Origin: an uncultured Dehalococcoidia bacterium
Lineage (GTDB): Bacteria; Chloroflexota; Dehalococcoidia; Lucifugimonadales; UBA3495
Reading direction: 5' to 3'
Assembly (NCBI GenBank): GCA_950072105.1
Contig: CATMOE010000018.1
Span: forward strand, 1-56,351
DNA length: 56,351 nt
In this document: in pieces, positions 1-56,351 of the stretch
Numbering within the stretch: the first letter of the stretch is position 1
Layout: every line of letters starts with the position of its first letter
Translations under genes and position numbers: made by a program
The notes under the pieces: generated by a model
Database searches by the model: none
What the model was told of the DNA's origin: nothing
The model's input: the letters and a program-made list of their open reading frames with translations, nothing else

Positions 1-119
1 GCTGACATCTGGCCTATCCACCGCGCTAACTGAACGGTTCCATCAGGCCGGGGGTACTGGTGGGGTGGATGGGGGTGATAGCTAGGGGTTACCTGCTTTA
101 GTAGAATGCGCCGGGAGCA

Positions 120-623
120 ATGTTAATGGTCATCATCCTGATGGGAGTTTCCGGCGTCGGCAAGACAACCGTTGGAGAGCTTCTAGCTCGGGACCTAGAC
201 TGGCCCTTCCATGAAGGCGACGACCATCATCCCCCCGACAATGTGCTCAAAATGGCGCACGGCATCCCTCTAACCGATGAAGATAGATGGCCATGGCTGG
301 ACGCTATCCACGACTTGGTAGCCAGTGTAATAGCCGCTGGCAAGAACGCCGTGATTACCTGCTCAGCTCTGAAGCAGGAATACCGGCACCGGTTAGTGAA
401 AGAGCACCACGAGGAAGTCACCTTCGTGTACTTGAAGGGGGACTACGAACTGATCAAGCATAGGCTGGCAGACCGAGCGGACCACTTCATGAACATCGAC
501 TTGTTGGAAAGCCAGTTCCACGCCCTGGAAGAGCCGGAAGGAACCATCACCTTCGACGTTACCGGTGAACCACGGGAGATTGTTGATGCAATCAAGCAGG
601 CTTTACCCCAAGGCACCTACTAA
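120..623 (+). CDS. gntK: Gluconokinase (GntK/IdnK family)
   Basis: P-loop MGVSGVGKTT, EGDDHHP and GIPLTDEDRWPWL, CSALK and LLESQFHALEEP motifs typical of thermoresistant gluconokinases. Confidence 0.9.
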   Translation: MLMVIILMGVSGVGKTTVGELLARDLDWPFHEGDDHHPPDNVLKMAHGIPLTDEDRWPWLDAIHDLVASVIAAGKNAVITCSALKQEYRHRLVKEHHEEVTFVYLKGDYELIKHRLADRADHFMNIDLLESQFHALEEPEGTITFDVTGEPREIVDAIKQALPQGTY

Positions 624-638
624 GGCTGACTACTTTTT

Positions 639-666
639 AGTTACAGCTGACGAATCAGCTGTAACT
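639..666 (+). terminator. Perfect 12-bp inverted repeat after gntK (possible terminator)
   Basis: AGTTACAGCTGA-CGAA-TCAGCTGTAACT; no clear U-tract on the + strand. Confidence 0.45.
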
Positions 667-724
667 GCACCTTAGCCCCAGGCCAGTGGACACGTCACCG
701 CTGCCGACGTAATATGCTCCCATA

Positions 725-1507
725 ATGGCTAGTGACCGCATACAACGACGGATCGAAAGCCTCTTAGATGAGGCGGACGAAGCAATCTCGAGATACGACT
801 GGGACGCCGTTCGTCAAGCTGCAAATGCGGTGCTTGCGATCGACCCTGAGAACAATGACGGGAGAACTTTCCTTGCCGCTGCGGAAAGGGCACTGGCCGC
901 TTCTGCGGCTCCTCCACCGAGTGGGTTGCCTGCCCCTGCGTCGTTGGCAACCTCAACCGAAACATCCGAACAACCAACAACCTTCGCCGATGGCCGGTAC
1001 GAGGTAACGAAGTTCCTAGGTGAAGGAGGCAAGAAGAAGGTCTACCTGGCCCAGGACACCATGCTGGACCGGGAGGTGGCCTTCGCCCTCATCAAGACCG
1101 AGGGCCTGGACGAGGTAGGCATGACCCGGGTCAACCGGGAGGCCCAGGCCATGGGCCGGCTGGGTTCCCACCCCCACATCGTCACCGTGTTCGACCTGGG
1201 GCAGCAAGACGGGCAGCCCTTCATGGTCACCGAACTCATGGGCGGCGGCGATGTTGAGGGTCTGGTAGAAGACTCCCCCGAGAACCGTGTCCCCATGGAA
1301 CAAGCCATGGAGATAGCCCGGGCCGTATGCCGGGGGCTCGAGTTCGCCCACTCAAGGAATATAGTCCACCGGGACCTGAAACCCGGCAACGTGTGGCTCA
1401 CCTCGGACGGGATTGCCAAGATAGGTGACTTCGGATTGGCGGTGGCCACCGACCGTTCCAGACTGACCACCGAGGGGATGATGGTCGGGACAGATACATT
1501 GATATAA
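725..1507 (+). pseudogene. Hanks-type Ser/Thr protein kinase with helical N-terminal extension, truncated in the activation segment
   Basis: LGEGGKKKVY, HPHIVTVFD, HRDLKPGN and DFGLA motifs; ends at MMVGT-DTLI* where GTxxYxxPE and the C-lobe should follow. Confidence 0.85.
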
Positions 1508-1528
1508 GACCGCATATTTGCTAGAATC

Positions 1529-1810
1529 ATGGCAGCCCGTTTCATCGAGGCTGCCATGCCCACCGCTATAGATACCGCCACCGCTGTAGGCTACTTCAGA
1601 GTAAGCTCCCCTGGACAAGCCGGGGAGCGCCATGTATCCCTGGAGTCTCCGGCCGCCGCCCTCCAAGATTACTGCCGTACCCATCGGCTTAACCCTATGA
1701 CGACCTTCACCGATATTGCCACCGGTCGGAAAGATGACCGCAAGGAATACCGCAAGATGGTGGAGCAAGTCACGCAGCAAGGTATTGGCAATGTGGTCGT
1801 CCTCTTCCAC
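1529..1810 (+). pseudogene. Serine recombinase (resolvase-type catalytic domain) N-terminal fragment
   Basis: AVGYFRVSSPGQ (YxRVS catalytic Ser), FTDIATGRKDDRKEYRKM and NVVVL; similarity stops before the DRxxR motif, where the frame runs into the antisense of a kinase fragment. Confidence 0.8.
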
Positions 1811-1984
1811 CTGGACGTCGAAGACCTTGACGATGTTGGGGTGGTCCAGTCTCGAGGCCAGGTTGGCCTCTAGACTCAGGGCCACCACGTCCCCGGACCC
1901 ACTGTCCCGGGCGCGGTAGACCGTACCCTGGCCGCCGGCGGCTATGGTCTCCAGAATCTCGTATTTTCCTAGCCGTTCTAGCAT
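1800..1984 (-). pseudogene. Second Ser/Thr kinase N-lobe fragment with internal deletion
   Basis: LGKYEILETIAAGGQGTVYRARD...VVAL then directly LEANLASRLDHPNIVKVFDV; the catalytic Lys region is missing and there is no HRD/DFG. Confidence 0.75.
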
Positions 1985-2234
1985 TGCCGTTGCCGGGGAT
2001 TATAGCGGATATACCTACTGCGATTGGACTGGGATAAGGCGGGAACTCAGCGGGGAATTTGGCCGAGGCCGGGGCGATACTGGTGGAGTGGAGAATTGTG
2101 CGGGAGGAAGTGACCGCAAGTTAGCAGTGTTCGGAGTCTAGTATGTCATCTTGACGTAGTAGATTGTCGGCCTCGAAGGGTACTATGGTAAACAGATATG
2201 GCAAACTCATAGAGTCTCCGATAGGGTAATTGTT

Positions 2235-2504
2235 ATGGTATACACGCAGGGTAAACGACGCCCAACTCCACCATCCCGGCGGCGCTACGAAGCCTCCCAT
2301 CCCACTATCAGCTGCAGAGTCGATCCTGAACTCTACGGTCAACTGAAGGCGTTGAAGGAGAAGGCCAACCTGAGTGTCGCGGATATCTTGAAGATTGGCT
2401 TGGAAAGATGCGAACCCATTGTCGGCGAAGCATTTCGCAACGGGTTCATGTCGGCTCTGGCGGAAGCATACGAGACTGTTTCGGCGACTGCGAAGACGAG
2501 GTGA
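2235..2504 (+). CDS. Small hypothetical protein, possible ribbon-helix-helix DNA-binding protein
   Basis: TISCRVDPELYGQLKALKEKANLSVADILKIGL has the strand-helix-helix pattern of CopG/RHH proteins. Confidence 0.45.
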   Translation: MVYTQGKRRPTPPSRRRYEASHPTISCRVDPELYGQLKALKEKANLSVADILKIGLERCEPIVGEAFRNGFMSALAEAYETVSATAKTR

Positions 2505-2571
2505 TGGCCATCGCCCAAGGTGCGGAACCAGACTCACCGAAGTAACGGTTACGCTGACACTGTAATATCCA

Positions 2572-2690
2572 CTCCCCGCCAGAGTGGCTATGCGCCGCTT
2601 GTGGACCGGGCCGCCCGCCTAAACCTTCTCTTCAGCCCTGGTGACCATTGGAAGGATTTCCCATTGTGCTTGGGTGATTTAGCCCCAGGC
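2572..2690. repeat. Degenerate, internally deleted copy of 6735-6812 joined to 7137-7180
   Basis: ...GAGTGGCTATGCGCCGCTTGTGGACCGGGCCGCCCGCCTAAACCTTCTCTTCAGCCCTGGTGACC vs ...GAATGGCTATGTGCCGCCTTGCGGACCGGACCGCCCTCTTAACCCTTCTCTTCAGCCCCGGTGACC; the minus strand of both copies encodes GLNHP[S/G]TMGNP. Confidence 0.75.
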
Positions 2691-2781
2691 CGTGCTGACT
2701 GCTGAACCCGTTGCACAGCTTGTGGGCCTGACATAAAGGGCTGGTACAAAGATTGGGGGCACATCAGTATTCCTGGTTTAT

Positions 2782-3321
2782 TCAGTTCCAACCGGCTTTC
2801 CGCCTCCAGCCCATCCCTGTAAACATGCCTCTCAGATAGGCAATCTGCCCGGTGTGCTGGGTTGAATCACCTGGCATTCCCACAAGTGCTCTCCAGACCG
2901 GCCGTGTGTCACCAAGGGCATATACCACAAGCTGGTCAAACTGTTCAGTGGGGATCATGGATAGGCGTCTCATGGTGGCTTCGTGGGCATCGTCTAGGTA
3001 GCCCATTACTAGAGACCTGTCGGCATGGAATGCGGCTACCTTCTCTGGGCTATCCCCTATGCCGACGTCTTCTGCATCCAGACCGAATCTATCAGACCAG
3101 CCATTGTATATCCATACTTGGTTCTCGCCGCTGATGTTGCTGGTGATGAGGTCTCTGGCCCGGCTCATATGCCAAATCAACCAGGCGATGGAATTGGTTT
3201 CCGGAGTTGGTTGACAGAAAAACTGCTCGTCGGTTAGACCGTCACATGCTGCCTTAACTTGTGCGTACGCGGATTCGGTCATCGCCAGGACGAATCCATT
3301 GAGGTCAACAGGGTTTTCCAT
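2782..3321 (-). CDS. DinB/YfiT superfamily protein (thiol S-transferase-like)
   Basis: NSIAWLIWHM and C-terminal D-x-x-QHTGQIAYLRG motifs. Confidence 0.8.
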   Translation of the reverse strand: MENPVDLNGFVLAMTESAYAQVKAACDGLTDEQFFCQPTPETNSIAWLIWHMSRARDLITSNISGENQVWIYNGWSDRFGLDAEDVGIGDSPEKVAAFHADRSLVMGYLDDAHEATMRRLSMIPTEQFDQLVVYALGDTRPVWRALVGMPGDSTQHTGQIAYLRGMFTGMGWRRKAGWN

Positions 3322-3584
3322 ATCGTACTCCTCTGTAGTCTGGATATTGTGGCGATGAGTTTAATCTTGCGGATGGGGCGAATCAAACGGTCACTTTGTA
3401 TAAGCAGGAATCTCTTATTCTGTGAAAGCCCTGAGAGTGGTGGTACGGATGTTGCCCATTTGGCCTTATTTAATTGACTGCAATAGAATTCCGGCGTAGG
3501 CTTCGAGCATCTTGCAGAGTTGAGCTGCAGGAACTGCACAATGAGAGTTGAAAGGCTAAGTAAATTAGAGAGGGAGATATTAAC

Positions 3585-4205
3585 ATGACGGCCGTTACTT
3601 CATGGAATATGCGAGGCGACATATTTGAATCGTGTAGCTGCAACGTTGTATGTCCCTGTAACTATGGGGGCGACCCCACCAATTTACCGTGTGAGGCGGT
3701 CATAGGCTTCCGGATACAGGAAGGGAACTACGGTAACACTTCGTTAGGGGGCTTGAACATCGTCCTCTACGTACAGATACCTGGTAAGGTCTTCGATGGT
3801 GGCTGGACTCTCGGAGTGTATCTTGACGAGCGGGCTTCGCAAGACCAGGCGGAGGCCCTAGGTACCATCCTATCAGGTCAAGCTGGAGGCTGGTTTGAGC
3901 CTTTCAGCGCGTTAATCGCGAACCCTCTGGACCCTAAGCAAGTCCCTATCAGCTTCGAAATCGTAGATGGTGAGCACCGCATAACGGTGCCTGGACTGCT
4001 GGAAGCAGGGACAGAAAGGATTCCCAATCCCATACCAGGCATGCCTCCCCTAGACACCACTGTCAACGACATGGTAGTCCCATTTTTCACCGAATCGGTG
4101 CATGTCCGTCGTTCAACTACTTTGAAACTCACGGACCCCAACATGAGCTTTGAGTATGCTGGACAATCGGCCAACATCTCCCACTTCGAATACAGTGGAC
4201 CGTAG
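3585..4205 (+). CDS. DUF1326 family protein (copy 1)
   Basis: ESCSCNVVCPC...PTNLPC Cys motif, GGW..GVYLDERAS..QAEAL..ILSG; RBS GGAG upstream. Confidence 0.85.
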   Translation: MTAVTSWNMRGDIFESCSCNVVCPCNYGGDPTNLPCEAVIGFRIQEGNYGNTSLGGLNIVLYVQIPGKVFDGGWTLGVYLDERASQDQAEALGTILSGQAGGWFEPFSALIANPLDPKQVPISFEIVDGEHRITVPGLLEAGTERIPNPIPGMPPLDTTVNDMVVPFFTESVHVRRSTTLKLTDPNMSFEYAGQSANISHFEYSGP

Positions 4206-4300
4206 GAGCAAGTGGCAATGCCCGAGCTAGAATCGCGCCCGGGGTGGTCTAATTGCGCAACGGACGGCTCAAATCCTAATCAGCAGACGCCGAACGGAGC

Positions 4301-4915
4301 TTGATGGTCAGTGAAATTCAGTGGAATCTAAGGGGTAATTTGATTGGAGCATGCAGCTGCGACTGGGGTTGCCCCTGCAACTTCGATGCGCGGCCTACCA
4401 ACGGTTGGTGCCAGGGGACATACGCATGGCACATTGAGGAGGGCCGGTTCGGCGATGTAGTTCTAGACGGGCTGTACATGAGCTGGACAGGCCAGTTTCC
4501 GGGTCCGGTGCACGAGGGGCATGGCACGGCCCAATGGATCGCGGATGTAAGGGCCGCTGACCAGCAGCGAGAGGCCTTTCTTACGCTATTTAGGGGTGGC
4601 AGTGGGGGGCCGTTCGCCATCTTCGCCGCCGTGACTGAGACCGTGCTCGAACCGATATTCGAGAGCTTCGAAGCCACTATGGATGCTTTGGACAGCCGGT
4701 TGAGCGCAGGGGAGATTCTTGAGATCGGGCTGACCTCCATCAAGAACCCTGTTACCGGCGAGCCGGAGGAGATTCATCTGGCAAAACCTACCGGGTTCAC
4801 TTCCACCAAAGCAGAGTTAGGGGCATCCAGTGTCTACCGCTTCACGGGCGGCTTTCAACACGACCACTCGGGTCAATACGCTGAGTTCGCTCCCTTTGAC
4901 TACAGCGGGCCGTAA
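4301..4915 (+). CDS. DUF1326 family protein (copy 2)
   Basis: ACSCDWGCPC...PTNGWC, WHIEEGRFGDVVLDGL, IKNPVTG; start may be the ATG at 4304. Confidence 0.85.
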   Translation: MMVSEIQWNLRGNLIGACSCDWGCPCNFDARPTNGWCQGTYAWHIEEGRFGDVVLDGLYMSWTGQFPGPVHEGHGTAQWIADVRAADQQREAFLTLFRGGSGGPFAIFAAVTETVLEPIFESFEATMDALDSRLSAGEILEIGLTSIKNPVTGEPEEIHLAKPTGFTSTKAELGASSVYRFTGGFQHDHSGQYAEFAPFDYSGP

Positions 4916-4927
4916 ATAGAGGGAAAC

Positions 4928-5713
4928 TTGCGCTTGGATGCTCCTCTGGAATCAGTGCTGAAGCGGGACCGGGCGGTGGTGTTGGCGGGGGTTCTGTGCG
5001 TCGCCGGGCTGGCCTGGGGTTACATGGTGTACCTGGCCTTCTCCATGGGTGGCATGGACGCCGGCATGGCCATGGTCCGTTGGCAAGCGTGGACCGCCGC
5101 CGACTTCGGCCTGATGTTCCTGATGTGGGCGGTCATGATGACCGCCATGATGGTGCCCACCGCCGCTCCAATGTTGTTGCTGTTCGCCACGGTCAACCGC
5201 CAACGCCGGGAGAAGCAACAGCCCTACGTGCCCACGGGTGTGTTCCTATCAGGCTATGTACTGGTCTGGTGCGGGTTTGCCGCCGGGGCCACCGTGGCCA
5301 GCTGGGCGCTGCACGTCAACTCACTGCTGACCTCAATGATGGGCGCCAGCGCCAGCGTCTATATGGCCGGCGGCTTGCTCATAGCGGCGGGAGCGTTCCA
5401 GTGGAGCCGTTTGAAATACGTCTGCTTGACCCACTGCCGCTCTCCCTTGTCCTTTCTGATGACCGACTGGCGGGAAGGTCCCGGGGGGGCATTGGCCATG
5501 GGGCTGCGCCACGGTGTCTACTGTGTGGGCTGCTGCTGGGTCTTAATGGCATTGCTGTTCGTTCTGGGGGTGATGAACCTCTTGTGGATTGCTGCCCTGG
5601 CCGGGTTCGTGCTGCTGGAGAGGGTGGCGCCGGCCAGTTTCCACATCAGCCGGGTCTCTGGCCTGCTTTTAGTGGGGTGGGGAGTGTGGATGGTGGCTGT
5701 TGGGCTGATCTAG
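4928..5713 (+). CDS. DUF2182 predicted metal-binding integral membrane protein
   Basis: MWAVMMTAMMVP, KYVCLTHCRSP and GLRHGVYCVGCCWVLMALLF motifs; several TM helices; known partner of DUF1326. Confidence 0.9.
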   Translation: MRLDAPLESVLKRDRAVVLAGVLCVAGLAWGYMVYLAFSMGGMDAGMAMVRWQAWTAADFGLMFLMWAVMMTAMMVPTAAPMLLLFATVNRQRREKQQPYVPTGVFLSGYVLVWCGFAAGATVASWALHVNSLLTSMMGASASVYMAGGLLIAAGAFQWSRLKYVCLTHCRSPLSFLMTDWREGPGGALAMGLRHGVYCVGCCWVLMALLFVLGVMNLLWIAALAGFVLLERVAPASFHISRVSGLLLVGWGVWMVAVGLI

Positions 5714-5894
5714 CTGTTCTGGTGGTAGACTCTATGACACACCAGCAATCAGAATGAGACTACATCCCAGGGGTGATGGTACGTTCAGGCGATAACCTGT
5801 ATGACACCGGAGACCTCTGATTGCTCCCAGGATTCCATCAGTGCTAGGATTTCAGGAGTCCGTGGCCTAATTTCCGATGTAAGGAGATAACACG

Positions 5895-6521
5895 GTGACA
5901 CAGCAAGCTGCCAAGCAATGGCACTTTAGTGGCGAATCCTTTGAGTGCTGCAACTGCGAGGTCAACTGTCCATGTATGTTTGGAACCCCTGCTCATTACG
6001 ACAGCTGCGACGTGAACCATGCCTGGCATATCAGCACGGGTCACTATGGAGAGACGTCTCTCGACGGCCTGAACTTCGCGATGGCCTTCCGCACGCCGCA
6101 GCGGATGTCAGATGGCAACTGGATTGTGGCTATTTACATTGACGACCGGGCGACGGACGAACAGCGGGAGGCCCTGCGATTGATCGTATCTGGCGAGGCA
6201 GGAGGCGGCTTCTTTACCCGGCGTAAGGACTTGACTGGTACCTTCCTAGGCGTCAAGTTCGTACCCATTCTCTATGAGTCCGCTGGTCGTCGCCGGAAGG
6301 TAAGCATTCCCAACGCCTTGGAGATGGAGTTAGAGGCGGTGACCGGCGCGCACCCGGATCAGGAAGTCCAAATGGTCAACCTTCCCCGTGCGGGCGACAC
6401 GGGTTTCTACCCAACGACTGTAGCTAAAGCGGTGGCTCATAGTTTTGGTGATTACGGCCTGAGTTGGGACAACACCGGTAAGAACGGCTATTACCGTCAA
6501 GTTGACCTGTCCGGCCCCTAG
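5895..6521 (+). CDS. DUF1326 family protein (copy 3)
   Basis: ECCNCEVNCPC...YDSC, YIDDRATDEQREAL, WDNTGKNG; RBS AAGGAG upstream of GTG. Confidence 0.85.
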   Translation: MTQQAAKQWHFSGESFECCNCEVNCPCMFGTPAHYDSCDVNHAWHISTGHYGETSLDGLNFAMAFRTPQRMSDGNWIVAIYIDDRATDEQREALRLIVSGEAGGGFFTRRKDLTGTFLGVKFVPILYESAGRRRKVSIPNALEMELEAVTGAHPDQEVQMVNLPRAGDTGFYPTTVAKAVAHSFGDYGLSWDNTGKNGYYRQVDLSGP

Positions 6522-6530
6522 GACCACCTA

Positions 6531-6730
6531 GGCCAACTGTCCCACCGCACCGTAATCACCGGCCTCTCGGCTAACAGCGCATGATAGCCGGGAGCGTACT
6601 CATTCAGATAATCCACGGTCCGCTGGATGACGGCGCTGGCAATAAGTTATTCATACCCATTTTCCGCCTGCCACTTTGCGTATCTTACGGTCACCTTCCT
6701 AGAGACCGGCCATTGGCCTTGGCCCATCAG
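6531..6730 (-). pseudogene. Degenerate paralogue of the small KOW-like protein at 25829-26044
   Basis: The minus frame reads LIASAVIQRTVDYLNEYAPGYHALLAERPVITVRWD vs VVDSAVFQRSIDYPEDVSPGYHVVLPDDAVVTVRWD (18/36 identical by eye); the upstream part is broken by stops/frameshifts. Confidence 0.7.
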
Positions 6731-6856
6731 GTTACCTTCCCGCAAGAATGGCTATGTGCCGCCTTGCGGACCGGACCGCCCTCTTAACCCTTCTCTTCAG
6801 CCCCGGTGACCGCGTCCGCCGGGGGCGGCGGATGGTCCGCCTAACCTTTACCGGTT

Positions 6857-7201
6857 TCATGCCAGGAACTCCCTCATTGGGGACTCGGACACCAGCTTCA
6901 CAGAGTCGGAGGGGCGTAGTGATCCCAGTGCCCCGTCGCTGCGCCGTACCCGGATGGAGCCGTCGGGAAAGGTGGAAACTACCGTATACCGGTAACCATC
7001 GCCCCCCACGAAAGTCTCACCCTCCAGCAGCCGGGACGCCGAGTTGCGCTCTTCAAGGCCCCGCTCCGCCAGAGTCTTCTTGGCTTCCACAGGGTGAGTG
7101 CCCTGGCGGATGCTACCCTGTCCGGGGACCCTGCTATTGAAGGGGTTTCCCATCGTGCCCGGGTGGTTAAGCCCCTGGCTCCTATGTCGTCGTCGCGCCA
7201 C
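6857..7201 (-). CDS. Hypothetical protein (island-associated)
   Basis: 114-aa ORF whose N-terminal GLNHPGTMGNP is echoed in the degenerate copy near 2650-2690; no family recognised. Confidence 0.4.
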   Translation of the reverse strand: MARRRHRSQGLNHPGTMGNPFNSRVPGQGSIRQGTHPVEAKKTLAERGLEERNSASRLLEGETFVGGDGYRYTVVSTFPDGSIRVRRSDGALGSLRPSDSVKLVSESPMREFLA

Positions 7202-7542
7202 CTACGCCACCTCCCTTGCTGATAGGGTTACCGCCAAGCTGACAGGCCAGATGGCTGGGCAAGGCGGTCAGAGTAGCCAGACTGCTCAGTACAGGCCATA
7301 CAGGGACGTGCCCTTCGAGGATCTGGTGGCGTTGGTAGACAAGCTGGACCGGTTGCAGGAAGCCGATGTGGTTGTCGCAGAGGGGAAGGTCATCGACAGC
7401 TAGGGCCTTTGCATAGGAACTGGCCATGCATCCACCAGGAAAATGGATCCCAGACCTGCTCTAGCTAAGTGCGGCGCTAGAGGTTAAGGAGCATTTCAAC
7501 GGTTGGCCCCGTGGGCCAGTTTGTAGCTGACCCAGCTGCCGG

Positions 7543-7566
7543 TTTTGCTAACCATTTTGCTAACCA
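7543..7566. repeat. Tandem 12-bp direct repeat TTTTGCTAACCA x2 (candidate integrase arm-type site)
   Basis: Perfect tandem repeat about 120 bp before the tRNA 3' fragment. Confidence 0.55.
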
Positions 7567-7683
7567 ACTACCCGGGAATAGGCGTGACGATATGGTATTG
7601 TAGGCACAAATGTCGGGCTGACGATTCCACCCAGAGGGTCTAAAACGTAGCTAGCGGTACGGGTTAAGACAGATACCATTAGA

Positions 7684-7728
7684 CTCCAAAACCAGTGGTC
7701 GGGGGTTCGAATCCTCCCGCTCCTGCCA
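7684..7728 (+). mobile_element. 3' half of tRNA-Trp(CCA): att-site duplication marking an island boundary
   Basis: CTCCAAA anticodon loop, ACCAG, T-arm GGGGG-TTCGAAT-CCTCC, acceptor 3' strand CGCTCCT-G-CCA; the 5' acceptor strand, D-arm and 5' anticodon stem are absent upstream. Confidence 0.85.
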
Positions 7729-7742
7729 CTTTTAGGCATGAA

Positions 7743-10062
7743 TCAGGCCCTTGGGTAATTCCAGGGGCCTTGTTTTTGTCTGGTGCTTCTTTTCCGCTTC
7801 GCGCTGGATATTCTAGCCACGACATTTGTGGCGAACCAAGAACAAATAACCGTGCCTTGCCTCTCACCCACGGCGATCAACGGCAACGTTAGGAGTCCCA
7901 AAACTAACAGGATCACCCGCAGCCGCCGGGGCCGGTATTCTATCCGTACGCTGTGATTGCCGGGAGACAACTCGATCCCCACAAAGCTGGGCATCAGCAT
8001 AACCGTGTCCGTCTCTACCCCGTCCACTGTCGCCCGCCAATTTGGATGATAGGTGGCTTTCAGCAGCAACATGCTCTCTCGCTCCACGGCCACTTCGGCG
8101 GAGAAGTAATCATTGCCAATCTTCTCGGAGAGGACCGTGCCCCGGGACGGTCCGGTGGGAGGGTCCATGGTTGGGATGAGGTCCTTGGCCGAAGTAAGCG
8201 GAGTTGCGGGTTTACTCCCTTGGGAAGAGCCGCTCAGGTACACCACCGGATGCTTCTTTGCCGACGGCATTCGGCTGACCAGCCAGGTTGACGCCGCCAG
8301 ATAAAGGTCTGGAGCATCTCCGGCGAACGATAGGTCCGAACCTACCAGGTCGAAGTAGCCCGTTGTTTCCACCTGATACAATCGATGGCGGCCAAACTAC
8401 TGCAGCGGTTGTACAAAGTCCGGGAAATCTTGGCCTTCAGGGGCCACCACGTACCGCGCGTTGTAGAGGTTGTAATGATCCCGACGCTGCTCATCGAAAT
8501 TGATCGACACGTCACTATTCAATGAAAAGCCGTGGTAGACCATCCCCACCATATCCAGGCCCTCTAGATGGAGCAGGTCGTCGACCCCCAGGTTGCCGAC
8601 ATAATAATCGTCGCTCCAGTTTGGTAGTACCGAGCCGCGCTGCTGACCGGAATACACACGGCCGGGCGGGAGTTGTTCCAGCGTCCGGAATAGAGCGGTC
8701 AGATCGGCGTCTTCGGCGACGGTAGCCTGCCGGGTTAGATCTATCAAGGAGGCGTTCTCAACCAAGTAGGAACGCCTCTCGATATATACCGGCAGCAATA
8801 CCAATACGGTCAACACCAATGCGGCGGCGGGATACCAGACCTTCTTTCGGGAAAAGGCCCATGACCAGGGCGCGGCTAGGGCCACGGCCATGAGCAGTAT
8901 GCCGCCCAGATGAACCCCGGCGATGAACCGATGCATGTGGAGGAACCGGCTCATGGGCAGAACATCGATGAAGGGTCCCCAAGTCGCCCTGCCGAAATAG
9001 AGGATCAGCCAAAAGACAAATATCACTACGGGCATCAGGTACCGGGTCTCTCTCCATCGGTATAAACAGACCGCAAAGCTAAGAGCCAGCAAGATGGTCA
9101 GGGAAGGGAAGCGGTTGAAGTCGAAAAGATTTCCTTTGACCACACCCTGAAGCACCTCCGAATGCCCGTAAGAGTCGTATTGGACCGTATCGAGGAAAAC
9201 GCTGTTGTTCAGAAATGTCCGGTCGAGGAAAGTGGGGACCAGAAAATAGGAGATTACCAACAGGACCAACAGATCGAGGATAACCAGCCGACACCACCGG
9301 GGCCACATGGAGTCTACCAGAGACCTGAGGTTGGGTACCCGCGCGGGTTGGATAAGCGTCAGAACGCCGAGGGTAATGAACGCCATGTACCCGAACATCA
9401 GGTGGGACATCATCGTCGCCGCTAGAAGCAAGGTCGCCCAAGGTGTATCCACGTCCTTCCTGAATGACTCGGTAACCCAGGGCCAAGGCAGGGGGCAGGA
9501 GCACCATTGCCCAGAGTTGGGCGTGGACTCCCCATCCCTGGAAGACATAGCTGGCGAACCCGAACCCTAAGATGCCGGTAGTAGTGACCAGGGGAGCAAC
9601 CAGGCCGCCCATTGCAGCCGGCATGTGGTCAAAGCCGAGGCGCCGCATCGCCCAAAAGATGGATAACGGGAAGAAGCTAAGAAGCAAATATGTCGCCCAG
9701 TTCAACATATCGACTAAGGGAATCATCTCAAGAGTGAGAACGTGGATGAGTGCGATGGTGACGTGCGGCAAGTGGTGGTAGTAATGGAACAAGGGGTAAC
9801 CCATGCCCATGGAGGCCTGCCACGGATCAGTAAAGTCCCGTCCTTGGGTGATAGCCTCGGCCGCCATCTCCACCATCAGCAGGTGAAAAACACTATCGTT
9901 CCCGGAGACGATGCCGCTCGCCACTTCTGGATAGAGGTAATACAAGTTGAAGGCAACGTCAAACAGGACCATACCGAAGGAAATTAGAGCTTCCCTCCGA
10001 TGGAACCATCGAGAACGGGTAGCGGGTTCGCCTATGTTGCCACCCGCGTTGCGTGTGGTCAT
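7743..10062 (-). pseudogene. YfhO/PTPS-related (GT-C-like) polytopic membrane protein, split by a frameshift (~9445) and an in-frame TAG (8397-8399)
   Basis: N-terminal GND..FH...MGYPLFHYYHHLP, many TM helices, C-terminal LKATYHPNWRATVDG...GNHSVRIEY; three ORFs join into one reading (QPLQ*FGRHRLYQV is in frame). Confidence 0.7.
7745..7777 (+). terminator. Rho-independent terminator after the tRNA-Trp 3' end
   Basis: AGGCCCTTGG-GTAATT-CCAGGGGCCT followed by TGTTTTT. Confidence 0.7.
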
Positions 10063-10423
10063 AAGTGCTTATCAATCATGGACCGTCAATCCCAAGACGT
10101 GCAACAAAGTTTGATTAGATGGAGCCAGAATGCCCACATTGTACGCAGACGATAGGAACGTAGTATCCAGGCCGCTTGGATCAAGATAGGAGTTTTGTTA
10201 ACAGGGCCAGGGAGTGCCAGGTGGTTCCCATGACTATGCTGATTAAGACATTCGTCACGCCGCCCAGTAATCTCCAGATGCCAGGCCTATTGGTGGAAAA
10301 ACTATCCGCAGGGTCACATCCCTATATCCTTATAACCAAAAGGTCACTCATAAGGCGTCGCCATTCGGGGGAAAGGCATTATAATCTCATGGGTTTATCA
10401 TCCTATCCGATTCGGGAGGCGCC

Positions 10424-10744
10424 ATGTACATAATAGTTGCCCCTATCCAGATCAAGGAAGGTTTCAAAGAGCAATACATCAAGGGGATGCTTGAGAATGC
10501 CCGAGGAGCAGTTCGCGACGAGCCGGGCTGCCTGAGGTTCGACGTGGTTCAGGACGCCAACGACGACCACAGGATATGGCTCTACGAAGTTTACAAGGAC
10601 GAAGACGCGTTTCAGGCCCACACCCAAACTCCCCATTTCCTCAAGTTCCGTGACCTAAGCGCTGACTGGCGAGGGGAGGGAGGACTGCAGGGCGCCGGAA
10701 GAGGGGCCACAAATATCTGGCCTCCGGACGATGAGTGGGTGTAG
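10424..10744 (+). CDS. ABM/putative quinol monooxygenase (LsrG/YgiN-like)
   Basis: EPGCLRFDV, IWLYEVYKDEDAFQAHTQTPHF. Confidence 0.85.
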   Translation: MYIIVAPIQIKEGFKEQYIKGMLENARGAVRDEPGCLRFDVVQDANDDHRIWLYEVYKDEDAFQAHTQTPHFLKFRDLSADWRGEGGLQGAGRGATNIWPPDDEWV

Positions 10745-10824
10745 CCGGACGGGTGGTTCGGCGGTTGAGATGATTTTTGCGAATTAGCCACAGGGAAGGG
10801 CGAAACCGGTGGGAGAGATACTGA

Positions 10825-11340
10825 ATGACGGACAATGAGCCTAATCTGTTGATAATCTACACGTCCAAGAACGGACGCACCGGCTCGATGGTCGAACCCA
10901 TCCGGCAGGGGATACTGGAGGGTGGGGCCGGCGTCGCGGTCCGTACGGTGGAAGAAGTGCTATGGGATGAGATGCTGGCCGCCCAGGGAATCATTGTGGG
11001 GACGCCAGTGCGGTTCGGTGGCGTTGATTGGCAGATCAAGCGGTTGTTCGATGTCACCGCCTTTCAAGACTATCCGGGCCCCCTGTCCGGCAAGGTGGGC
11101 GGGGTCTTCACCGGCGGCGGCAGGCCGGGCAGCGGGGCTGAACTGGCCCTGCTCAGCATGATCCACGTACTCCTCAACCACGGCATGGTCATCCAAGGAA
11201 ACGCCTATTCGTCCCACTACGGCCCAGTTGCGTTGCGAGAGTCGTCTCCGGAAGAGGTTCAGGCAACCTGCGTCGCCTGGGGTAAGCACTGGGCATATCT
11301 GGCGCGGCGGCTGGGAGGAGACGTAGAGGGACCACCTTAG
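10825..11340 (+). CDS. Flavodoxin-fold NAD(P)H-dependent oxidoreductase (WrbA-like)
   Basis: YTSKNGRT FMN loop, GIIVGTPVRFG, GKVGGVF, HYGPV. Confidence 0.8.
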   Translation: MTDNEPNLLIIYTSKNGRTGSMVEPIRQGILEGGAGVAVRTVEEVLWDEMLAAQGIIVGTPVRFGGVDWQIKRLFDVTAFQDYPGPLSGKVGGVFTGGGRPGSGAELALLSMIHVLLNHGMVIQGNAYSSHYGPVALRESSPEEVQATCVAWGKHWAYLARRLGGDVEGPP

Positions 11341-11437
11341 CGGCGCCATCTGTCGCGAAACCGGCCCCTACTCTGTCACTGACGCCCGGTGCCCGGGGCA
11401 TACTATACTTCCCCTGAGCCAACGGAGGTAGAAAAGA

Positions 11438-12268
11438 ATGATGCTGGATCAACGGACCAGACTGTCAGACAAGGTTGCTATCGTCACCGGGGCGGGGGCA
11501 ACCGGCAGCGGAGACTTTGTGGGGATTGGGCAGGCTATTTCCATTTTGTTCGCCCGGGCGGGGGCCAAGGTGTTGTTGGCCGACCGGGACCAAGCCAACG
11601 CCGAGACGACCCTGGCAACGATTAAAGAAGAAGGGGGCGAAGCCTCGGTGTTCGTCGGCGACGTGACCATTAATGCCGACTGCCGGGGCATGGCCGATGC
11701 CGCGGTGGCGCGTTACGGGCGCCTCAACGTCCTGGTGAACAACGTGGGCATCAGCGGCCCGGGTTCGGTCACCGATGTGGATGAGGAGTTTTGGGACACC
11801 GTGATCGACGTGAACCTGAAAAGCGTCATGCTCACCAGCAAGCACGCCATTCCCCAGATGATAGAGGCCGGAGGCGGCTCCATCATAAACCTGTCTTCCA
11901 TCGTGGGCCTGCGCGCCGGTAGTGGAAGGCCCAGCCACCCCTACGCTGCCTCCAAAGCCGGCATCATCGGACTGAGCAACTCTATGGCGGTTCACTACGG
12001 CCGGGACAACGTTCGGGTCAACTGCATAGCGCCGGGCCACATTCGCAGCCCGATGGTGGTCCGCCATTCCACCGAGGAAATGCTTGATCTCCGACGCCGG
12101 GCCGGACCGTTGGGGACCGACGGCACGCCTTGGGACGTGGCATGGGCGGCTTTGTTCTTGGCGTCCGACGAGGCCCGCTGGATCTCCGGCGCGACCCTGC
12201 CGGTGGACGCCGGTCTGCTGGCCGCCACGCCTCTGGCCATGTTTCCCTACCTCCGGGACCCGGAGTAA
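11438..12268 (+). CDS. Short-chain dehydrogenase/reductase
   Basis: VTGAG...GIG, LVNNVG, YAASK and NCIAPG motifs. Confidence 0.92.
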   Translation: MMLDQRTRLSDKVAIVTGAGATGSGDFVGIGQAISILFARAGAKVLLADRDQANAETTLATIKEEGGEASVFVGDVTINADCRGMADAAVARYGRLNVLVNNVGISGPGSVTDVDEEFWDTVIDVNLKSVMLTSKHAIPQMIEAGGGSIINLSSIVGLRAGSGRPSHPYAASKAGIIGLSNSMAVHYGRDNVRVNCIAPGHIRSPMVVRHSTEEMLDLRRRAGPLGTDGTPWDVAWAALFLASDEARWISGATLPVDAGLLAATPLAMFPYLRDPE

Positions 12269-12443
12269 AGAGACCGGGAATGCCCGTGGCGCAGTCCAGG
12301 CAAAGGACGCTGGCCGAAACTAACCCCGGAGACTGGACCATGTGGGATACACATCGACACAGCTAGGCGAGAGTCGAGGTGGCTCGAGAGATATCTAGAT
12401 TAAAAATCACCGGGTGATGGTGGCTGGAGACCGAGGCACACTC

Positions 12444-12734
12444 CTAAATCGTCGTTGAAAATACGTTTACATTGTAGGCAGGATAAACCTCAGCTAGCGG
12501 TGGTGGGATGCCAATCTTTTGCATTACAGGCATAAGACGGCTGACAAAGCCCTCGCTCATCTTTTCCGATGATTCCCATATGTTTGTCATGCGGATGTCA
12601 CCGGATTTGTCAAAGCAGACAGCGTGCATCAGCCAACCATCGATCGGGTCAGTCTCCCAACCCACTTCTTGCCGCAGCCTATCATACATGTCCTTGGTAA
12701 ACCCCTTGCCTGTAAAGATCGCTATTATCGCCAT
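12444..12734 (-). CDS. Hypothetical protein (ABM-like alpha/beta barrel)
   Basis: MAIIAIFTGKGFTKDMYDRLRQEVGWE...NIWES; probable start ATG 12734 after GGGGG. Confidence 0.55.
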   Translation of the reverse strand: MAIIAIFTGKGFTKDMYDRLRQEVGWETDPIDGWLMHAVCFDKSGDIRMTNIWESSEKMSEGFVSRLMPVMQKIGIPPPLAEVYPAYNVNVFSTTI

Positions 12735-12790
12735 AAAATTACCCCCTATGTTATTCCGGAAATCGATTCCTTCTCCGGTTGCGCATTCTG

Positions 12791-13141
12791 TTAAGTTGAC
12801 TCGAAGAGAAACAACAGCGTCTTCAGCAGACCGGCAAGGCAATCCCGTTCCTCCGATTTAAGCCCCTCTGTTAGATGTTCCATGATGCGAAAGTGAGTGC
12901 GTGCGACTGCCTCTATATGCTCGAAACCGCGCTCAGTAAGCTCCACCAGAATCGAGCGCCGATCATTAGGGTCGGGCAAACGGCACACAAGTCCACGCTT
13001 CTGCAACCTGTCAATTCGACCGGTCATACCGCCTGACGTTATGAGCAAACGGTTATGTAGCTCCGTAGGTGTCATCTTGTAAGGAGGCCCGGCAAGCCGT
13101 AGATACATGATTTTCGCTCGGGCCAACACCGAGCCCTTCAC
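12791..13141 (-). pseudogene. MarR-family transcriptional regulator, N-terminally truncated
   Basis: GPPYKMTPTELH..LLITSGGMTGRIDRLQKRGLVCR..DPNDRRSILVELTERG winged helix; the usual N-terminal helices are not recognisable. Confidence 0.65.
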
Positions 13142-13623
13142 GCCGAGCTAACGTCCACCGAGCCAGGGATATCCGATAGCACCAAGCTAACTAGAACGAT
13201 TGACACTAGGACAAGAGCACCGCTAGATTTTGGCGTCCTTGGTTGGCTGTGATATTGCCGAATACCCCCGCTAGGAATACACGGTCTTAAAAGCCGTAAG
13301 CCAGCGCCGCGGGAACATATTCCGGAGACTCAATGAACGGCACAGTCCTTCCAGACTTGAAGGTCATTGAAATACGGTACCGATGTGATCAAGGTCGACG
13401 CCATCGGCTTTCATCCTCCGGTCCGCGAGTTATACCAGACCTAATGGAAAGGCACTGAATACCCGTCTCGACAACGATAAGACCGGTTTTGTGTATACTG
13501 GGCACAACATCCATAACACCTGACACGAAGATCGATGCCAGGGACCGTGAGACCGCACTTCCGGGGCGCCGAATCCATTTCCAGCGGCAGAGCCGCAGTA
13601 TTTTGCCGTAACCGGACGAGGCT

Positions 13624-14562
13624 ATGAGTAACAACCAGCCAATCATCAGCCATATTTACGCCGGCAATCCACTGGACCGGGGCGATGTCGAGCGCCGCGA
13701 CGAAGAGTGGCTGGCCGCTAAAGCCAAAGACCCTAAGAGCAGATTCCTTCCCATGTGGGACCTGAATGTTCTGATAGCGGGCGGGGCTCAAGAGGAGCTT
13801 GGCTGGCTTGGCATCGACGACTTGACCCGCCTGGGAGTGGATTCAACCGCGATCTTTTTGGGCATCGAAGGTGAATCAGCCCATTTCGTAGTCGATATTT
13901 CGAAGAATGAACAGGCCGTTCGCGAACTGCGTGAGAGCACGGAGCGGAGATTCGAAGACGCCCGGACCGCCACTGAAGTACTGAGCGGCCCGGATTCCGG
14001 GATCGTAGCCCAGGCCCGAGCGCAGGTAAGCTGGCACAGCCGCAATGGATTCTGCGCGATCTGCGGTCACGAGACCCATATGAAACGGGGCGGTCAGGTG
14101 CGGCAATGCTCCGGTTGCGAGGCCCAGAACTATCCCCGTACCGACCCAGTGGTTATCACCGTTGTATCCCATGGCGATCAGTGTCTGCTGGGGCGCTCCC
14201 GGGGGCGCGGCTCGCCCTCTAATAGGTATTCTGCCCTGGCCGGATTCGTGGACCAAGGTGAATCTATAGAAGAGGCAGTGGCTAGAGAAGTCATGGAAGA
14301 GGCCGGCATCAGAGTGCGGAATGTTCGCTACCATTCTTCCCAGCCTTGGCCTTTCCCCTCATCGTTGATGATTGGCTGCCACGCCGACGCGGCGACCACC
14401 GATATCTCGATGGATGAAGAGGAAATGGCTGATGTCCGTTGGTTCCACCGGGAAGAGGTTCTGCTGGCGCTAACGGGCGAGAACGAAAGTCTTGCCATCC
14501 CCGCTCCCATCGCCATCGCCCACCACTTGATCAAGGCTTGGGCATCCAATTTCGTTACTTAA
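13624..14562 (+). CDS. nudC: NAD(+) diphosphatase NudC
   Basis: Zn ribbon CAICG...CSGC, YPRTDP, Nudix box GFVDQGESIEEAVAREVMEEAG, SQPWPFPSS signature. Confidence 0.93.
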   Translation: MSNNQPIISHIYAGNPLDRGDVERRDEEWLAAKAKDPKSRFLPMWDLNVLIAGGAQEELGWLGIDDLTRLGVDSTAIFLGIEGESAHFVVDISKNEQAVRELRESTERRFEDARTATEVLSGPDSGIVAQARAQVSWHSRNGFCAICGHETHMKRGGQVRQCSGCEAQNYPRTDPVVITVVSHGDQCLLGRSRGRGSPSNRYSALAGFVDQGESIEEAVAREVMEEAGIRVRNVRYHSSQPWPFPSSLMIGCHADAATTDISMDEEEMADVRWFHREEVLLALTGENESLAIPAPIAIAHHLIKAWASNFVT

Positions 14563-14571
14563 TACAATCTC

Positions 14572-14949
14572 TTAACCGTTCGTGAGCCTGCAAGTATCCA
14601 GCAGCAATTCATCGATCTCAGCCCACAAGGCTTCCATGTCGAAGGGTTTGGACACAAAGGCATCGGCCCCCATCTCATAAGCCTTTTCTTCCACGCCCTT
14701 TTGGGCGCTCATTATCAGCACCGGAACCGAGGAGATTCCTCGTATGAGCCGGCACAACTGGTAGCCGTTCAATCCAGGCATCGACAGATCGGTGATCACC
14801 AGATCGGGCCTAGCCAAAGCGAATTGCGTTAAGGCGTCATGGCCGTCGGATGCGGTCGAGACTCGATAACCTCTTCTCTCGAGGATCTTTACCATAAGGT
14901 CCCGGATCTCCGGGTGATCGTCAACTACGAGTACGTTCTCTTGCATCAT
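14572..14949 (-). CDS. Single-domain response regulator (CheY-like)
   Basis: VLVVDD, VITDLSMPG, IMSA, SKPF. Confidence 0.9.
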   Translation of the reverse strand: MMQENVLVVDDHPEIRDLMVKILERRGYRVSTASDGHDALTQFALARPDLVITDLSMPGLNGYQLCRLIRGISSVPVLIMSAQKGVEEKAYEMGADAFVSKPFDMEALWAEIDELLLDTCRLTNG

Positions 14950-15303
14950 CTTCGGCTCCTGTCGTCGCCTGTACCGGAACCAATCCGGTTAACAACAGAC
15001 TAACTAGATGGATCCGCCGAATCTGTGACCTTCATCACGGCCATGATCTTTGGTCCGCGACGTTCTAGTCCGTGCCCGGCACTCCCCAGACCCGCCATGG
15101 GGCGGCCGCTGTTCATATCGGACCAGGAACAGGACTGGACAAGGCAGGACTAGGGCTATAAAGTGACCTCGGCGGCTCCAAATCCGTTGGAAGAGAGGGA
15201 TAACCAACCGGCGATAATCTTCAACGAGCGGGCCGAAATAAGCGCCGAAGCCGTCCAACACAGCTGACCTGGGGTAGAAGACGCTTCTCCCAAGAGAGCA
15301 AAC

Positions 15304-15936
15304 ATGGCAAATCTACGCGTTTATCTCGTGGACGATCACCCGTTGATGCGGATGGCATTGCGCCGGATCCTGGAGTCCGACGAGCGGTTCGTCGTCGTCG
15401 GCGAGGCCGATACCGCCGAAGAATGTCTTACCGCCGTGGCCGCCTTAACCACGGACTTGGTCGTCATGGACATCCAATTGCCGGGTATCGACGGAGTGGA
15501 AGCCACCCGCCGGTTGAAGTCCCAGGATGCCGATTTGAAAGTGGTCATCCTCAGCGCCTACGGTGAGGAATATCTGATCCCCAGCATCGACACCGGCGCC
15601 GACGGATACATGATGAAAGGCCTGGAGCCGAAAGCGATGATTGAGGAACTCCTGCAAGCCGCCGAAGGTACCCCGCCCATCGACTCCAACCTGACCCGCC
15701 TTCTTATGGACCGGGCCGCCGCCGGGCCCAGGGAGAATTCCGGCCCAACACTGTCCGATCGTCAACACCAAGTGTTGCGCCATGTTTCAGATGGGTTGTC
15801 GTCAAAAGAGATCGCCTCCGTCCTCTCCATCAGCAATACAACCCTCAAGCGGGATTTTAGACACATATTCGAGGTGCTGGGGGTCAACGACCGGGCCCAC
15901 GCCATCGCCGAGGCCTATCGCCGGGAATTGATCTAG
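15304..15936 (+). CDS. NarL/LuxR-family response regulator
   Basis: REC (LVDDHP, VMDIQLPG) plus C-terminal LSDRQ..GLSSKEIA HTH. Confidence 0.92.
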   Translation: MANLRVYLVDDHPLMRMALRRILESDERFVVVGEADTAEECLTAVAALTTDLVVMDIQLPGIDGVEATRRLKSQDADLKVVILSAYGEEYLIPSIDTGADGYMMKGLEPKAMIEELLQAAEGTPPIDSNLTRLLMDRAAAGPRENSGPTLSDRQHQVLRHVSDGLSSKEIASVLSISNTTLKRDFRHIFEVLGVNDRAHAIAEAYRRELI

Positions 15937-15979
15937 TAAATTGAACTAGGCCCATCTTCCGGTTAGATGCCGGGCTCCG

Positions 15980-16013
15980 GAGGAGACCCACTTTGGGGGC
16001 TCCTCTTTATTTT
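15980..16013 (+). terminator. Probable intrinsic terminator
   Basis: GAGGAG...CTCCTC hairpin followed by TTTATTTT. Confidence 0.55.
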
Positions 16014-16045
16014 ATCTTTCCCAGGATCAACTATTACTCTCTATT

Positions 16046-16082
16046 CCATGGCCCTTCCGGGCCATGCCCATGGCCTTTCCGG
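16046..16082. promoter_or_regulatory. 15-bp direct repeat CCATGGCC(C/T)TTCCGG x2, 22-bp period, upstream of the pilin
   Basis: 16046-16060 and 16068-16082 match at 14/15 positions. Confidence 0.4.
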
Positions 16083-16213
16083 CGTCAGATATCTGGGCTT
16101 GCTGGCTACTAAAACTCGACCTCTGAGTTACTTACCTATTACCCCTCGTCCTGGGAATATGTCGATGTGGGGTGGTGCAGTGAGTGACATTTCAAACAGA
16201 GGAGGAAACTAAC

Positions 16214-16666
16214 ATGCGAGGATTCATCAACGCCATCCTAGGGAAGACGAATAAAAATTAGGGATTCACTCTTATAGAACTGCTGGTGGTGATCGGCATC
16301 ATCGTGGCACTGGCCGCCATTACCGTACCGCTGGTAACCAAGTTCGCCGGAAAGGGAGACGAAGGCGCCCTTGAAGCCGAGACCCAGACAGTGCAGACCG
16401 CTATGGACACGATGATGGCGGACAAGGGAATCACGACGGTGACCGCCAACGACAAGGGAACTACCAGCAACGGACAGAACACCTGGACCGCTCTGCCCGC
16501 CGGCACGGGAGCCTCCACTTTGGATGCTTATCTGAAAAAGAACGCTACCAAGTTCTTCTACTGCTGGGACACGTCTGGCAACGTGTACGCCCAAAACTCA
16601 ACCGACGGAGTCAAAGCGGTCCCCGCGGACGCCAAAGCCGCGGCGGCCTGCGCCACCCCGGCCTAG
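16214..16666 (+). pseudogene. Major type IV pilin with an in-frame TAG in the leader peptide
   Basis: GGAGG RBS, ATG 16214, MRGFINAILGKTNKN*G|FTLIELLVVIGIIVALAAI; TAG at 16259-16261 sits just before the prepilin cleavage Gly. Confidence 0.85.
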
Positions 16667-16714
16667 GGTTGACGCTTCCGGGACCCTCCGTCCGGAAGCC
16701 ATTTCCCGACGCCA

Positions 16715-16751
16715 CTATGGCCCGCCCCGATCGTGCCAGGGCGGGCCATAG
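16715..16751 (+). terminator. Strong hairpin between the major pilin and minor pilin genes
   Basis: CTATGGCCCGCCC...GGGCGGGCCATAG 13-bp stem; a second hairpin lies at 16674-16699. Confidence 0.55.
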
Positions 16752-16983
16752 ACCTTACCGGATACCGGACCCGGCCTATCACACCATGATTCTTTGGTAC
16801 TGATTACGAGTTATGACAAACACGATGTACACCTCCGGCAATTCTGCCGATCCACATGCGCCAATGCCCGCCCGGCTTCTGCCTGCGAGGCGCAAAGCCA
16901 GGGAGATCCAGGTTTGGGCTCGCTTCAGGGTGTTGAAACAAGCAGTACTTACCTTCTTCCAACGGACGACCCGGAGAATCGCC

Positions 16984-17343
16984 ATGGATTCCAGGGGCAA
17001 TCTGCTTTTGGAAACAGTGGTTGCGATCACCATATTCGCCCTGGTCGGAGGCGCGGTTTTGTCCGGCATGTCCACCGCTCTTGACACCGGATCCATGGTA
17101 GAAGGCCAGTCCGTCGCTGAGGAGATCGCCCGCAATCAGATGGAAAGCGTATTCAATGTGTCCTACCAGGAACCCCTGAGCACGCCTTACCCCACCATAG
17201 TGCCTCCAGCGGGATACGCCATCAACCTAACGGCCGATGAGTATCTTACGGGGGACGTGGACATTGAAATGGTGGTGGTGACGGTTAGCCGCGACAGCGA
17301 AAATATTCTGGTTCTAGAGACGTTGAGGACCCGTTGGGATTAA
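16984..17343 (+). CDS. Minor pilin / pseudopilin-like protein
   Basis: DSRG|NLLLETVVAITIFALVGGAVL prepilin-like helix with E+5; the start may lie further upstream (ORF open from 16813). Confidence 0.7.
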   Translation: MDSRGNLLLETVVAITIFALVGGAVLSGMSTALDTGSMVEGQSVAEEIARNQMESVFNVSYQEPLSTPYPTIVPPAGYAINLTADEYLTGDVDIEMVVVTVSRDSENILVLETLRTRWD

Positions 17344-17354
17344 GAGAAGGAGAC

Positions 17355-17873
17355 ATGGACGCCATCCCGGCTTGTCAAACTGCTGATCACGGGACACAGG
17401 GGTTCACTCTTGTGGAGGTTTTGGTGGCCATGGGAATAATGTCCCTAGCTATTGGGTTGGCCGGCAGCGGGCTATTCCAGGTATTTTCCTTCCAAACTTC
17501 ATACCAGGATAAAGTAGTTGCCACCAAAGACCTGCGGCACGCCGGCAGTTGGTTCTCCGGAGACGCTCTAAACGCCCAAGCGGCCGTGGATGGGAACGGA
17601 GAACCTTTGGACTGCCTTTCAGCGTCCGACAGCATAACTCTCAGCTGGACGGACAACGACGGCGCCTATCATTCATCCACCTACCAAGTCTCCGGGGATT
17701 CCTTCGAAAGAGAATACGACGGACTGGTCAACACCCTGGCCGAACACGTAGTGACCGATTCGGTAGGATTTCTCCACTGCGGCAATCTATTGACACTGGA
17801 ACTTGAGGTGGAAGCCGATTCCGGGGAGGCTAAGAACACCGTCCTCCGGACTTACCTGCGGAGACAGGAGTAA
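17355..17873 (+). CDS. Minor type IV pilin
   Basis: AAGGAG RBS; QG|FTLVEVLVAMGIMSLAIG N-methylation motif. Confidence 0.85.
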   Translation: MDAIPACQTADHGTQGFTLVEVLVAMGIMSLAIGLAGSGLFQVFSFQTSYQDKVVATKDLRHAGSWFSGDALNAQAAVDGNGEPLDCLSASDSITLSWTDNDGAYHSSTYQVSGDSFEREYDGLVNTLAEHVVTDSVGFLHCGNLLTLELEVEADSGEAKNTVLRTYLRRQE

Positions 17874-17876
17874 GGG

Positions 17877-19322
17877 ATGAAAAGACTGTGCCGCGGCCAA
17901 TCCGGAGGGGTGGCCATGTTGTTAGTCGTTGGGTTTATGTTGTTTGGGGTTGCCGTGGTCACCAGCAACCTTCGCCTATCCACCGTCCTGAGCACCGATT
18001 CCCAGGTCAAGAACGATATCCTAAACCGCCAATATTGCGCTCTGGGGGTAATAGAGTATGTTCGTTACCTTACCCTGGACGCCCAGCGCTGGGCCGATTG
18101 GTGGACCGCCCACCCAGACGGCACGGATACGACCTTCCCTTGCGGCGATGGCGCTCCGGGGGGAATCGACATCGTTTTGACCGGCGATCCAACCGCCTCG
18201 CCAGTCACCAGTGACGAAAGTCTTTTGGAAGGAGCGTCACTCTGGCCTCCGCCGGCCTACAGCAGCAGAAAGATCCAGCCGGTGAAAACGGTGAGCACCA
18301 CCAGCGAAGCCGTTTCAGCCGATAAAACACCCTTTACCTACACGATTACTCTGACCAACCGAGACGATAGTTCTATATCGCTGAACAAGATCCACGACAA
18401 CCTGCCACCCGGCCTAAAGTTCCTATGCGGCGGCACGTCCACCCTATTATTCCCCGACGGCGTGACCCAACAAACGGTGGCCCCCGATCCTGATGAAGGC
18501 CAAACTGTCTGCCCTCTGGACCGGCACATCGTATGGAACGTTACATTGCTGCCAACTCTCCAGCCCTACGAGTCGGTCGTGTTAACCTTTGACGCTGATC
18601 GGTCGGGCTCAATATTGAGCGACGGCAACTATTGCAATGAAGCCTGGGCTGAACCCGGGGACGATAACACCAAAACCGGTATGACCGCGCCGGTGAAGGT
18701 AGGCAGCGTTGCCGCAGACGATGATGTTTGCGAGGGGACTTCACCCGGCGCCAAGATCACCAAAGTAATAAGCCAGATCGTCGACGCCGTTCCCACCGGA
18801 TCTCCTCTTCCCTCGGACACCTACCAACTCACGGTTGAATATTCGATAGAGATCGAGAACGTTGGGCCGGTGTCTTTGAACCTCGGCCCCAGCGGCGCTA
18901 CCGGCTACGGCATCCGGGACCTGCTCCCACTTGGGTTCTGCTTCGTTGATGACTCCGCCACGTTTCAAAGCGCCAGCCTAGCGAACCCTTCTACCAACAT
19001 TCCTCAAGGCAGCAATCTTTGCCCTTCTTCAGACACTCGGCAGAGACTGGATTGGGATTTTTCTGAATCGATACCCAGCGGAGAGACAAGGACCCTGATT
19101 TACCGGACAGCCGCACTGGTTTCGGCCGGCAACTATTGGAGCGATCTTTTAGTCAACTTTACCGAATTCACCGACCCTTCGGTATACACCTGGCCGAGCG
19201 CGGTGGTCATGGTTAGAGATTCCTTCACGGCCGAGGCCAGCGTGGATGGCCGCGCCATAGTTTCCTTCAACGTGTCCATGGGCGGCAATTCCGGAAGCAT
19301 CGTCGATTTCGTGATCGAATGA
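17877..19322 (+). CDS. PilX/TadG-like pilus accessory protein with two DUF11-like Ig domains
   Basis: RGQSG|GVAMLLVVGFML N-terminus lacking E+5; two repeats of K(T/V)...(F/V)xYxIxIxN...IxDxLPxGxxF; several Cys pairs. Confidence 0.7.
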   Translation: MKRLCRGQSGGVAMLLVVGFMLFGVAVVTSNLRLSTVLSTDSQVKNDILNRQYCALGVIEYVRYLTLDAQRWADWWTAHPDGTDTTFPCGDGAPGGIDIVLTGDPTASPVTSDESLLEGASLWPPPAYSSRKIQPVKTVSTTSEAVSADKTPFTYTITLTNRDDSSISLNKIHDNLPPGLKFLCGGTSTLLFPDGVTQQTVAPDPDEGQTVCPLDRHIVWNVTLLPTLQPYESVVLTFDADRSGSILSDGNYCNEAWAEPGDDNTKTGMTAPVKVGSVAADDDVCEGTSPGAKITKVISQIVDAVPTGSPLPSDTYQLTVEYSIEIENVGPVSLNLGPSGATGYGIRDLLPLGFCFVDDSATFQSASLANPSTNIPQGSNLCPSSDTRQRLDWDFSESIPSGETRTLIYRTAALVSAGNYWSDLLVNFTEFTDPSVYTWPSAVVMVRDSFTAEASVDGRAIVSFNVSMGGNSGSIVDFVIE

Positions 19323-19378
19323 ACCGCCATTCCTGCAACCTACCGCCCCTTAGCCTAGCCAGCAAAATGGATGCTTTG

Positions 19379-19413
19379 GAGGCCGCCTGAAGTAGGCGGC
19401 CTCATTTATTTTT
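19379..19413 (+). terminator. Intrinsic terminator after the pilin cluster
   Basis: GAGGCCGCCT-GAAGT-AGGCGGCCTC followed by ATTTATTTTT. Confidence 0.8.
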
Positions 19414-19713
19414 ATATGTTCATGCGGACACGAACCTATTCCGCGGAAACCAGCCATAGTTAGCCAACGTAATCAACGCACATTGTGTGAGAAGGAATAA
19501 GATTCTTCAATCTGGCTCGTGAATCAAGGAATACGGGTCACCGTCGTGATTGCCACAAACCACACATCCTCCATTGGAACTTCCTTACCGCCCCAGGAAG
19601 CCCACCTCCCCTTATGGCCATCTATACCCACGAACAATGCCCTAAGGCGCAAACCCGGTTATACTGCTGCCACCCCTCGATCCCGGCGAACCGAACAAGA
19701 TATCAGGAGTAAA

Positions 19714-20901
19714 ATGATGACCCCTAGTTCTCCTACCAAAGTGCTGGAAGGCGTTCGAATCTTGGAACTTGCCCGGTGGCAAGCCGCACCCAGGGGATCA
19801 CTGATACTGCGGGACATGGGCGCGGAGGTGATCAAGATCGAATGGCGGAAAGGGGCGGACCTCCGGAATTCGGGCCCATTCGTTGGCGACATGAGCGTTC
19901 AGTTCGCCGCCTATAACCGGGGCAAGAAGAGCATCACCCTCAACACCCGCCATCCCGAAGGGAAAAGGCTGTTCTTAGACCTGGTCGGTGTTTCCGACGT
20001 GGTGCTGGAAAACTTCCGGCCGGGCACGATGAACGATATGGAGTTTGGCTACGATGCCATGTGCCAAGTCAATCCCGGCATCATTCTGGCGTCGGTATCG
20101 GGATTCGGACAGTACGGCCCTTACCGGGACCGTCAATGCTTCGACCCCATCATCCAAGCCATGAGCGGCCTCGGAGACCAGACGGGCAGAGGCTTTGGGC
20201 AGCCCATCATGGCCGAGGGGCCGATCATGGACCGCACCGCCGCCCTGCACGCCGCGGTGGGTATCCTGGGGGCGTTAAGACACCGGGACCGGACCGGAGA
20301 AGGCCAATGGCTGGAAGTAGCCATGCTTGACGGCGGTATATCTCTGGAAGAAGTCGCCCTGGCGATGTGCTACGAAACCGGCACTAACGACTTCAAACGA
20401 AGCGGTACTTTTCTCCAATGCAAGGATGGCTGGGTAACAACAGGAGCGGCCCGGGCCGGTATGTGGGAGCGGATGCTCAAAGTCATGGGGTATAGCGACC
20501 TGGCAGAAGACCCAGAGTACGCGGCGCCCATGTTCGCCACCGACAAGGCGGAGATCCGCATGGAATTGCTCCACCTTTGGTGTGAAGAAAGACCGGTGAA
20601 GGACGTGGAGGATGCCCTGGTCGGCGCAGATATTCCCGTGGGGCGGGCCATGACCATACCCGACGTGTTGGAAGACCGCCACATCTGGGAGCGGGAAGTG
20701 ATGATGGAAACCGAACTGGAAGGTCAACCCGGCAAGAAGATGCTTGTCCCCGGACCCACTTTCATCAAATTCTCCAAGACCCCAACGACGGCGGGACCGA
20801 TCCCCAAGTATGGGGAACATAACCAGGAGATCTACGGCAGCCTCTTGGGCCTGGACGAAAACCGGCTGGCAGCGATGGTAGATGAGGGTGTCATCACCTA
20901 A
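19714..20901 (+). CDS. Family III CoA-transferase (CaiB/BaiF)
   Basis: LEGVRILEL, MGAEVIKIE, NRGKKSITLN, ENFRPG, SGFGQYGPY; AGGAG RBS before ATG 19714. Confidence 0.92.
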   Translation: MMTPSSPTKVLEGVRILELARWQAAPRGSLILRDMGAEVIKIEWRKGADLRNSGPFVGDMSVQFAAYNRGKKSITLNTRHPEGKRLFLDLVGVSDVVLENFRPGTMNDMEFGYDAMCQVNPGIILASVSGFGQYGPYRDRQCFDPIIQAMSGLGDQTGRGFGQPIMAEGPIMDRTAALHAAVGILGALRHRDRTGEGQWLEVAMLDGGISLEEVALAMCYETGTNDFKRSGTFLQCKDGWVTTGAARAGMWERMLKVMGYSDLAEDPEYAAPMFATDKAEIRMELLHLWCEERPVKDVEDALVGADIPVGRAMTIPDVLEDRHIWEREVMMETELEGQPGKKMLVPGPTFIKFSKTPTTAGPIPKYGEHNQEIYGSLLGLDENRLAAMVDEGVIT

Positions 20902-20915
20902 CCGGCTCCCACGTC

Positions 20916-22091
20916 CTAGATCCGTACTTGGAACATGGGGACTACTTTAGCGCCCTCGCCCGGCTCAATCCGGAAGCTGAAGCCATTATCCTTACGCTGT
21001 TCCAGGTTGTTTACCTTGCCCGCGTTGAGCACCTTCACCTGTTTGTCCCTTACCGCCATGGTGATGTGGGTATCGCACAATTGATGTAACCGGCCTAATA
21101 AGTCAGGCGCGAATGCGCCTGCTTGGGCCACGACAACGATGGCCCTTCCCCCGGTGCACAGCTCTTTGAAAATGGAAAAGAATCCCATGATCGTCCGGTC
21201 TTGGCAGATCATCGCCAGGTCGGTGATCTCGTCGATAACAACCAACGCGCAAGACTTCGGAAGGCAGTGGATCTTGGATGCCAGCGCGCCGAAATAGGAT
21301 TCGGGAGTTACCTCAGGAGAGGGTCTGGAGATTGATTGGACCAACAGTTTGTTATCTTGAAGCGCCTCCGACACGTCCCTACCCATGGAGCCCATCTCTT
21401 GGCTAAGGTCTTCGACGGTTTGACTTGAGCTGAAGAGGGCTACTTTGTTGCCCTCCATGATTGCTCCGTACATCAGGTATTGGCAGATCAAGCCTTTACC
21501 GGAGTCCAAAGGACCTTCGATCAACGTTAGACTTTCACTGGCAAGCCCTCCACCCAGAACCAACCGCAAAGGAGCCAAGCCGCCCCCGGCGCTAACGAAC
21601 TTGCTGGATTGGCCGGGAGATTTTAGGGCCGGCTGAGCGTCCGGCAGGACTTCTTCCGTTGGCAGTTCCCACTCGGCCTCATCCTGCAGCGCCTCACCGC
21701 TTGGTTCTTCCTCCACTGGATCCTGTCCTTCCCGCAGCGCCACTCTGATGTGGGTCGCCAGAACCTCAAAATTGCACGGCTTGGTCAGAACATTAGAGGC
21801 CCCCAACCGCAGGCACTCCGCCTCCGTCTCGTAAGACGGAATGGAAGTCAGCATGATCACGGGTATCGCTCTGGTTCTCGGGTTTCCCTTTAAGTTAGAC
21901 AGCACTTGACTCCCGCCCATACCCGGCAAGTCAAAGTCTAATAGCATCAGATCGATGGGCTCGCGAGCAGCAGTCTCAAGGGCGGTCTTTCCATCGGTGG
22001 CTTGATCAACTTGGTGTCCAATATCGCCGAGGCTGGCGTTCAACCATTTTCTGATCGCCGAATGACTATCAACTATGAGGACTCTGGCCAT
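20916..22091 (-). CDS. Receiver domain fused to an ArlH/FlaH (KaiC/RecA-like) ATPase domain
   Basis: N-terminal REC (LIVDS, LLDFDLPG, MLTS, TKP), acidic linker, then SLTLIEGPLDSGKGLICQYLMYGA...LVVIDEIT...FSFRIEPGEGAKVVP resembling archaellum FlaH. Confidence 0.8.
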   Translation of the reverse strand: MARVLIVDSHSAIRKWLNASLGDIGHQVDQATDGKTALETAAREPIDLMLLDFDLPGMGGSQVLSNLKGNPRTRAIPVIMLTSIPSYETEAECLRLGASNVLTKPCNFEVLATHIRVALREGQDPVEEEPSGEALQDEAEWELPTEEVLPDAQPALKSPGQSSKFVSAGGGLAPLRLVLGGGLASESLTLIEGPLDSGKGLICQYLMYGAIMEGNKVALFSSSQTVEDLSQEMGSMGRDVSEALQDNKLLVQSISRPSPEVTPESYFGALASKIHCLPKSCALVVIDEITDLAMICQDRTIMGFFSIFKELCTGGRAIVVVAQAGAFAPDLLGRLHQLCDTHITMAVRDKQVKVLNAGKVNNLEQRKDNGFSFRIEPGEGAKVVPMFQVRI

Positions 22092-22487
22092 TTCCACCTT
22101 CCTTCTTCCTTCCGCTAACGGCAGCGTTATCGAACACGTTACCAACGTCCCTCGATCAGGGCTAGGGTATTACCACCAAGGGAACTGCGGGGATGACACC
22201 CCAAGGCGCCGAAAATATCGGATTGGCGGCCTGCACCAGAGTTGTTATTGGGGCCTGGCTTTCCACTATCCTCACGATGGATCCGCTCGCCTACCTGGTT
22301 CGCTTGAAGGTAACGCCGGGCGCTGTTACACTACCGGGACGCCGCCGGGCCGGGCTTTTATAGCTACAGAGAGAGGGTCATCGAACCTGAATCTGAACCG
22401 TAGCGAGGTAGGATTAACCGCATCCAACGGACCGTGATCTAGATTCGGGCATCCGTCCCGGCGTACCCATTACAAAAGTCGAGGTTA

Positions 22488-23048
22488 ATGATGGCAAGAA
22501 TACCTGTAATCTCCAAAGATATGGTCCCAGAGGAATTTCGGGGCGCGTTCGACGAATTGACCAAGGACACCGGAGGCACGATCACCGGCGGCCCCGGCTC
22601 CATCACCGTCGCCAGCCCCGAGATGTCCCGCCGCCGCAGCCACCTGACCAGCTACCTGCGATATGAGACCACCTTTCCCAAGCGGATACAGGAGTTGGCC
22701 ATCATAACTTCGGCGCGGGCCAACGATTGCCCTTACGTCTGGAACGCCCACGCCCCAGCGGCCCGGCGTGAGGGGGTCAGCGACGCTCTGGTCGACGCCA
22801 TACGGGATAAAAAACCATTACCCGAGATGGCAGCCGATGAAGCCGCCGTAGTCGCATTTGGCCAGGAATACTTCAAGGATCACAAAGTCAGCCAGGCAAC
22901 CTTCCAGACGGCCCTGGACCAATTCGGCATTCAACATCTGGTGGAGCTATCGGCATTGATGAGCAATTACGCCCAGACGGCATTTTTCCTCAACGCCTTC
23001 GAGGTTACCCTGCCAGAGGATCGGACAGAGCCGGTCTTGCCCATCTAA
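22488..23048 (+). CDS. Carboxymuconolactone decarboxylase/AhpD-like protein
   Basis: RIQELAIITSARANDCPYVWNAH...ARREGV. Confidence 0.8.
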   Translation: MMARIPVISKDMVPEEFRGAFDELTKDTGGTITGGPGSITVASPEMSRRRSHLTSYLRYETTFPKRIQELAIITSARANDCPYVWNAHAPAARREGVSDALVDAIRDKKPLPEMAADEAAVVAFGQEYFKDHKVSQATFQTALDQFGIQHLVELSALMSNYAQTAFFLNAFEVTLPEDRTEPVLPI

Positions 23049-23108
23049 GGGCACAATCCCCAATACACTAGTTCTATCTCAGCGTGCCCACATGGGAGGA
23101 GCAGGAAG

Positions 23109-24161
23109 ATGCGGTTCGGCCTTTTCCAATCGGTGCAGTTGCCCGACCCCAAGTCTGAAGCCAGGTATTACAAGGAGGCCTTGGAACAGGTCGTTTGGGC
23201 TGAAAAACTGGGCTTCGACTCTGCCTGGCTGACCGAACACCACTTCTCCCGCCATGGCATCGTGTCCTCCACCTTCACCGTGCTGGCCTATCTGGCAGGG
23301 GTTACCAACACCATCCGCTTGGGCAGCGCGGTCACCGTCCTGCCATTCCACAACCCCATCCAAGTCGCGGAGCAAGCCGCAACGGTCGATCTGTTGAGCA
23401 ACGGCCGGCTGGACTTCGGCGTGGGGCGGGGCTTCCAGTGGGGCGAATACCATAAACTAAATATCGCCATGGACGAAGCAAGCCGGCGATTCGAAGAGTC
23501 CATGGAGGTCATCACCAAAGCCTGGTCCCAGGAAGAGCCGTTCGACCACCAAGGAGAGTTCTGGCGGTTCAACGACATGACCATCCATCCTAGGCCGGTC
23601 CAGACTCCCTATCCGCCGGTGTGGGTTGCCGCCTCCAGCCCGGCCAGCTTGGCGCGGGTAGCCCGAAACGATTGGAACCTGATGATTGGCCAGGGAGAGC
23701 CCTACGACCAAGTCGCCCAGCAGGTCGAGACGTACCGCACCGCAGTCGGTGAAGCCGGGTACGACTACCGGCCCGAACGCGTGGTGGTGGCCCGGCCCAT
23801 GTACACCACCACCAGCGAAGACAAAGCCCGAAGAGACACCGAAGCCCCTTTCATGTGGTTCAAACGGACCGGGCAAGAAGTCGGCGCGCCTCCGGAGAAC
23901 CGGACCGAGTTACTTCCAGATGAATTCAGTTCCTACCGGCGACGATTCTCCAGGGACACCGAGTTCGACTACGACGCCATGTTCGAAAACGTCGCCCTAT
24001 TCGGCACTCCCGGCCAAGTGGCCGAACGGGTGGAAACCTTGAGGCGATCAGGCGTGGAAAACCTGATTTTCTTCATAAACTACGGCGGCATCGAGCACCA
24101 CAAGGTGATGGATTCGTTGGAGTTGTTCGCCGCCCAAGTTATGCCCCAATTCGCGGATTAG
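23109..24161 (+). CDS. LLM-class flavin-dependent oxidoreductase
   Basis: GFDSAWLTEHHF, NPIQVAEQAATVDLLSNGRLDFGVGRG. Confidence 0.92.
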   Translation: MRFGLFQSVQLPDPKSEARYYKEALEQVVWAEKLGFDSAWLTEHHFSRHGIVSSTFTVLAYLAGVTNTIRLGSAVTVLPFHNPIQVAEQAATVDLLSNGRLDFGVGRGFQWGEYHKLNIAMDEASRRFEESMEVITKAWSQEEPFDHQGEFWRFNDMTIHPRPVQTPYPPVWVAASSPASLARVARNDWNLMIGQGEPYDQVAQQVETYRTAVGEAGYDYRPERVVVARPMYTTTSEDKARRDTEAPFMWFKRTGQEVGAPPENRTELLPDEFSSYRRRFSRDTEFDYDAMFENVALFGTPGQVAERVETLRRSGVENLIFFINYGGIEHHKVMDSLELFAAQVMPQFAD

Positions 24162-24351
24162 CATCCCATCTCCAATTCGCGTCTGAATCATCTCCGCCCT
24201 TTCAAACCCCCTACCCCTTCGTGTTTACGAACCCTAGAGCCATCGCCGTCAAAGGCGGAGCAATAGGCCCCCATTTGACGAACCAAGGCCCCGCTGTCAT
24301 CTTGTTTAATGCAACCACATAGACCGGACACGAGCGGGCAAATCCCATTTA

Positions 24352-25047
24352 TTGGACATTTTGAGTTTGACCACGTCGCGCCGAAAACGCCCCGAGCCAC
24401 AGGACAGGAGCCCTTATCCTGAGAACCTAAGGGCCATAATCTACAGGTATGGGCTCCAAGGCGAATCCGCCCACTGGGTAAACGAACATTGGGACGACGG
24501 GATATACTTCCCTGCCATCCAAAGACAGCGACCAGATAACTTTGACCGGACGCTGCGACGGTGGCTAAGAGGGGAAGGAATCGCCCAGACTGAGATAGAC
24601 GAAATCTTGTATGCCGGTCTATCTGAGCGTCATGGGGTGCCCCAAGAGGTCATCCAACAGATGGTGGAAGCCACCGGCGAAATGCCCAGGTTTGACCCCA
24701 TTATTCCCTTTGAGGAACGAGTGGACCTGTGGCAAGCAAACCGGGCACGACTTGAGGCTGAATTCCAGAAGTTCGGCGAGGCTCGTGTCCGCTACAGCTT
24801 ATTCGTTTTCGGGGCACATACCATCGAAGACTTCTCCAGCAAGATCTACTCCCTCGTTGAGCGCCCCTTCTCCGAAGACGGCGGCGGCTGGGTAATGTTC
24901 GACGATGAACTTCGAAAGATCGTCGGACTGACTCTTCCCGAGGCAAAGCAGCCGGACAGACTCCCGATCGGCTGCTCATACTTTGGTCTAAACTATTCCG
25001 GTGGGATTAAGCCCACCGGAATCTTATCCGCAGGGGGACTACCATGA
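24352..25047 (+). CDS. Hypothetical protein
   Basis: 231-aa ORF whose stop overlaps the SDR start (ATGA); no family recognised, start uncertain. Confidence 0.5.
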   Translation: MDILSLTTSRRKRPEPQDRSPYPENLRAIIYRYGLQGESAHWVNEHWDDGIYFPAIQRQRPDNFDRTLRRWLRGEGIAQTEIDEILYAGLSERHGVPQEVIQQMVEATGEMPRFDPIIPFEERVDLWQANRARLEAEFQKFGEARVRYSLFVFGAHTIEDFSSKIYSLVERPFSEDGGGWVMFDDELRKIVGLTLPEAKQPDRLPIGCSYFGLNYSGGIKPTGILSAGGLP

Positions 25048-25823
25048 ATCTTGAAGACGCGGTAGTCATCGTCACCGGGTCGGCCACCGGATTGGGAGCG
25101 GCCGTGGCGCAACGGTTGGCCGGCAAGGGCTCCAACGTGGTGATCAACTACACCAAGAGCGAAACGGAAGCTAAGGCAACCGCGGCCGCATGCGAAGAGC
25201 TTGGCGCGGGCGTGTTGATCTGCCGGGCCGATGTGTCTGACGACGCCGATTGCCGCCGAATGGCCGCCGCCGCCATCGAGAGATTCGGCAGAATAGATGG
25301 GTTGGTGAACAACGCCGCCCAGTCTAAAATAGCTCCCCACGCCGACCTGGAAGCCCTCACCGCCGACGACTTCATCAATATTTTCTCGGTGAATGTGATC
25401 GGCGCATACCAAATGGTCCGGGCGGTAACCCCTCAGATGAAGCAACAGGGAAAGGGCGCGATCGTCAACATCTCCTCTTTGTCGGGAATGACCGGTTCGG
25501 GCAGCTCCATCGCCTACGCCGTGTCTAAGGGCGCTCTGAACACGATGACCATGTCTTTGGCACGGGCACTGGCGCCGGAGATTCGAGTCAACGCCGTATG
25601 CCCCGGGGTGATGCAGACTCGCTGGTGGCGGGAAGGTCTGGGCGAAGAGAGGTACCACACCATGATAGACCGATATGCCGACTTGGCGCCCTTAAAAACC
25701 GCCGGAACTCCGGAAGGAGCCGCCGACCCGGTGGTATGGCTTCTTGAAGGAGCGGACTACGTCACCGGCGAAACCATCTTGGTGGACTCCGGCACCCACC
25801 TGGGGCCGAGCCCGTCCCGGTAG
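25044..25823 (+). CDS. Short-chain dehydrogenase/reductase
   Basis: TGSATGLG, LVNNA, YAVSK, VNAVCPG. Confidence 0.92.
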   Translation: MNLEDAVVIVTGSATGLGAAVAQRLAGKGSNVVINYTKSETEAKATAAACEELGAGVLICRADVSDDADCRRMAAAAIERFGRIDGLVNNAAQSKIAPHADLEALTADDFINIFSVNVIGAYQMVRAVTPQMKQQGKGAIVNISSLSGMTGSGSSIAYAVSKGALNTMTMSLARALAPEIRVNAVCPGVMQTRWWREGLGEERYHTMIDRYADLAPLKTAGTPEGAADPVVWLLEGADYVTGETILVDSGTHLGPSPSR

Positions 25824-25828
25824 TTGGA

Positions 25829-26044
25829 TCATTCGGATCCGTCGCCGGCTTTCTTAACCTGGTCCCAACGAACCGTGACGACTGCATCGTCGGGTAATAC
25901 TACGTGATAACCGGGAGAGACATCTTCGGGATAGTCGATGGACCGCTGGAATACGGCGCTATCGACAACGCCCAACACTCCAGACCGTTGTCCGGATACG
26001 ATAAATACGCGGTCACCGCGCTTGAAGCGATAGTAGTGCCCCAT
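25829..26044 (-). CDS. Small KOW/SH3-like hypothetical protein
   Basis: FKRGDRVFIVSGQRSGVLGVV KOW-like pattern; a paralogous remnant at 6531-6646 supports coding status. Confidence 0.6.
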   Translation of the reverse strand: MGHYYRFKRGDRVFIVSGQRSGVLGVVDSAVFQRSIDYPEDVSPGYHVVLPDDAVVTVRWDQVKKAGDGSE

Positions 26045-26201
26045 GGATTGACCCTATCCGCCGGTCATCCGGACCGGCAACTAACAAGTGTCAGGACGGC
26101 GCCGATATTGGATCGGCGATTGGAGATGGCGTCCCGGCCTTGTGGTAGGATTCTTCGCGGATGGTCTGTTAATCGATTAGGCTGGAACGCGATCAAGAAC
26201 C

Positions 26202-26893
26202 ATGGACGAAGAGACGATCCAAGTAAGTGTCCGCCCTGAAACCTCAGTCACGGCGGTCAGGACCATGCCGGACACCGAACCAGCCAATGGCCTGTTCATC
26301 TACGCTCCGGGAGCGGGTTCCGACATCAACGACCCCTTCGGGAGCTATTTAAGCCAGCAGCTGGTTCTGGCAGGATTCGCCTTCGTCCGATTTCAATTTC
26401 CCTACATGGAGGCCGGGAAACGCCGGCCCGACCAGGTCTCGCTACTGGAAGAGACATGAAAGCAGGTCATTGAGACGGTGAAGATCGCTGACATTAAGTT
26501 GATCATCGGTGGACGGTCGATGGGCGGGCGTATCGCATCTCATGTCGCCGCCCAGGGTGCCGCTGTCGACGCAGTGGCCTTGTTTGCTTACCCTCTCCAC
26601 CCACCGGGGAACCCAACTAAGCGCGGGACAGTCACCTGCCGCAAATCGCGTCTCCGGCGCTTTTCTGCTCCGGCACCAGAGACACCTTCGCCACGCCCGA
26701 AGAGTTGGCGGCGGCCGCTGCCACGGTTCCCAGGGCAACGGTCCACCCGCTGGAAGGCGCGGATCACGGATTTGCCGTGCTCAAGTCCAGCGGACGAACC
26801 AAGGAAGACGTCTGGAGCGAGGCCACTGCATTCTTGCTTTCGTGGCTCGAAACCGAAGTTCTTGACAGCGGCGGCGCCGCCCATCTACGCTAA
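26202..26893 (+). pseudogene. Alpha/beta hydrolase (KANL3/Tex30-like), with an in-frame TGA (26457-26459) and a frameshift (~26622)
   Basis: APGAG..RFQFPYM, GGRSMGGR nucleophile elbow, YPLHPPG, then in another frame SGTRDTFA and EGADHGF. Confidence 0.8.
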
Positions 26894-26977
26894 CCCCCAG
26901 CGGCGGACCCTGCCCAAGTTCGCCGCATCCGCATCAGGCAGAGCCATCCCTCCAGACCAACTCTGAGAGGCAGCGCT

Positions 26978-27967
26978 ATGAAGTTTGGAATTCAGATCAA
27001 CGGCCACTTTTCCACCGAACTCAAACCCGCCGATGCATTCGACTACGCGGTAAAGCAGGTACGCGCCGCCAGAGATGGCGGTTTCGACGGCATCTTCGCC
27101 GCCCACCACTACGCTCTGGGCACCGGCGAGAACATGTTCCAGCCCATTCCGTTGCTGGCACGGCTGGCGGCTGAGGCCCCGGACATGACCATGGGCACGG
27201 CCATCTATCTGCTAAGCCTGCACAACCCGGTGGAAGCGGCCGAGCTTTCGGCGACCCTGGACGTCATGACCGGGGGGAAGTTCGTTTTCGGCGTGGGACA
27301 GGGATACCGGGACGTGGAGTTTACTTCCTTTGGGATCCCCAGAGGAAACCGCGGCGGCCGATTGGATGAAGCCGTAGCCATGATCCGCAAGCTGTGGGTA
27401 GAAGACGATATCGATTGGAAGGGGGACCATTTCACGTTGGATGGGGTGTCCATCAATCCCAAGCCCATCCAAAAGCCGGGGCCGCCCATATGGGTGGGAG
27501 GCGACACCCTGCGCAGCGTCCGGAGAGCGGCCCGCATCGGCGACGCTTGGATGACCAGCCCCCGTCACTCCAAGGGCTTCATCCGCGAGGCGATACAAGT
27601 GTTTAACCAGAGCCGCGAAGCCCTAGAACTACCCGCAGCCCCTCCCGTCTTCTTCAGGGAATTATTCGTCGCGGACAGCCGGGAAGAGGCGGAAACGGAG
27701 TTGGTCGAGTGCTTCGAGAGGCTCTACCATATGTATCACCGGGAAGGCCAACCCGGAGAGCGATACGACCGGACCTTCGAGGAACTCAAGGAAGACCGAA
27801 TCATCATTGGCAGCCCCCAAGAAGTCACCGAAGAGATTCAGAGCTACCAAGACGACTTCGGCGCCGAATACATGTTCTTCCGAGTGTACTACCTGGGTAT
27901 GGACCCGGAGAAGAGCTTGCAGTGCATCAATCTCTTCGGTGAACAGGTGGTGCCTCATTTTTCTTAG
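26978..27967 (+). CDS. LLM-class flavin-dependent oxidoreductase
   Basis: GFDGIFAAHH, HNPVEAAELSATLDVMTGGKFVFGVGQGY, PKPIQKPGPPIWVGG. Confidence 0.92.
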   Translation: MKFGIQINGHFSTELKPADAFDYAVKQVRAARDGGFDGIFAAHHYALGTGENMFQPIPLLARLAAEAPDMTMGTAIYLLSLHNPVEAAELSATLDVMTGGKFVFGVGQGYRDVEFTSFGIPRGNRGGRLDEAVAMIRKLWVEDDIDWKGDHFTLDGVSINPKPIQKPGPPIWVGGDTLRSVRRAARIGDAWMTSPRHSKGFIREAIQVFNQSREALELPAAPPVFFRELFVADSREEAETELVECFERLYHMYHREGQPGERYDRTFEELKEDRIIIGSPQEVTEEIQSYQDDFGAEYMFFRVYYLGMDPEKSLQCINLFGEQVVPHFS

Positions 27968-27978
27968 CGATTGAGGGC

Positions 27979-28013
27979 CGAAATCCCCCAACCCCCCTTA
28001 AACAAAGAGGGCT
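27979..28013. repeat. REP-like C/G-run element, copy A (partial)
   Basis: CGAAATCCCCCAACCCCCCTTAAACAAAGAGGG, similar to 39684-39729. Confidence 0.55.
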
Positions 28014-28031
28014 TTTCTATGACTGGGGTCA

Positions 28032-28679
28032 TTATTGAGTTTCCTGCAACCTTTTCAGCGCCCGGTCGAACTCCGCGAGGCCGGTTTGCTCCAACCCTCT
28101 TCGATAGTAGCTTTCGGCCTTTTCCGGCTCGATCTGGACCGCTTCGTTGTAGTCACTTAACGCCCGGTCATCCCGGCCCAGGCCGCTGTAGACGTCCTCG
28201 CGGTCCAAGTAGGACTCAGTATCCAATGGGTCCAGCAAGATCGCCTCGTCGAAGTATCGGATCGCCCGCTCCAGCTGCGCCGATGCCATCAATGCCCGGC
28301 CCCAGCCGGCGTAGGCCTTGGGTAGGTTTGGGTTGAGCCTCAAAGCTTGCTCAAAATCTTGTATCGCCCTTTGGGATTGGTCCGATCGGGCGTAGGCCAG
28401 CCCCCGATTCAGATAGGCCTCTGCATAATGAGGATAGATGCGTAGCGCCAGATCATATTCTGGGATCGCGTCTAAGAAATTGCCGCTTGCGTGCAGGGCA
28501 AGTCCCGATTCAAGATGCCGCCTGGCTAACACCTGGGACTCGTCGCCGATGGCGACGCCTTGCGCATCCCTCCCTCCAGTGTCTCCGCAGGCCAGCACGG
28601 CAAACAGGAGCGGTATCAATATCAGCCACGCTTTCATAACTTTTCGTTGGGCCTTGTCCCCGGTTAACCCGTATTTCAC
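28032..28679 (-). CDS. TPR-repeat lipoprotein
   Basis: Lipobox AVLAC, TPR repeats (AEAYLNRGLAY...AIQDFEQALRLNP); the start may be at MKAWL. Confidence 0.8.
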   Translation of the reverse strand: MKYGLTGDKAQRKVMKAWLILIPLLFAVLACGDTGGRDAQGVAIGDESQVLARRHLESGLALHASGNFLDAIPEYDLALRIYPHYAEAYLNRGLAYARSDQSQRAIQDFEQALRLNPNLPKAYAGWGRALMASAQLERAIRYFDEAILLDPLDTESYLDREDVYSGLGRDDRALSDYNEAVQIEPEKAESYYRRGLEQTGLAEFDRALKRLQETQ

Positions 28680-28790
28680 GAATCTGATCGATCGTTTGAA
28701 CCCGTCCTACTGTTTGACAGGCTCGGAAGACACATCTAGACTACCACCAATGAAAAAAGCCCGTCCCCGGGGGCTGCCGCCCCGTTGAGC

Positions 28791-30104
28791 ATGGCTCCTC
28801 TATCGTCCTCAAGACTGCCTCCCGCCTTACGGTATCCGGCCTACCGGTCATTCTGGCTGGGAATGCTGGCCTCGGTCAGCGGCTTCCAGATGCTCCGGTT
28901 CGGTCAATTCTGGCTGATTTTCGAGATCACCGGGTCTCCCTTGAGTTTGGGCTGGATCGGCCTGGCCAACGGGGTACCGGCGATCGTATTGAACCTCTTC
29001 GGCGGTGTAGCCGCTGACAGAATCGACCAGCGCCGCATGGTCATGATCAGCCAGTCCATCATCGCCATGTTGATTTTTTTCCTCGCCACCATCACCCTCA
29101 TGGGATTTGTAAATCAATGGCATTTAATCACCATAGCGTTTCTGGCGGGAGCCGTGGAGGCTTTCGATCAGCCGGCGCGGCGGGTGCTCTTTCCTCAACT
29201 CGTCAACCGCAAGGATCTGATGAGCGCAGTGGCGATGAACGCTGCCATCTGGCCCGGAACCCGCATTCTGGCCCCGGCGATCGCCGGCGTCATTATTGCG
29301 ATATCCAGCTCAGCGGCTAACTTCTACGTAGCCGGAATAGGTTTCCTGGTCATGGCGGCCGTCACCTTTAGATTGCGTTTACCGCCCCACCTCAAAACAT
29401 CGCAAACCCGGCCGATCCACGACATTCTAGAAGGCCTGCATTTCATCAGGAAGGACACCACATTCAGTTTTCTGATAGCCATGACTTTTTTCAGCAGCTT
29501 CTTCGGCATGGCTTACATACCGCTGATGCCCATGATCACCGTGGATGTGCTGGGTGTGGGCGCGAAAGAACAAGGCATGATTTTAGGGGCCGGCGGGGTG
29601 GGCTCACTGATTACCGCGCTTTGGTTTGGTACTCGGAGCAATTCGGGGGCCAAGGGAATGCTGATAATCGGCGGCGGAATCATGAGCGGCCTAATGGTAG
29701 CCACATTTGCGATAACCGCCGGGATATTTAAATCCGTTCCCTTGGCCATGGCCCTAATGGCGGTTTTAAGCGTGTTCAACACCCTGGCCAACACCGCGTC
29801 TCAAAGCTCGTTGCAGCTACTGGTGCCGAACCATATTCGGGGACGGGTGATGGGTTTTTACGGAATGACCTATAATATCCGGCCCTTAGGCGGGCTACAA
29901 GCCAGCGCCTTGGCCAACTTCGCCGCCATCGGCGCACCTATCTCCATCGCCATCGGAGGATTGGCAGTGGCAGCGTTCCCCATAGTCGCGATGATAGCCA
30001 ACAAAAGGGTCCGCCATTTAGGGAGTGAGTTGCGGCGAGCGGAAGCGGAGGTTATCGCCGCCAGCCGGAGCGGTGCGCCGACATCAACTACGGTCTCAGG
30101 CTAA
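28791..30104 (+). CDS. MFS transporter (DHA3/MFS_3-like)
   Basis: GGVAADRIDQRR motif A, AFDQPARR, RGRVMGFY; about 12 TM helices. Confidence 0.9.
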   Translation: MAPLSSSRLPPALRYPAYRSFWLGMLASVSGFQMLRFGQFWLIFEITGSPLSLGWIGLANGVPAIVLNLFGGVAADRIDQRRMVMISQSIIAMLIFFLATITLMGFVNQWHLITIAFLAGAVEAFDQPARRVLFPQLVNRKDLMSAVAMNAAIWPGTRILAPAIAGVIIAISSSAANFYVAGIGFLVMAAVTFRLRLPPHLKTSQTRPIHDILEGLHFIRKDTTFSFLIAMTFFSSFFGMAYIPLMPMITVDVLGVGAKEQGMILGAGGVGSLITALWFGTRSNSGAKGMLIIGGGIMSGLMVATFAITAGIFKSVPLAMALMAVLSVFNTLANTASQSSLQLLVPNHIRGRVMGFYGMTYNIRPLGGLQASALANFAAIGAPISIAIGGLAVAAFPIVAMIANKRVRHLGSELRRAEAEVIAASRSGAPTSTTVSG

Positions 30105-30191
30105 TCGGACACGTGCCTAAGCTAGCCGTTGCCACGCCTACCGCATGAGACCATGATTAGCTGACCAGAACGGCAAGGGCCAGTTGACCAA

Positions 30192-31178
30192 CTAACTGTG
30201 AAGCTCAATGACGTCGCCGTCTTCCAGCACGTAATCCCGCCCCACCCGCTGTCCGTCATGCTTGCCGGAACCCCATAGAAGAGCAAACTTGAATTTACGC
30301 GCCCAGTCCTTATGGACTGAGATCGCTGCATCCTCGACGATGCTACCGATCGTTAACACCTCTGGCATACCTAAATCGGCTTTCGTTCTTTCGGCCTTGA
30401 GATACACCCGCACTTTGCCCAAAGCCTGGAAGATCGCCTCTCCCAGCGCGTCCAACCCGATCCCTGTGTCCGCCGATACCCGAATTGTAGAAAAGCGCGG
30501 GGCATACAGCTCTTCGAAAAGCTCAAAGGCCACGTCCGCATCCTCTTGATCGCTCTTACTGCCCACAAACAGGCACGGCTTTTGCACCATGGGGTCGTCG
30601 GGGTCTATCGCCTTACCTTTTTCCAAGAGGCGGTAGCCAAACCGGTCCATCTCTCCAAGAATTTCGTCGGCGTCGGTCGATGGGTCCTCGGATAGATCAA
30701 CAACGACGACCACCAGATCGGTGTTTCGTACGAGGCTAAATAGTTGGCTTTGCACTTCTGGGTCGTCGATGGCGGGGGTATCCACCACCTGGATCTTCAC
30801 GTTTTGGAAGGGGAGCATCCCGGGCAGTGGTATCCGGGTGGTGAAGGGGTAGGCGGCCACTTTGGCGTCCGCACCCGTGAGCGTGGCAACGAGTTGAGAT
30901 TTGCCGGCGTTGGACTTTCCGATGAGCACCGCTTGGCCCGCCCCTTCCTTGCGGATCGCGTAGGGCGATGGACGCCCCGCGCCACGCTTCGGATTTTCCA
31001 GTTCCTCCAGAGCCTTGGAGATCCTGGCCCTCAGGTCGGCCCGGAGATGGTCGGTCCCTTTGTGTTTAGGGGTGGCGGACAGCATCTGCTGAAGGGTTGC
31101 GGCCTTCTCGGCCGGACCGACGGCCGCGCGGAACGCTTCTTCGGCAACGTGGTACTTGGGAGGCAGATTCGTAGGCAC
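30192..31178 (-). CDS. DRG/OBG-family GTPase with C-terminal TGS domain
   Basis: PKHKGTDHLRADL N-terminal motif, G1 GKSNAGKS, YPFTT, DTP, GQRVGRDYVLEDGDVIELH. Confidence 0.88.
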   Translation of the reverse strand: MPTNLPPKYHVAEEAFRAAVGPAEKAATLQQMLSATPKHKGTDHLRADLRARISKALEELENPKRGAGRPSPYAIRKEGAGQAVLIGKSNAGKSQLVATLTGADAKVAAYPFTTRIPLPGMLPFQNVKIQVVDTPAIDDPEVQSQLFSLVRNTDLVVVVVDLSEDPSTDADEILGEMDRFGYRLLEKGKAIDPDDPMVQKPCLFVGSKSDQEDADVAFELFEELYAPRFSTIRVSADTGIGLDALGEAIFQALGKVRVYLKAERTKADLGMPEVLTIGSIVEDAAISVHKDWARKFKFALLWGSGKHDGQRVGRDYVLEDGDVIELHS

Positions 31179-31531
31179 GGTAAATCCTCCTGTTGATCAG
31201 AAAGCCGAGCCTGATTGAGGATAATTACTTGTAGGGGGAATATAGCAATTGCGCGGGTCGGGAGTCAAATGCAGCCTTATTCATAATTATGGTTAATGGA
31301 GACCGAAAGGGCCTAGGTTGCCACGGCGCGCATTACGGGACTGCTGTTGACGCCGCTCTTTAGCACTCTGCTTTCGCTCGTATCTTTCTTTCCGATCTGC
31401 CATTACAGCCTCCAGATCCGCATATCCCTCCCAAAATCAACAACCAAGGATCCATCTAAATCGCCCTTATTTATATGCCAAAGGGAAAATGCTTCGGTCC
31501 GTCCATTTCATTTGGCCGGCGGCCTTGTTAG

Positions 31532-31855
31532 CTATGAACGTGAATGGGAGCGGGCTCCGCTCCAGGAACCGGCAAACACCAAAAGGGCCAAAACGATCAG
31601 AACCGCAAATTCACCCGGATGTCTTCCGCCGCCATCACTTAATATGTGCTGGAGGTGGATACCGCTCAGTAGGGCAAACACCAGTGATAAAAGACCCAGG
31701 ATCAAGCTTGCTCGTTGTAACAAAACACCCATATTTACGTTATCTCCTCCTCTACGTGGCGTGAACGGCTGGCCAAGATTCAGCCAAGGTTGTGACTCCT
31801 GAATCTTAGTTACGATTTGCCGAGTTGGGTGGATCGCCTTAAGCATTCCTACCAA
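31532..31855 (-). CDS. Small two-TM hypothetical membrane protein
   Basis: Two hydrophobic segments; likely start MGVLLQ after GGAGG. Confidence 0.4.
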   Translation of the reverse strand: MVGMLKAIHPTRQIVTKIQESQPWLNLGQPFTPRRGGDNVNMGVLLQRASLILGLLSLVFALLSGIHLQHILSDGGGRHPGEFAVLIVLALLVFAGSWSGARSHSRS

Positions 31856-31958
31856 CCGGGTTCGATGCCCTGATGCGTAAATTAGATGCGCTTATAAATC
31901 GAAAAGTCGTGAGGAGGAGTGAAAATGCCAAGCCCCGACCCAAACATCGCAGATAAGA

Positions 31959-33544
31959 TCAGGCCTTGGCCGTGATTGGGTCGACGGAAAACTGGGCGCG
32001 CCAGTCGTCGATTCCTCCTTGTAGGGCCACGGCGTTGATTCCTTTTTGTCGAAGTTGATGCGCCGCACGGGCGCTGGTAGCTTCATCGTGTCAAGCGCAA
32101 TAGGCGACTACCATCCGATCTTCGGGGAGATCAGCGGCCCACTCCAAGATTTGATCCGGCAGCACCCGAACGCTTCCCGGTATTTGGGAGCCGTCATGAT
32201 CGTAGCTGGCTCGAGCTCTTACGTCGAGGATCACCGGCGGGTTGGTGCCGGACATCAGTTCGGCCAATTCATCCACTGAGACTCTTGGTACCTCGCCGGC
32301 ATGCTGCCCAAACAGTCCGGCGACGGTAGCCTCCTTTTCCTCTTCAAGAATCTCGCGGGAGGCCCTTCGCCCGTACCATGCGCTAACCGGGGTTGCCGAT
32401 GCTCCATGAATGGTGACCGAGGCCAGCACCACCACTCCGATGGTCGCCAAGAGCAACTCAGAGCCGGGAATGCCCGCTTGAACTACCAGCAAGGCAAGCA
32501 AAAGCGAATTCAAACCTCGCGGACCGAACCAGGACACGAAGGCCCGAGCCTCCCAACTTAACTTGGCCCGGGACAACACCAGGGCCAACACCGGCGGTCG
32601 AATCAGGAATATCACCAACACCGCCAAGATCAACGCCGGTCCAACGGCCACCGATCCCAGAATCCCAGAGAGAACCGCCCCGAATAGAACAAAAGCGAGA
32701 AGCATCGCCATTTCCGAGGCGATCTCGCCGAAATCCAGGAAGCATTCGCATAATGATTGGTTCAGCACCACCACCGCCACTCCGGCGGCGAAGGAGGCCA
32801 GGAACCCATCTCCCCCCACCGCCACGGCTCCCGCGTATGACGCCAGGACCAACCCGACGCCGTAGAGCGCTTGGTGCTCCTCCCTAATGGCCATGCGGGC
32901 GTCAATCTTGTTCATCGCCCAAGACCCGATCCCTCCGATGGCGAATCCGATGATGGGCCCCAATACCAGCAACTTCGCCATGAAGACGGTCCACTGGGCC
33001 GCTCCTCCGGCCTGGGCTCTGGCCACGGCGATCAGGACCAGTATCGCCGGAAGCACGATGATGTCGTTGGTCCCGGCTTCAAACTTAAGTACCTGGCGTA
33101 CGGAGCGGGGGATCCGTCCATCGCACACTATCTCCCTAAGGACGACCGGGTCAGTGGAAGCCAAGATAGCCCCGCCGATAAACCCATCAGCCAGGGAAAT
33201 CCTAGTAAAAGGGCCAGTGCAACCGCTCCAAGCCCAATGATGATCCCGGTGCCAGGGCCCAATACCAGGGCCGGCACCAGCCATCCCTTGCCCAGTTCGG
33301 CGATCTGCAACTTAACCGCGTCGAGGAATAGCACCAGATCTAGCGTTAGCGTGGCGACAACTTCCAGGAGGGGACTGTGCGGTCCGATATCAATAGCGCC
33401 AATACCGCCCCGGCCCAGCAAGAAGCCCAGGCCGAGGAACATCATCGGAAAGGACAGCGGCGAGCGCTCAACCAGCCCAGACGCCAGGGCGGTAACCGTC
33501 AGAACGATGGCGATGACGCCGATGATTAGGATGAACTCAGGCAC
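31959..33544 (-). CDS. NhaP/CPA1-type cation:proton antiporter fused to a C-terminal rhodanese domain; probable selenocysteine at UGA 32091-32093; apparent 1-nt frameshift at ~33180
   Basis: ILASTDPVV, EAGTND and WFGPRG antiporter motifs; rhodanese VILDVR...QIPGSV...VVAYCA-UGA-HDEATSARAAHQLRQKGINAVALQGGIDDW to the next stop at 31959. Confidence 0.8.
32051..32090 (-). promoter_or_regulatory. Candidate bacterial SECIS element
   Basis: mRNA after UGA: CACGAUGAAGCUACCA-GCGCC-CGUGC-GGCGC-AUCAACUUC; apical loop starts at +22 with G at loop position 2; lower GAAG/CUUC pairing. Confidence 0.5.
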
Positions 33545-33693
33545 GCTACACCCTATAGATCAAGCTATCCGGATATGACCCACCGTTTTGGTTTTACCAT
33601 CAGTTAACAATGGAGACTCGTGCCGTTGACTTAGCTTCGGCCGTTATTTGCCGTCCACCGCCCGGCAATCACCCACTGTTGGGCCTTCCAGGC

Positions 33694-34935
33694 TCACTCA
33701 GTGAACAAAACCCCGGCGATTGAGACTAGGGAGCCGAACTGCTCGTCGGCGGGACATTGGTCGTAGGCGACCACTTCACCCCGGGTCTCGGGCAGAATCG
33801 CCAGCATGTAGCGGATGGGCGACGCGCCACAGATCCTGGTAGCGTCTCCCTTGCTGCGCATGTGGTCTGCCAGGCGTTCGCTGCTCCCAGTACAGGCCAC
33901 TTCCAGCCATTCCTCGTCGCTCGTTCGGATCCTGGCCTTGCCTGCCAGATCCAGGGGAAGGGAGCCGCTGAAAGCAGGCCCAACATGACTAAGGTCGCCG
34001 GCGGCAACCACGAGAGTATTCTGTTCCGCCACGACATCGGCCAGGAAGGACAGGGCGTCTTGAAGGACGCCGTTGGTTTCCGCGCCTTTCTCCACCAAGT
34101 TTTCGTCCACCCCGCAGAGAATAGGGAGCATACGCTTAGGCTTGCCCCCCGCAAAGTAGTGCAGCCAAACCGAAGCCAACTCCACCGAATGTTCTCCGAT
34201 GTGGTGGACCTCTTCCTGGAACGCGCCGTCCTCGCCAAGAATCTCCACCAAGCCATCAACCAGGCTCGTGTCCGTGGGCAATTGTCCCCAAGGAGTGGCG
34301 TAATCTTGACGGGTCAAGGTCAGTTTGCCGGGGCTGCCGGAGTGGTCCGTACCCAGTAGGATAATCAACTCGGCATCTTCAACCGCCTTTTGGGCCGGCT
34401 GCCAAGTTTCCGCATAAGTGCGCCACCCTCGCTTGTAGTCGATATGGGGGCTGATCAGGCCCGCGATGCGTTTGGAGCCGCCATCGCCATCTTTCAGGAC
34501 ATGTCCCCCGCCATCGGCGTTGGCGTTACTGCAATAAACGTCGAATGCCTCCCGCAACTCGTCTCCGTTGTTAGGATAGGCGCTGCCGGCCAAAGACGAC
34601 GGACGGAAAGGTCCCGAACGGTAGTTGTCCATCACCTTAGCCATCGCCCCTTGGAAACGCTGGTTGTCCAGCAAAAACGCGTCATCCAGACTCTTGATAA
34701 ACGCATCGACCTGGCTCGAATCCAGTTGTATACCCGTGCGAAGGAGAAACCCGGTACGCAGCGCATCCGGGTTTCGAGTGCCGTCCAGCATGGCCAGCAT
34801 CGGGGCGATAGTCCGGGGCACCATGAAGTAGCCTTCGCCAAGCCTTAGGGGATCTTGTATGGAAAGGACTTCCTCCCCTTGCCAGTTGACCCAATGGAGA
34901 CTAAGAGGACGCAGTTTGGGTAATTCTTGGTCCAT
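33694..34935 (-). CDS. AmmeMemoRadiSam protein B / MEMO1-family protein
   Basis: LAGSAYP, GLISPHIDY, LGTDH, EHSVEL, GDLSHVG, ICG. Confidence 0.88.
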   Translation of the reverse strand: MDQELPKLRPLSLHWVNWQGEEVLSIQDPLRLGEGYFMVPRTIAPMLAMLDGTRNPDALRTGFLLRTGIQLDSSQVDAFIKSLDDAFLLDNQRFQGAMAKVMDNYRSGPFRPSSLAGSAYPNNGDELREAFDVYCSNANADGGGHVLKDGDGGSKRIAGLISPHIDYKRGWRTYAETWQPAQKAVEDAELIILLGTDHSGSPGKLTLTRQDYATPWGQLPTDTSLVDGLVEILGEDGAFQEEVHHIGEHSVELASVWLHYFAGGKPKRMLPILCGVDENLVEKGAETNGVLQDALSFLADVVAEQNTLVVAAGDLSHVGPAFSGSLPLDLAGKARIRTSDEEWLEVACTGSSERLADHMRSKGDATRICGASPIRYMLAILPETRGEVVAYDQCPADEQFGSLVSIAGVLFTE

Positions 34936-35158
34936 CGGGAGGATTATATACGAAACACGGCAAAATTGAGGTGTTTGACCGGTTTGTTTTACGAGGAATT
35001 CCAGAGTTTAACAATTCGGTCCGGCGGTGAATTAACGCTCATGGGCAGGATGTTGAAAAGGACTAGCCTTTTTGTCACCCGAAATATCGCCCTAAAGGGT
35101 GATGCCGCGAAGAACGACCGAGGAGTAACGTGAATTGAATTCATCAAGGAGCGGAATC

Positions 35159-35386
35159 ATGACAGCTTACGCAGTTAGGAAAATAGAAAAGGTAGTCGAG
35201 GAAGCCGAGGCGATTGCCGTCGAAGCATCGGTCGAGTCCCTCAATATGGCCAACAGTCCCGTATGCGCCCATCACTGGATCATAGAGTCAGCCAACGGCC
35301 CGGTTAGCCAAGGGCAATGCCAGAACTGCTTAGAAGTTCGGGGTTTCAAGAATTTTGTGGATGCCTACCACCAAGACGACGACTAA
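35159..35386 (+). CDS. Small Cys/His (zinc-ribbon-like) hypothetical protein
   Basis: AAGGAG RBS; CAHHWIIESANGPVSQGQCQNC...FKN. Confidence 0.65.
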   Translation: MTAYAVRKIEKVVEEAEAIAVEASVESLNMANSPVCAHHWIIESANGPVSQGQCQNCLEVRGFKNFVDAYHQDDD

Positions 35387-35429
35387 CCCTAGACCGGATA
35401 TGCGTCCCTGAGGTACTCGCCCGGCCGCG

Positions 35430-35660
35430 CTAAAATCGCCGGGTAGGCGCCAGCCGGGTCCACGGCAACCGCACGCCCATCCTCTTCCACCTGAGGTGAG
35501 CCACCACTTGGTGGCGCGCCAGGAACCCTAGACGCTCGTTCGTCTCCCCATAGGTTCGCGCAACCAAAGCATCAACTTCGTTCTCCCCCTCCCGCAACAG
35601 CCCCGATATATTCTCGTCATTCCCCAAACGACGCCTCACAAGCTCCGGTATTTTCGGCAC
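35430..35660 (-). pseudogene. Possible remnant of the winged-helix C-terminus of an MBL-fold hydrolase
   Basis: ISGLLREG..VDALVARTYG...LARHQVVAHL pattern; no catalytic domain upstream. Confidence 0.3.
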
Positions 35661-35810
35661 CGGTTCGTTCCTACATCAGTCCACAAAAGTCACCAAGCAT
35701 TTGGTGCCGTCCCGGCTCCTGGGAAAGACTCCTTGAGCCGCCGGCCCAGGCATGGTACATTCCCGGCCTATCACGAATCGCGGACCCACTAACATAAGGG
35801 GGGACAAGCC

Positions 35811-36200
35811 ATGCCTAAAGAGTATTTCAGAGGCGACGCAGAGGACCTACGAAGCTACTCACCGGCTATTAAGGCCACAGGTGGCGCCACCATCTACCTG
35901 GCGGGTGTGGGAGCAACCACCGACGCGTCTGGCAAGTCGTTGGCGGGCGACTTCGAAGGACAGGTGCGGGCCACCTTCGAACGCATCAGAGCGACCCTAG
36001 CCAGGGCCGGAGGGACCCTGGACGACATAGTCACCATGACGGTGTTCATCAAGGACATGCAGTACGGAACCCACTTCACCCAGATCAGGAGCGAATACTT
36101 CAACGACGGATTTCCCTGCAGCGCGTTGATCGGCATAGACTCGCTGGCCCGGGCGGAGATGATGGTGGAAGTTCAAGCCATCGCGATCACGGACGGCTAA
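35811..36200 (+). CDS. RidA/YjgF family protein
   Basis: YSPAI, IYLAG, GGTLDDIV, FPCSALIGIDSL, VEVQAIA. Confidence 0.88.
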   Translation: MPKEYFRGDAEDLRSYSPAIKATGGATIYLAGVGATTDASGKSLAGDFEGQVRATFERIRATLARAGGTLDDIVTMTVFIKDMQYGTHFTQIRSEYFNDGFPCSALIGIDSLARAEMMVEVQAIAITDG

Positions 36201-36237
36201 TCCTGCTGGGACACTGACCGACTACGGGTCCACCGAT

Positions 36238-37317
36238 TCACGACGCCGGCCCGAATGCCGGCATCACCTCTTCAGCAAATAGTCGCATCGACTCCATCGT
36301 CTGCTCGAATGTCAGCGAGCCAAAGAAGAAAGAGCCCACGAAGTAGTTAGCGCCGGTTGCTTCAATTTGATCCTTGACCTGGGCCAAGACACTGGCAGGC
36401 GACCCCACGATGTGCAGACCGTCGGCCATGCGGCCTTCGAAGTCCGCAAGATAATCGGCTCTGCCGCTGGTATCCCCATGGGCTATTCTCAGATAGTTGA
36501 AGTTGTGGATGAAGCCGGAAAACCCGGACTTGGCCTCGGACAACGCCCTCTCATCGGTGTCGGCCACGTATACGTGGCGGACGATGCCTAGCTTGGGGTC
36601 AGGCTCGTGTCCGTTCAAGCGGCCTTCCTTATTCCGGTGTTCAAACCACTCGCTTTTGTAAAGATCGAACAGCTCTTTAACCACGTTGATGGGCGCATAG
36701 TGGGTGACGGTGTTGATCCCTTCTTGGGCCAGCCACCGGATGGAGTCAGGGTTGTCGGTGGGGTACCACAGGGGCGGATAGGGCCGCTGGAAGGGACGCA
36801 TATGCACTTGAACATCGTCGATCGTGAAATGTTCGCCTTGGACAGAAACCCGTCCTTCCGCCAGTCCTGGCAATATGGTGGACAGGGCTTCCTCGAACAT
36901 GGTCCGGGACGATTCGCGATCTACGTTGAAGAAGCCCAGTTCATAGGGTGAGACGCCCCGTCCCACGCCAAGCTCCATCCGGCCCTGACTCAAGTGATCC
37001 AGCATGCAGATCTCCTGAGTCAGCCGCAGGGGGTTGTAAAGTGGCAGCAGATAAACCAGAGGACCCAAACGGATGCGGCGGGTGCGTTGCGCGGCGGCTG
37101 CCAGGAAGAGTCCCGGGGACGTCGCCATGCTGAGGGGCGTGGCGTGGTGCTCCGCCAAATGATAGCAATAGAACCCTGCTTGATCGGCAAACTCCAGATA
37201 CTTTAGGCGTTCTTCATAAAGATCGGCGATCTGCATCCCATTGCTATCGATCCAATCGAACAGGCCGAACCGCACCGTGGGGTCGAAACCATCTGTCCCA
37301 GTGTCGTTTGCGGTCAA
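36238..37317 (-). CDS. LLM-class flavin-dependent oxidoreductase
   Basis: YHLAEHHATPL, YNPLRLTQEICMLDHLSQGRMELGVGRG; start taken at TTG 37317 after GGAG. Confidence 0.9.
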   Translation of the reverse strand: MTANDTGTDGFDPTVRFGLFDWIDSNGMQIADLYEERLKYLEFADQAGFYCYHLAEHHATPLSMATSPGLFLAAAAQRTRRIRLGPLVYLLPLYNPLRLTQEICMLDHLSQGRMELGVGRGVSPYELGFFNVDRESSRTMFEEALSTILPGLAEGRVSVQGEHFTIDDVQVHMRPFQRPYPPLWYPTDNPDSIRWLAQEGINTVTHYAPINVVKELFDLYKSEWFEHRNKEGRLNGHEPDPKLGIVRHVYVADTDERALSEAKSGFSGFIHNFNYLRIAHGDTSGRADYLADFEGRMADGLHIVGSPASVLAQVKDQIEATGANYFVGSFFFGSLTFEQTMESMRLFAEEVMPAFGPAS

Positions 37318-37440
37318 TTCTCCGCCTCCGTGAAAGACCTTAGATACTTTTTCCGTGCAGCAGTCATGAAGAATACTTCTGGACACCCAATGTCTGATGG
37401 ATTATGCTTCCTCGAACCCTGGATTACTAGGAGGTTGGGC

Positions 37441-39675
37441 GTGGTTGCTTACAAAAATATCGGCCGGTCAACGCCTCGCCTAGAGGGTGAAAGCAAAGTA
37501 ACCGGCGGTGAACGATATACGGGCGACTTGGTGTTGCCGGACATGCTATGGGGCCGCGCCCTCAGAAGCCCTTACCCCCACGCCCGGATCACTCATATCG
37601 ACGCCTCCGGCGCCCAGCAGGTGCCTGGCGTGATGGCCGTGCTAACCGGCGCCGACTTGAGGGGCGTTAGGTACGGGCGGCGCTTGTACGATGTGCCGGT
37701 GCTGGCCGAAGACGAGGTGCGGTTCGTCGGAGAGCGGGTGGCGGCCGTCGCCGCCGTTGACCGGGATACCGCTGAAGAGGCCCTGCTTCGCATCGAGGTC
37801 GAATACGAAGAGCTACCCGCGGTGTACGACCCCCTGGATGCCCTGGAGCCGGGCGCGCCCATCCTACATCCCGACGTCAACAGCTACACGGGTCTGCCCC
37901 GTCTCCTGGACACGGTAACCAACGCCTTTGTGCGTGACACCTGGGGCAAAGGCAACGTGGCGGAAGGATTTGCCCAGGCCGATGTGATAGTTGAGGGCAC
38001 TTTCACCGTGGCTAGACAACACCAATCCTACTTGGAGAGCCACACGTGCCTAGTTTGGATCGACGAGACAGGCCGAGTGCAGGTGTGGGCGTCCAGCAAA
38101 GTTCCATACGCGATAAAACAGCAACTGTCCGCAGCCTGGGGCATTCCGGAGGAACGCATCAGGATCAATCCCGTTAGTATCGGTGGCGATTTTGGTGGAA
38201 AAGGCTCTCCCATGGACATTCCCCTGGCCTACTACCTGGCCGACCGGACCGGCCGTCCCGTAAAGATGGCCATGGACTACATCGAGGAATTTACCGCTGG
38301 CAACCCCCGCCATGCCGCCGTTATCCAACTCAAGACCGGCGTCATGCGTGACGGAACAATGGTCGCTCAGGAGTCCCACGTTTACTTCAACAGCGGCGCA
38401 TACGGAGGCTTCAAGCCAGCGCCGGGAGTGAACCTGGGCGGCTCCTCCAAGGCCGGTGGACCCTACCGAATACCCCACGTTCATCTCGAAGGTATTCAGG
38501 TCTACACGAACACCGTGCCCGGAGGTTTCATGCGGGCACCCGGCGAGCCCCAGACGGTATTTGCCTCCGAGTCCCACATGGACGAGATCGCCCGGCAGTT
38601 GGGGATGGACCCCCTGGATCTGCGGATGAAAAACATGCTGGAGGAGGGCGACGAGAACCCCTTGGGGACCGTGTATGAGAATATCCGGGCCAAAGAAACG
38701 CTGGAAGCGGCGGTGACCGTTTCAGGATACCGAAATTCCAAGGCCCCTAACGTCGGCCGCGGGGTAGCAGTGTCCGACAGACCCACTGCGGGCGGTGAAT
38801 CCCATGCTTCCGTCACATTGAATCCCGACGGTTCCGTGGTGGTTCACACCGCCATTTTTGAGCCTGGTACTGGCACTTACACGCTGTTGAGGCAGATCGT
38901 AGGCGAAGAGTTCAATCTGTCGGTCGACGCTATCGAAGTTCAAGTCTGGGATACCGACGGTGTACCCTTTGACACTGGCGTTGGCGGTAGTAGGGTAACT
39001 AGAGTAGCGGGCTTGGCGGCTCAACAAGCAGCTCGGGCAGCGTCCAACGAGTTGATCAGCATCGGAGCGGATCTCCTGGGTTGGCCCGAAGAGCACATGT
39101 CGATGCAAGGACTTCAAATAGTTCGGCAAGATAACGGCGATCAACAGCCATGGTCCGGCCTATTGCTGCGGCTGGGGCGTCCAATCGTGGGTGTTGGCCA
39201 TGTGCGGGAACCGGTTCCGGCGCCCGTCAGCTCCTTCACCGCCCAGGTGGCCGAGGTGAAGGTAGACCCCGAGACGGGAGAGGTGGAACTCCTGCGGTTC
39301 ACGACGGCACACGACGCGGGCAAAGTCCTGAATCCCGTGGATCACCAAGGGCAGATCGATGGGGCGATAATCCAAGGCATCGGTTACGCCCTGTCGGAAG
39401 AACTGGTCGTGGACGAAGGACGAGTAACCACCAGCACCTTCGGCGAGTACAAGATTCCCACCATCAAAGACATACCGGAGCTACTAACCGTGGTCCTGGA
39501 GTCGGATGCCGGACCCGGACCGTACAACGCCAAAGGCATCGGAGAAAGCCCTTGCGGCGCAATAGCCCCGGCCATCGCCAACGCGGTGCGCGACGCCGTG
39601 GGAGCCCGCGTGAGAAGCTTGCCCATCACTTCGGAAAAGGTGGTTCAGGCCTTGGTTGATGCGAAGGGGAGCTGA
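37441..39675 (+). CDS. Xanthine dehydrogenase-family molybdopterin-binding (large) subunit
   Basis: KVTGG..Y, RSPYPHA, IGGDFGGKG, FMRAPGEPQ, GVGGSRVT, AKGIGE; GGAGG before GTG 37441. Confidence 0.92.
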   Translation: MVAYKNIGRSTPRLEGESKVTGGERYTGDLVLPDMLWGRALRSPYPHARITHIDASGAQQVPGVMAVLTGADLRGVRYGRRLYDVPVLAEDEVRFVGERVAAVAAVDRDTAEEALLRIEVEYEELPAVYDPLDALEPGAPILHPDVNSYTGLPRLLDTVTNAFVRDTWGKGNVAEGFAQADVIVEGTFTVARQHQSYLESHTCLVWIDETGRVQVWASSKVPYAIKQQLSAAWGIPEERIRINPVSIGGDFGGKGSPMDIPLAYYLADRTGRPVKMAMDYIEEFTAGNPRHAAVIQLKTGVMRDGTMVAQESHVYFNSGAYGGFKPAPGVNLGGSSKAGGPYRIPHVHLEGIQVYTNTVPGGFMRAPGEPQTVFASESHMDEIARQLGMDPLDLRMKNMLEEGDENPLGTVYENIRAKETLEAAVTVSGYRNSKAPNVGRGVAVSDRPTAGGESHASVTLNPDGSVVVHTAIFEPGTGTYTLLRQIVGEEFNLSVDAIEVQVWDTDGVPFDTGVGGSRVTRVAGLAAQQAARAASNELISIGADLLGWPEEHMSMQGLQIVRQDNGDQQPWSGLLLRLGRPIVGVGHVREPVPAPVSSFTAQVAEVKVDPETGEVELLRFTTAHDAGKVLNPVDHQGQIDGAIIQGIGYALSEELVVDEGRVTTSTFGEYKIPTIKDIPELLTVVLESDAGPGPYNAKGIGESPCGAIAPAIANAVRDAVGARVRSLPITSEKVVQALVDAKGS

Positions 39676-39683
39676 GGCAGAGA

Positions 39684-39729
39684 CGAAATCCCCCATCCCC
39701 CTTTACGAAGGGGGGTTAGACCGGGGTTT
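39684..39729. repeat. REP-like C/G-run palindromic element, copy B
   Basis: CGAAATCCCCCATCCCCCTTTACGAAGGGGGGTTAGACCGGGGTTT; CCCCCTT/AAGGGGG hairpin. Confidence 0.6.
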
Positions 39730-39825
39730 TGCCACTCCCACGCCAACGTTGACAGCCCACGCCTCTCCCAATACACTCCCCCTCGTTAGCAACCTCGCCT
39801 GAAGCCACGACCTTTGGGCGTCTTG

Positions 39826-40581
39826 ATGGAGATTCCGGTGGCGAAGAACAAGATTTACGAAACCTTCGACCAAGCCGTGGCGGGCATACCTGACGGCTCT
39901 ACCATCATGTTTCCCGGCTTCGGTGGCATCGGCTCGCCGCAGAACCTGATCGCCGCTTTGCACCGGTTAGGGGCCAAGAACCTTACCGGCGTCTCCAACG
40001 GCCACGGCGGCACCGACGGCCGGGTCGATGTGGGGACGTTGATCGAGGCTGGTCAGATGCGAAAGATGATCTGCGCCTTTACCGCTCCGACCCACCCGTC
40101 GCGCGTGACTCCCTTCGCCAAGCTGTACGCCGATGGCGAGATAGAAGCGGAATTGGTGCCCCAGGGCACTTTGGCCGAGCGGATCCGTTGCGCCGGAGCG
40201 GGTATCGGCGGCTTCTTCACCCCCACCAGCGTGGGGACTGAGCTAGCCGAGGGAAAAGAGCATCGAGAGATCAACGGCCGGACGTACGTTCTGGAATACC
40301 CCATGCCTGCCGACTACGCATTCATTCGTGCTTGGAAAGCCGATACAATGGGGAACCTCCAGTTCCGCATGGCCCAGCGTAACTTCAACCCCATCATGGC
40401 CATGGCGGCCACCATCACCATCGTGGAAGTAGAAAACGACATCGCCGCTCCCGGTGATCTGGACCCGGATCAGATTCAGACTCCGGGGATCTACGTCGAC
40501 CGCATCGTACGCATACCCGAGGACGGTATCTGGCCGGAAGTCGCCGGGGGACCGTCCGGCACCGGCAGAACTTTCGCCTGA
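39826..40581 (+). CDS. 3-oxoacid/family I CoA-transferase subunit A
   Basis: DGSTIMFPGFG, ELVPQGTLAERIRCAGAGIGGFFTPT, GNLQFR..RNFNPIMAMA; start uncertain (39814-39838). Confidence 0.9.
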   Translation: MEIPVAKNKIYETFDQAVAGIPDGSTIMFPGFGGIGSPQNLIAALHRLGAKNLTGVSNGHGGTDGRVDVGTLIEAGQMRKMICAFTAPTHPSRVTPFAKLYADGEIEAELVPQGTLAERIRCAGAGIGGFFTPTSVGTELAEGKEHREINGRTYVLEYPMPADYAFIRAWKADTMGNLQFRMAQRNFNPIMAMAATITIVEVENDIAAPGDLDPDQIQTPGIYVDRIVRIPEDGIWPEVAGGPSGTGRTFA

Positions 40582-40634
40582 TCAAGGCGCTGTCCTAAGT
40601 CCTAGAACCGCAAAATGAGCCGACGGCACGTTCC

Positions 40635-40886
40635 ATGTTTCGCTTTTTCTGGTTAGCTTTCATGCCGCTGCTGATAGTAGCCTGTTCCGCTGCCCCATCC
40701 CCTGTCGATCAACAGACCACGTTGCGATGTGTCGATTGCCGAACAACGCCGGTCCTGGGCATCGTTGACTGAGACACCTTGGATACGCTACCCGGACGGA
40801 TCAGACTATTTGGCGTCGATACCCCGGAAAGAGGAGAGCGCTGCTATAAGGAAGCGAAGACGACGGGAACGGGCTGCCTCTGGTAA
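40635..40886 (+). pseudogene. Thermonuclease (SNase)-family lipoprotein remnant, not in the ORF track
   Basis: MFRFFWLAFMPLLIVAC lipobox, IVD*DT (VxDGDT with GGA>TGA at 40770), RIRLFGVDTPERGERCYKEA, then truncated. Confidence 0.7.
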
Positions 40887-41012
40887 GCCTCGGTCTGCGG
40901 ATCGCCACTCCGGTTGACACTCCATTCTCCAGGTAGTAACGTTCACGCCACCGCTCGGCGGCCCACGCCGCTGAAACGAAGTTACAGTCGCGACTAGAAG
41001 AGGAGGGACCCC

Positions 41013-41819
41013 ATGGCCAAATACGAAGGTATGCTAGCAGAAACCGTACTTATCAATGGACACAACGGCGACCAGATAGACGCTTATCTGGCGCGCCCAC
41101 TGGGAGGCAACCCTGTCGGCGCCGTAGTTCTGATCCATCACATGCCGGGATGGGACGAAGCGTCCAAAGAGATGGCCCGCAAGCTTGCCTACAACGGCTT
41201 CGCAACCATATCGCCCAACCTGCATTTCCGCCAAGGCCAAGCGACTCCCCAGGACAACAGCACCAGCATCCGGGACGCTGGCGGAATGCCCGACGACCGC
41301 ACCATGGGCGACGTACAGGCTGCCATCGACTATTTGCGGACGTTGCCTTACACCAACGGCAAAGTTGGCATAATTGGGTTCTGCTCAGGAGGACGGCAGG
41401 TCGTCCTGGGCGCCTGCACGCTGGAAGGCGTCGATGCCGCCGTGAATTGCTGGGGCGGCGGAGTAACTCCCCGGGACAGCGAACCCGCCACGCCGGCAAT
41501 GCCGAAATCGCCCATCGATTTCATCTCCTACCTGAGTTGCCCATTACTGGGTATTTTCGGGAACGATGACGCCAGACCCACTCCGGAAGAGGTGAATGTT
41601 CTCGAGGCAGCGCTGAAAGCGAACAACAAGACCTACGAGTTCCACCGGTACGACAATGCCGGGCACGGCTTCTTCGCCGTGGACCGTCCCAGCTACGCGC
41701 AGGAAGCCGCTGTGGCCGGTTGGGGCGAGGCCCTTGCCTGGTTCAACAAATATCTCGGCGGCGGCACCGGCGCCAACGGTCAGGGCGCGGCTCAAGTTCC
41801 CACCACCGTCCGCGCCTAG
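41013..41819 (+). CDS. Dienelactone hydrolase family protein
   Basis: GFCSGG nucleophile, GNDD, AGHGFF. Confidence 0.9.
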   Translation: MAKYEGMLAETVLINGHNGDQIDAYLARPLGGNPVGAVVLIHHMPGWDEASKEMARKLAYNGFATISPNLHFRQGQATPQDNSTSIRDAGGMPDDRTMGDVQAAIDYLRTLPYTNGKVGIIGFCSGGRQVVLGACTLEGVDAAVNCWGGGVTPRDSEPATPAMPKSPIDFISYLSCPLLGIFGNDDARPTPEEVNVLEAALKANNKTYEFHRYDNAGHGFFAVDRPSYAQEAAVAGWGEALAWFNKYLGGGTGANGQGAAQVPTTVRA

Positions 41820-41881
41820 GCTCTTTTCGCTGCCACATCTAGTCCGGCCGTCGTCCAGGCGCGGACTACTGGAAGCGATCG

Positions 41882-41921
41882 ACACACCCCCCGGAAAGAC
41901 TCCGGAGGGTGTGTTTTTTTC
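41882..41921 (+). terminator. Intrinsic terminator
   Basis: ACACACCC(C)CCGGA...TCCGGAGGGTGTGT followed by a T run. Confidence 0.8.
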
Positions 41922-42120
41922 TTGCCCATCGAAGCCCGGCCGTTAATTTTCGCCTGCAGCCTGGGCCCCGGTAGGACGACTCGGTCACAGCTACTTCCAA
42001 GAGACTGTGTTTTAAATGCTCGAATACGGTTTAATGTGCAATAAGTGCTGCCCCGTCGCTGGCATACATTGCTGATTACGGGTGGGTATGCTGGCAGGAA
42101 GTTTGAGGTGAATCACCGCT

Positions 42121-42492
42121 ATGATTCCCAGAACGTATCCTTCAGTCCAATCGAGATCCACTATGTTGAAAACCAGGATTTTGGTAATCATTACCGTGGG
42201 TATGAGTGTGGGGTTTTTGTTGGGGATGGGAGTATCGGCCCTACTCCGAGCTATGATAGCCGGAGGTGACAGGGGCTTGGAGATGACTTTCACGGCTCTC
42301 GTCGTGTTTATGGCCGGGATTTTGATAACCTACGGTCTCAAGTTCTCTCCCGCCGGCGAGGCAACGGATGTGCCCAGGAACGAAATGCACTTAAGCAGTC
42401 CGCAGGCCCTCGACATGGAAACAGCAGAGACAACGCCAACCCTGGCGGCGAGTGAAGCAACTTTGCCCGGAGGGGTTTCAAGCTTGACTTGA
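42121..42492 (+). CDS. Hypothetical membrane protein (2 TM)
   Basis: Two hydrophobic helices and a low-complexity tail; start uncertain. Confidence 0.45.
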   Translation: MIPRTYPSVQSRSTMLKTRILVIITVGMSVGFLLGMGVSALLRAMIAGGDRGLEMTFTALVVFMAGILITYGLKFSPAGEATDVPRNEMHLSSPQALDMETAETTPTLAASEATLPGGVSSLT

Positions 42493-42557
42493 AAACCTGA
42501 TGAGTCGCAAATAGCTACCAAGTCCGGCGGCGGCCGGCGGCGAATCAGTTGCTTGGA

Positions 42558-42845
42558 CTATCCGGCTACCTGGAAACGCTCCGATTCTGGAGGTTTAGCC
42601 CAAAGTTCGCCGGCCCCAGCCATGGCCACGGTCCGCTCGGGACTGGCGCGCCAGGCATCGTAAATCTCGTTGCTGTCCCAGGTGACGAGAGTAGTGATTT
42701 TTGACGGGTCGTCGATGGAATAGAGAGTTTCCCGGCTGCCGAAGCCGGGGGCCTTGCTCTGAGCCAAGCCGTTCCCATCCAGCAACTTCTTAGCCTCTTC
42801 AATCTTGTCTGCTTTTGCCCAATGATGGGTCAGAACTCCAATCAT
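42558..42845 (-). CDS. ABM-domain monooxygenase-like protein
   Basis: APGF...ITTLVTWDS..YDAWRASPER. Confidence 0.7.
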   Translation of the reverse strand: MIGVLTHHWAKADKIEEAKKLLDGNGLAQSKAPGFGSRETLYSIDDPSKITTLVTWDSNEIYDAWRASPERTVAMAGAGELWAKPPESERFQVAG

Positions 42846-42862
42846 GTTAACCGCCTTTGCCG

Positions 42863-42919
42863 GCTATTAGCGATCAGCTTACAGCCCCTTTCAAAAGCTG
42901 ATAGCTGACCGCTGATAGC
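42863..42919. repeat. Inverted array of GCTGAYN heptamers
   Basis: GCTATTAGCGATCAGCTTACAGC is an imperfect reverse complement of GCTGATAGCTGACCGCTGATAGC. Confidence 0.55.
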
Positions 42920-42939
42920 TCGAGTATATCACCGCAGGC

Positions 42940-44361
42940 TCAACTAGAATCATTCGGACTTTCAACCGAGCCTTTCACCTTGAGAGCCGCTCCGGCCACA
43001 AGGGCCAGCAGGGCCACACCCCCGCTTAAAACCGCGCCCATTTTGGCCGGGTCTTGAAACGGTGGACCGGCAAACGCCTTGCCCGCCACGAATAGGGCCA
43101 CCGTCAGGCCTAAGCCGGCGATCAAACCCGCAACCGCCAGGTGCCTGAGGTCCATGCCCGTTGGAAGGGGGAAGCCCATCTTGACGGCTGCCCAAGAGAA
43201 AAGAGTTACCCCCGCAGTTTTACCGACAACCAACGATATAAGAACGATGAAGGTAACCTTGCCTATAAACCCAAAAGCCACACCGGCGTTGACGAACGCG
43301 AAGAAGAACAGACCAACGTCCACAAAGAGCTTCAGCTGACGCTCAAACAGTTCCAAGGCGCTGTTGCTATCATGGGCGCCGGCGATTCCCTCAGCAACAA
43401 CTTCGGCATCGCGTTCCACTGAGCGATGGTCTGCCGGAGCGGCCTTTTGCGCAACGGCCGCGGGAAGAAAGGGCACGATGGGGACCAGGGCCAATGCCGG
43501 CTCGATCGATGCTTTTACCAGGCCGATCCAGCTAAGAGTCCCAGCGATCGCCACATAAGGGACCCATGAGGCAACACCCAGCCGCCGCATGGCGAATGCG
43601 ACCCCCATGCCGGCAACGGTCAACAGTAGCCACGCCGGCATGACTGGGAGTTCCGGGTCCGGGTAAAAGACCGCGATGATGCCGAGGCCTATCCCGTCGT
43701 CCGCCACCGCCAGAAGGAGCAAGAAGTTGACCGCCGGGTGCCGGTAGCCGAATACCAGCCGGGCCACCAGCCAGGCCAGAGCGATGTCGGTTGCCGTGGG
43801 GATGGCCCAGCCGTTGGCCACGGTTTTAAAGTCTTCCGTTCCTCCGTAGAATACGAACGCTAGTAACAGGTACATCCCGGCCGGTCCCAGCACCCCTCCG
43901 ATGGTGCCCAATATCGGGTTGATCGCCTTCTCCACCGGGTTCAGGGCGCCGCCGGGCAAGATCGATTCCGTTATCTCTTTGGTAGCAACTCCGAAGAAAA
44001 AGACCATGAAGATGCTGTTGATCAAGAAGTGCACGGTGATGGCGTGTCCGAACAAAACCGCACCGTCGCCAAAGACGTGGTAATCCACCATCTCTTCGTA
44101 CCAGTGCGGATCAAGGTTGGCGGCGAGCATGCCCGCGACAACGCCCAAAATGAGAAAGATAGAGAACTTCTGCAGGAGGCCGATCAGGTTCCGGGTCTGG
44201 TACAAATCTTCTCCAGTTGCTAGTGGTTTACCGGCGGCGATTCCCACTCGGCTGAGCAGCGGCGCCGTGGAGCTTGGCGAGGAATCACTTAAAGATAGAA
44301 GTGAGGCGATGCCACCGAGGATGGCTCCAGCCATGATTGGGCAGGTGGGAAATCCAGGCAC
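42940..44361 (-). CDS. nhaA: Na+/H+ antiporter NhaA
   Basis: FLINSIFMVFFFGVATKEI, GWAIPTATDIA, LAVADD, LVVGK, AGLGLTVALF; start uncertain (N-terminal extension). Confidence 0.88.
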   Translation of the reverse strand: MPGFPTCPIMAGAILGGIASLLSLSDSSPSSTAPLLSRVGIAAGKPLATGEDLYQTRNLIGLLQKFSIFLILGVVAGMLAANLDPHWYEEMVDYHVFGDGAVLFGHAITVHFLINSIFMVFFFGVATKEITESILPGGALNPVEKAINPILGTIGGVLGPAGMYLLLAFVFYGGTEDFKTVANGWAIPTATDIALAWLVARLVFGYRHPAVNFLLLLAVADDGIGLGIIAVFYPDPELPVMPAWLLLTVAGMGVAFAMRRLGVASWVPYVAIAGTLSWIGLVKASIEPALALVPIVPFLPAAVAQKAAPADHRSVERDAEVVAEGIAGAHDSNSALELFERQLKLFVDVGLFFFAFVNAGVAFGFIGKVTFIVLISLVVGKTAGVTLFSWAAVKMGFPLPTGMDLRHLAVAGLIAGLGLTVALFVAGKAFAGPPFQDPAKMGAVLSGGVALLALVAGAALKVKGSVESPNDSS

Positions 44362-44435
44362 CTTAATCAGATTATATCACCCATCCCGCGGGCGGCCGGG
44401 CCTGGTATTCTGAGCCTGGAACGAGGCTGTTCAGC

Positions 44436-44495
44436 TTGACAACCCCCAGTGCCTTTGATAGTATCACTGGCATCCCCCACTATCTATGGATAGTG
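44436..44495 (+). promoter_or_regulatory. Sigma70-type promoter plus downstream palindrome ahead of the thrC-like operon
   Basis: TTGACA (44436) - 17 bp - TAGTAT (44459); CACTATC-TATG-GATAGTG at 44478-44495. Confidence 0.6.
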
Positions 44496-44524
44496 CCTAT
44501 TTGTCTATGGAGGTCTAGTCCCCG

Positions 44525-45814
44525 GTGGCTTTTGTTAAGGGATTAATATGCCGTGAGTGCGGCAGGGAGTACCCCGCCGAAGCTCTTAATGTTTGCGACT
44601 ATTGCTTCGGGCCTCTGGAGGTCGTATACGACTACGATACCATCTCCGATGTCATCAGCCGCGAGCGGATCTCCCAAGGCCCATTAAGCATCTGGCGGTA
44701 TCAGGACCTGCTGCCAGCCAATGGCGACGACCCGGTGGATATCATGGCCGGCTACACCCCATTGATAAAAGCCCGCAACCTGGGAAAGAGTCTGGGTCTG
44801 CGCAACCTCTACATCAAGAACGATAGCGTAAACCCATCCTTTTCATTCAAGGATCGGGTGGTTTCCGTGGCTGCCACCAAGGCGATGGAGTTCGAGTTCG
44901 ACACGTTAGCCTGCGCCTCCACCGGCAATCTGGCTTGCAGCGTGGCCGCTCATGCGGCCAGAGCGGGCATACGGGCGGTAGTGTTCATTCCCTGGGACCT
45001 GGAGCGTGGCAAAGTCATCGGCGCCGCCATCTACGGTCCCACGATGGTATCGGTCGAGGGCACCTACGACGAAGTGAACCGGCTTTGCAGCGAGGTAGCC
45101 GACAACTACCCCTGGGCATTCGTAAACATCAACATGCGCCCCTACTACGCCGAGGGCAGCAAAACCCTGGGTTATGAGGTAGCCGAACAGTTGGGCTGGC
45201 GGATTCCCGACCATGTGGTGATTCCCAGCGCATCCGGGGCCATGTTCACCAAGATATGGAAAGGCTTCAACGAGTTAGCATGCCTGGGCCTGTTGGACGG
45301 CGTTGAAGCCGCCTCCTTCGGCCCGGACCAAAACACGGTCCATCATCCGGCGGTGACCACGAAGATGCACATGGCGCAAGCCGTGGGCTGCGCCCCCATA
45401 GTGACCGCGTGGGCCAACGGGCAACCACACGTGTCCCCGGTACGTCCCGACACCATAGCCAAGTCACTAGCCATCGGCAACCCTGCCGACGGCATCTACG
45501 CTATCCGAGTTTTAAAAGAGTCCGGAGGTTCCGCATACGCGGTTCCGGAAGCCGACGTCATCGACGGTATCAAGCTTCTGGCGGAAACGGAAGGGATATT
45601 CACCGAGACCGCCGGCGGCGTAACAGTCTCGGCTTTGAAGAACCTGGCGGACAGTGGCGCTATCAAGCCCGATGAGTTGACGGTGGTCTACATAACCGGC
45701 AACGGGCTGAAGACCCAAGAGGCAGTTGAGGACGTCGTTAATCCTCTGTCCATAAAACCCTCCATGGGTGCCTTCGAGGACGTGATAAGCCAGCGTATCT
45801 CGGTGGGAGGATGA
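44525..45814 (+). CDS. thrC: Threonine synthase-family PLP enzyme with N-terminal Zn ribbon
   Basis: CRECG...CDYC, NPSFSFKDR (PLP Lys), CASTGNLA, EGSKT, TGNGLKT. Confidence 0.85.
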   Translation: MAFVKGLICRECGREYPAEALNVCDYCFGPLEVVYDYDTISDVISRERISQGPLSIWRYQDLLPANGDDPVDIMAGYTPLIKARNLGKSLGLRNLYIKNDSVNPSFSFKDRVVSVAATKAMEFEFDTLACASTGNLACSVAAHAARAGIRAVVFIPWDLERGKVIGAAIYGPTMVSVEGTYDEVNRLCSEVADNYPWAFVNINMRPYYAEGSKTLGYEVAEQLGWRIPDHVVIPSASGAMFTKIWKGFNELACLGLLDGVEAASFGPDQNTVHHPAVTTKMHMAQAVGCAPIVTAWANGQPHVSPVRPDTIAKSLAIGNPADGIYAIRVLKESGGSAYAVPEADVIDGIKLLAETEGIFTETAGGVTVSALKNLADSGAIKPDELTVVYITGNGLKTQEAVEDVVNPLSIKPSMGAFEDVISQRISVGG

Positions 45815-45820
45815 TGAACG

Positions 45821-46063
45821 ATGGGGACGCAAAGGGTCAAGTTCACGTTCATGACGCAGATGGTCAAAGAGCCGATAATTTATCAACTGGGCCAAAACTT
45901 TAATCTGGTCACCAACATCCGCCGGGCCGACGTACGTGAAGACATGGGCTGGGTAGTGTTGGAACTCGATGGAGACGACACGGAGATTCAGCGTGGTCTG
46001 GACTGGGTCAGCGCCATCGGAGTGAGGGTTGACCCCCTCAGCGGAGACGTGATTGAGGGTTAG
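45821..46063 (+). CDS. NIL-domain protein
   Basis: EPIIYQLG..FNLVTNIRRADV...GWVVLELDG. Confidence 0.85.
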   Translation: MGTQRVKFTFMTQMVKEPIIYQLGQNFNLVTNIRRADVREDMGWVVLELDGDDTEIQRGLDWVSAIGVRVDPLSGDVIEG

Positions 46064-46124
46064 ACCGTGGTTTCTCACCGCTGTATCCTGACTGCCGGTT
46101 TAAGCTTTAGGAGGACATCCACTA

Positions 46125-46403
46125 ATGAGTGTCATGGTTCGAATACCCACTCCCCTACGCCGCATGACCAATGGAGAATCCAAGGTTGAAATGGAATCGT
46201 CCAACCTTGGCGAGTTGGTAGAGAAATTGGATGGCGCCTATCCAGGATTCAAGGACCGGTTGGTGGATGAGAACGGGGAGTTGCGGTACTTCGTAAACAT
46301 CTACGTCAATGGCGAAGATGTGCGCTTCCTGGACGGCTTGGGAACCGCGATCAGTTCCGGGTCCGAAGTAAGCATCGTACCGGCCGTCGCCGGCGGGAAC
46401 TAG
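46125..46403 (+). CDS. MoaD/ThiS/CysO-like ubiquitin-fold sulfur carrier
   Basis: VRIPTPLR, FVNIYVNGEDVRFL, SIVPAVAGG-N C-terminus. Confidence 0.9.
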   Translation: MSVMVRIPTPLRRMTNGESKVEMESSNLGELVEKLDGAYPGFKDRLVDENGELRYFVNIYVNGEDVRFLDGLGTAISSGSEVSIVPAVAGGN

Positions 46404-47581
46404 CCGCCCCTAGCCTTTAACCACTTATTCTTCTGCTCCTGTCTCGCCGCTTCGTCGGTGGGACGGTAGGCATCCCAGAACCCCCGCTGAAAGTCATTGA
46501 AGCGGTCGTTAATGATTGCTTCCCTCATCTCCTGCATCAACCGCAGAATGAACCGCAGGTTGTGCATCGTCGCCAAGCGCAGGGCCAGCAACTCCTTGGC
46601 GCGGAACAAGTGCCACAGGTATGCGGCGGAAAAGTTCCGGCAGGCGTAGCAATCGCAATCCTCATCCAAAGGTTCGGCCTGATCGGCGTATTTCCGCTTG
46701 GTTATGTCAACTCGGCCGGTACGGGTGAACAGGGCGCCGTTGCGGGCTACTCGGGTGGGCAGCACGCAGTCGAACATGTCTACCCCCCTTGCCACGCACT
46801 CCACCAGATCTTCCGGAGAACCAACTCCCATCAGGTATCTGGGCTTGTCCTGAGGTAATCGAGCCGCCACTTGGCCGGCGATCTGGTACAACTCGGCCTT
46901 TGACTCGCCCACCGCCAATCCGCCGATGGCGTAGCCGGGAAAGGGGATGCCCGTGATGTGCCGGGCCGATTCATCTCGCAGATCGGCGAATGCGCCACCC
47001 TGAACGATTCCGAAAAGGGCTTGTTCATCTGCGGCGCCCGACGCCTGGTGGGTCCGGTAGCAAACTTCAGCCCACCGGTGAGTTCGGTCCATGGCACGGC
47101 GCACCTCGTCTTTGGAAACCCCGTGGGCGATGCACTGGTCCAGGCACATGATTATGTCGGCGCCCAAACCCCGCTGGTTGGCCACGGCCAGTTCCGGTCC
47201 AAACCGGTGCTCGCTGCCGTCGATGTGCGAACGGAAACGGATGCCATCCTCGTCGACCTTGCGCAACGCGCCCATGCTGAAGGCCTGGTAACCGCCGCTG
47301 TCGGTGAGAATGGGCCGCGACCACCCCATAAAGCGGTGAAGCCCCCCCAGACGGGCTACGGAGTCCACACCGGGCCGCAGGTAGAGATGGTAGGCATTGC
47401 ACAGCACGATCTCGGCCCCCAGCGATTCCACCTCTTCAGGAAGGAGACCTTTCACGGTGGCCTGGGTGGCCACGGACATGAACGCCGGCGTGGACACGTT
47501 GCCGTGGGGGGTTACCAGTTCACCCGCTCTGGCCTCGCCGTCCGTGTGTTGCAACTGGAAAGAAAAACCCAAGGGATACAT
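46400..47581 (-). CDS. tgt: tRNA-guanine(34) transglycosylase
   Basis: NAYHLYLRPG, LTDSGGYQ, GIVQGG, RYLMGVG, DCVLPTR, CDCYAC Zn site. Confidence 0.96.
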   Translation of the reverse strand: MYPLGFSFQLQHTDGEARAGELVTPHGNVSTPAFMSVATQATVKGLLPEEVESLGAEIVLCNAYHLYLRPGVDSVARLGGLHRFMGWSRPILTDSGGYQAFSMGALRKVDEDGIRFRSHIDGSEHRFGPELAVANQRGLGADIIMCLDQCIAHGVSKDEVRRAMDRTHRWAEVCYRTHQASGAADEQALFGIVQGGAFADLRDESARHITGIPFPGYAIGGLAVGESKAELYQIAGQVAARLPQDKPRYLMGVGSPEDLVECVARGVDMFDCVLPTRVARNGALFTRTGRVDITKRKYADQAEPLDEDCDCYACRNFSAAYLWHLFRAKELLALRLATMHNLRFILRLMQEMREAIINDRFNDFQRGFWDAYRPTDEAARQEQKNKWLKARGG

Positions 47582-47784
47582 CTCCTACCGACAACTTACT
47601 CGATGTAGGCCGACGTCCGGCCAACTGGCATATTCCGTGATATTATCAGAAAGCAGTTCGAGGCCGGTCCATGGATCTATCCGGATCGGCGTAACCCAAA
47701 CTGGGTCGATTGATCGATCGCGGCAATATGGTATCGCGGCCCTCACCTCGAACGCAACAATCTACGACCCGGCAGGCGCAGTCC

Positions 47785-47964
47785 ATGTTCGATGCTTTCG
47801 GCGAGTTTTCAGCTTCACTCAGCGGCAGTTATCCCCTGCTGTGGGCATTGTTCGTCATGTCTGTCGTTGCCGTGACCAGCCTGGTTCTATTTTGCTTCTG
47901 GGAAGCGTTCTTTCGATTGCTGCCCGCCATCGGCCCACTGCACCGGGGCCGGAGGGGACAATAA
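47785..47964 (+). CDS. Small single-TM protein preceding TauE
   Basis: YPLLWALFVMSVVAVTSLVLF; stop 2 nt before the TauE start. Confidence 0.5.
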   Translation: MFDAFGEFSASLSGSYPLLWALFVMSVVAVTSLVLFCFWEAFFRLLPAIGPLHRGRRGQ

Positions 47965-47966
47965 GC

Positions 47967-49061
47967 TTGGATCTACTATTCCCCAACGCCGGTGTGGCCG
48001 TATCCCTCCCTCTCTTATTACTTCTAGGCTTGATCCTGGGCACTCTGAGCGGATTTTTTGGCGTGGGGGGCGGGTTCTTAATCACGGGGGGCTTGATAGT
48101 ATTCGGTGTCCCCCCGGTTTTCGCCGTGGGCACTGGCCTTACGCTAATCATGGGCTCATCCATCATTAACACACTGAAGCACCGCCGCATGGGCAACGTA
48201 GACGTTAAGCTGGGGCTCCTGCTGGTATGTGGCACCATACCGGCCCTGTTCTTAGCTCAGTGGATAATCCAGTTACTCTCCGCGGCCGGAATAGTCGAAT
48301 CGGCCATCCGATACATCTACGTGGTGGTTTTGGCAATCCTGGGAATTTTCATCATCTACGATTTCCTGAGGACTCGGCGGCCACAGGCGCATCAAGAGGG
48401 AGAGATCTCCACGGCCGGACTGACCCGGCGCGTTCAGTCGATGCGAATCCCCCCTCATTCCGTCCCGATACCCGGATTCGGGACCGTTCCAACCTACGTG
48501 TCCTTGCCTGTGTCGGGGATAGAGCGCATCTCCGTGTTTATTCCCCTGGCGGCGGGAGTGGCGACCGGTTTATTCGCCGGTCTGTTGGGAGCGGGCGGCG
48601 GGACCATCCTCATGCCCATGCTGATTTATGTAGTGGGAGTACCAACCACGGTAGCCATAGGCACCGACCTGTTCCAGATCGTTATCACCGGTTCAATGGG
48701 TACCTTGATAAAATCGTATTCAAACGAAGTTGACCTGCTGATGGTGGTGATAATGCTGATTTCCGCGTCGGCTGGAGCCCAACTGGGCACTGCGGCAAAC
48801 AGAATGGTGGACCCGGCCCGCATCCGCATCTTGTTCGGCCTAACGGTCCTTAGCGGCAGCATCGCCGTGGGGTTGCAGCAAGCATCGGAGAGTTTCTCGG
48901 ATGCGGACTACCTATCTATCGCGGCCAACGCGTTGCTGCTGGGATTCGGCGGACTGATCTGTTTGGTTATCGCCGGAATGGCTTTAAACGCCCAGATGGG
49001 CCAGCGGAGAAATCAGGAAGCAGAGCAAGAAACAAGTCAGGAAGACAACGCGGACAGCTAA
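47967..49061 (+). CDS. Sulfite exporter TauE/SafE family protein
   Basis: SGFFGVGGGFL and AGLLGAGGG repeats, AVGT/AIGTDL; TTG start after GGAGG. Confidence 0.88.
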   Translation: MDLLFPNAGVAVSLPLLLLLGLILGTLSGFFGVGGGFLITGGLIVFGVPPVFAVGTGLTLIMGSSIINTLKHRRMGNVDVKLGLLLVCGTIPALFLAQWIIQLLSAAGIVESAIRYIYVVVLAILGIFIIYDFLRTRRPQAHQEGEISTAGLTRRVQSMRIPPHSVPIPGFGTVPTYVSLPVSGIERISVFIPLAAGVATGLFAGLLGAGGGTILMPMLIYVVGVPTTVAIGTDLFQIVITGSMGTLIKSYSNEVDLLMVVIMLISASAGAQLGTAANRMVDPARIRILFGLTVLSGSIAVGLQQASESFSDADYLSIAANALLLGFGGLICLVIAGMALNAQMGQRRNQEAEQETSQEDNADS

Positions 49062-50158
49062 CCTATCAATTCCCTGACTGTGGCTTCAACCAAGTCAAGG
49101 GGGACATCCCGGCGCACCACCGCTTTGCCCACCCCCTCCAGCATCACCCAACGGTTGGAACCCGCCTCGACCTTCTTGTCCATGGACATTGCTCGGAATA
49201 TCCCATCGACGTCCACTCCAGCGGCGCTGGTAGGCAGGTTGAACCGGCGCAATAGCGCGTATTGTCGATCCACCAATTCGGACGATATCATTCCCATCTG
49301 CTCGGCCATGCGCGCCGCGCCCATCATCCCCACGGACACTCCCTCGCCGTGGAAAAATCGGCCGTACTCCGTCGACGCCTCCAAGGCGTGGCCGATGGTG
49401 TGGCCGTAGTTCAAGAGAATGCGTATGCCCAAGGTCTCCCGCTCGTCCTGGCTGACCACCTCCGCCTTGATAGCCATGCTGCGCCGAATGACTTGGGTGG
49501 AAATCTCCGGCTCAACGTCCATCAGTGCCTCGGCATGCTGTTCGAAGGTGTCGACTAAGTCGGCGTCCAGGATGAAGCCATGCTTGATCGCCTCAGCCCA
49601 GCCTTCGGCCAGCTCACGTTTACCCAGGGTAGACAGGGCCTGAACGTCGGCAAATACCCCTCTGGGCTGGTAGAAGGCCCCAACTAGATTCTTGGCCTGG
49701 GGCAGATTGACCGCAACTTTTCCGCCGATAGATGCGTCCACCATGGCCGCCATGCTGGTGGGAACCTGAACGAAGGGGACGCCCCGCAGGAAAGTGGCCG
49801 CCACGAAGCCCGCCAGGTCGCCCACAACGCCGCCGCCCACTGCGATGATGGGATGGCCTCTCTCAGCGCGGCGTTCCACTAGCCAGTCGTAGATCAACTG
49901 GACGAGGCTGAAACTCTTGCTAGTCTCCCCGGCTGGGATGATGAAGATATGGGCGGCTATCCCGTGCTTCTGCAATGCCAACTGGGCCTGGCGTCCGTAG
50001 GGATTCATCACGTTGGTGTCAGTGATGATGTAGGCCGGTCCTTTAAGGTCCAAGTCCACGAACCGGCGGCCCAGATCATCAAGAATGCCCCACCCGGCGA
50101 CTACCGGATAGCTGCCACCCGAATGATGAACCACCGCGGCCAGATTCTCATCGGCCAT
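49058..50158 (-). CDS. aroB: 3-dehydroquinate synthase
   Basis: GETSK, GGGVVGDLAGF, PTS..AMVDASIGGK, KNLVGAF, LNYGHTIGHALE; GGAGG RBS before MADENL. Confidence 0.95.
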   Translation of the reverse strand: MADENLAAVVHHSGGSYPVVAGWGILDDLGRRFVDLDLKGPAYIITDTNVMNPYGRQAQLALQKHGIAAHIFIIPAGETSKSFSLVQLIYDWLVERRAERGHPIIAVGGGVVGDLAGFVAATFLRGVPFVQVPTSMAAMVDASIGGKVAVNLPQAKNLVGAFYQPRGVFADVQALSTLGKRELAEGWAEAIKHGFILDADLVDTFEQHAEALMDVEPEISTQVIRRSMAIKAEVVSQDERETLGIRILLNYGHTIGHALEASTEYGRFFHGEGVSVGMMGAARMAEQMGMISSELVDRQYALLRRFNLPTSAAGVDVDGIFRAMSMDKKVEAGSNRWVMLEGVGKAVVRRDVPLDLVEATVRELIG

Positions 50159-50717
50159 TTTCTTTTCCTCCGGTTCCGGCATCCGTTTCGTCCCCTGTTT
50201 CATTTAACACATTCAGTACTTCCTGTGCCACCTGTTCGGAAGTCAGAAGGTCGGTGTCTATCGAGTAGTGGGCCCGGGAGTAGGCTTCGGCCCGCTGCGC
50301 TAAAAGGGCCTCGATGCGTTCCAACGGAGGCGCCCCGGCCAGCAGAGGGCGGGCTGCTGCTCCGCCCGATTCAGCTTGGGTTATACGGCGATGTATCGTC
50401 TCCGGTTTTGCTCTTAGACAGACCACCAGGCCGTTTCTCAGCATCTGCTCTTGGTTGTCAGGGTCCACGAAAGCCCCACCGCCGGCAGCGATCACCTTGC
50501 CGAGACCCGCGGCAAGTTCTTGGATCAGCGCTCGCTCCAAGTCTCTAAACGCGGGTTCCCCATCCTCTTCGAAAATCTCGGGGATCGACCGCCCGGCCCG
50601 ACTCGCCAACTCCACGTCGGCGTCCACCAACTCCCAGCCGATAAGCCGGGACAATATCTCGCCGGTACGGGTCTTCCCCGAAGCCATGAATCCCACCAGA
50701 AATATATTACGTGGCAA
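50148..50717 (-). CDS. aroK: Shikimate kinase
   Basis: NIFLVGFMASGKT, GEPAFRDLE, GGG, RPLL; start uncertain (up to 50831). Confidence 0.92.
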   Translation of the reverse strand: MPRNIFLVGFMASGKTRTGEILSRLIGWELVDADVELASRAGRSIPEIFEEDGEPAFRDLERALIQELAAGLGKVIAAGGGAFVDPDNQEQMLRNGLVVCLRAKPETIHRRITQAESGGAAARPLLAGAPPLERIEALLAQRAEAYSRAHYSIDTDLLTSEQVAQEVLNVLNETGDETDAGTGGKENGR

Positions 50718-50844
50718 ACTCACCGCTGTTCCATCGGCTACCGTCCGATCTGAGACTGTAGCGAGGGCATTCATTCCGGGCCACAACGTACACCTTGCCC
50801 CCAAAGGTGTCAACGCCACATCTGGAAACACCTCTCTAAGGTGA

Positions 50845-51852
50845 CTACGTCAGCTTCACCCGCGCGTGGGGCAACACCGCTGGATTGACTAGAAATTGTG
50901 GCATCTTCCCCTGCAGCACGTCGGCGGTGGCCTGGGCCGTGCGCACCTCCAGCTCCAACACCGACTGCTGGGACAGGAAAGCCACATGAGGGGTGATCAA
51001 GACGTTGTCCAGGGCGAACAAGGGATGACCGGCTGGGGGCGCGGCCTGTTCCATCACGTCCAATCCCGCGCCGCCGATCTGACCGTCGCGTAGGGCGGCG
51101 TACAGGGCATCTTCATCGATGATGGGGCCACGAGCGCAGTTGATGATAAAAGCTGAAGGTTTCATCATCGCGAACTCCCCGGCGCCGATATACCCGAGGG
51201 TCTCTTCGTTCAACGGTGTATGGAGGGTGATGTAATCCGACTCAGCCAGCAGAGTTGGCAGATCTACCATGCGAACATCAGAGGGAGGAGAAATACCGGC
51301 TGGGAGGTAAGGGTCGTGGGCCGAGACTTCTAACCCAAAGGCCTGGGCCTTAACCGCCACCGCCCGGCCGATGCGTCCCAGTCCGGCAATCCCCAGCTTC
51401 CGGCCTCTTAATCGAACTAAAGGCGCCGGGGACGATACACCGCTCCAACGGCCTTCCTTAGCCACACCATTGTAAAAACCGATCTGCCGGTTCCAGGTCA
51501 AGAGTAAGGCCATCACGTGGTCCGATACTTCATCGACACAATAGTCGGGCAGGTAGGTAACCACTATCCCCTCGGTAGTGGCCGTGTCCACGGCGATGTT
51601 GTCCACGCCAACCCCGTAGCGGCTGATCACCTGGCATTTTTTGGCGGCCTGGACCACTTTAGGGGTCACCTGGGCGAAACAGGTCATGATCGCGTCGGCG
51701 TCGGCGGCCAGCGCCATCAGCGTGGCCTCGGACGGGTCCGGGGCCTCAACTATCTCCGCTCCGATGCGATCGAGGACCTCACGCTCGGGCTGGGTGGTCG
51801 GCCAAACGGTATCCGTGACCAGGACCCGGAATTTCTTTTCGTTGCTAGCCAT
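50845..51852 (-). CDS. D-2-hydroxyacid dehydrogenase (CtBP-like)
   Basis: RYGVGVDNI, DYCVDEVSDH, GLGRIG, NCARGPII, TPHVAF. Confidence 0.9.
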   Translation of the reverse strand: MASNEKKFRVLVTDTVWPTTQPEREVLDRIGAEIVEAPDPSEATLMALAADADAIMTCFAQVTPKVVQAAKKCQVISRYGVGVDNIAVDTATTEGIVVTYLPDYCVDEVSDHVMALLLTWNRQIGFYNGVAKEGRWSGVSSPAPLVRLRGRKLGIAGLGRIGRAVAVKAQAFGLEVSAHDPYLPAGISPPSDVRMVDLPTLLAESDYITLHTPLNEETLGYIGAGEFAMMKPSAFIINCARGPIIDEDALYAALRDGQIGGAGLDVMEQAAPPAGHPLFALDNVLITPHVAFLSQQSVLELEVRTAQATADVLQGKMPQFLVNPAVLPHARVKLT

Positions 51853-51873
51853 GTTGCCAGACCGCCGCAGCGG

Positions 51874-52272
51874 TTAAGGACGCGGCGGCGCCGGGGCGTA
51901 ACCGGACGCGGTGCAGAACTCGACGTTGTTGCCGTCGGGGTCGTCGATGAACAGGAAGGCCTGGCCGTCATAACGAACCCCCTCACGCTCGACCTTGTAC
52001 CCGTTCTCCTCAAGGATCTTCTTGGTCCCCTCGAAGTCCTCAACCTCGAACGCGTGATGGATGTTGTGGGGCATCGCCGGGGCGTCGGGGGTCTCGATGA
52101 GATGCACCATTATCCCCGTTTCCAACTGCAGCCAGGTGATGTTGGGGTTCTCTACTTGGCTCTGAATCTGCTTGATGCCGATCAAGTCGTTGTAAAACTT
52201 CATGGCCCGGGCAGTGTCCTTGACCATGGTAGTCACATGATTAATCTTGTTGATCACGATCTTTCCTGGCAT
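51874..52272 (-). CDS. VOC/glyoxalase family protein
   Basis: INHVT..VKD...FY, HHAFEV, DPDGNNVE. Confidence 0.88.
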   Translation of the reverse strand: MPGKIVINKINHVTTMVKDTARAMKFYNDLIGIKQIQSQVENPNITWLQLETGIMVHLIETPDAPAMPHNIHHAFEVEDFEGTKKILEENGYKVEREGVRYDGQAFLFIDDPDGNNVEFCTASGYAPAPPRP

Positions 52273-52374
52273 TCTTTACCTCCTTCCATATGCTGGCTGA
52301 CTGCGATTCTGTGAGCAATCTCGAAGAACTTTTCTCTCCGTTCGGCATGGTTCTACGCTGACCCTGAAATCGGC

Positions 52375-52560
52375 TCATTGCGCCTGAGTGACTGCGCCAC
52401 GAGTGCATCCTTGGCTGAAGTAGGATGAATGAGACTGATGAACAACACCGAGAATGGTTTCACAGTGCGGACAAATCACCATTAGCACTTCCACGCCGTT
52501 AACGCATGCGGACCGTCCGCCGGGTGAGGAAACCGCGTTTTCGCAACGAGGACACTTCAT
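52375..52560 (-). CDS. Small zinc-ribbon protein
   Basis: GGAGG RBS; MKCPRC...ICPHCETILG. Confidence 0.6.
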   Translation of the reverse strand: MKCPRCENAVSSPGGRSACVNGVEVLMVICPHCETILGVVHQSHSSYFSQGCTRGAVTQAQ

Positions 52561-52581
52561 GAGATTACCTCCTATCTGAGA

Positions 52582-53298
52582 TTAGCGAGCCCGGTTGATG
52601 AACATGAATTGATATACCAGACCGGCCCCAGCGCCTCCGAGGAGCGGTCCGACCCAATATATCCAGTGATCAGACCACGCCCCTGACACCAGTGCGGGCC
52701 CAAAGCTCCGGGCTGGGTTCATCGAAGCTCCGGTGATCGGCACCGCAACCAGGTGATCTACCAGAACCGCCAGGCCAATCGCCAGGGGTGCGAGATTGCC
52801 CATGCCCCCAGGATCGACAGCTGTAGCGAAGATGACGAAGACCAGCGCAAAGGTGACAATGATCTCCATCAATAAGCCCATGCTAATAGAAACATCGGGC
52901 CCTAGGGCGTGAGCTCCCAGATTGGTGTCGGCGGCGGCGGGAATGGTTGCCAGAAGAAGCAAAGCGCCGACTACAGCACCGCTGAGTTGTGCTGCGATGA
53001 ACATCAGACCCCTGGCTGCGCTTATCTTATTCGTCATCCAGGCCGCGAATGTGACAGCCGGGTTTATGTGCCCGCCGGAGATATTCGCAGTGGCGTATGC
53101 CAAGATGGCAATAGCCAATCCATGAGCCACGGCAATGATACCCAACCGGGCCGCGTCCAGGTCACCGTTGGGTAGGCCCCCGCTTACAACTACAGAACCG
53201 GCCCCCAGAAAAACAAACAGGAGCGTGACGATAAATTCCGCAAGCGTAGATCGCCACGCTTCCCGAGAGGTGAATTTACGCTTGCTGGTTTCCAGCAT
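52582..53298 (-). CDS. Aquaporin (MIP family)
   Basis: SGGHINPAVT and GASMNPARSFGPA NPA boxes, HWIYWVGP. Confidence 0.95.
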   Translation of the reverse strand: MLETSKRKFTSREAWRSTLAEFIVTLLFVFLGAGSVVVSGGLPNGDLDAARLGIIAVAHGLAIAILAYATANISGGHINPAVTFAAWMTNKISAARGLMFIAAQLSGAVVGALLLLATIPAAADTNLGAHALGPDVSISMGLLMEIIVTFALVFVIFATAVDPGGMGNLAPLAIGLAVLVDHLVAVPITGASMNPARSFGPALVSGAWSDHWIYWVGPLLGGAGAGLVYQFMFINRAR

Positions 53299-53501
53299 CT
53301 CACCTATCCTTGGTTAGCCAGCCCGGCGCAGGGATACCCCTACAGTAATATGTAATGTTCTCCTCGGTCAAGATACACCATGGAATAAATTTCGACGCCG
53401 GATGCTAACTAGCGGCCAGGGATTCCTCAACTTCCCGGCAAGCGGGCATCCTGGGCACCGAGTAATTGGCTACCCAGTTCTCCCTGAACGGAGTTTGACG
53501 T

Positions 53502-54197
53502 TCAGCCCGCCGAGCAGCTATCGACGATGGATTGGAAGATTAGCTTGCCGTCGGTGCCGCCGAGAATGGCTTCGCAGCAACGCTCGGGGTGGGGCATCAA
53601 CCCCAACACGTTTCCAGCCTGGTTGGTGATCCCGGCGATGTTGTTGGCCGAGCCGTTGGGGTTTGCATCGTCGGAAATGGCGCCGGAGGGCTCGCAGTAT
53701 CGAAGCAGCACGCGGCCTTCCTGCTCCAATTCCTCCAGAATCTCAGGCTCGGCAAAGTAGTTGCCGTCGCCGTGGGACACGGGCACCTGGAGGATTTGTC
53801 CTCGTTCACAAGCGTTGGTGAAGGGAGAATCAACGCTCTCGGTTCGCAGATTGGTCCATTGGCACCGGAATTCCAGGTGATGGTTCCGGAGCAACGCACC
53901 GGGCAGCAGTCCGGCCTCGCACAGTATCTGGAAGCCGTTGCAGATGCCGATGACTAGACCGCCCGCCGCCGCGAACCCGTCCAAAGCTTTCATCACCGGC
54001 GAAACCCGGGCCATGGCGCCCGGCCTCAGATAGTCGCCGTAGGAGAAGCCGCCGGGCAGTATCACACAGTCGTAACCCGAGAGATCGTCTTCCTGGTGCC
54101 AAACGTAGCCGGCATCTTGATGGAGGACGTCTTTGACGGCGTGGTAGCAGTCGGTCTCGCTCCAAGTACCGGGGAAAACTAAGATTCCAAACCGCAT
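53502..54197 (-). CDS. purQ: Phosphoribosylformylglycinamidine synthase subunit PurQ
   Basis: VFPGT, PGGFSYGDYLR, GICNGFQ, NPNGS, GLMPHPER. Confidence 0.95.
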   Translation of the reverse strand: MRFGILVFPGTWSETDCYHAVKDVLHQDAGYVWHQEDDLSGYDCVILPGGFSYGDYLRPGAMARVSPVMKALDGFAAAGGLVIGICNGFQILCEAGLLPGALLRNHHLEFRCQWTNLRTESVDSPFTNACERGQILQVPVSHGDGNYFAEPEILEELEQEGRVLLRYCEPSGAISDDANPNGSANNIAGITNQAGNVLGLMPHPERCCEAILGGTDGKLIFQSIVDSCSAG

Positions 54198-54207
54198 AGG
54201 CGGGTTC

Positions 54208-54660
54208 CTAAGCCCCGGACTCAAGCAGTTGGGTGACCAGGTCGTTGACCGCGTTACCGTCGGCTTTGCCTTTTACCTGGGGCATCAACTTTCCCATCAC
54301 CTTGCCCTTGTCCCCGGCGGAGGTCGCGCCAACTTCCTTGATGACATCCGACACCAGTTGGGCCAACTCTTCAGGGCTTAGCTGGGGAGGCAGATAGGGG
54401 ATCAGGATGGCTAGCTCCGCCGACTCTTTGGCCACCAAGTCGTCCCGGCCACCTTGTTCAAACATTCGGATGCTATCCCGGCGGTCGCTGACCTGTCTGG
54501 AGATCGCGTCTAACATACCCTGGTCGTCTAGGGTTTTACCCAGAGGTTTTTCCACATCCTGGACTTTGGCTTTCAAGAAGCGCAAAGCCTCCAAACGAAC
54601 CTTGTCACGGTCCCGCATCGCTTGGATGATGTCCTCTTCCAATTTTTCCCGAATGGTCAT
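54208..54660 (-). CDS. GatB/YqeY domain protein
   Basis: AMRDRDKVRL, GRDDL..KE, YLPPQLS, KGKVMG, KGKADG. Confidence 0.9.
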   Translation of the reverse strand: MTIREKLEEDIIQAMRDRDKVRLEALRFLKAKVQDVEKPLGKTLDDQGMLDAISRQVSDRRDSIRMFEQGGRDDLVAKESAELAILIPYLPPQLSPEELAQLVSDVIKEVGATSAGDKGKVMGKLMPQVKGKADGNAVNDLVTQLLESGA

Positions 54661-54881
54661 GGTTCCGATCCTCACTTGAGAGATAGCCTATCAACCCTAG
54701 TATACATGTGCCCAGGCGTGACGAAAACGTTCTACCCTAAGATGCCATATTTTCGCTCCCCAAAGTCCACGGCCGTGCAACCCTCTCCTTCCCAATACAG
54801 GCGGTTATTTGCTATACTGCCCCTTGGTTTTGGCCCTGCCTAATCTAGGCAGGGTTTGATCGTGTGTATTCAGGGGGAGAG

Positions 54882-56171
54882 ATGCCGGGCTACGCAGTAA
54901 TCGGCGGCCAGTGGGGCGACGAGGGCAAAGGGAAGATTATCGACTACCTTGCCGGAAGGGTTGACGCCGTGGTCAGGTACGGTGGTGGGAGCAACGCCGG
55001 CCACACCGTGGTCAATGACAAAGGCACCTTCCAGCTTCATATGGTCCCCTCGGGCATATGCTGGCCGGGGGTTGCCGGAATAATCGGCAACGGAGTGGTG
55101 GTTGACGCCGACGTACTGCTGGGCGAGCTGAGCGAATTGGATGCCCGGGGTATAGATACCTCCAACCTATTTGTGAGCGAGCGAGCCCACCTCATCATGC
55201 CTTACCATGTGCTCCTGGACGAATTAGAAGAAAAGGCTCGGGGAGACTCGGCGATCGGGACCACCGGCAGGGGTGTCGGTCCAGCCTACGTGGACAAAAC
55301 TGGCCGGATGGGCATCAGGGTCGGCGATCTGTTGGACGTCGAGAGCACCTTACGGCCTCGGTTAGAGCAGGCTCTGGCCTTCAAGAATGCCTTGATAACC
55401 AAGATATACGAGGCGGAAGCCCTGTCTATACAGGACATCCTCGACAAGTGCGCCGATTGGGCCGCCCGTCTGGCCCCTCACATCCAAGCCACCGAGCAAA
55501 CGATCCAGGACCTGCTGGCCCAAGACAAGGCCGTTTTACTGGAAGGCGCCCAAGGTACCCTGTTGGATATCGACCACGGGTCGTATCCCTACGTCACCTC
55601 CTCTTCACCTTCAGTAGGTGGGGCCTGCATCGGCTTGGGCATCCCCCCCCAGGCAATCGCCGGGGTGGTCGGCGTTTTCAAAGCCTACTCCACCAGAGTG
55701 GGTGGCGGACCCATGCCATCGGAGATTTTCGGCGAAACGGCTGAGGGCCTGCGGGAGACGGCCCATGAATACGGCACCACCACCGGCCGTCCGCGCCGGA
55801 TCGGGTGGTTCGACGCAGTAGCCGCCAAGTACAGCAGATTGGTCAACGGGATGACCGGCTTGGTATTGACCCGGCTGGACATCCTGGACGGCTTTCCTTC
55901 GGTCAAAGTGTGCGTGGGATACCAAGTGGACGGCCAAAGAATCGACCGTTTCCCGTCCAACACCAGCCTGCTGGCCCAATGCCAGCCGATATACGAAGAG
56001 CACCCCGGCTGGTCCCAACCGACGGCCAGCGCCACCAGCCTGTCACAACTGCCCGAAAACGCCATGTCGTACGTGAATCGGATCGAAGAACTGGTGGGCT
56101 GCCCGGTGCAGATCATCTCCACCGGTCCCAACCGGGAAGAGACGATAGAAGTCTCTAGGGTTATTCCCTAG
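54882..56171 (+). CDS. purA: Adenylosuccinate synthetase
   Basis: QWGDEGKGK, GGSNAGHT, IGTTGRGVGPAY, EGAQG, EYGTTTGRPRR. Confidence 0.97.
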   Translation: MPGYAVIGGQWGDEGKGKIIDYLAGRVDAVVRYGGGSNAGHTVVNDKGTFQLHMVPSGICWPGVAGIIGNGVVVDADVLLGELSELDARGIDTSNLFVSERAHLIMPYHVLLDELEEKARGDSAIGTTGRGVGPAYVDKTGRMGIRVGDLLDVESTLRPRLEQALAFKNALITKIYEAEALSIQDILDKCADWAARLAPHIQATEQTIQDLLAQDKAVLLEGAQGTLLDIDHGSYPYVTSSSPSVGGACIGLGIPPQAIAGVVGVFKAYSTRVGGGPMPSEIFGETAEGLRETAHEYGTTTGRPRRIGWFDAVAAKYSRLVNGMTGLVLTRLDILDGFPSVKVCVGYQVDGQRIDRFPSNTSLLAQCQPIYEEHPGWSQPTASATSLSQLPENAMSYVNRIEELVGCPVQIISTGPNREETIEVSRVIP

Positions 56172-56351
56172 ACCCCCATTCCTCAAAGTTCGAGCGAATA
56201 GTACGGTTTCAAGTTGATCGTGGTAGATTCGCCAGTTCAAACGATGGGCGATTCGTCTCACTCCTCTCCTTCCGCCGAAGGATCGGAGTCTCATGCCTGG
56301 TTGTAGCGGTCACCTAAGATTTCCCGACTCCGCCAGGGACTCGCGACGAAG

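What the first reader, a model, noticed from the sequence alone, without database searches (positions are those of the whole stretch)
31959..33544. Probable selenoprotein: cation:proton antiporter fused to a C-x-U rhodanese domain
Seen: the ORF-track stop (UGA 32091-32093) falls in the middle of a rhodanese fold, at the active-site loop (VVAYCA*HDEATSAR). The same frame continues 43 codons with clear rhodanese C-terminal sequence (ARAAHQLRQKG..AVALQGGIDDW) before a second stop at 31959. Known: related rhodanese domains carry YCxCPxExxSA at this position, and UGA aligned to a conserved Cys is the standard signature of Sec; Sec-containing rhodanese-like proteins exist. Inference: a Na+(K+)/H+ antiporter with a cytoplasmic Cys-x-Sec redox or sulfur-transfer domain, i.e. 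possible redox/persulfide-gated ion exchange. I do not know this fusion as described.
Basis: partly seen in the sequence, partly recalled or inferred. Interest (0 to 1): 0.85.

Follow-up and report, generated by a model that had tools for sequence, protein, structure and literature searches.

The report
Broken copy of selenoprotein antiporter gene
The apparent stop codon marks a real and widespread kind of bacterial ion exchanger whose tail carries the rare amino acid selenocysteine and which gene catalogues cut short, but the copy in this marine bacterium is frameshifted and decaying, so the protein has to be studied in relatives.

Summary
The UGA at 32093-32091 is a selenocysteine codon by every genomic test. 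selA, selB, selC and selD are present. Of 26 other Dehalococcoidia loci, 24 keep TGA, one has TGT and one TGG. A SECIS-like hairpin shows the gene's strongest synonymous constraint.

The family is a CPA1 cation/H+ antiporter fused to a C-x-U rhodanese related to NF041203. It also has a near-invariant C-x-C on the transporter's predicted cytoplasmic TM9-TM10 loop, the likely partner of the C-x-U.

The deletion is real and is shared by three other loci of this species. Two of them have further frameshifts and all three have a SECIS-breaking change. This copy is therefore most likely a young pseudogene.

The Sec domain is catalogued and JGI names the Cys-form architecture. I found no paper on the selenoprotein fusion. 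This scan reported the family before on other DNA (six notes). Gating is untested.

The parts
33128..33544 (-). 5' piece of the broken gene: GTG start, codons 1-120 of the antiporter (TM1-TM4 and start of TM5), then 18 out-of-frame residues and TAG
   Evidence: PF00999 positions 4-104; 89-94% identity to congeners
33183..33184 (-). Site of the 1-bp deletion (one base missing between these two positions relative to congeners)
   Evidence: blastn against L026/L057, L032, L097; no gap against contigs of X1, X5 and RNA run X14; shared by L094, L098, L099
33179..33185 (-). In-frame G_GGU_UUA heptamer created by the deletion (X_XXY_YYZ form; a -1 slip would reach the antiporter frame); probably fortuitous
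   Evidence: sequence; no stable downstream structure, z +0.96 and +0.29; second frameshifts in L098 and L099
31962..33182 (-). 3' piece in another frame: antiporter TM5-TM13, linker and rhodanese domain (residues 122-528 in intact numbering)
   Evidence: PF00999 E 1e-28 and PF00581 E 2e-12
33063..33158 (-). CPA motif positions 1-7: S-T-D-P (33158-33147), E (33080), N-D (33068-33063); position 8 Arg lies at 32600-32598
   Evidence: D132, E156, N160, D161 and R316 invariant in 65 sequences; motif definition in PMC6181914
32742..32750 (-). C-E-C (family C-D-C) on the TM9-TM10 loop of the antiporter; proposed partner of the rhodanese C-x-U
   Evidence: C266 in 65 of 65 and C268 in 62 of 65; between helices 247-260 and 267-298 of the model
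31995..32279 (-). Rhodanese-fold domain related to NF041203 rhodanese_LYCAU
   Evidence: PF00581; NF041203 89.1 bits, cut-off 115
32091..32099 (-). C-A-U motif: Cys codon 32099-32097, Sec codon TGA 32093-32091
32060..32074 (-). SECIS-like hairpin: 5-bp G+C stem and 5-nt loop with G in second place, starting 16 nt after the UGA
   Evidence: predicted fold (not exceptional against shuffles, z -0.6); 98.6% of cells paired in 14 sequences, no two-sided change; synonymous identity 0.72-1.0 at codons +6 to +10 against median 0.35
31959..31961 (-). True stop codon (TGA)
   Evidence: homologues stop 43-53 codons after the Sec codon with TAA, TAG or TGA

Best explanation
Family. A 13-helix CPA1 (electroneutral) monovalent cation/H+ antiporter of about 528 residues carries a C-terminal cytoplasmic rhodanese-fold domain with a C-x-U pair. 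SelB reads the hairpin 16 nt after the UGA and inserts Sec; without Sec insertion the product stops inside the fold. (Shown by genomics: codon, machinery, hairpin constraint, fold, transport motif. About 95%.) Mechanism (inferred, about 45%): the C-x-U pair at the start of the rhodanese active-site helix senses or carries an oxidising or sulfane-sulfur signal, and exchanges it with the near-invariant C-x-C on the cytoplasmic TM9-TM10 loop, switching K+(Na+)/H+ exchange. This resembles ligand gating of KefC by glutathione, but works through covalent Se/S chemistry. The cation is undecided: S1 is K+-type, P4 is Na+-type. This copy (about 85%): a young pseudogene. A 1-bp deletion after codon 120, shared by all loci of the species examined, cuts the protein before the ion-binding helices, and further lesions are accumulating. 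The confidence given is for 'real Sec fusion family, broken copy here'; the gating step has its own lower odds.
For: Sec machinery: tRNA-Sec 66.4 bits, selA 550, selB 352 and selD 385 bits, all over cut-off; selB in 30 of 31 and selA in 30 of 31 genomes I picked for carrying a match. Codon column: TGA in 24 of 26 distinct other loci and in 15 of 15 published-genome full-length fusions from other Chloroflexota orders. 110 of 120 database homologues end at x-C-x just before that column, 3 read through with C, 1 with S, 6 other. For a second subtype, 93 of 120 end there, 22 read through with C, 1 with G, 4 other. Synonymous constraint peaks at codons +6 to +10; the top 8-codon window scores 0.77 against a median of 0.36 over 508 windows. 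AlphaFold model of an intact relative has pLDDT 87 and pTM 0.84; best PDB matches are PaNhaP and MjNhaP1. C-x-C is in 116 of 118, 119 of 119 and 20 of 22 rhodanese-bearing proteins, but in only 12 of 64 proteins of the Pro-motif sister group. Pseudogene: the deletion is in X1, X5 and X14 contigs and in L094, L098 and L099; L099 has a further 8-bp and L098 a 4-bp deletion. The change at 32062 breaks a SECIS pair that never varied in 14 sequences, and is in L094, L098, L099 and X5. Within the species there are 9 non-synonymous and 3 synonymous changes, against 11 and 29 on the older branch (Fisher p 0.006).
Against: No experiment shows Sec incorporation, transport or gating. The hairpin alone is not more stable than shuffles and shows no compensatory two-sided change. 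The domain scores below the NF041203 cut-off (89 < 115). C-x-C also occurs in 12 of 64 sister proteins, and in 24 of 76 representatives with no detected rhodanese (some may be fragments), so it does not strictly need the rhodanese. Its loop is the second least confident part of the model (block pLDDT 69), and I could not measure its distance to the C-x-U. The neighbourhood is not conserved beyond close kin, so it gives no pathway clue. Against the pseudogene reading: dN/dS to congeners is still 0.05-0.21, like neighbouring genes at 0.05-0.14, so decay is recent. The window itself keeps an intact SECIS and CPA motif, and an RNA library holds contigs over most of the gene. Raw reads (X23) did not cover the deletion.
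Confidence: 0.82

Rival explanations
1. The window's copy is still expressed: ribosomes slip -1 on the G_GGU_UUA heptamer made by the deletion and produce a little full-length selenoprotein.
For: The heptamer is in the correct frame and -1 is the shift needed. An AGGA lies 14 nt upstream. In E. coli 61% of such heptamers were above background without stimulators (PMC4066793, passages). The window keeps its SECIS.
Against: No stable downstream structure. No relative has the heptamer. Two of three other loci of the species have a second frameshift downstream, and all three break the SECIS. Changes within the species look neutral.
Confidence: 0.06
2. Split gene: the TAG of the 5' piece overlaps an in-frame GTG (33128) behind AGGGAG, so re-initiation makes a membrane-anchored Sec-rhodanese without transport function.
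For: Overlap and purine-rich stretch seen in the sequence. A congener (L032, L095) keeps a frame-preserving deletion of about 160 codons that removes the ion-binding core but keeps the rhodanese and TGA.
Against: The spacer is only 3 nt and the same bases are in intact congeners. Neither piece would hold S-T-D-P. L098 and L099 frameshift this 3' piece, and the SECIS is broken in three loci.
Confidence: 0.07
3. Family-level alternative: C-x-U and C-x-C together bind a soft metal or metalloid (Zn, Hg, As and the like), which regulates the antiporter or is handed to it, with no redox relay.
For: Four S/Se ligands are conserved together. Other Sec-bearing transport proteins are mostly tied to metal resistance (PMC13188914, passages). 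The domain also hits the ChrE model weakly (59 bits, cut-off 120).
Against: No metal-resistance genes recur among the neighbours of 13 loci compared. The cation/H+ site is fully conserved.
Confidence: 0.22
4. Family-level alternative: the rhodanese is an independent sulfur- or selenium-transfer or reductase enzyme that only uses the antiporter as a membrane anchor; transport is not controlled by it.
For: The same C-x-U/C-x-C domain occurs stand-alone in Chloroflexota (L081, L082, L084-L086, L088, L089, L091), and rhodanese-less sister antiporters exist.
Against: The fusion persists across two subtypes about 40% identical. The transporter C-x-C becomes near-invariant in the fused clade.
Confidence: 0.2
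5. The UGA is a plain nonsense mutation, or the frameshift is an assembly error.
For: The gene is broken anyway, so a second lesion would be unsurprising a priori.
Against: TGA is kept in 24 of 26 and 15 of 15 other loci. The deletion is present in contigs of three runs from three studies and in three further loci; X1 and X5 are flagged as possible sources of this DNA.
Confidence: 0.02

Closest known systems
[quoted passage not shown]
   Same: Rhodanese fold, Y-C-x-U motif, match over model positions 15-120 of 126 (E 2e-25); stand-alone relatives share the same hairpin.
   Different: The model is a 126-position stand-alone equivalog; this domain scores 89 bits against a cut-off of 115 and is fused to a 13-helix antiporter. 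Neither review has the words antiporter or exchanger in its main text.
CPA1 antiporters PaNhaP (4cz8, 4cz9, 4cza) and MjNhaP1 (4czb); K+/H+ antiporter models PRK05326
   Same: NhaA-type fold (TM-score to target 0.71-0.74); motif x-T-D-P...E...N-D...R with spacings 23 and 155; G-P-R-G.
   Different: Only 17-19% identity; Ser at motif position 1; C-x-C on the TM9-TM10 loop; C-terminal rhodanese; far below the PRK05326 cut-offs (112 against 355 bits).
JGI automatic label 'NhaP-type Na+/H+ or K+/H+ antiporter/rhodanese-related sulfurtransferase' (P0134, P0142, P0149, P0161)
   Same: Same two-domain architecture, in full-length Cys (C-x-C) forms.
   Different: A pipeline label, not a study. The majority forms that end at the Sec column are labelled antiporter only.
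KefC glutathione-gated K+/H+ exchanger (8by2)
   Same: CPA transporter with a cytoplasmic regulatory domain responding to thiol chemistry (function recalled; structural match E 1e-8).
   Different: KefC is CPA2 with a KTN/RCK domain binding glutathione non-covalently (recalled). Here the transporter is CPA1 with a rhodanese C-x-U.
Sec-bearing transport proteins listed in PMC13188914 (MerT-like, P-type ATPase, YeeE/YedE, SaoB/P/X, SO_0444) and the rhodanese/DsbD fusion TsoB
   Same: Sec in or beside a membrane transport protein; rhodanese fused to a membrane domain (TsoB).
   Different: None is a cation/proton antiporter (passages); TsoB has UxxxxU.

Membership tests
Bacterial selenoprotein | selA, selB, selC and selD in the genome | tested here: met
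   all over curated cut-offs
Bacterial selenoprotein | In-frame UGA aligned with Cys in homologues, sequence conserved on both sides | tested here: met
Bacterial selenoprotein | SECIS stem-loop just downstream of the UGA | tested here: met
   Hairpin 32074-32060 with peak synonymous constraint; bSECISearch not available; no compensatory changes seen
Bacterial selenoprotein | Uninterrupted frame from start to the UGA (this copy) | tested here: not met
   1-bp deletion after codon 120; met in intact relatives such as L027, L043 and L058
Bacterial selenoprotein | Sec shown in the protein | not testable with these tools
   needs 75Se labelling or mass spectrometry
NF041203 rhodanese_LYCAU | Score at or above 115 bits, stand-alone protein of about 126 aa | tested here: not met
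   89.1 bits (U read as C); fused
NF041203 rhodanese_LYCAU | Rhodanese fold with C-x-U motif | tested here: met
CPA1 antiporter (PMC6181914) | Glu at motif position 5, N-D at 6-7, Arg at 8 | tested here: met
   E156, N160, D161 and R316 invariant in 65 sequences; present in the window's 3' frame
CPA1 antiporter (PMC6181914) | NhaA fold with two broken helices | tested here: met
   Model of relative L043: breaks at 130-132 and 340-344; Foldseek to PaNhaP and MjNhaP1
K+-selective CPA1 (NhaP-II K+ clade) | Ser at position 1 and Ala at position 4 | tested here: inconclusive
   S-T-D-P in 235 of 240 proteins: Ser met, Ala not met (rule)
CPA1 antiporter (PMC6181914) | Measured cation/H+ exchange | not testable with these tools
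   no assay
Thiosulfate sulfurtransferase (GlpE/PspE type) | Sulfurtransferase activity through a persulfide on the single loop Cys | not testable with these tools
   GlpE model only 22 bits against a cut-off of 102; the loop has an extra C-x-U arrangement

The most novel reading that the evidence does not exclude
A widespread, undescribed class of selenocysteine-gated ion exchangers. A Sec-rhodanese passes an oxidation or persulfide signal directly to a C-x-C built into the transporter's cytoplasmic face, so cation/proton exchange, and with it cytoplasmic pH and K+, is switched by redox state. Because failed Sec insertion truncates the domain, it would also be switched by selenium supply. This species preserves a recent loss of the system.
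Probability: 0.4. Interest if true: 0.8.

Novelty: new variant of a known kind. Interest (0 to 1): 0.55.

Why it matters
Current selenoprotein catalogues hold no cation/proton antiporter that I could find. Public gene calls cut most members of this family at the Sec codon (110 of 120 and 93 of 120 top homologues), so a redox-active domain on a common transporter has been hidden. The paired C-x-U and C-x-C give a direct, testable model of covalent redox gating of a CPA1 antiporter, and natural Cys forms exist for easy expression. For this locus the lesson is practical: it is a decaying copy and a poor experimental choice. It does show a selenoprotein gene being lost (frameshift first, then SECIS and further lesions) in a genome that keeps its Sec machinery.

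Tried and rejected
Assembly error for the frameshift: rejected, as three runs and three further loci carry it. Raw reads of X23 gave only 3 reads, none at the deletion, so allele frequency is unknown.

Programmed -1 frameshift: considered because of G_GGU_UUA and judged unlikely. The paper's value for this heptamer is in a figure I could not see.

Hairpin stability and covariation as proof of SECIS: uninformative (z -0.6 to -0.8; no two-sided changes). The synonymous test was used instead.

Loss of Sec machinery as the cause of the TGT and TGG forms: rejected, as G038 and G053 keep selA and selB.

Conserved operon: none. Neighbours recur only among close kin.

Second copy in this genome: none found by tblastn of either domain.

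C-x-C as exclusive to the fusion: rejected.

A complex prediction of the two domains was not obtained, so whether C-x-U can reach C-x-C is open.

ChrE literature gave nothing usable (listing only).

The pattern scan's L093 and L100 are unrelated transporters matched by chance and were dropped. L096 is identical to the window and is not counted as independent.

Full report
Observation. The TGA at 32093-32091 (- strand) lies in V-V-A-Y-C-A-*-H-D-E-A-T-S-A-R and is followed by 43 sense codons and a TGA at 31961-31959. Read through, the C-terminal 123 residues give a complete Pfam rhodanese domain (profile 1-101 of 102), and the upstream region is a sodium/hydrogen exchanger domain. Alignment with congeners shows one base missing between 33184 and 33183, just after codon 120. 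The intact gene would be 528 codons with Sec at 485. The window is contig C18 of a 4.08-Mb genome, 92% complete. Titles of the closest named relatives are Dehalococcoidia, Chloroflexota and SAR202.

The UGA is a Sec codon. The genome has tRNA-Sec (66.4 bits), selA (550), selB (352) and selD (385, itself with one TGA), all over curated cut-offs. Of 60 related genomes, 12 including this one had a match, and a GTDB scan gave 23 loci. Across those 38 loci, 32 rows matched the rhodanese and 30 covered the column. After removing the window itself and three duplicate rows, 24 of 26 have TGA, one TGT (L029) and one TGG (L031). In a sample of 401 Chloroflexota genomes, 16 others matched at E below 1e-30, each with one TGA. 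Leaving out one unpublished genome, 15 of 15 are full-length fusions with TGA at the column, and two more (L080, L092) are a second, more distant fusion subtype with TGA. selB was found in 30 of 31 and selA in 30 of 31 genomes I chose because they carry a match; the two misses are 86% and 67% complete, and the TGT and TGG carriers keep both genes. This is a selected set with no background rate.

Protein databases show the truncation. Of the 120 best homologues of an intact relative, 110 end at x-C-x just before the column, 3 continue with Cys, 1 with Ser and 6 are other. For the second subtype the counts are 93, 22 with Cys, 1 with Gly and 4 other; source labels there include Pyrinomonadaceae, Roseiflexaceae, Gammaproteobacteria and Capsulimonas.

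SECIS. A 5-bp stem with a 5-nt loop (32074-32060) begins 16 nt after the UGA. It is not unusually stable (z -0.6) and shows no two-sided change, though 98.6% of cells pair in 14 sequences, against 20-60% for slid controls. The better test is synonymous: in a codon alignment of 32 TGA-bearing genes, codons +6 to +10 are identical in 0.72-1.0 of same-residue pairs against a site median of 0.35, and the top 8-codon window of 508 lies there (0.77, median 0.36). Kin are not independent, but the peak falls on the hairpin.

What the protein is. The rhodanese matches NF041203 rhodanese_LYCAU at 89 bits, below its cut-off of 115. In 65 aligned fusions D132, E156, N160, D161 and R316 are invariant, with spacings of 23 and 155. 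This meets the CPA1 (electroneutral) motif of PMC6181914 (passages). Positions 1-4 are S-T-D-P in 235 of 240 proteins; that paper gives Ser1 plus Ala4 for most K+-selective CPA1s, so selectivity is undecided. An AlphaFold model of relative L043 (Sec as Cys; pLDDT 87, pTM 0.84) has 13 membrane helices, two of them broken, then a rhodanese fold whose strand 479-482 is followed by C483-x-U485 and a helix from 486. Its best PDB matches are PaNhaP and MjNhaP1 (also by sequence).

A partner motif. The transporter carries L-C-D-C-F-x-E-Y-G-E between helices 9 and 10: C266 in 65 of 65 and C268 in 62 of 65; the window's copy has C-E-C. By helix count, the basic residues of the alternating loops, and the recalled topology of archaeal NhaP (C-terminus inside), this loop is on the same side as the rhodanese (inference). 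C-x-C is in 116 of 118, 119 of 119 and 20 of 22 rhodanese-bearing proteins of three searches. Among the 150 representatives (31 did not cover the loop) it is in 26 of 29 S..P-motif proteins but only 12 of 64 Pro-motif sister antiporters. It is thus older than the fusion but becomes fixed with it. I infer a thiol/selenol relay that gates transport (about 45%); metal binding by the four ligands (about 22%) and an independent enzyme on a membrane anchor (about 20%) are the rivals. The distance between the motifs was not obtained. Neighbours are not conserved beyond close kin.

This copy is broken. Contigs of DNA runs X1 and X5 span the whole stretch with no gap, and a contig of RNA run X14 spans 33062-33517 with no gap (X1 and X5 may be sources of this DNA; X23 gave 3 reads, none there). 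A pattern scan of metagenomes gave 8 loci: 2 unrelated, 1 identical to the window, 3 at 99% or more identity that all have the deletion, and 2 congeners without it. Of the three, L099 has a further 8-bp and L098 a 4-bp deletion. All three, and X5, have the change at 32062 that breaks a stem pair never varying in 14 sequences. Substitutions within the species are 9 non-synonymous to 3 synonymous, against 11 to 29 on the branch from congeners after removing two shared sites (Fisher p 0.006; polymorphism is always somewhat enriched for non-synonymous change). The upstream gene shows no difference over 332 codons in L094 and L099. dN/dS to congeners is still 0.05-0.21, so the loss is recent. Congeners are also damaged: L026 has Y-Y-A-U and paired 4+5-bp deletions, L032 and L095 lack about 160 codons of the ion-binding core, and L053 has two 1-bp insertions. 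The deletion happens to create an in-frame G_GGU_UUA heptamer. Many such heptamers slip weakly in E. coli (PMC4066793, passages), but no strong downstream structure, its absence in relatives and the second lesions argue against selected frameshifting.

What is known. The 2026 review PMC13188914 and the 2022 review PMC9312934 (passages) list the CxU rhodanese and several Sec-bearing transport proteins, with no occurrence of 'antiporter' or 'exchanger'. The deep-Sep and BSepDB papers have neither word nor 'rhodanese' in their main text. BSepDB was built by tblastn with known families (passages), so these genes may sit in it under the rhodanese name; I could not query it and opened no supplements. 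PMC1976440 reports a UxU form of the family (passages). Searches for selenoprotein+rhodanese+antiporter (7 papers), rhodanese+antiporter+fused+NhaP (0) and selenocysteine+antiporter+Chloroflexota (3) listed no title on this fusion (listings only; the library lacks most subscription journals). JGI's pipeline names the Cys-form architecture. Six earlier notes of this scan report the same family in other genomes, and two report Sec-rhodanese K+ channel fusions; I did not check their loci.

Verdict. A real selenoprotein fusion family, apparently undescribed in print: a new variant of known kinds, with a specific and testable gating hypothesis. The locus in hand is most likely a young pseudogene of it. 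Interest 0.55.

Noticed in passing
G000 contig C23, about 17631-22111 (outside the window): Array of 29 tRNA genes on one strand within 4.5 kb (contig identified by coordinates shared), typical of mobile tRNA arrays.
   Followed up: no
G000:C60:2148-3071 (L020): selD is itself a selenoprotein (C-A-G-U-A-G-K) with a strong hairpin after the UGA, -21.8 kcal/mol, unlike the short hairpin of the antiporter gene.
   Followed up: partly
G000:C10:42575-42682 (L018): Short selB-like fragment (44-aa open frame) about 1 kb upstream of the full selB.
   Followed up: no
L090 and L083: Stand-alone rhodaneses with other Sec patterns: U-x-U in L090 (form reported in PMC1976440) and Y-C-T-G-A-T-U in L083, where the TGA is three codons later.
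   Followed up: no
L080:130-1851, L092:1480-3279: Second fusion subtype, about 40% identical, with a long low-complexity linker; found beyond Chloroflexota by source labels and richer in Cys forms.
   Followed up: partly
window 26202-26966 (+): An alpha/beta-hydrolase-like gene appears broken into pieces in different frames (ORFs 26202-26459 and 26478-26966; G-G-R-S-M-G-G motif; family recalled), possibly another pseudogene.
   Followed up: no
window 35135-35386 (+): 83-aa ORF with C-x-H-H-W and C-x-x-C, no Pfam or NCBIfam hit; 84% identical in a congener.
   Followed up: partly
window 33694-34935 (-): AmmeMemoRadiSam protein B (Memo family) with a 110-residue N-terminal extension, 150 bp upstream on the same strand; adjacent only within the genus.
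   Followed up: partly
L029 (G038): The Cys (TGT) form keeps a 5-bp hairpin at the SECIS position with different bases, in a genome that still has selA and selB; may be chance from Ser-Ala-Arg-Ala-Ala codons.
   Followed up: no
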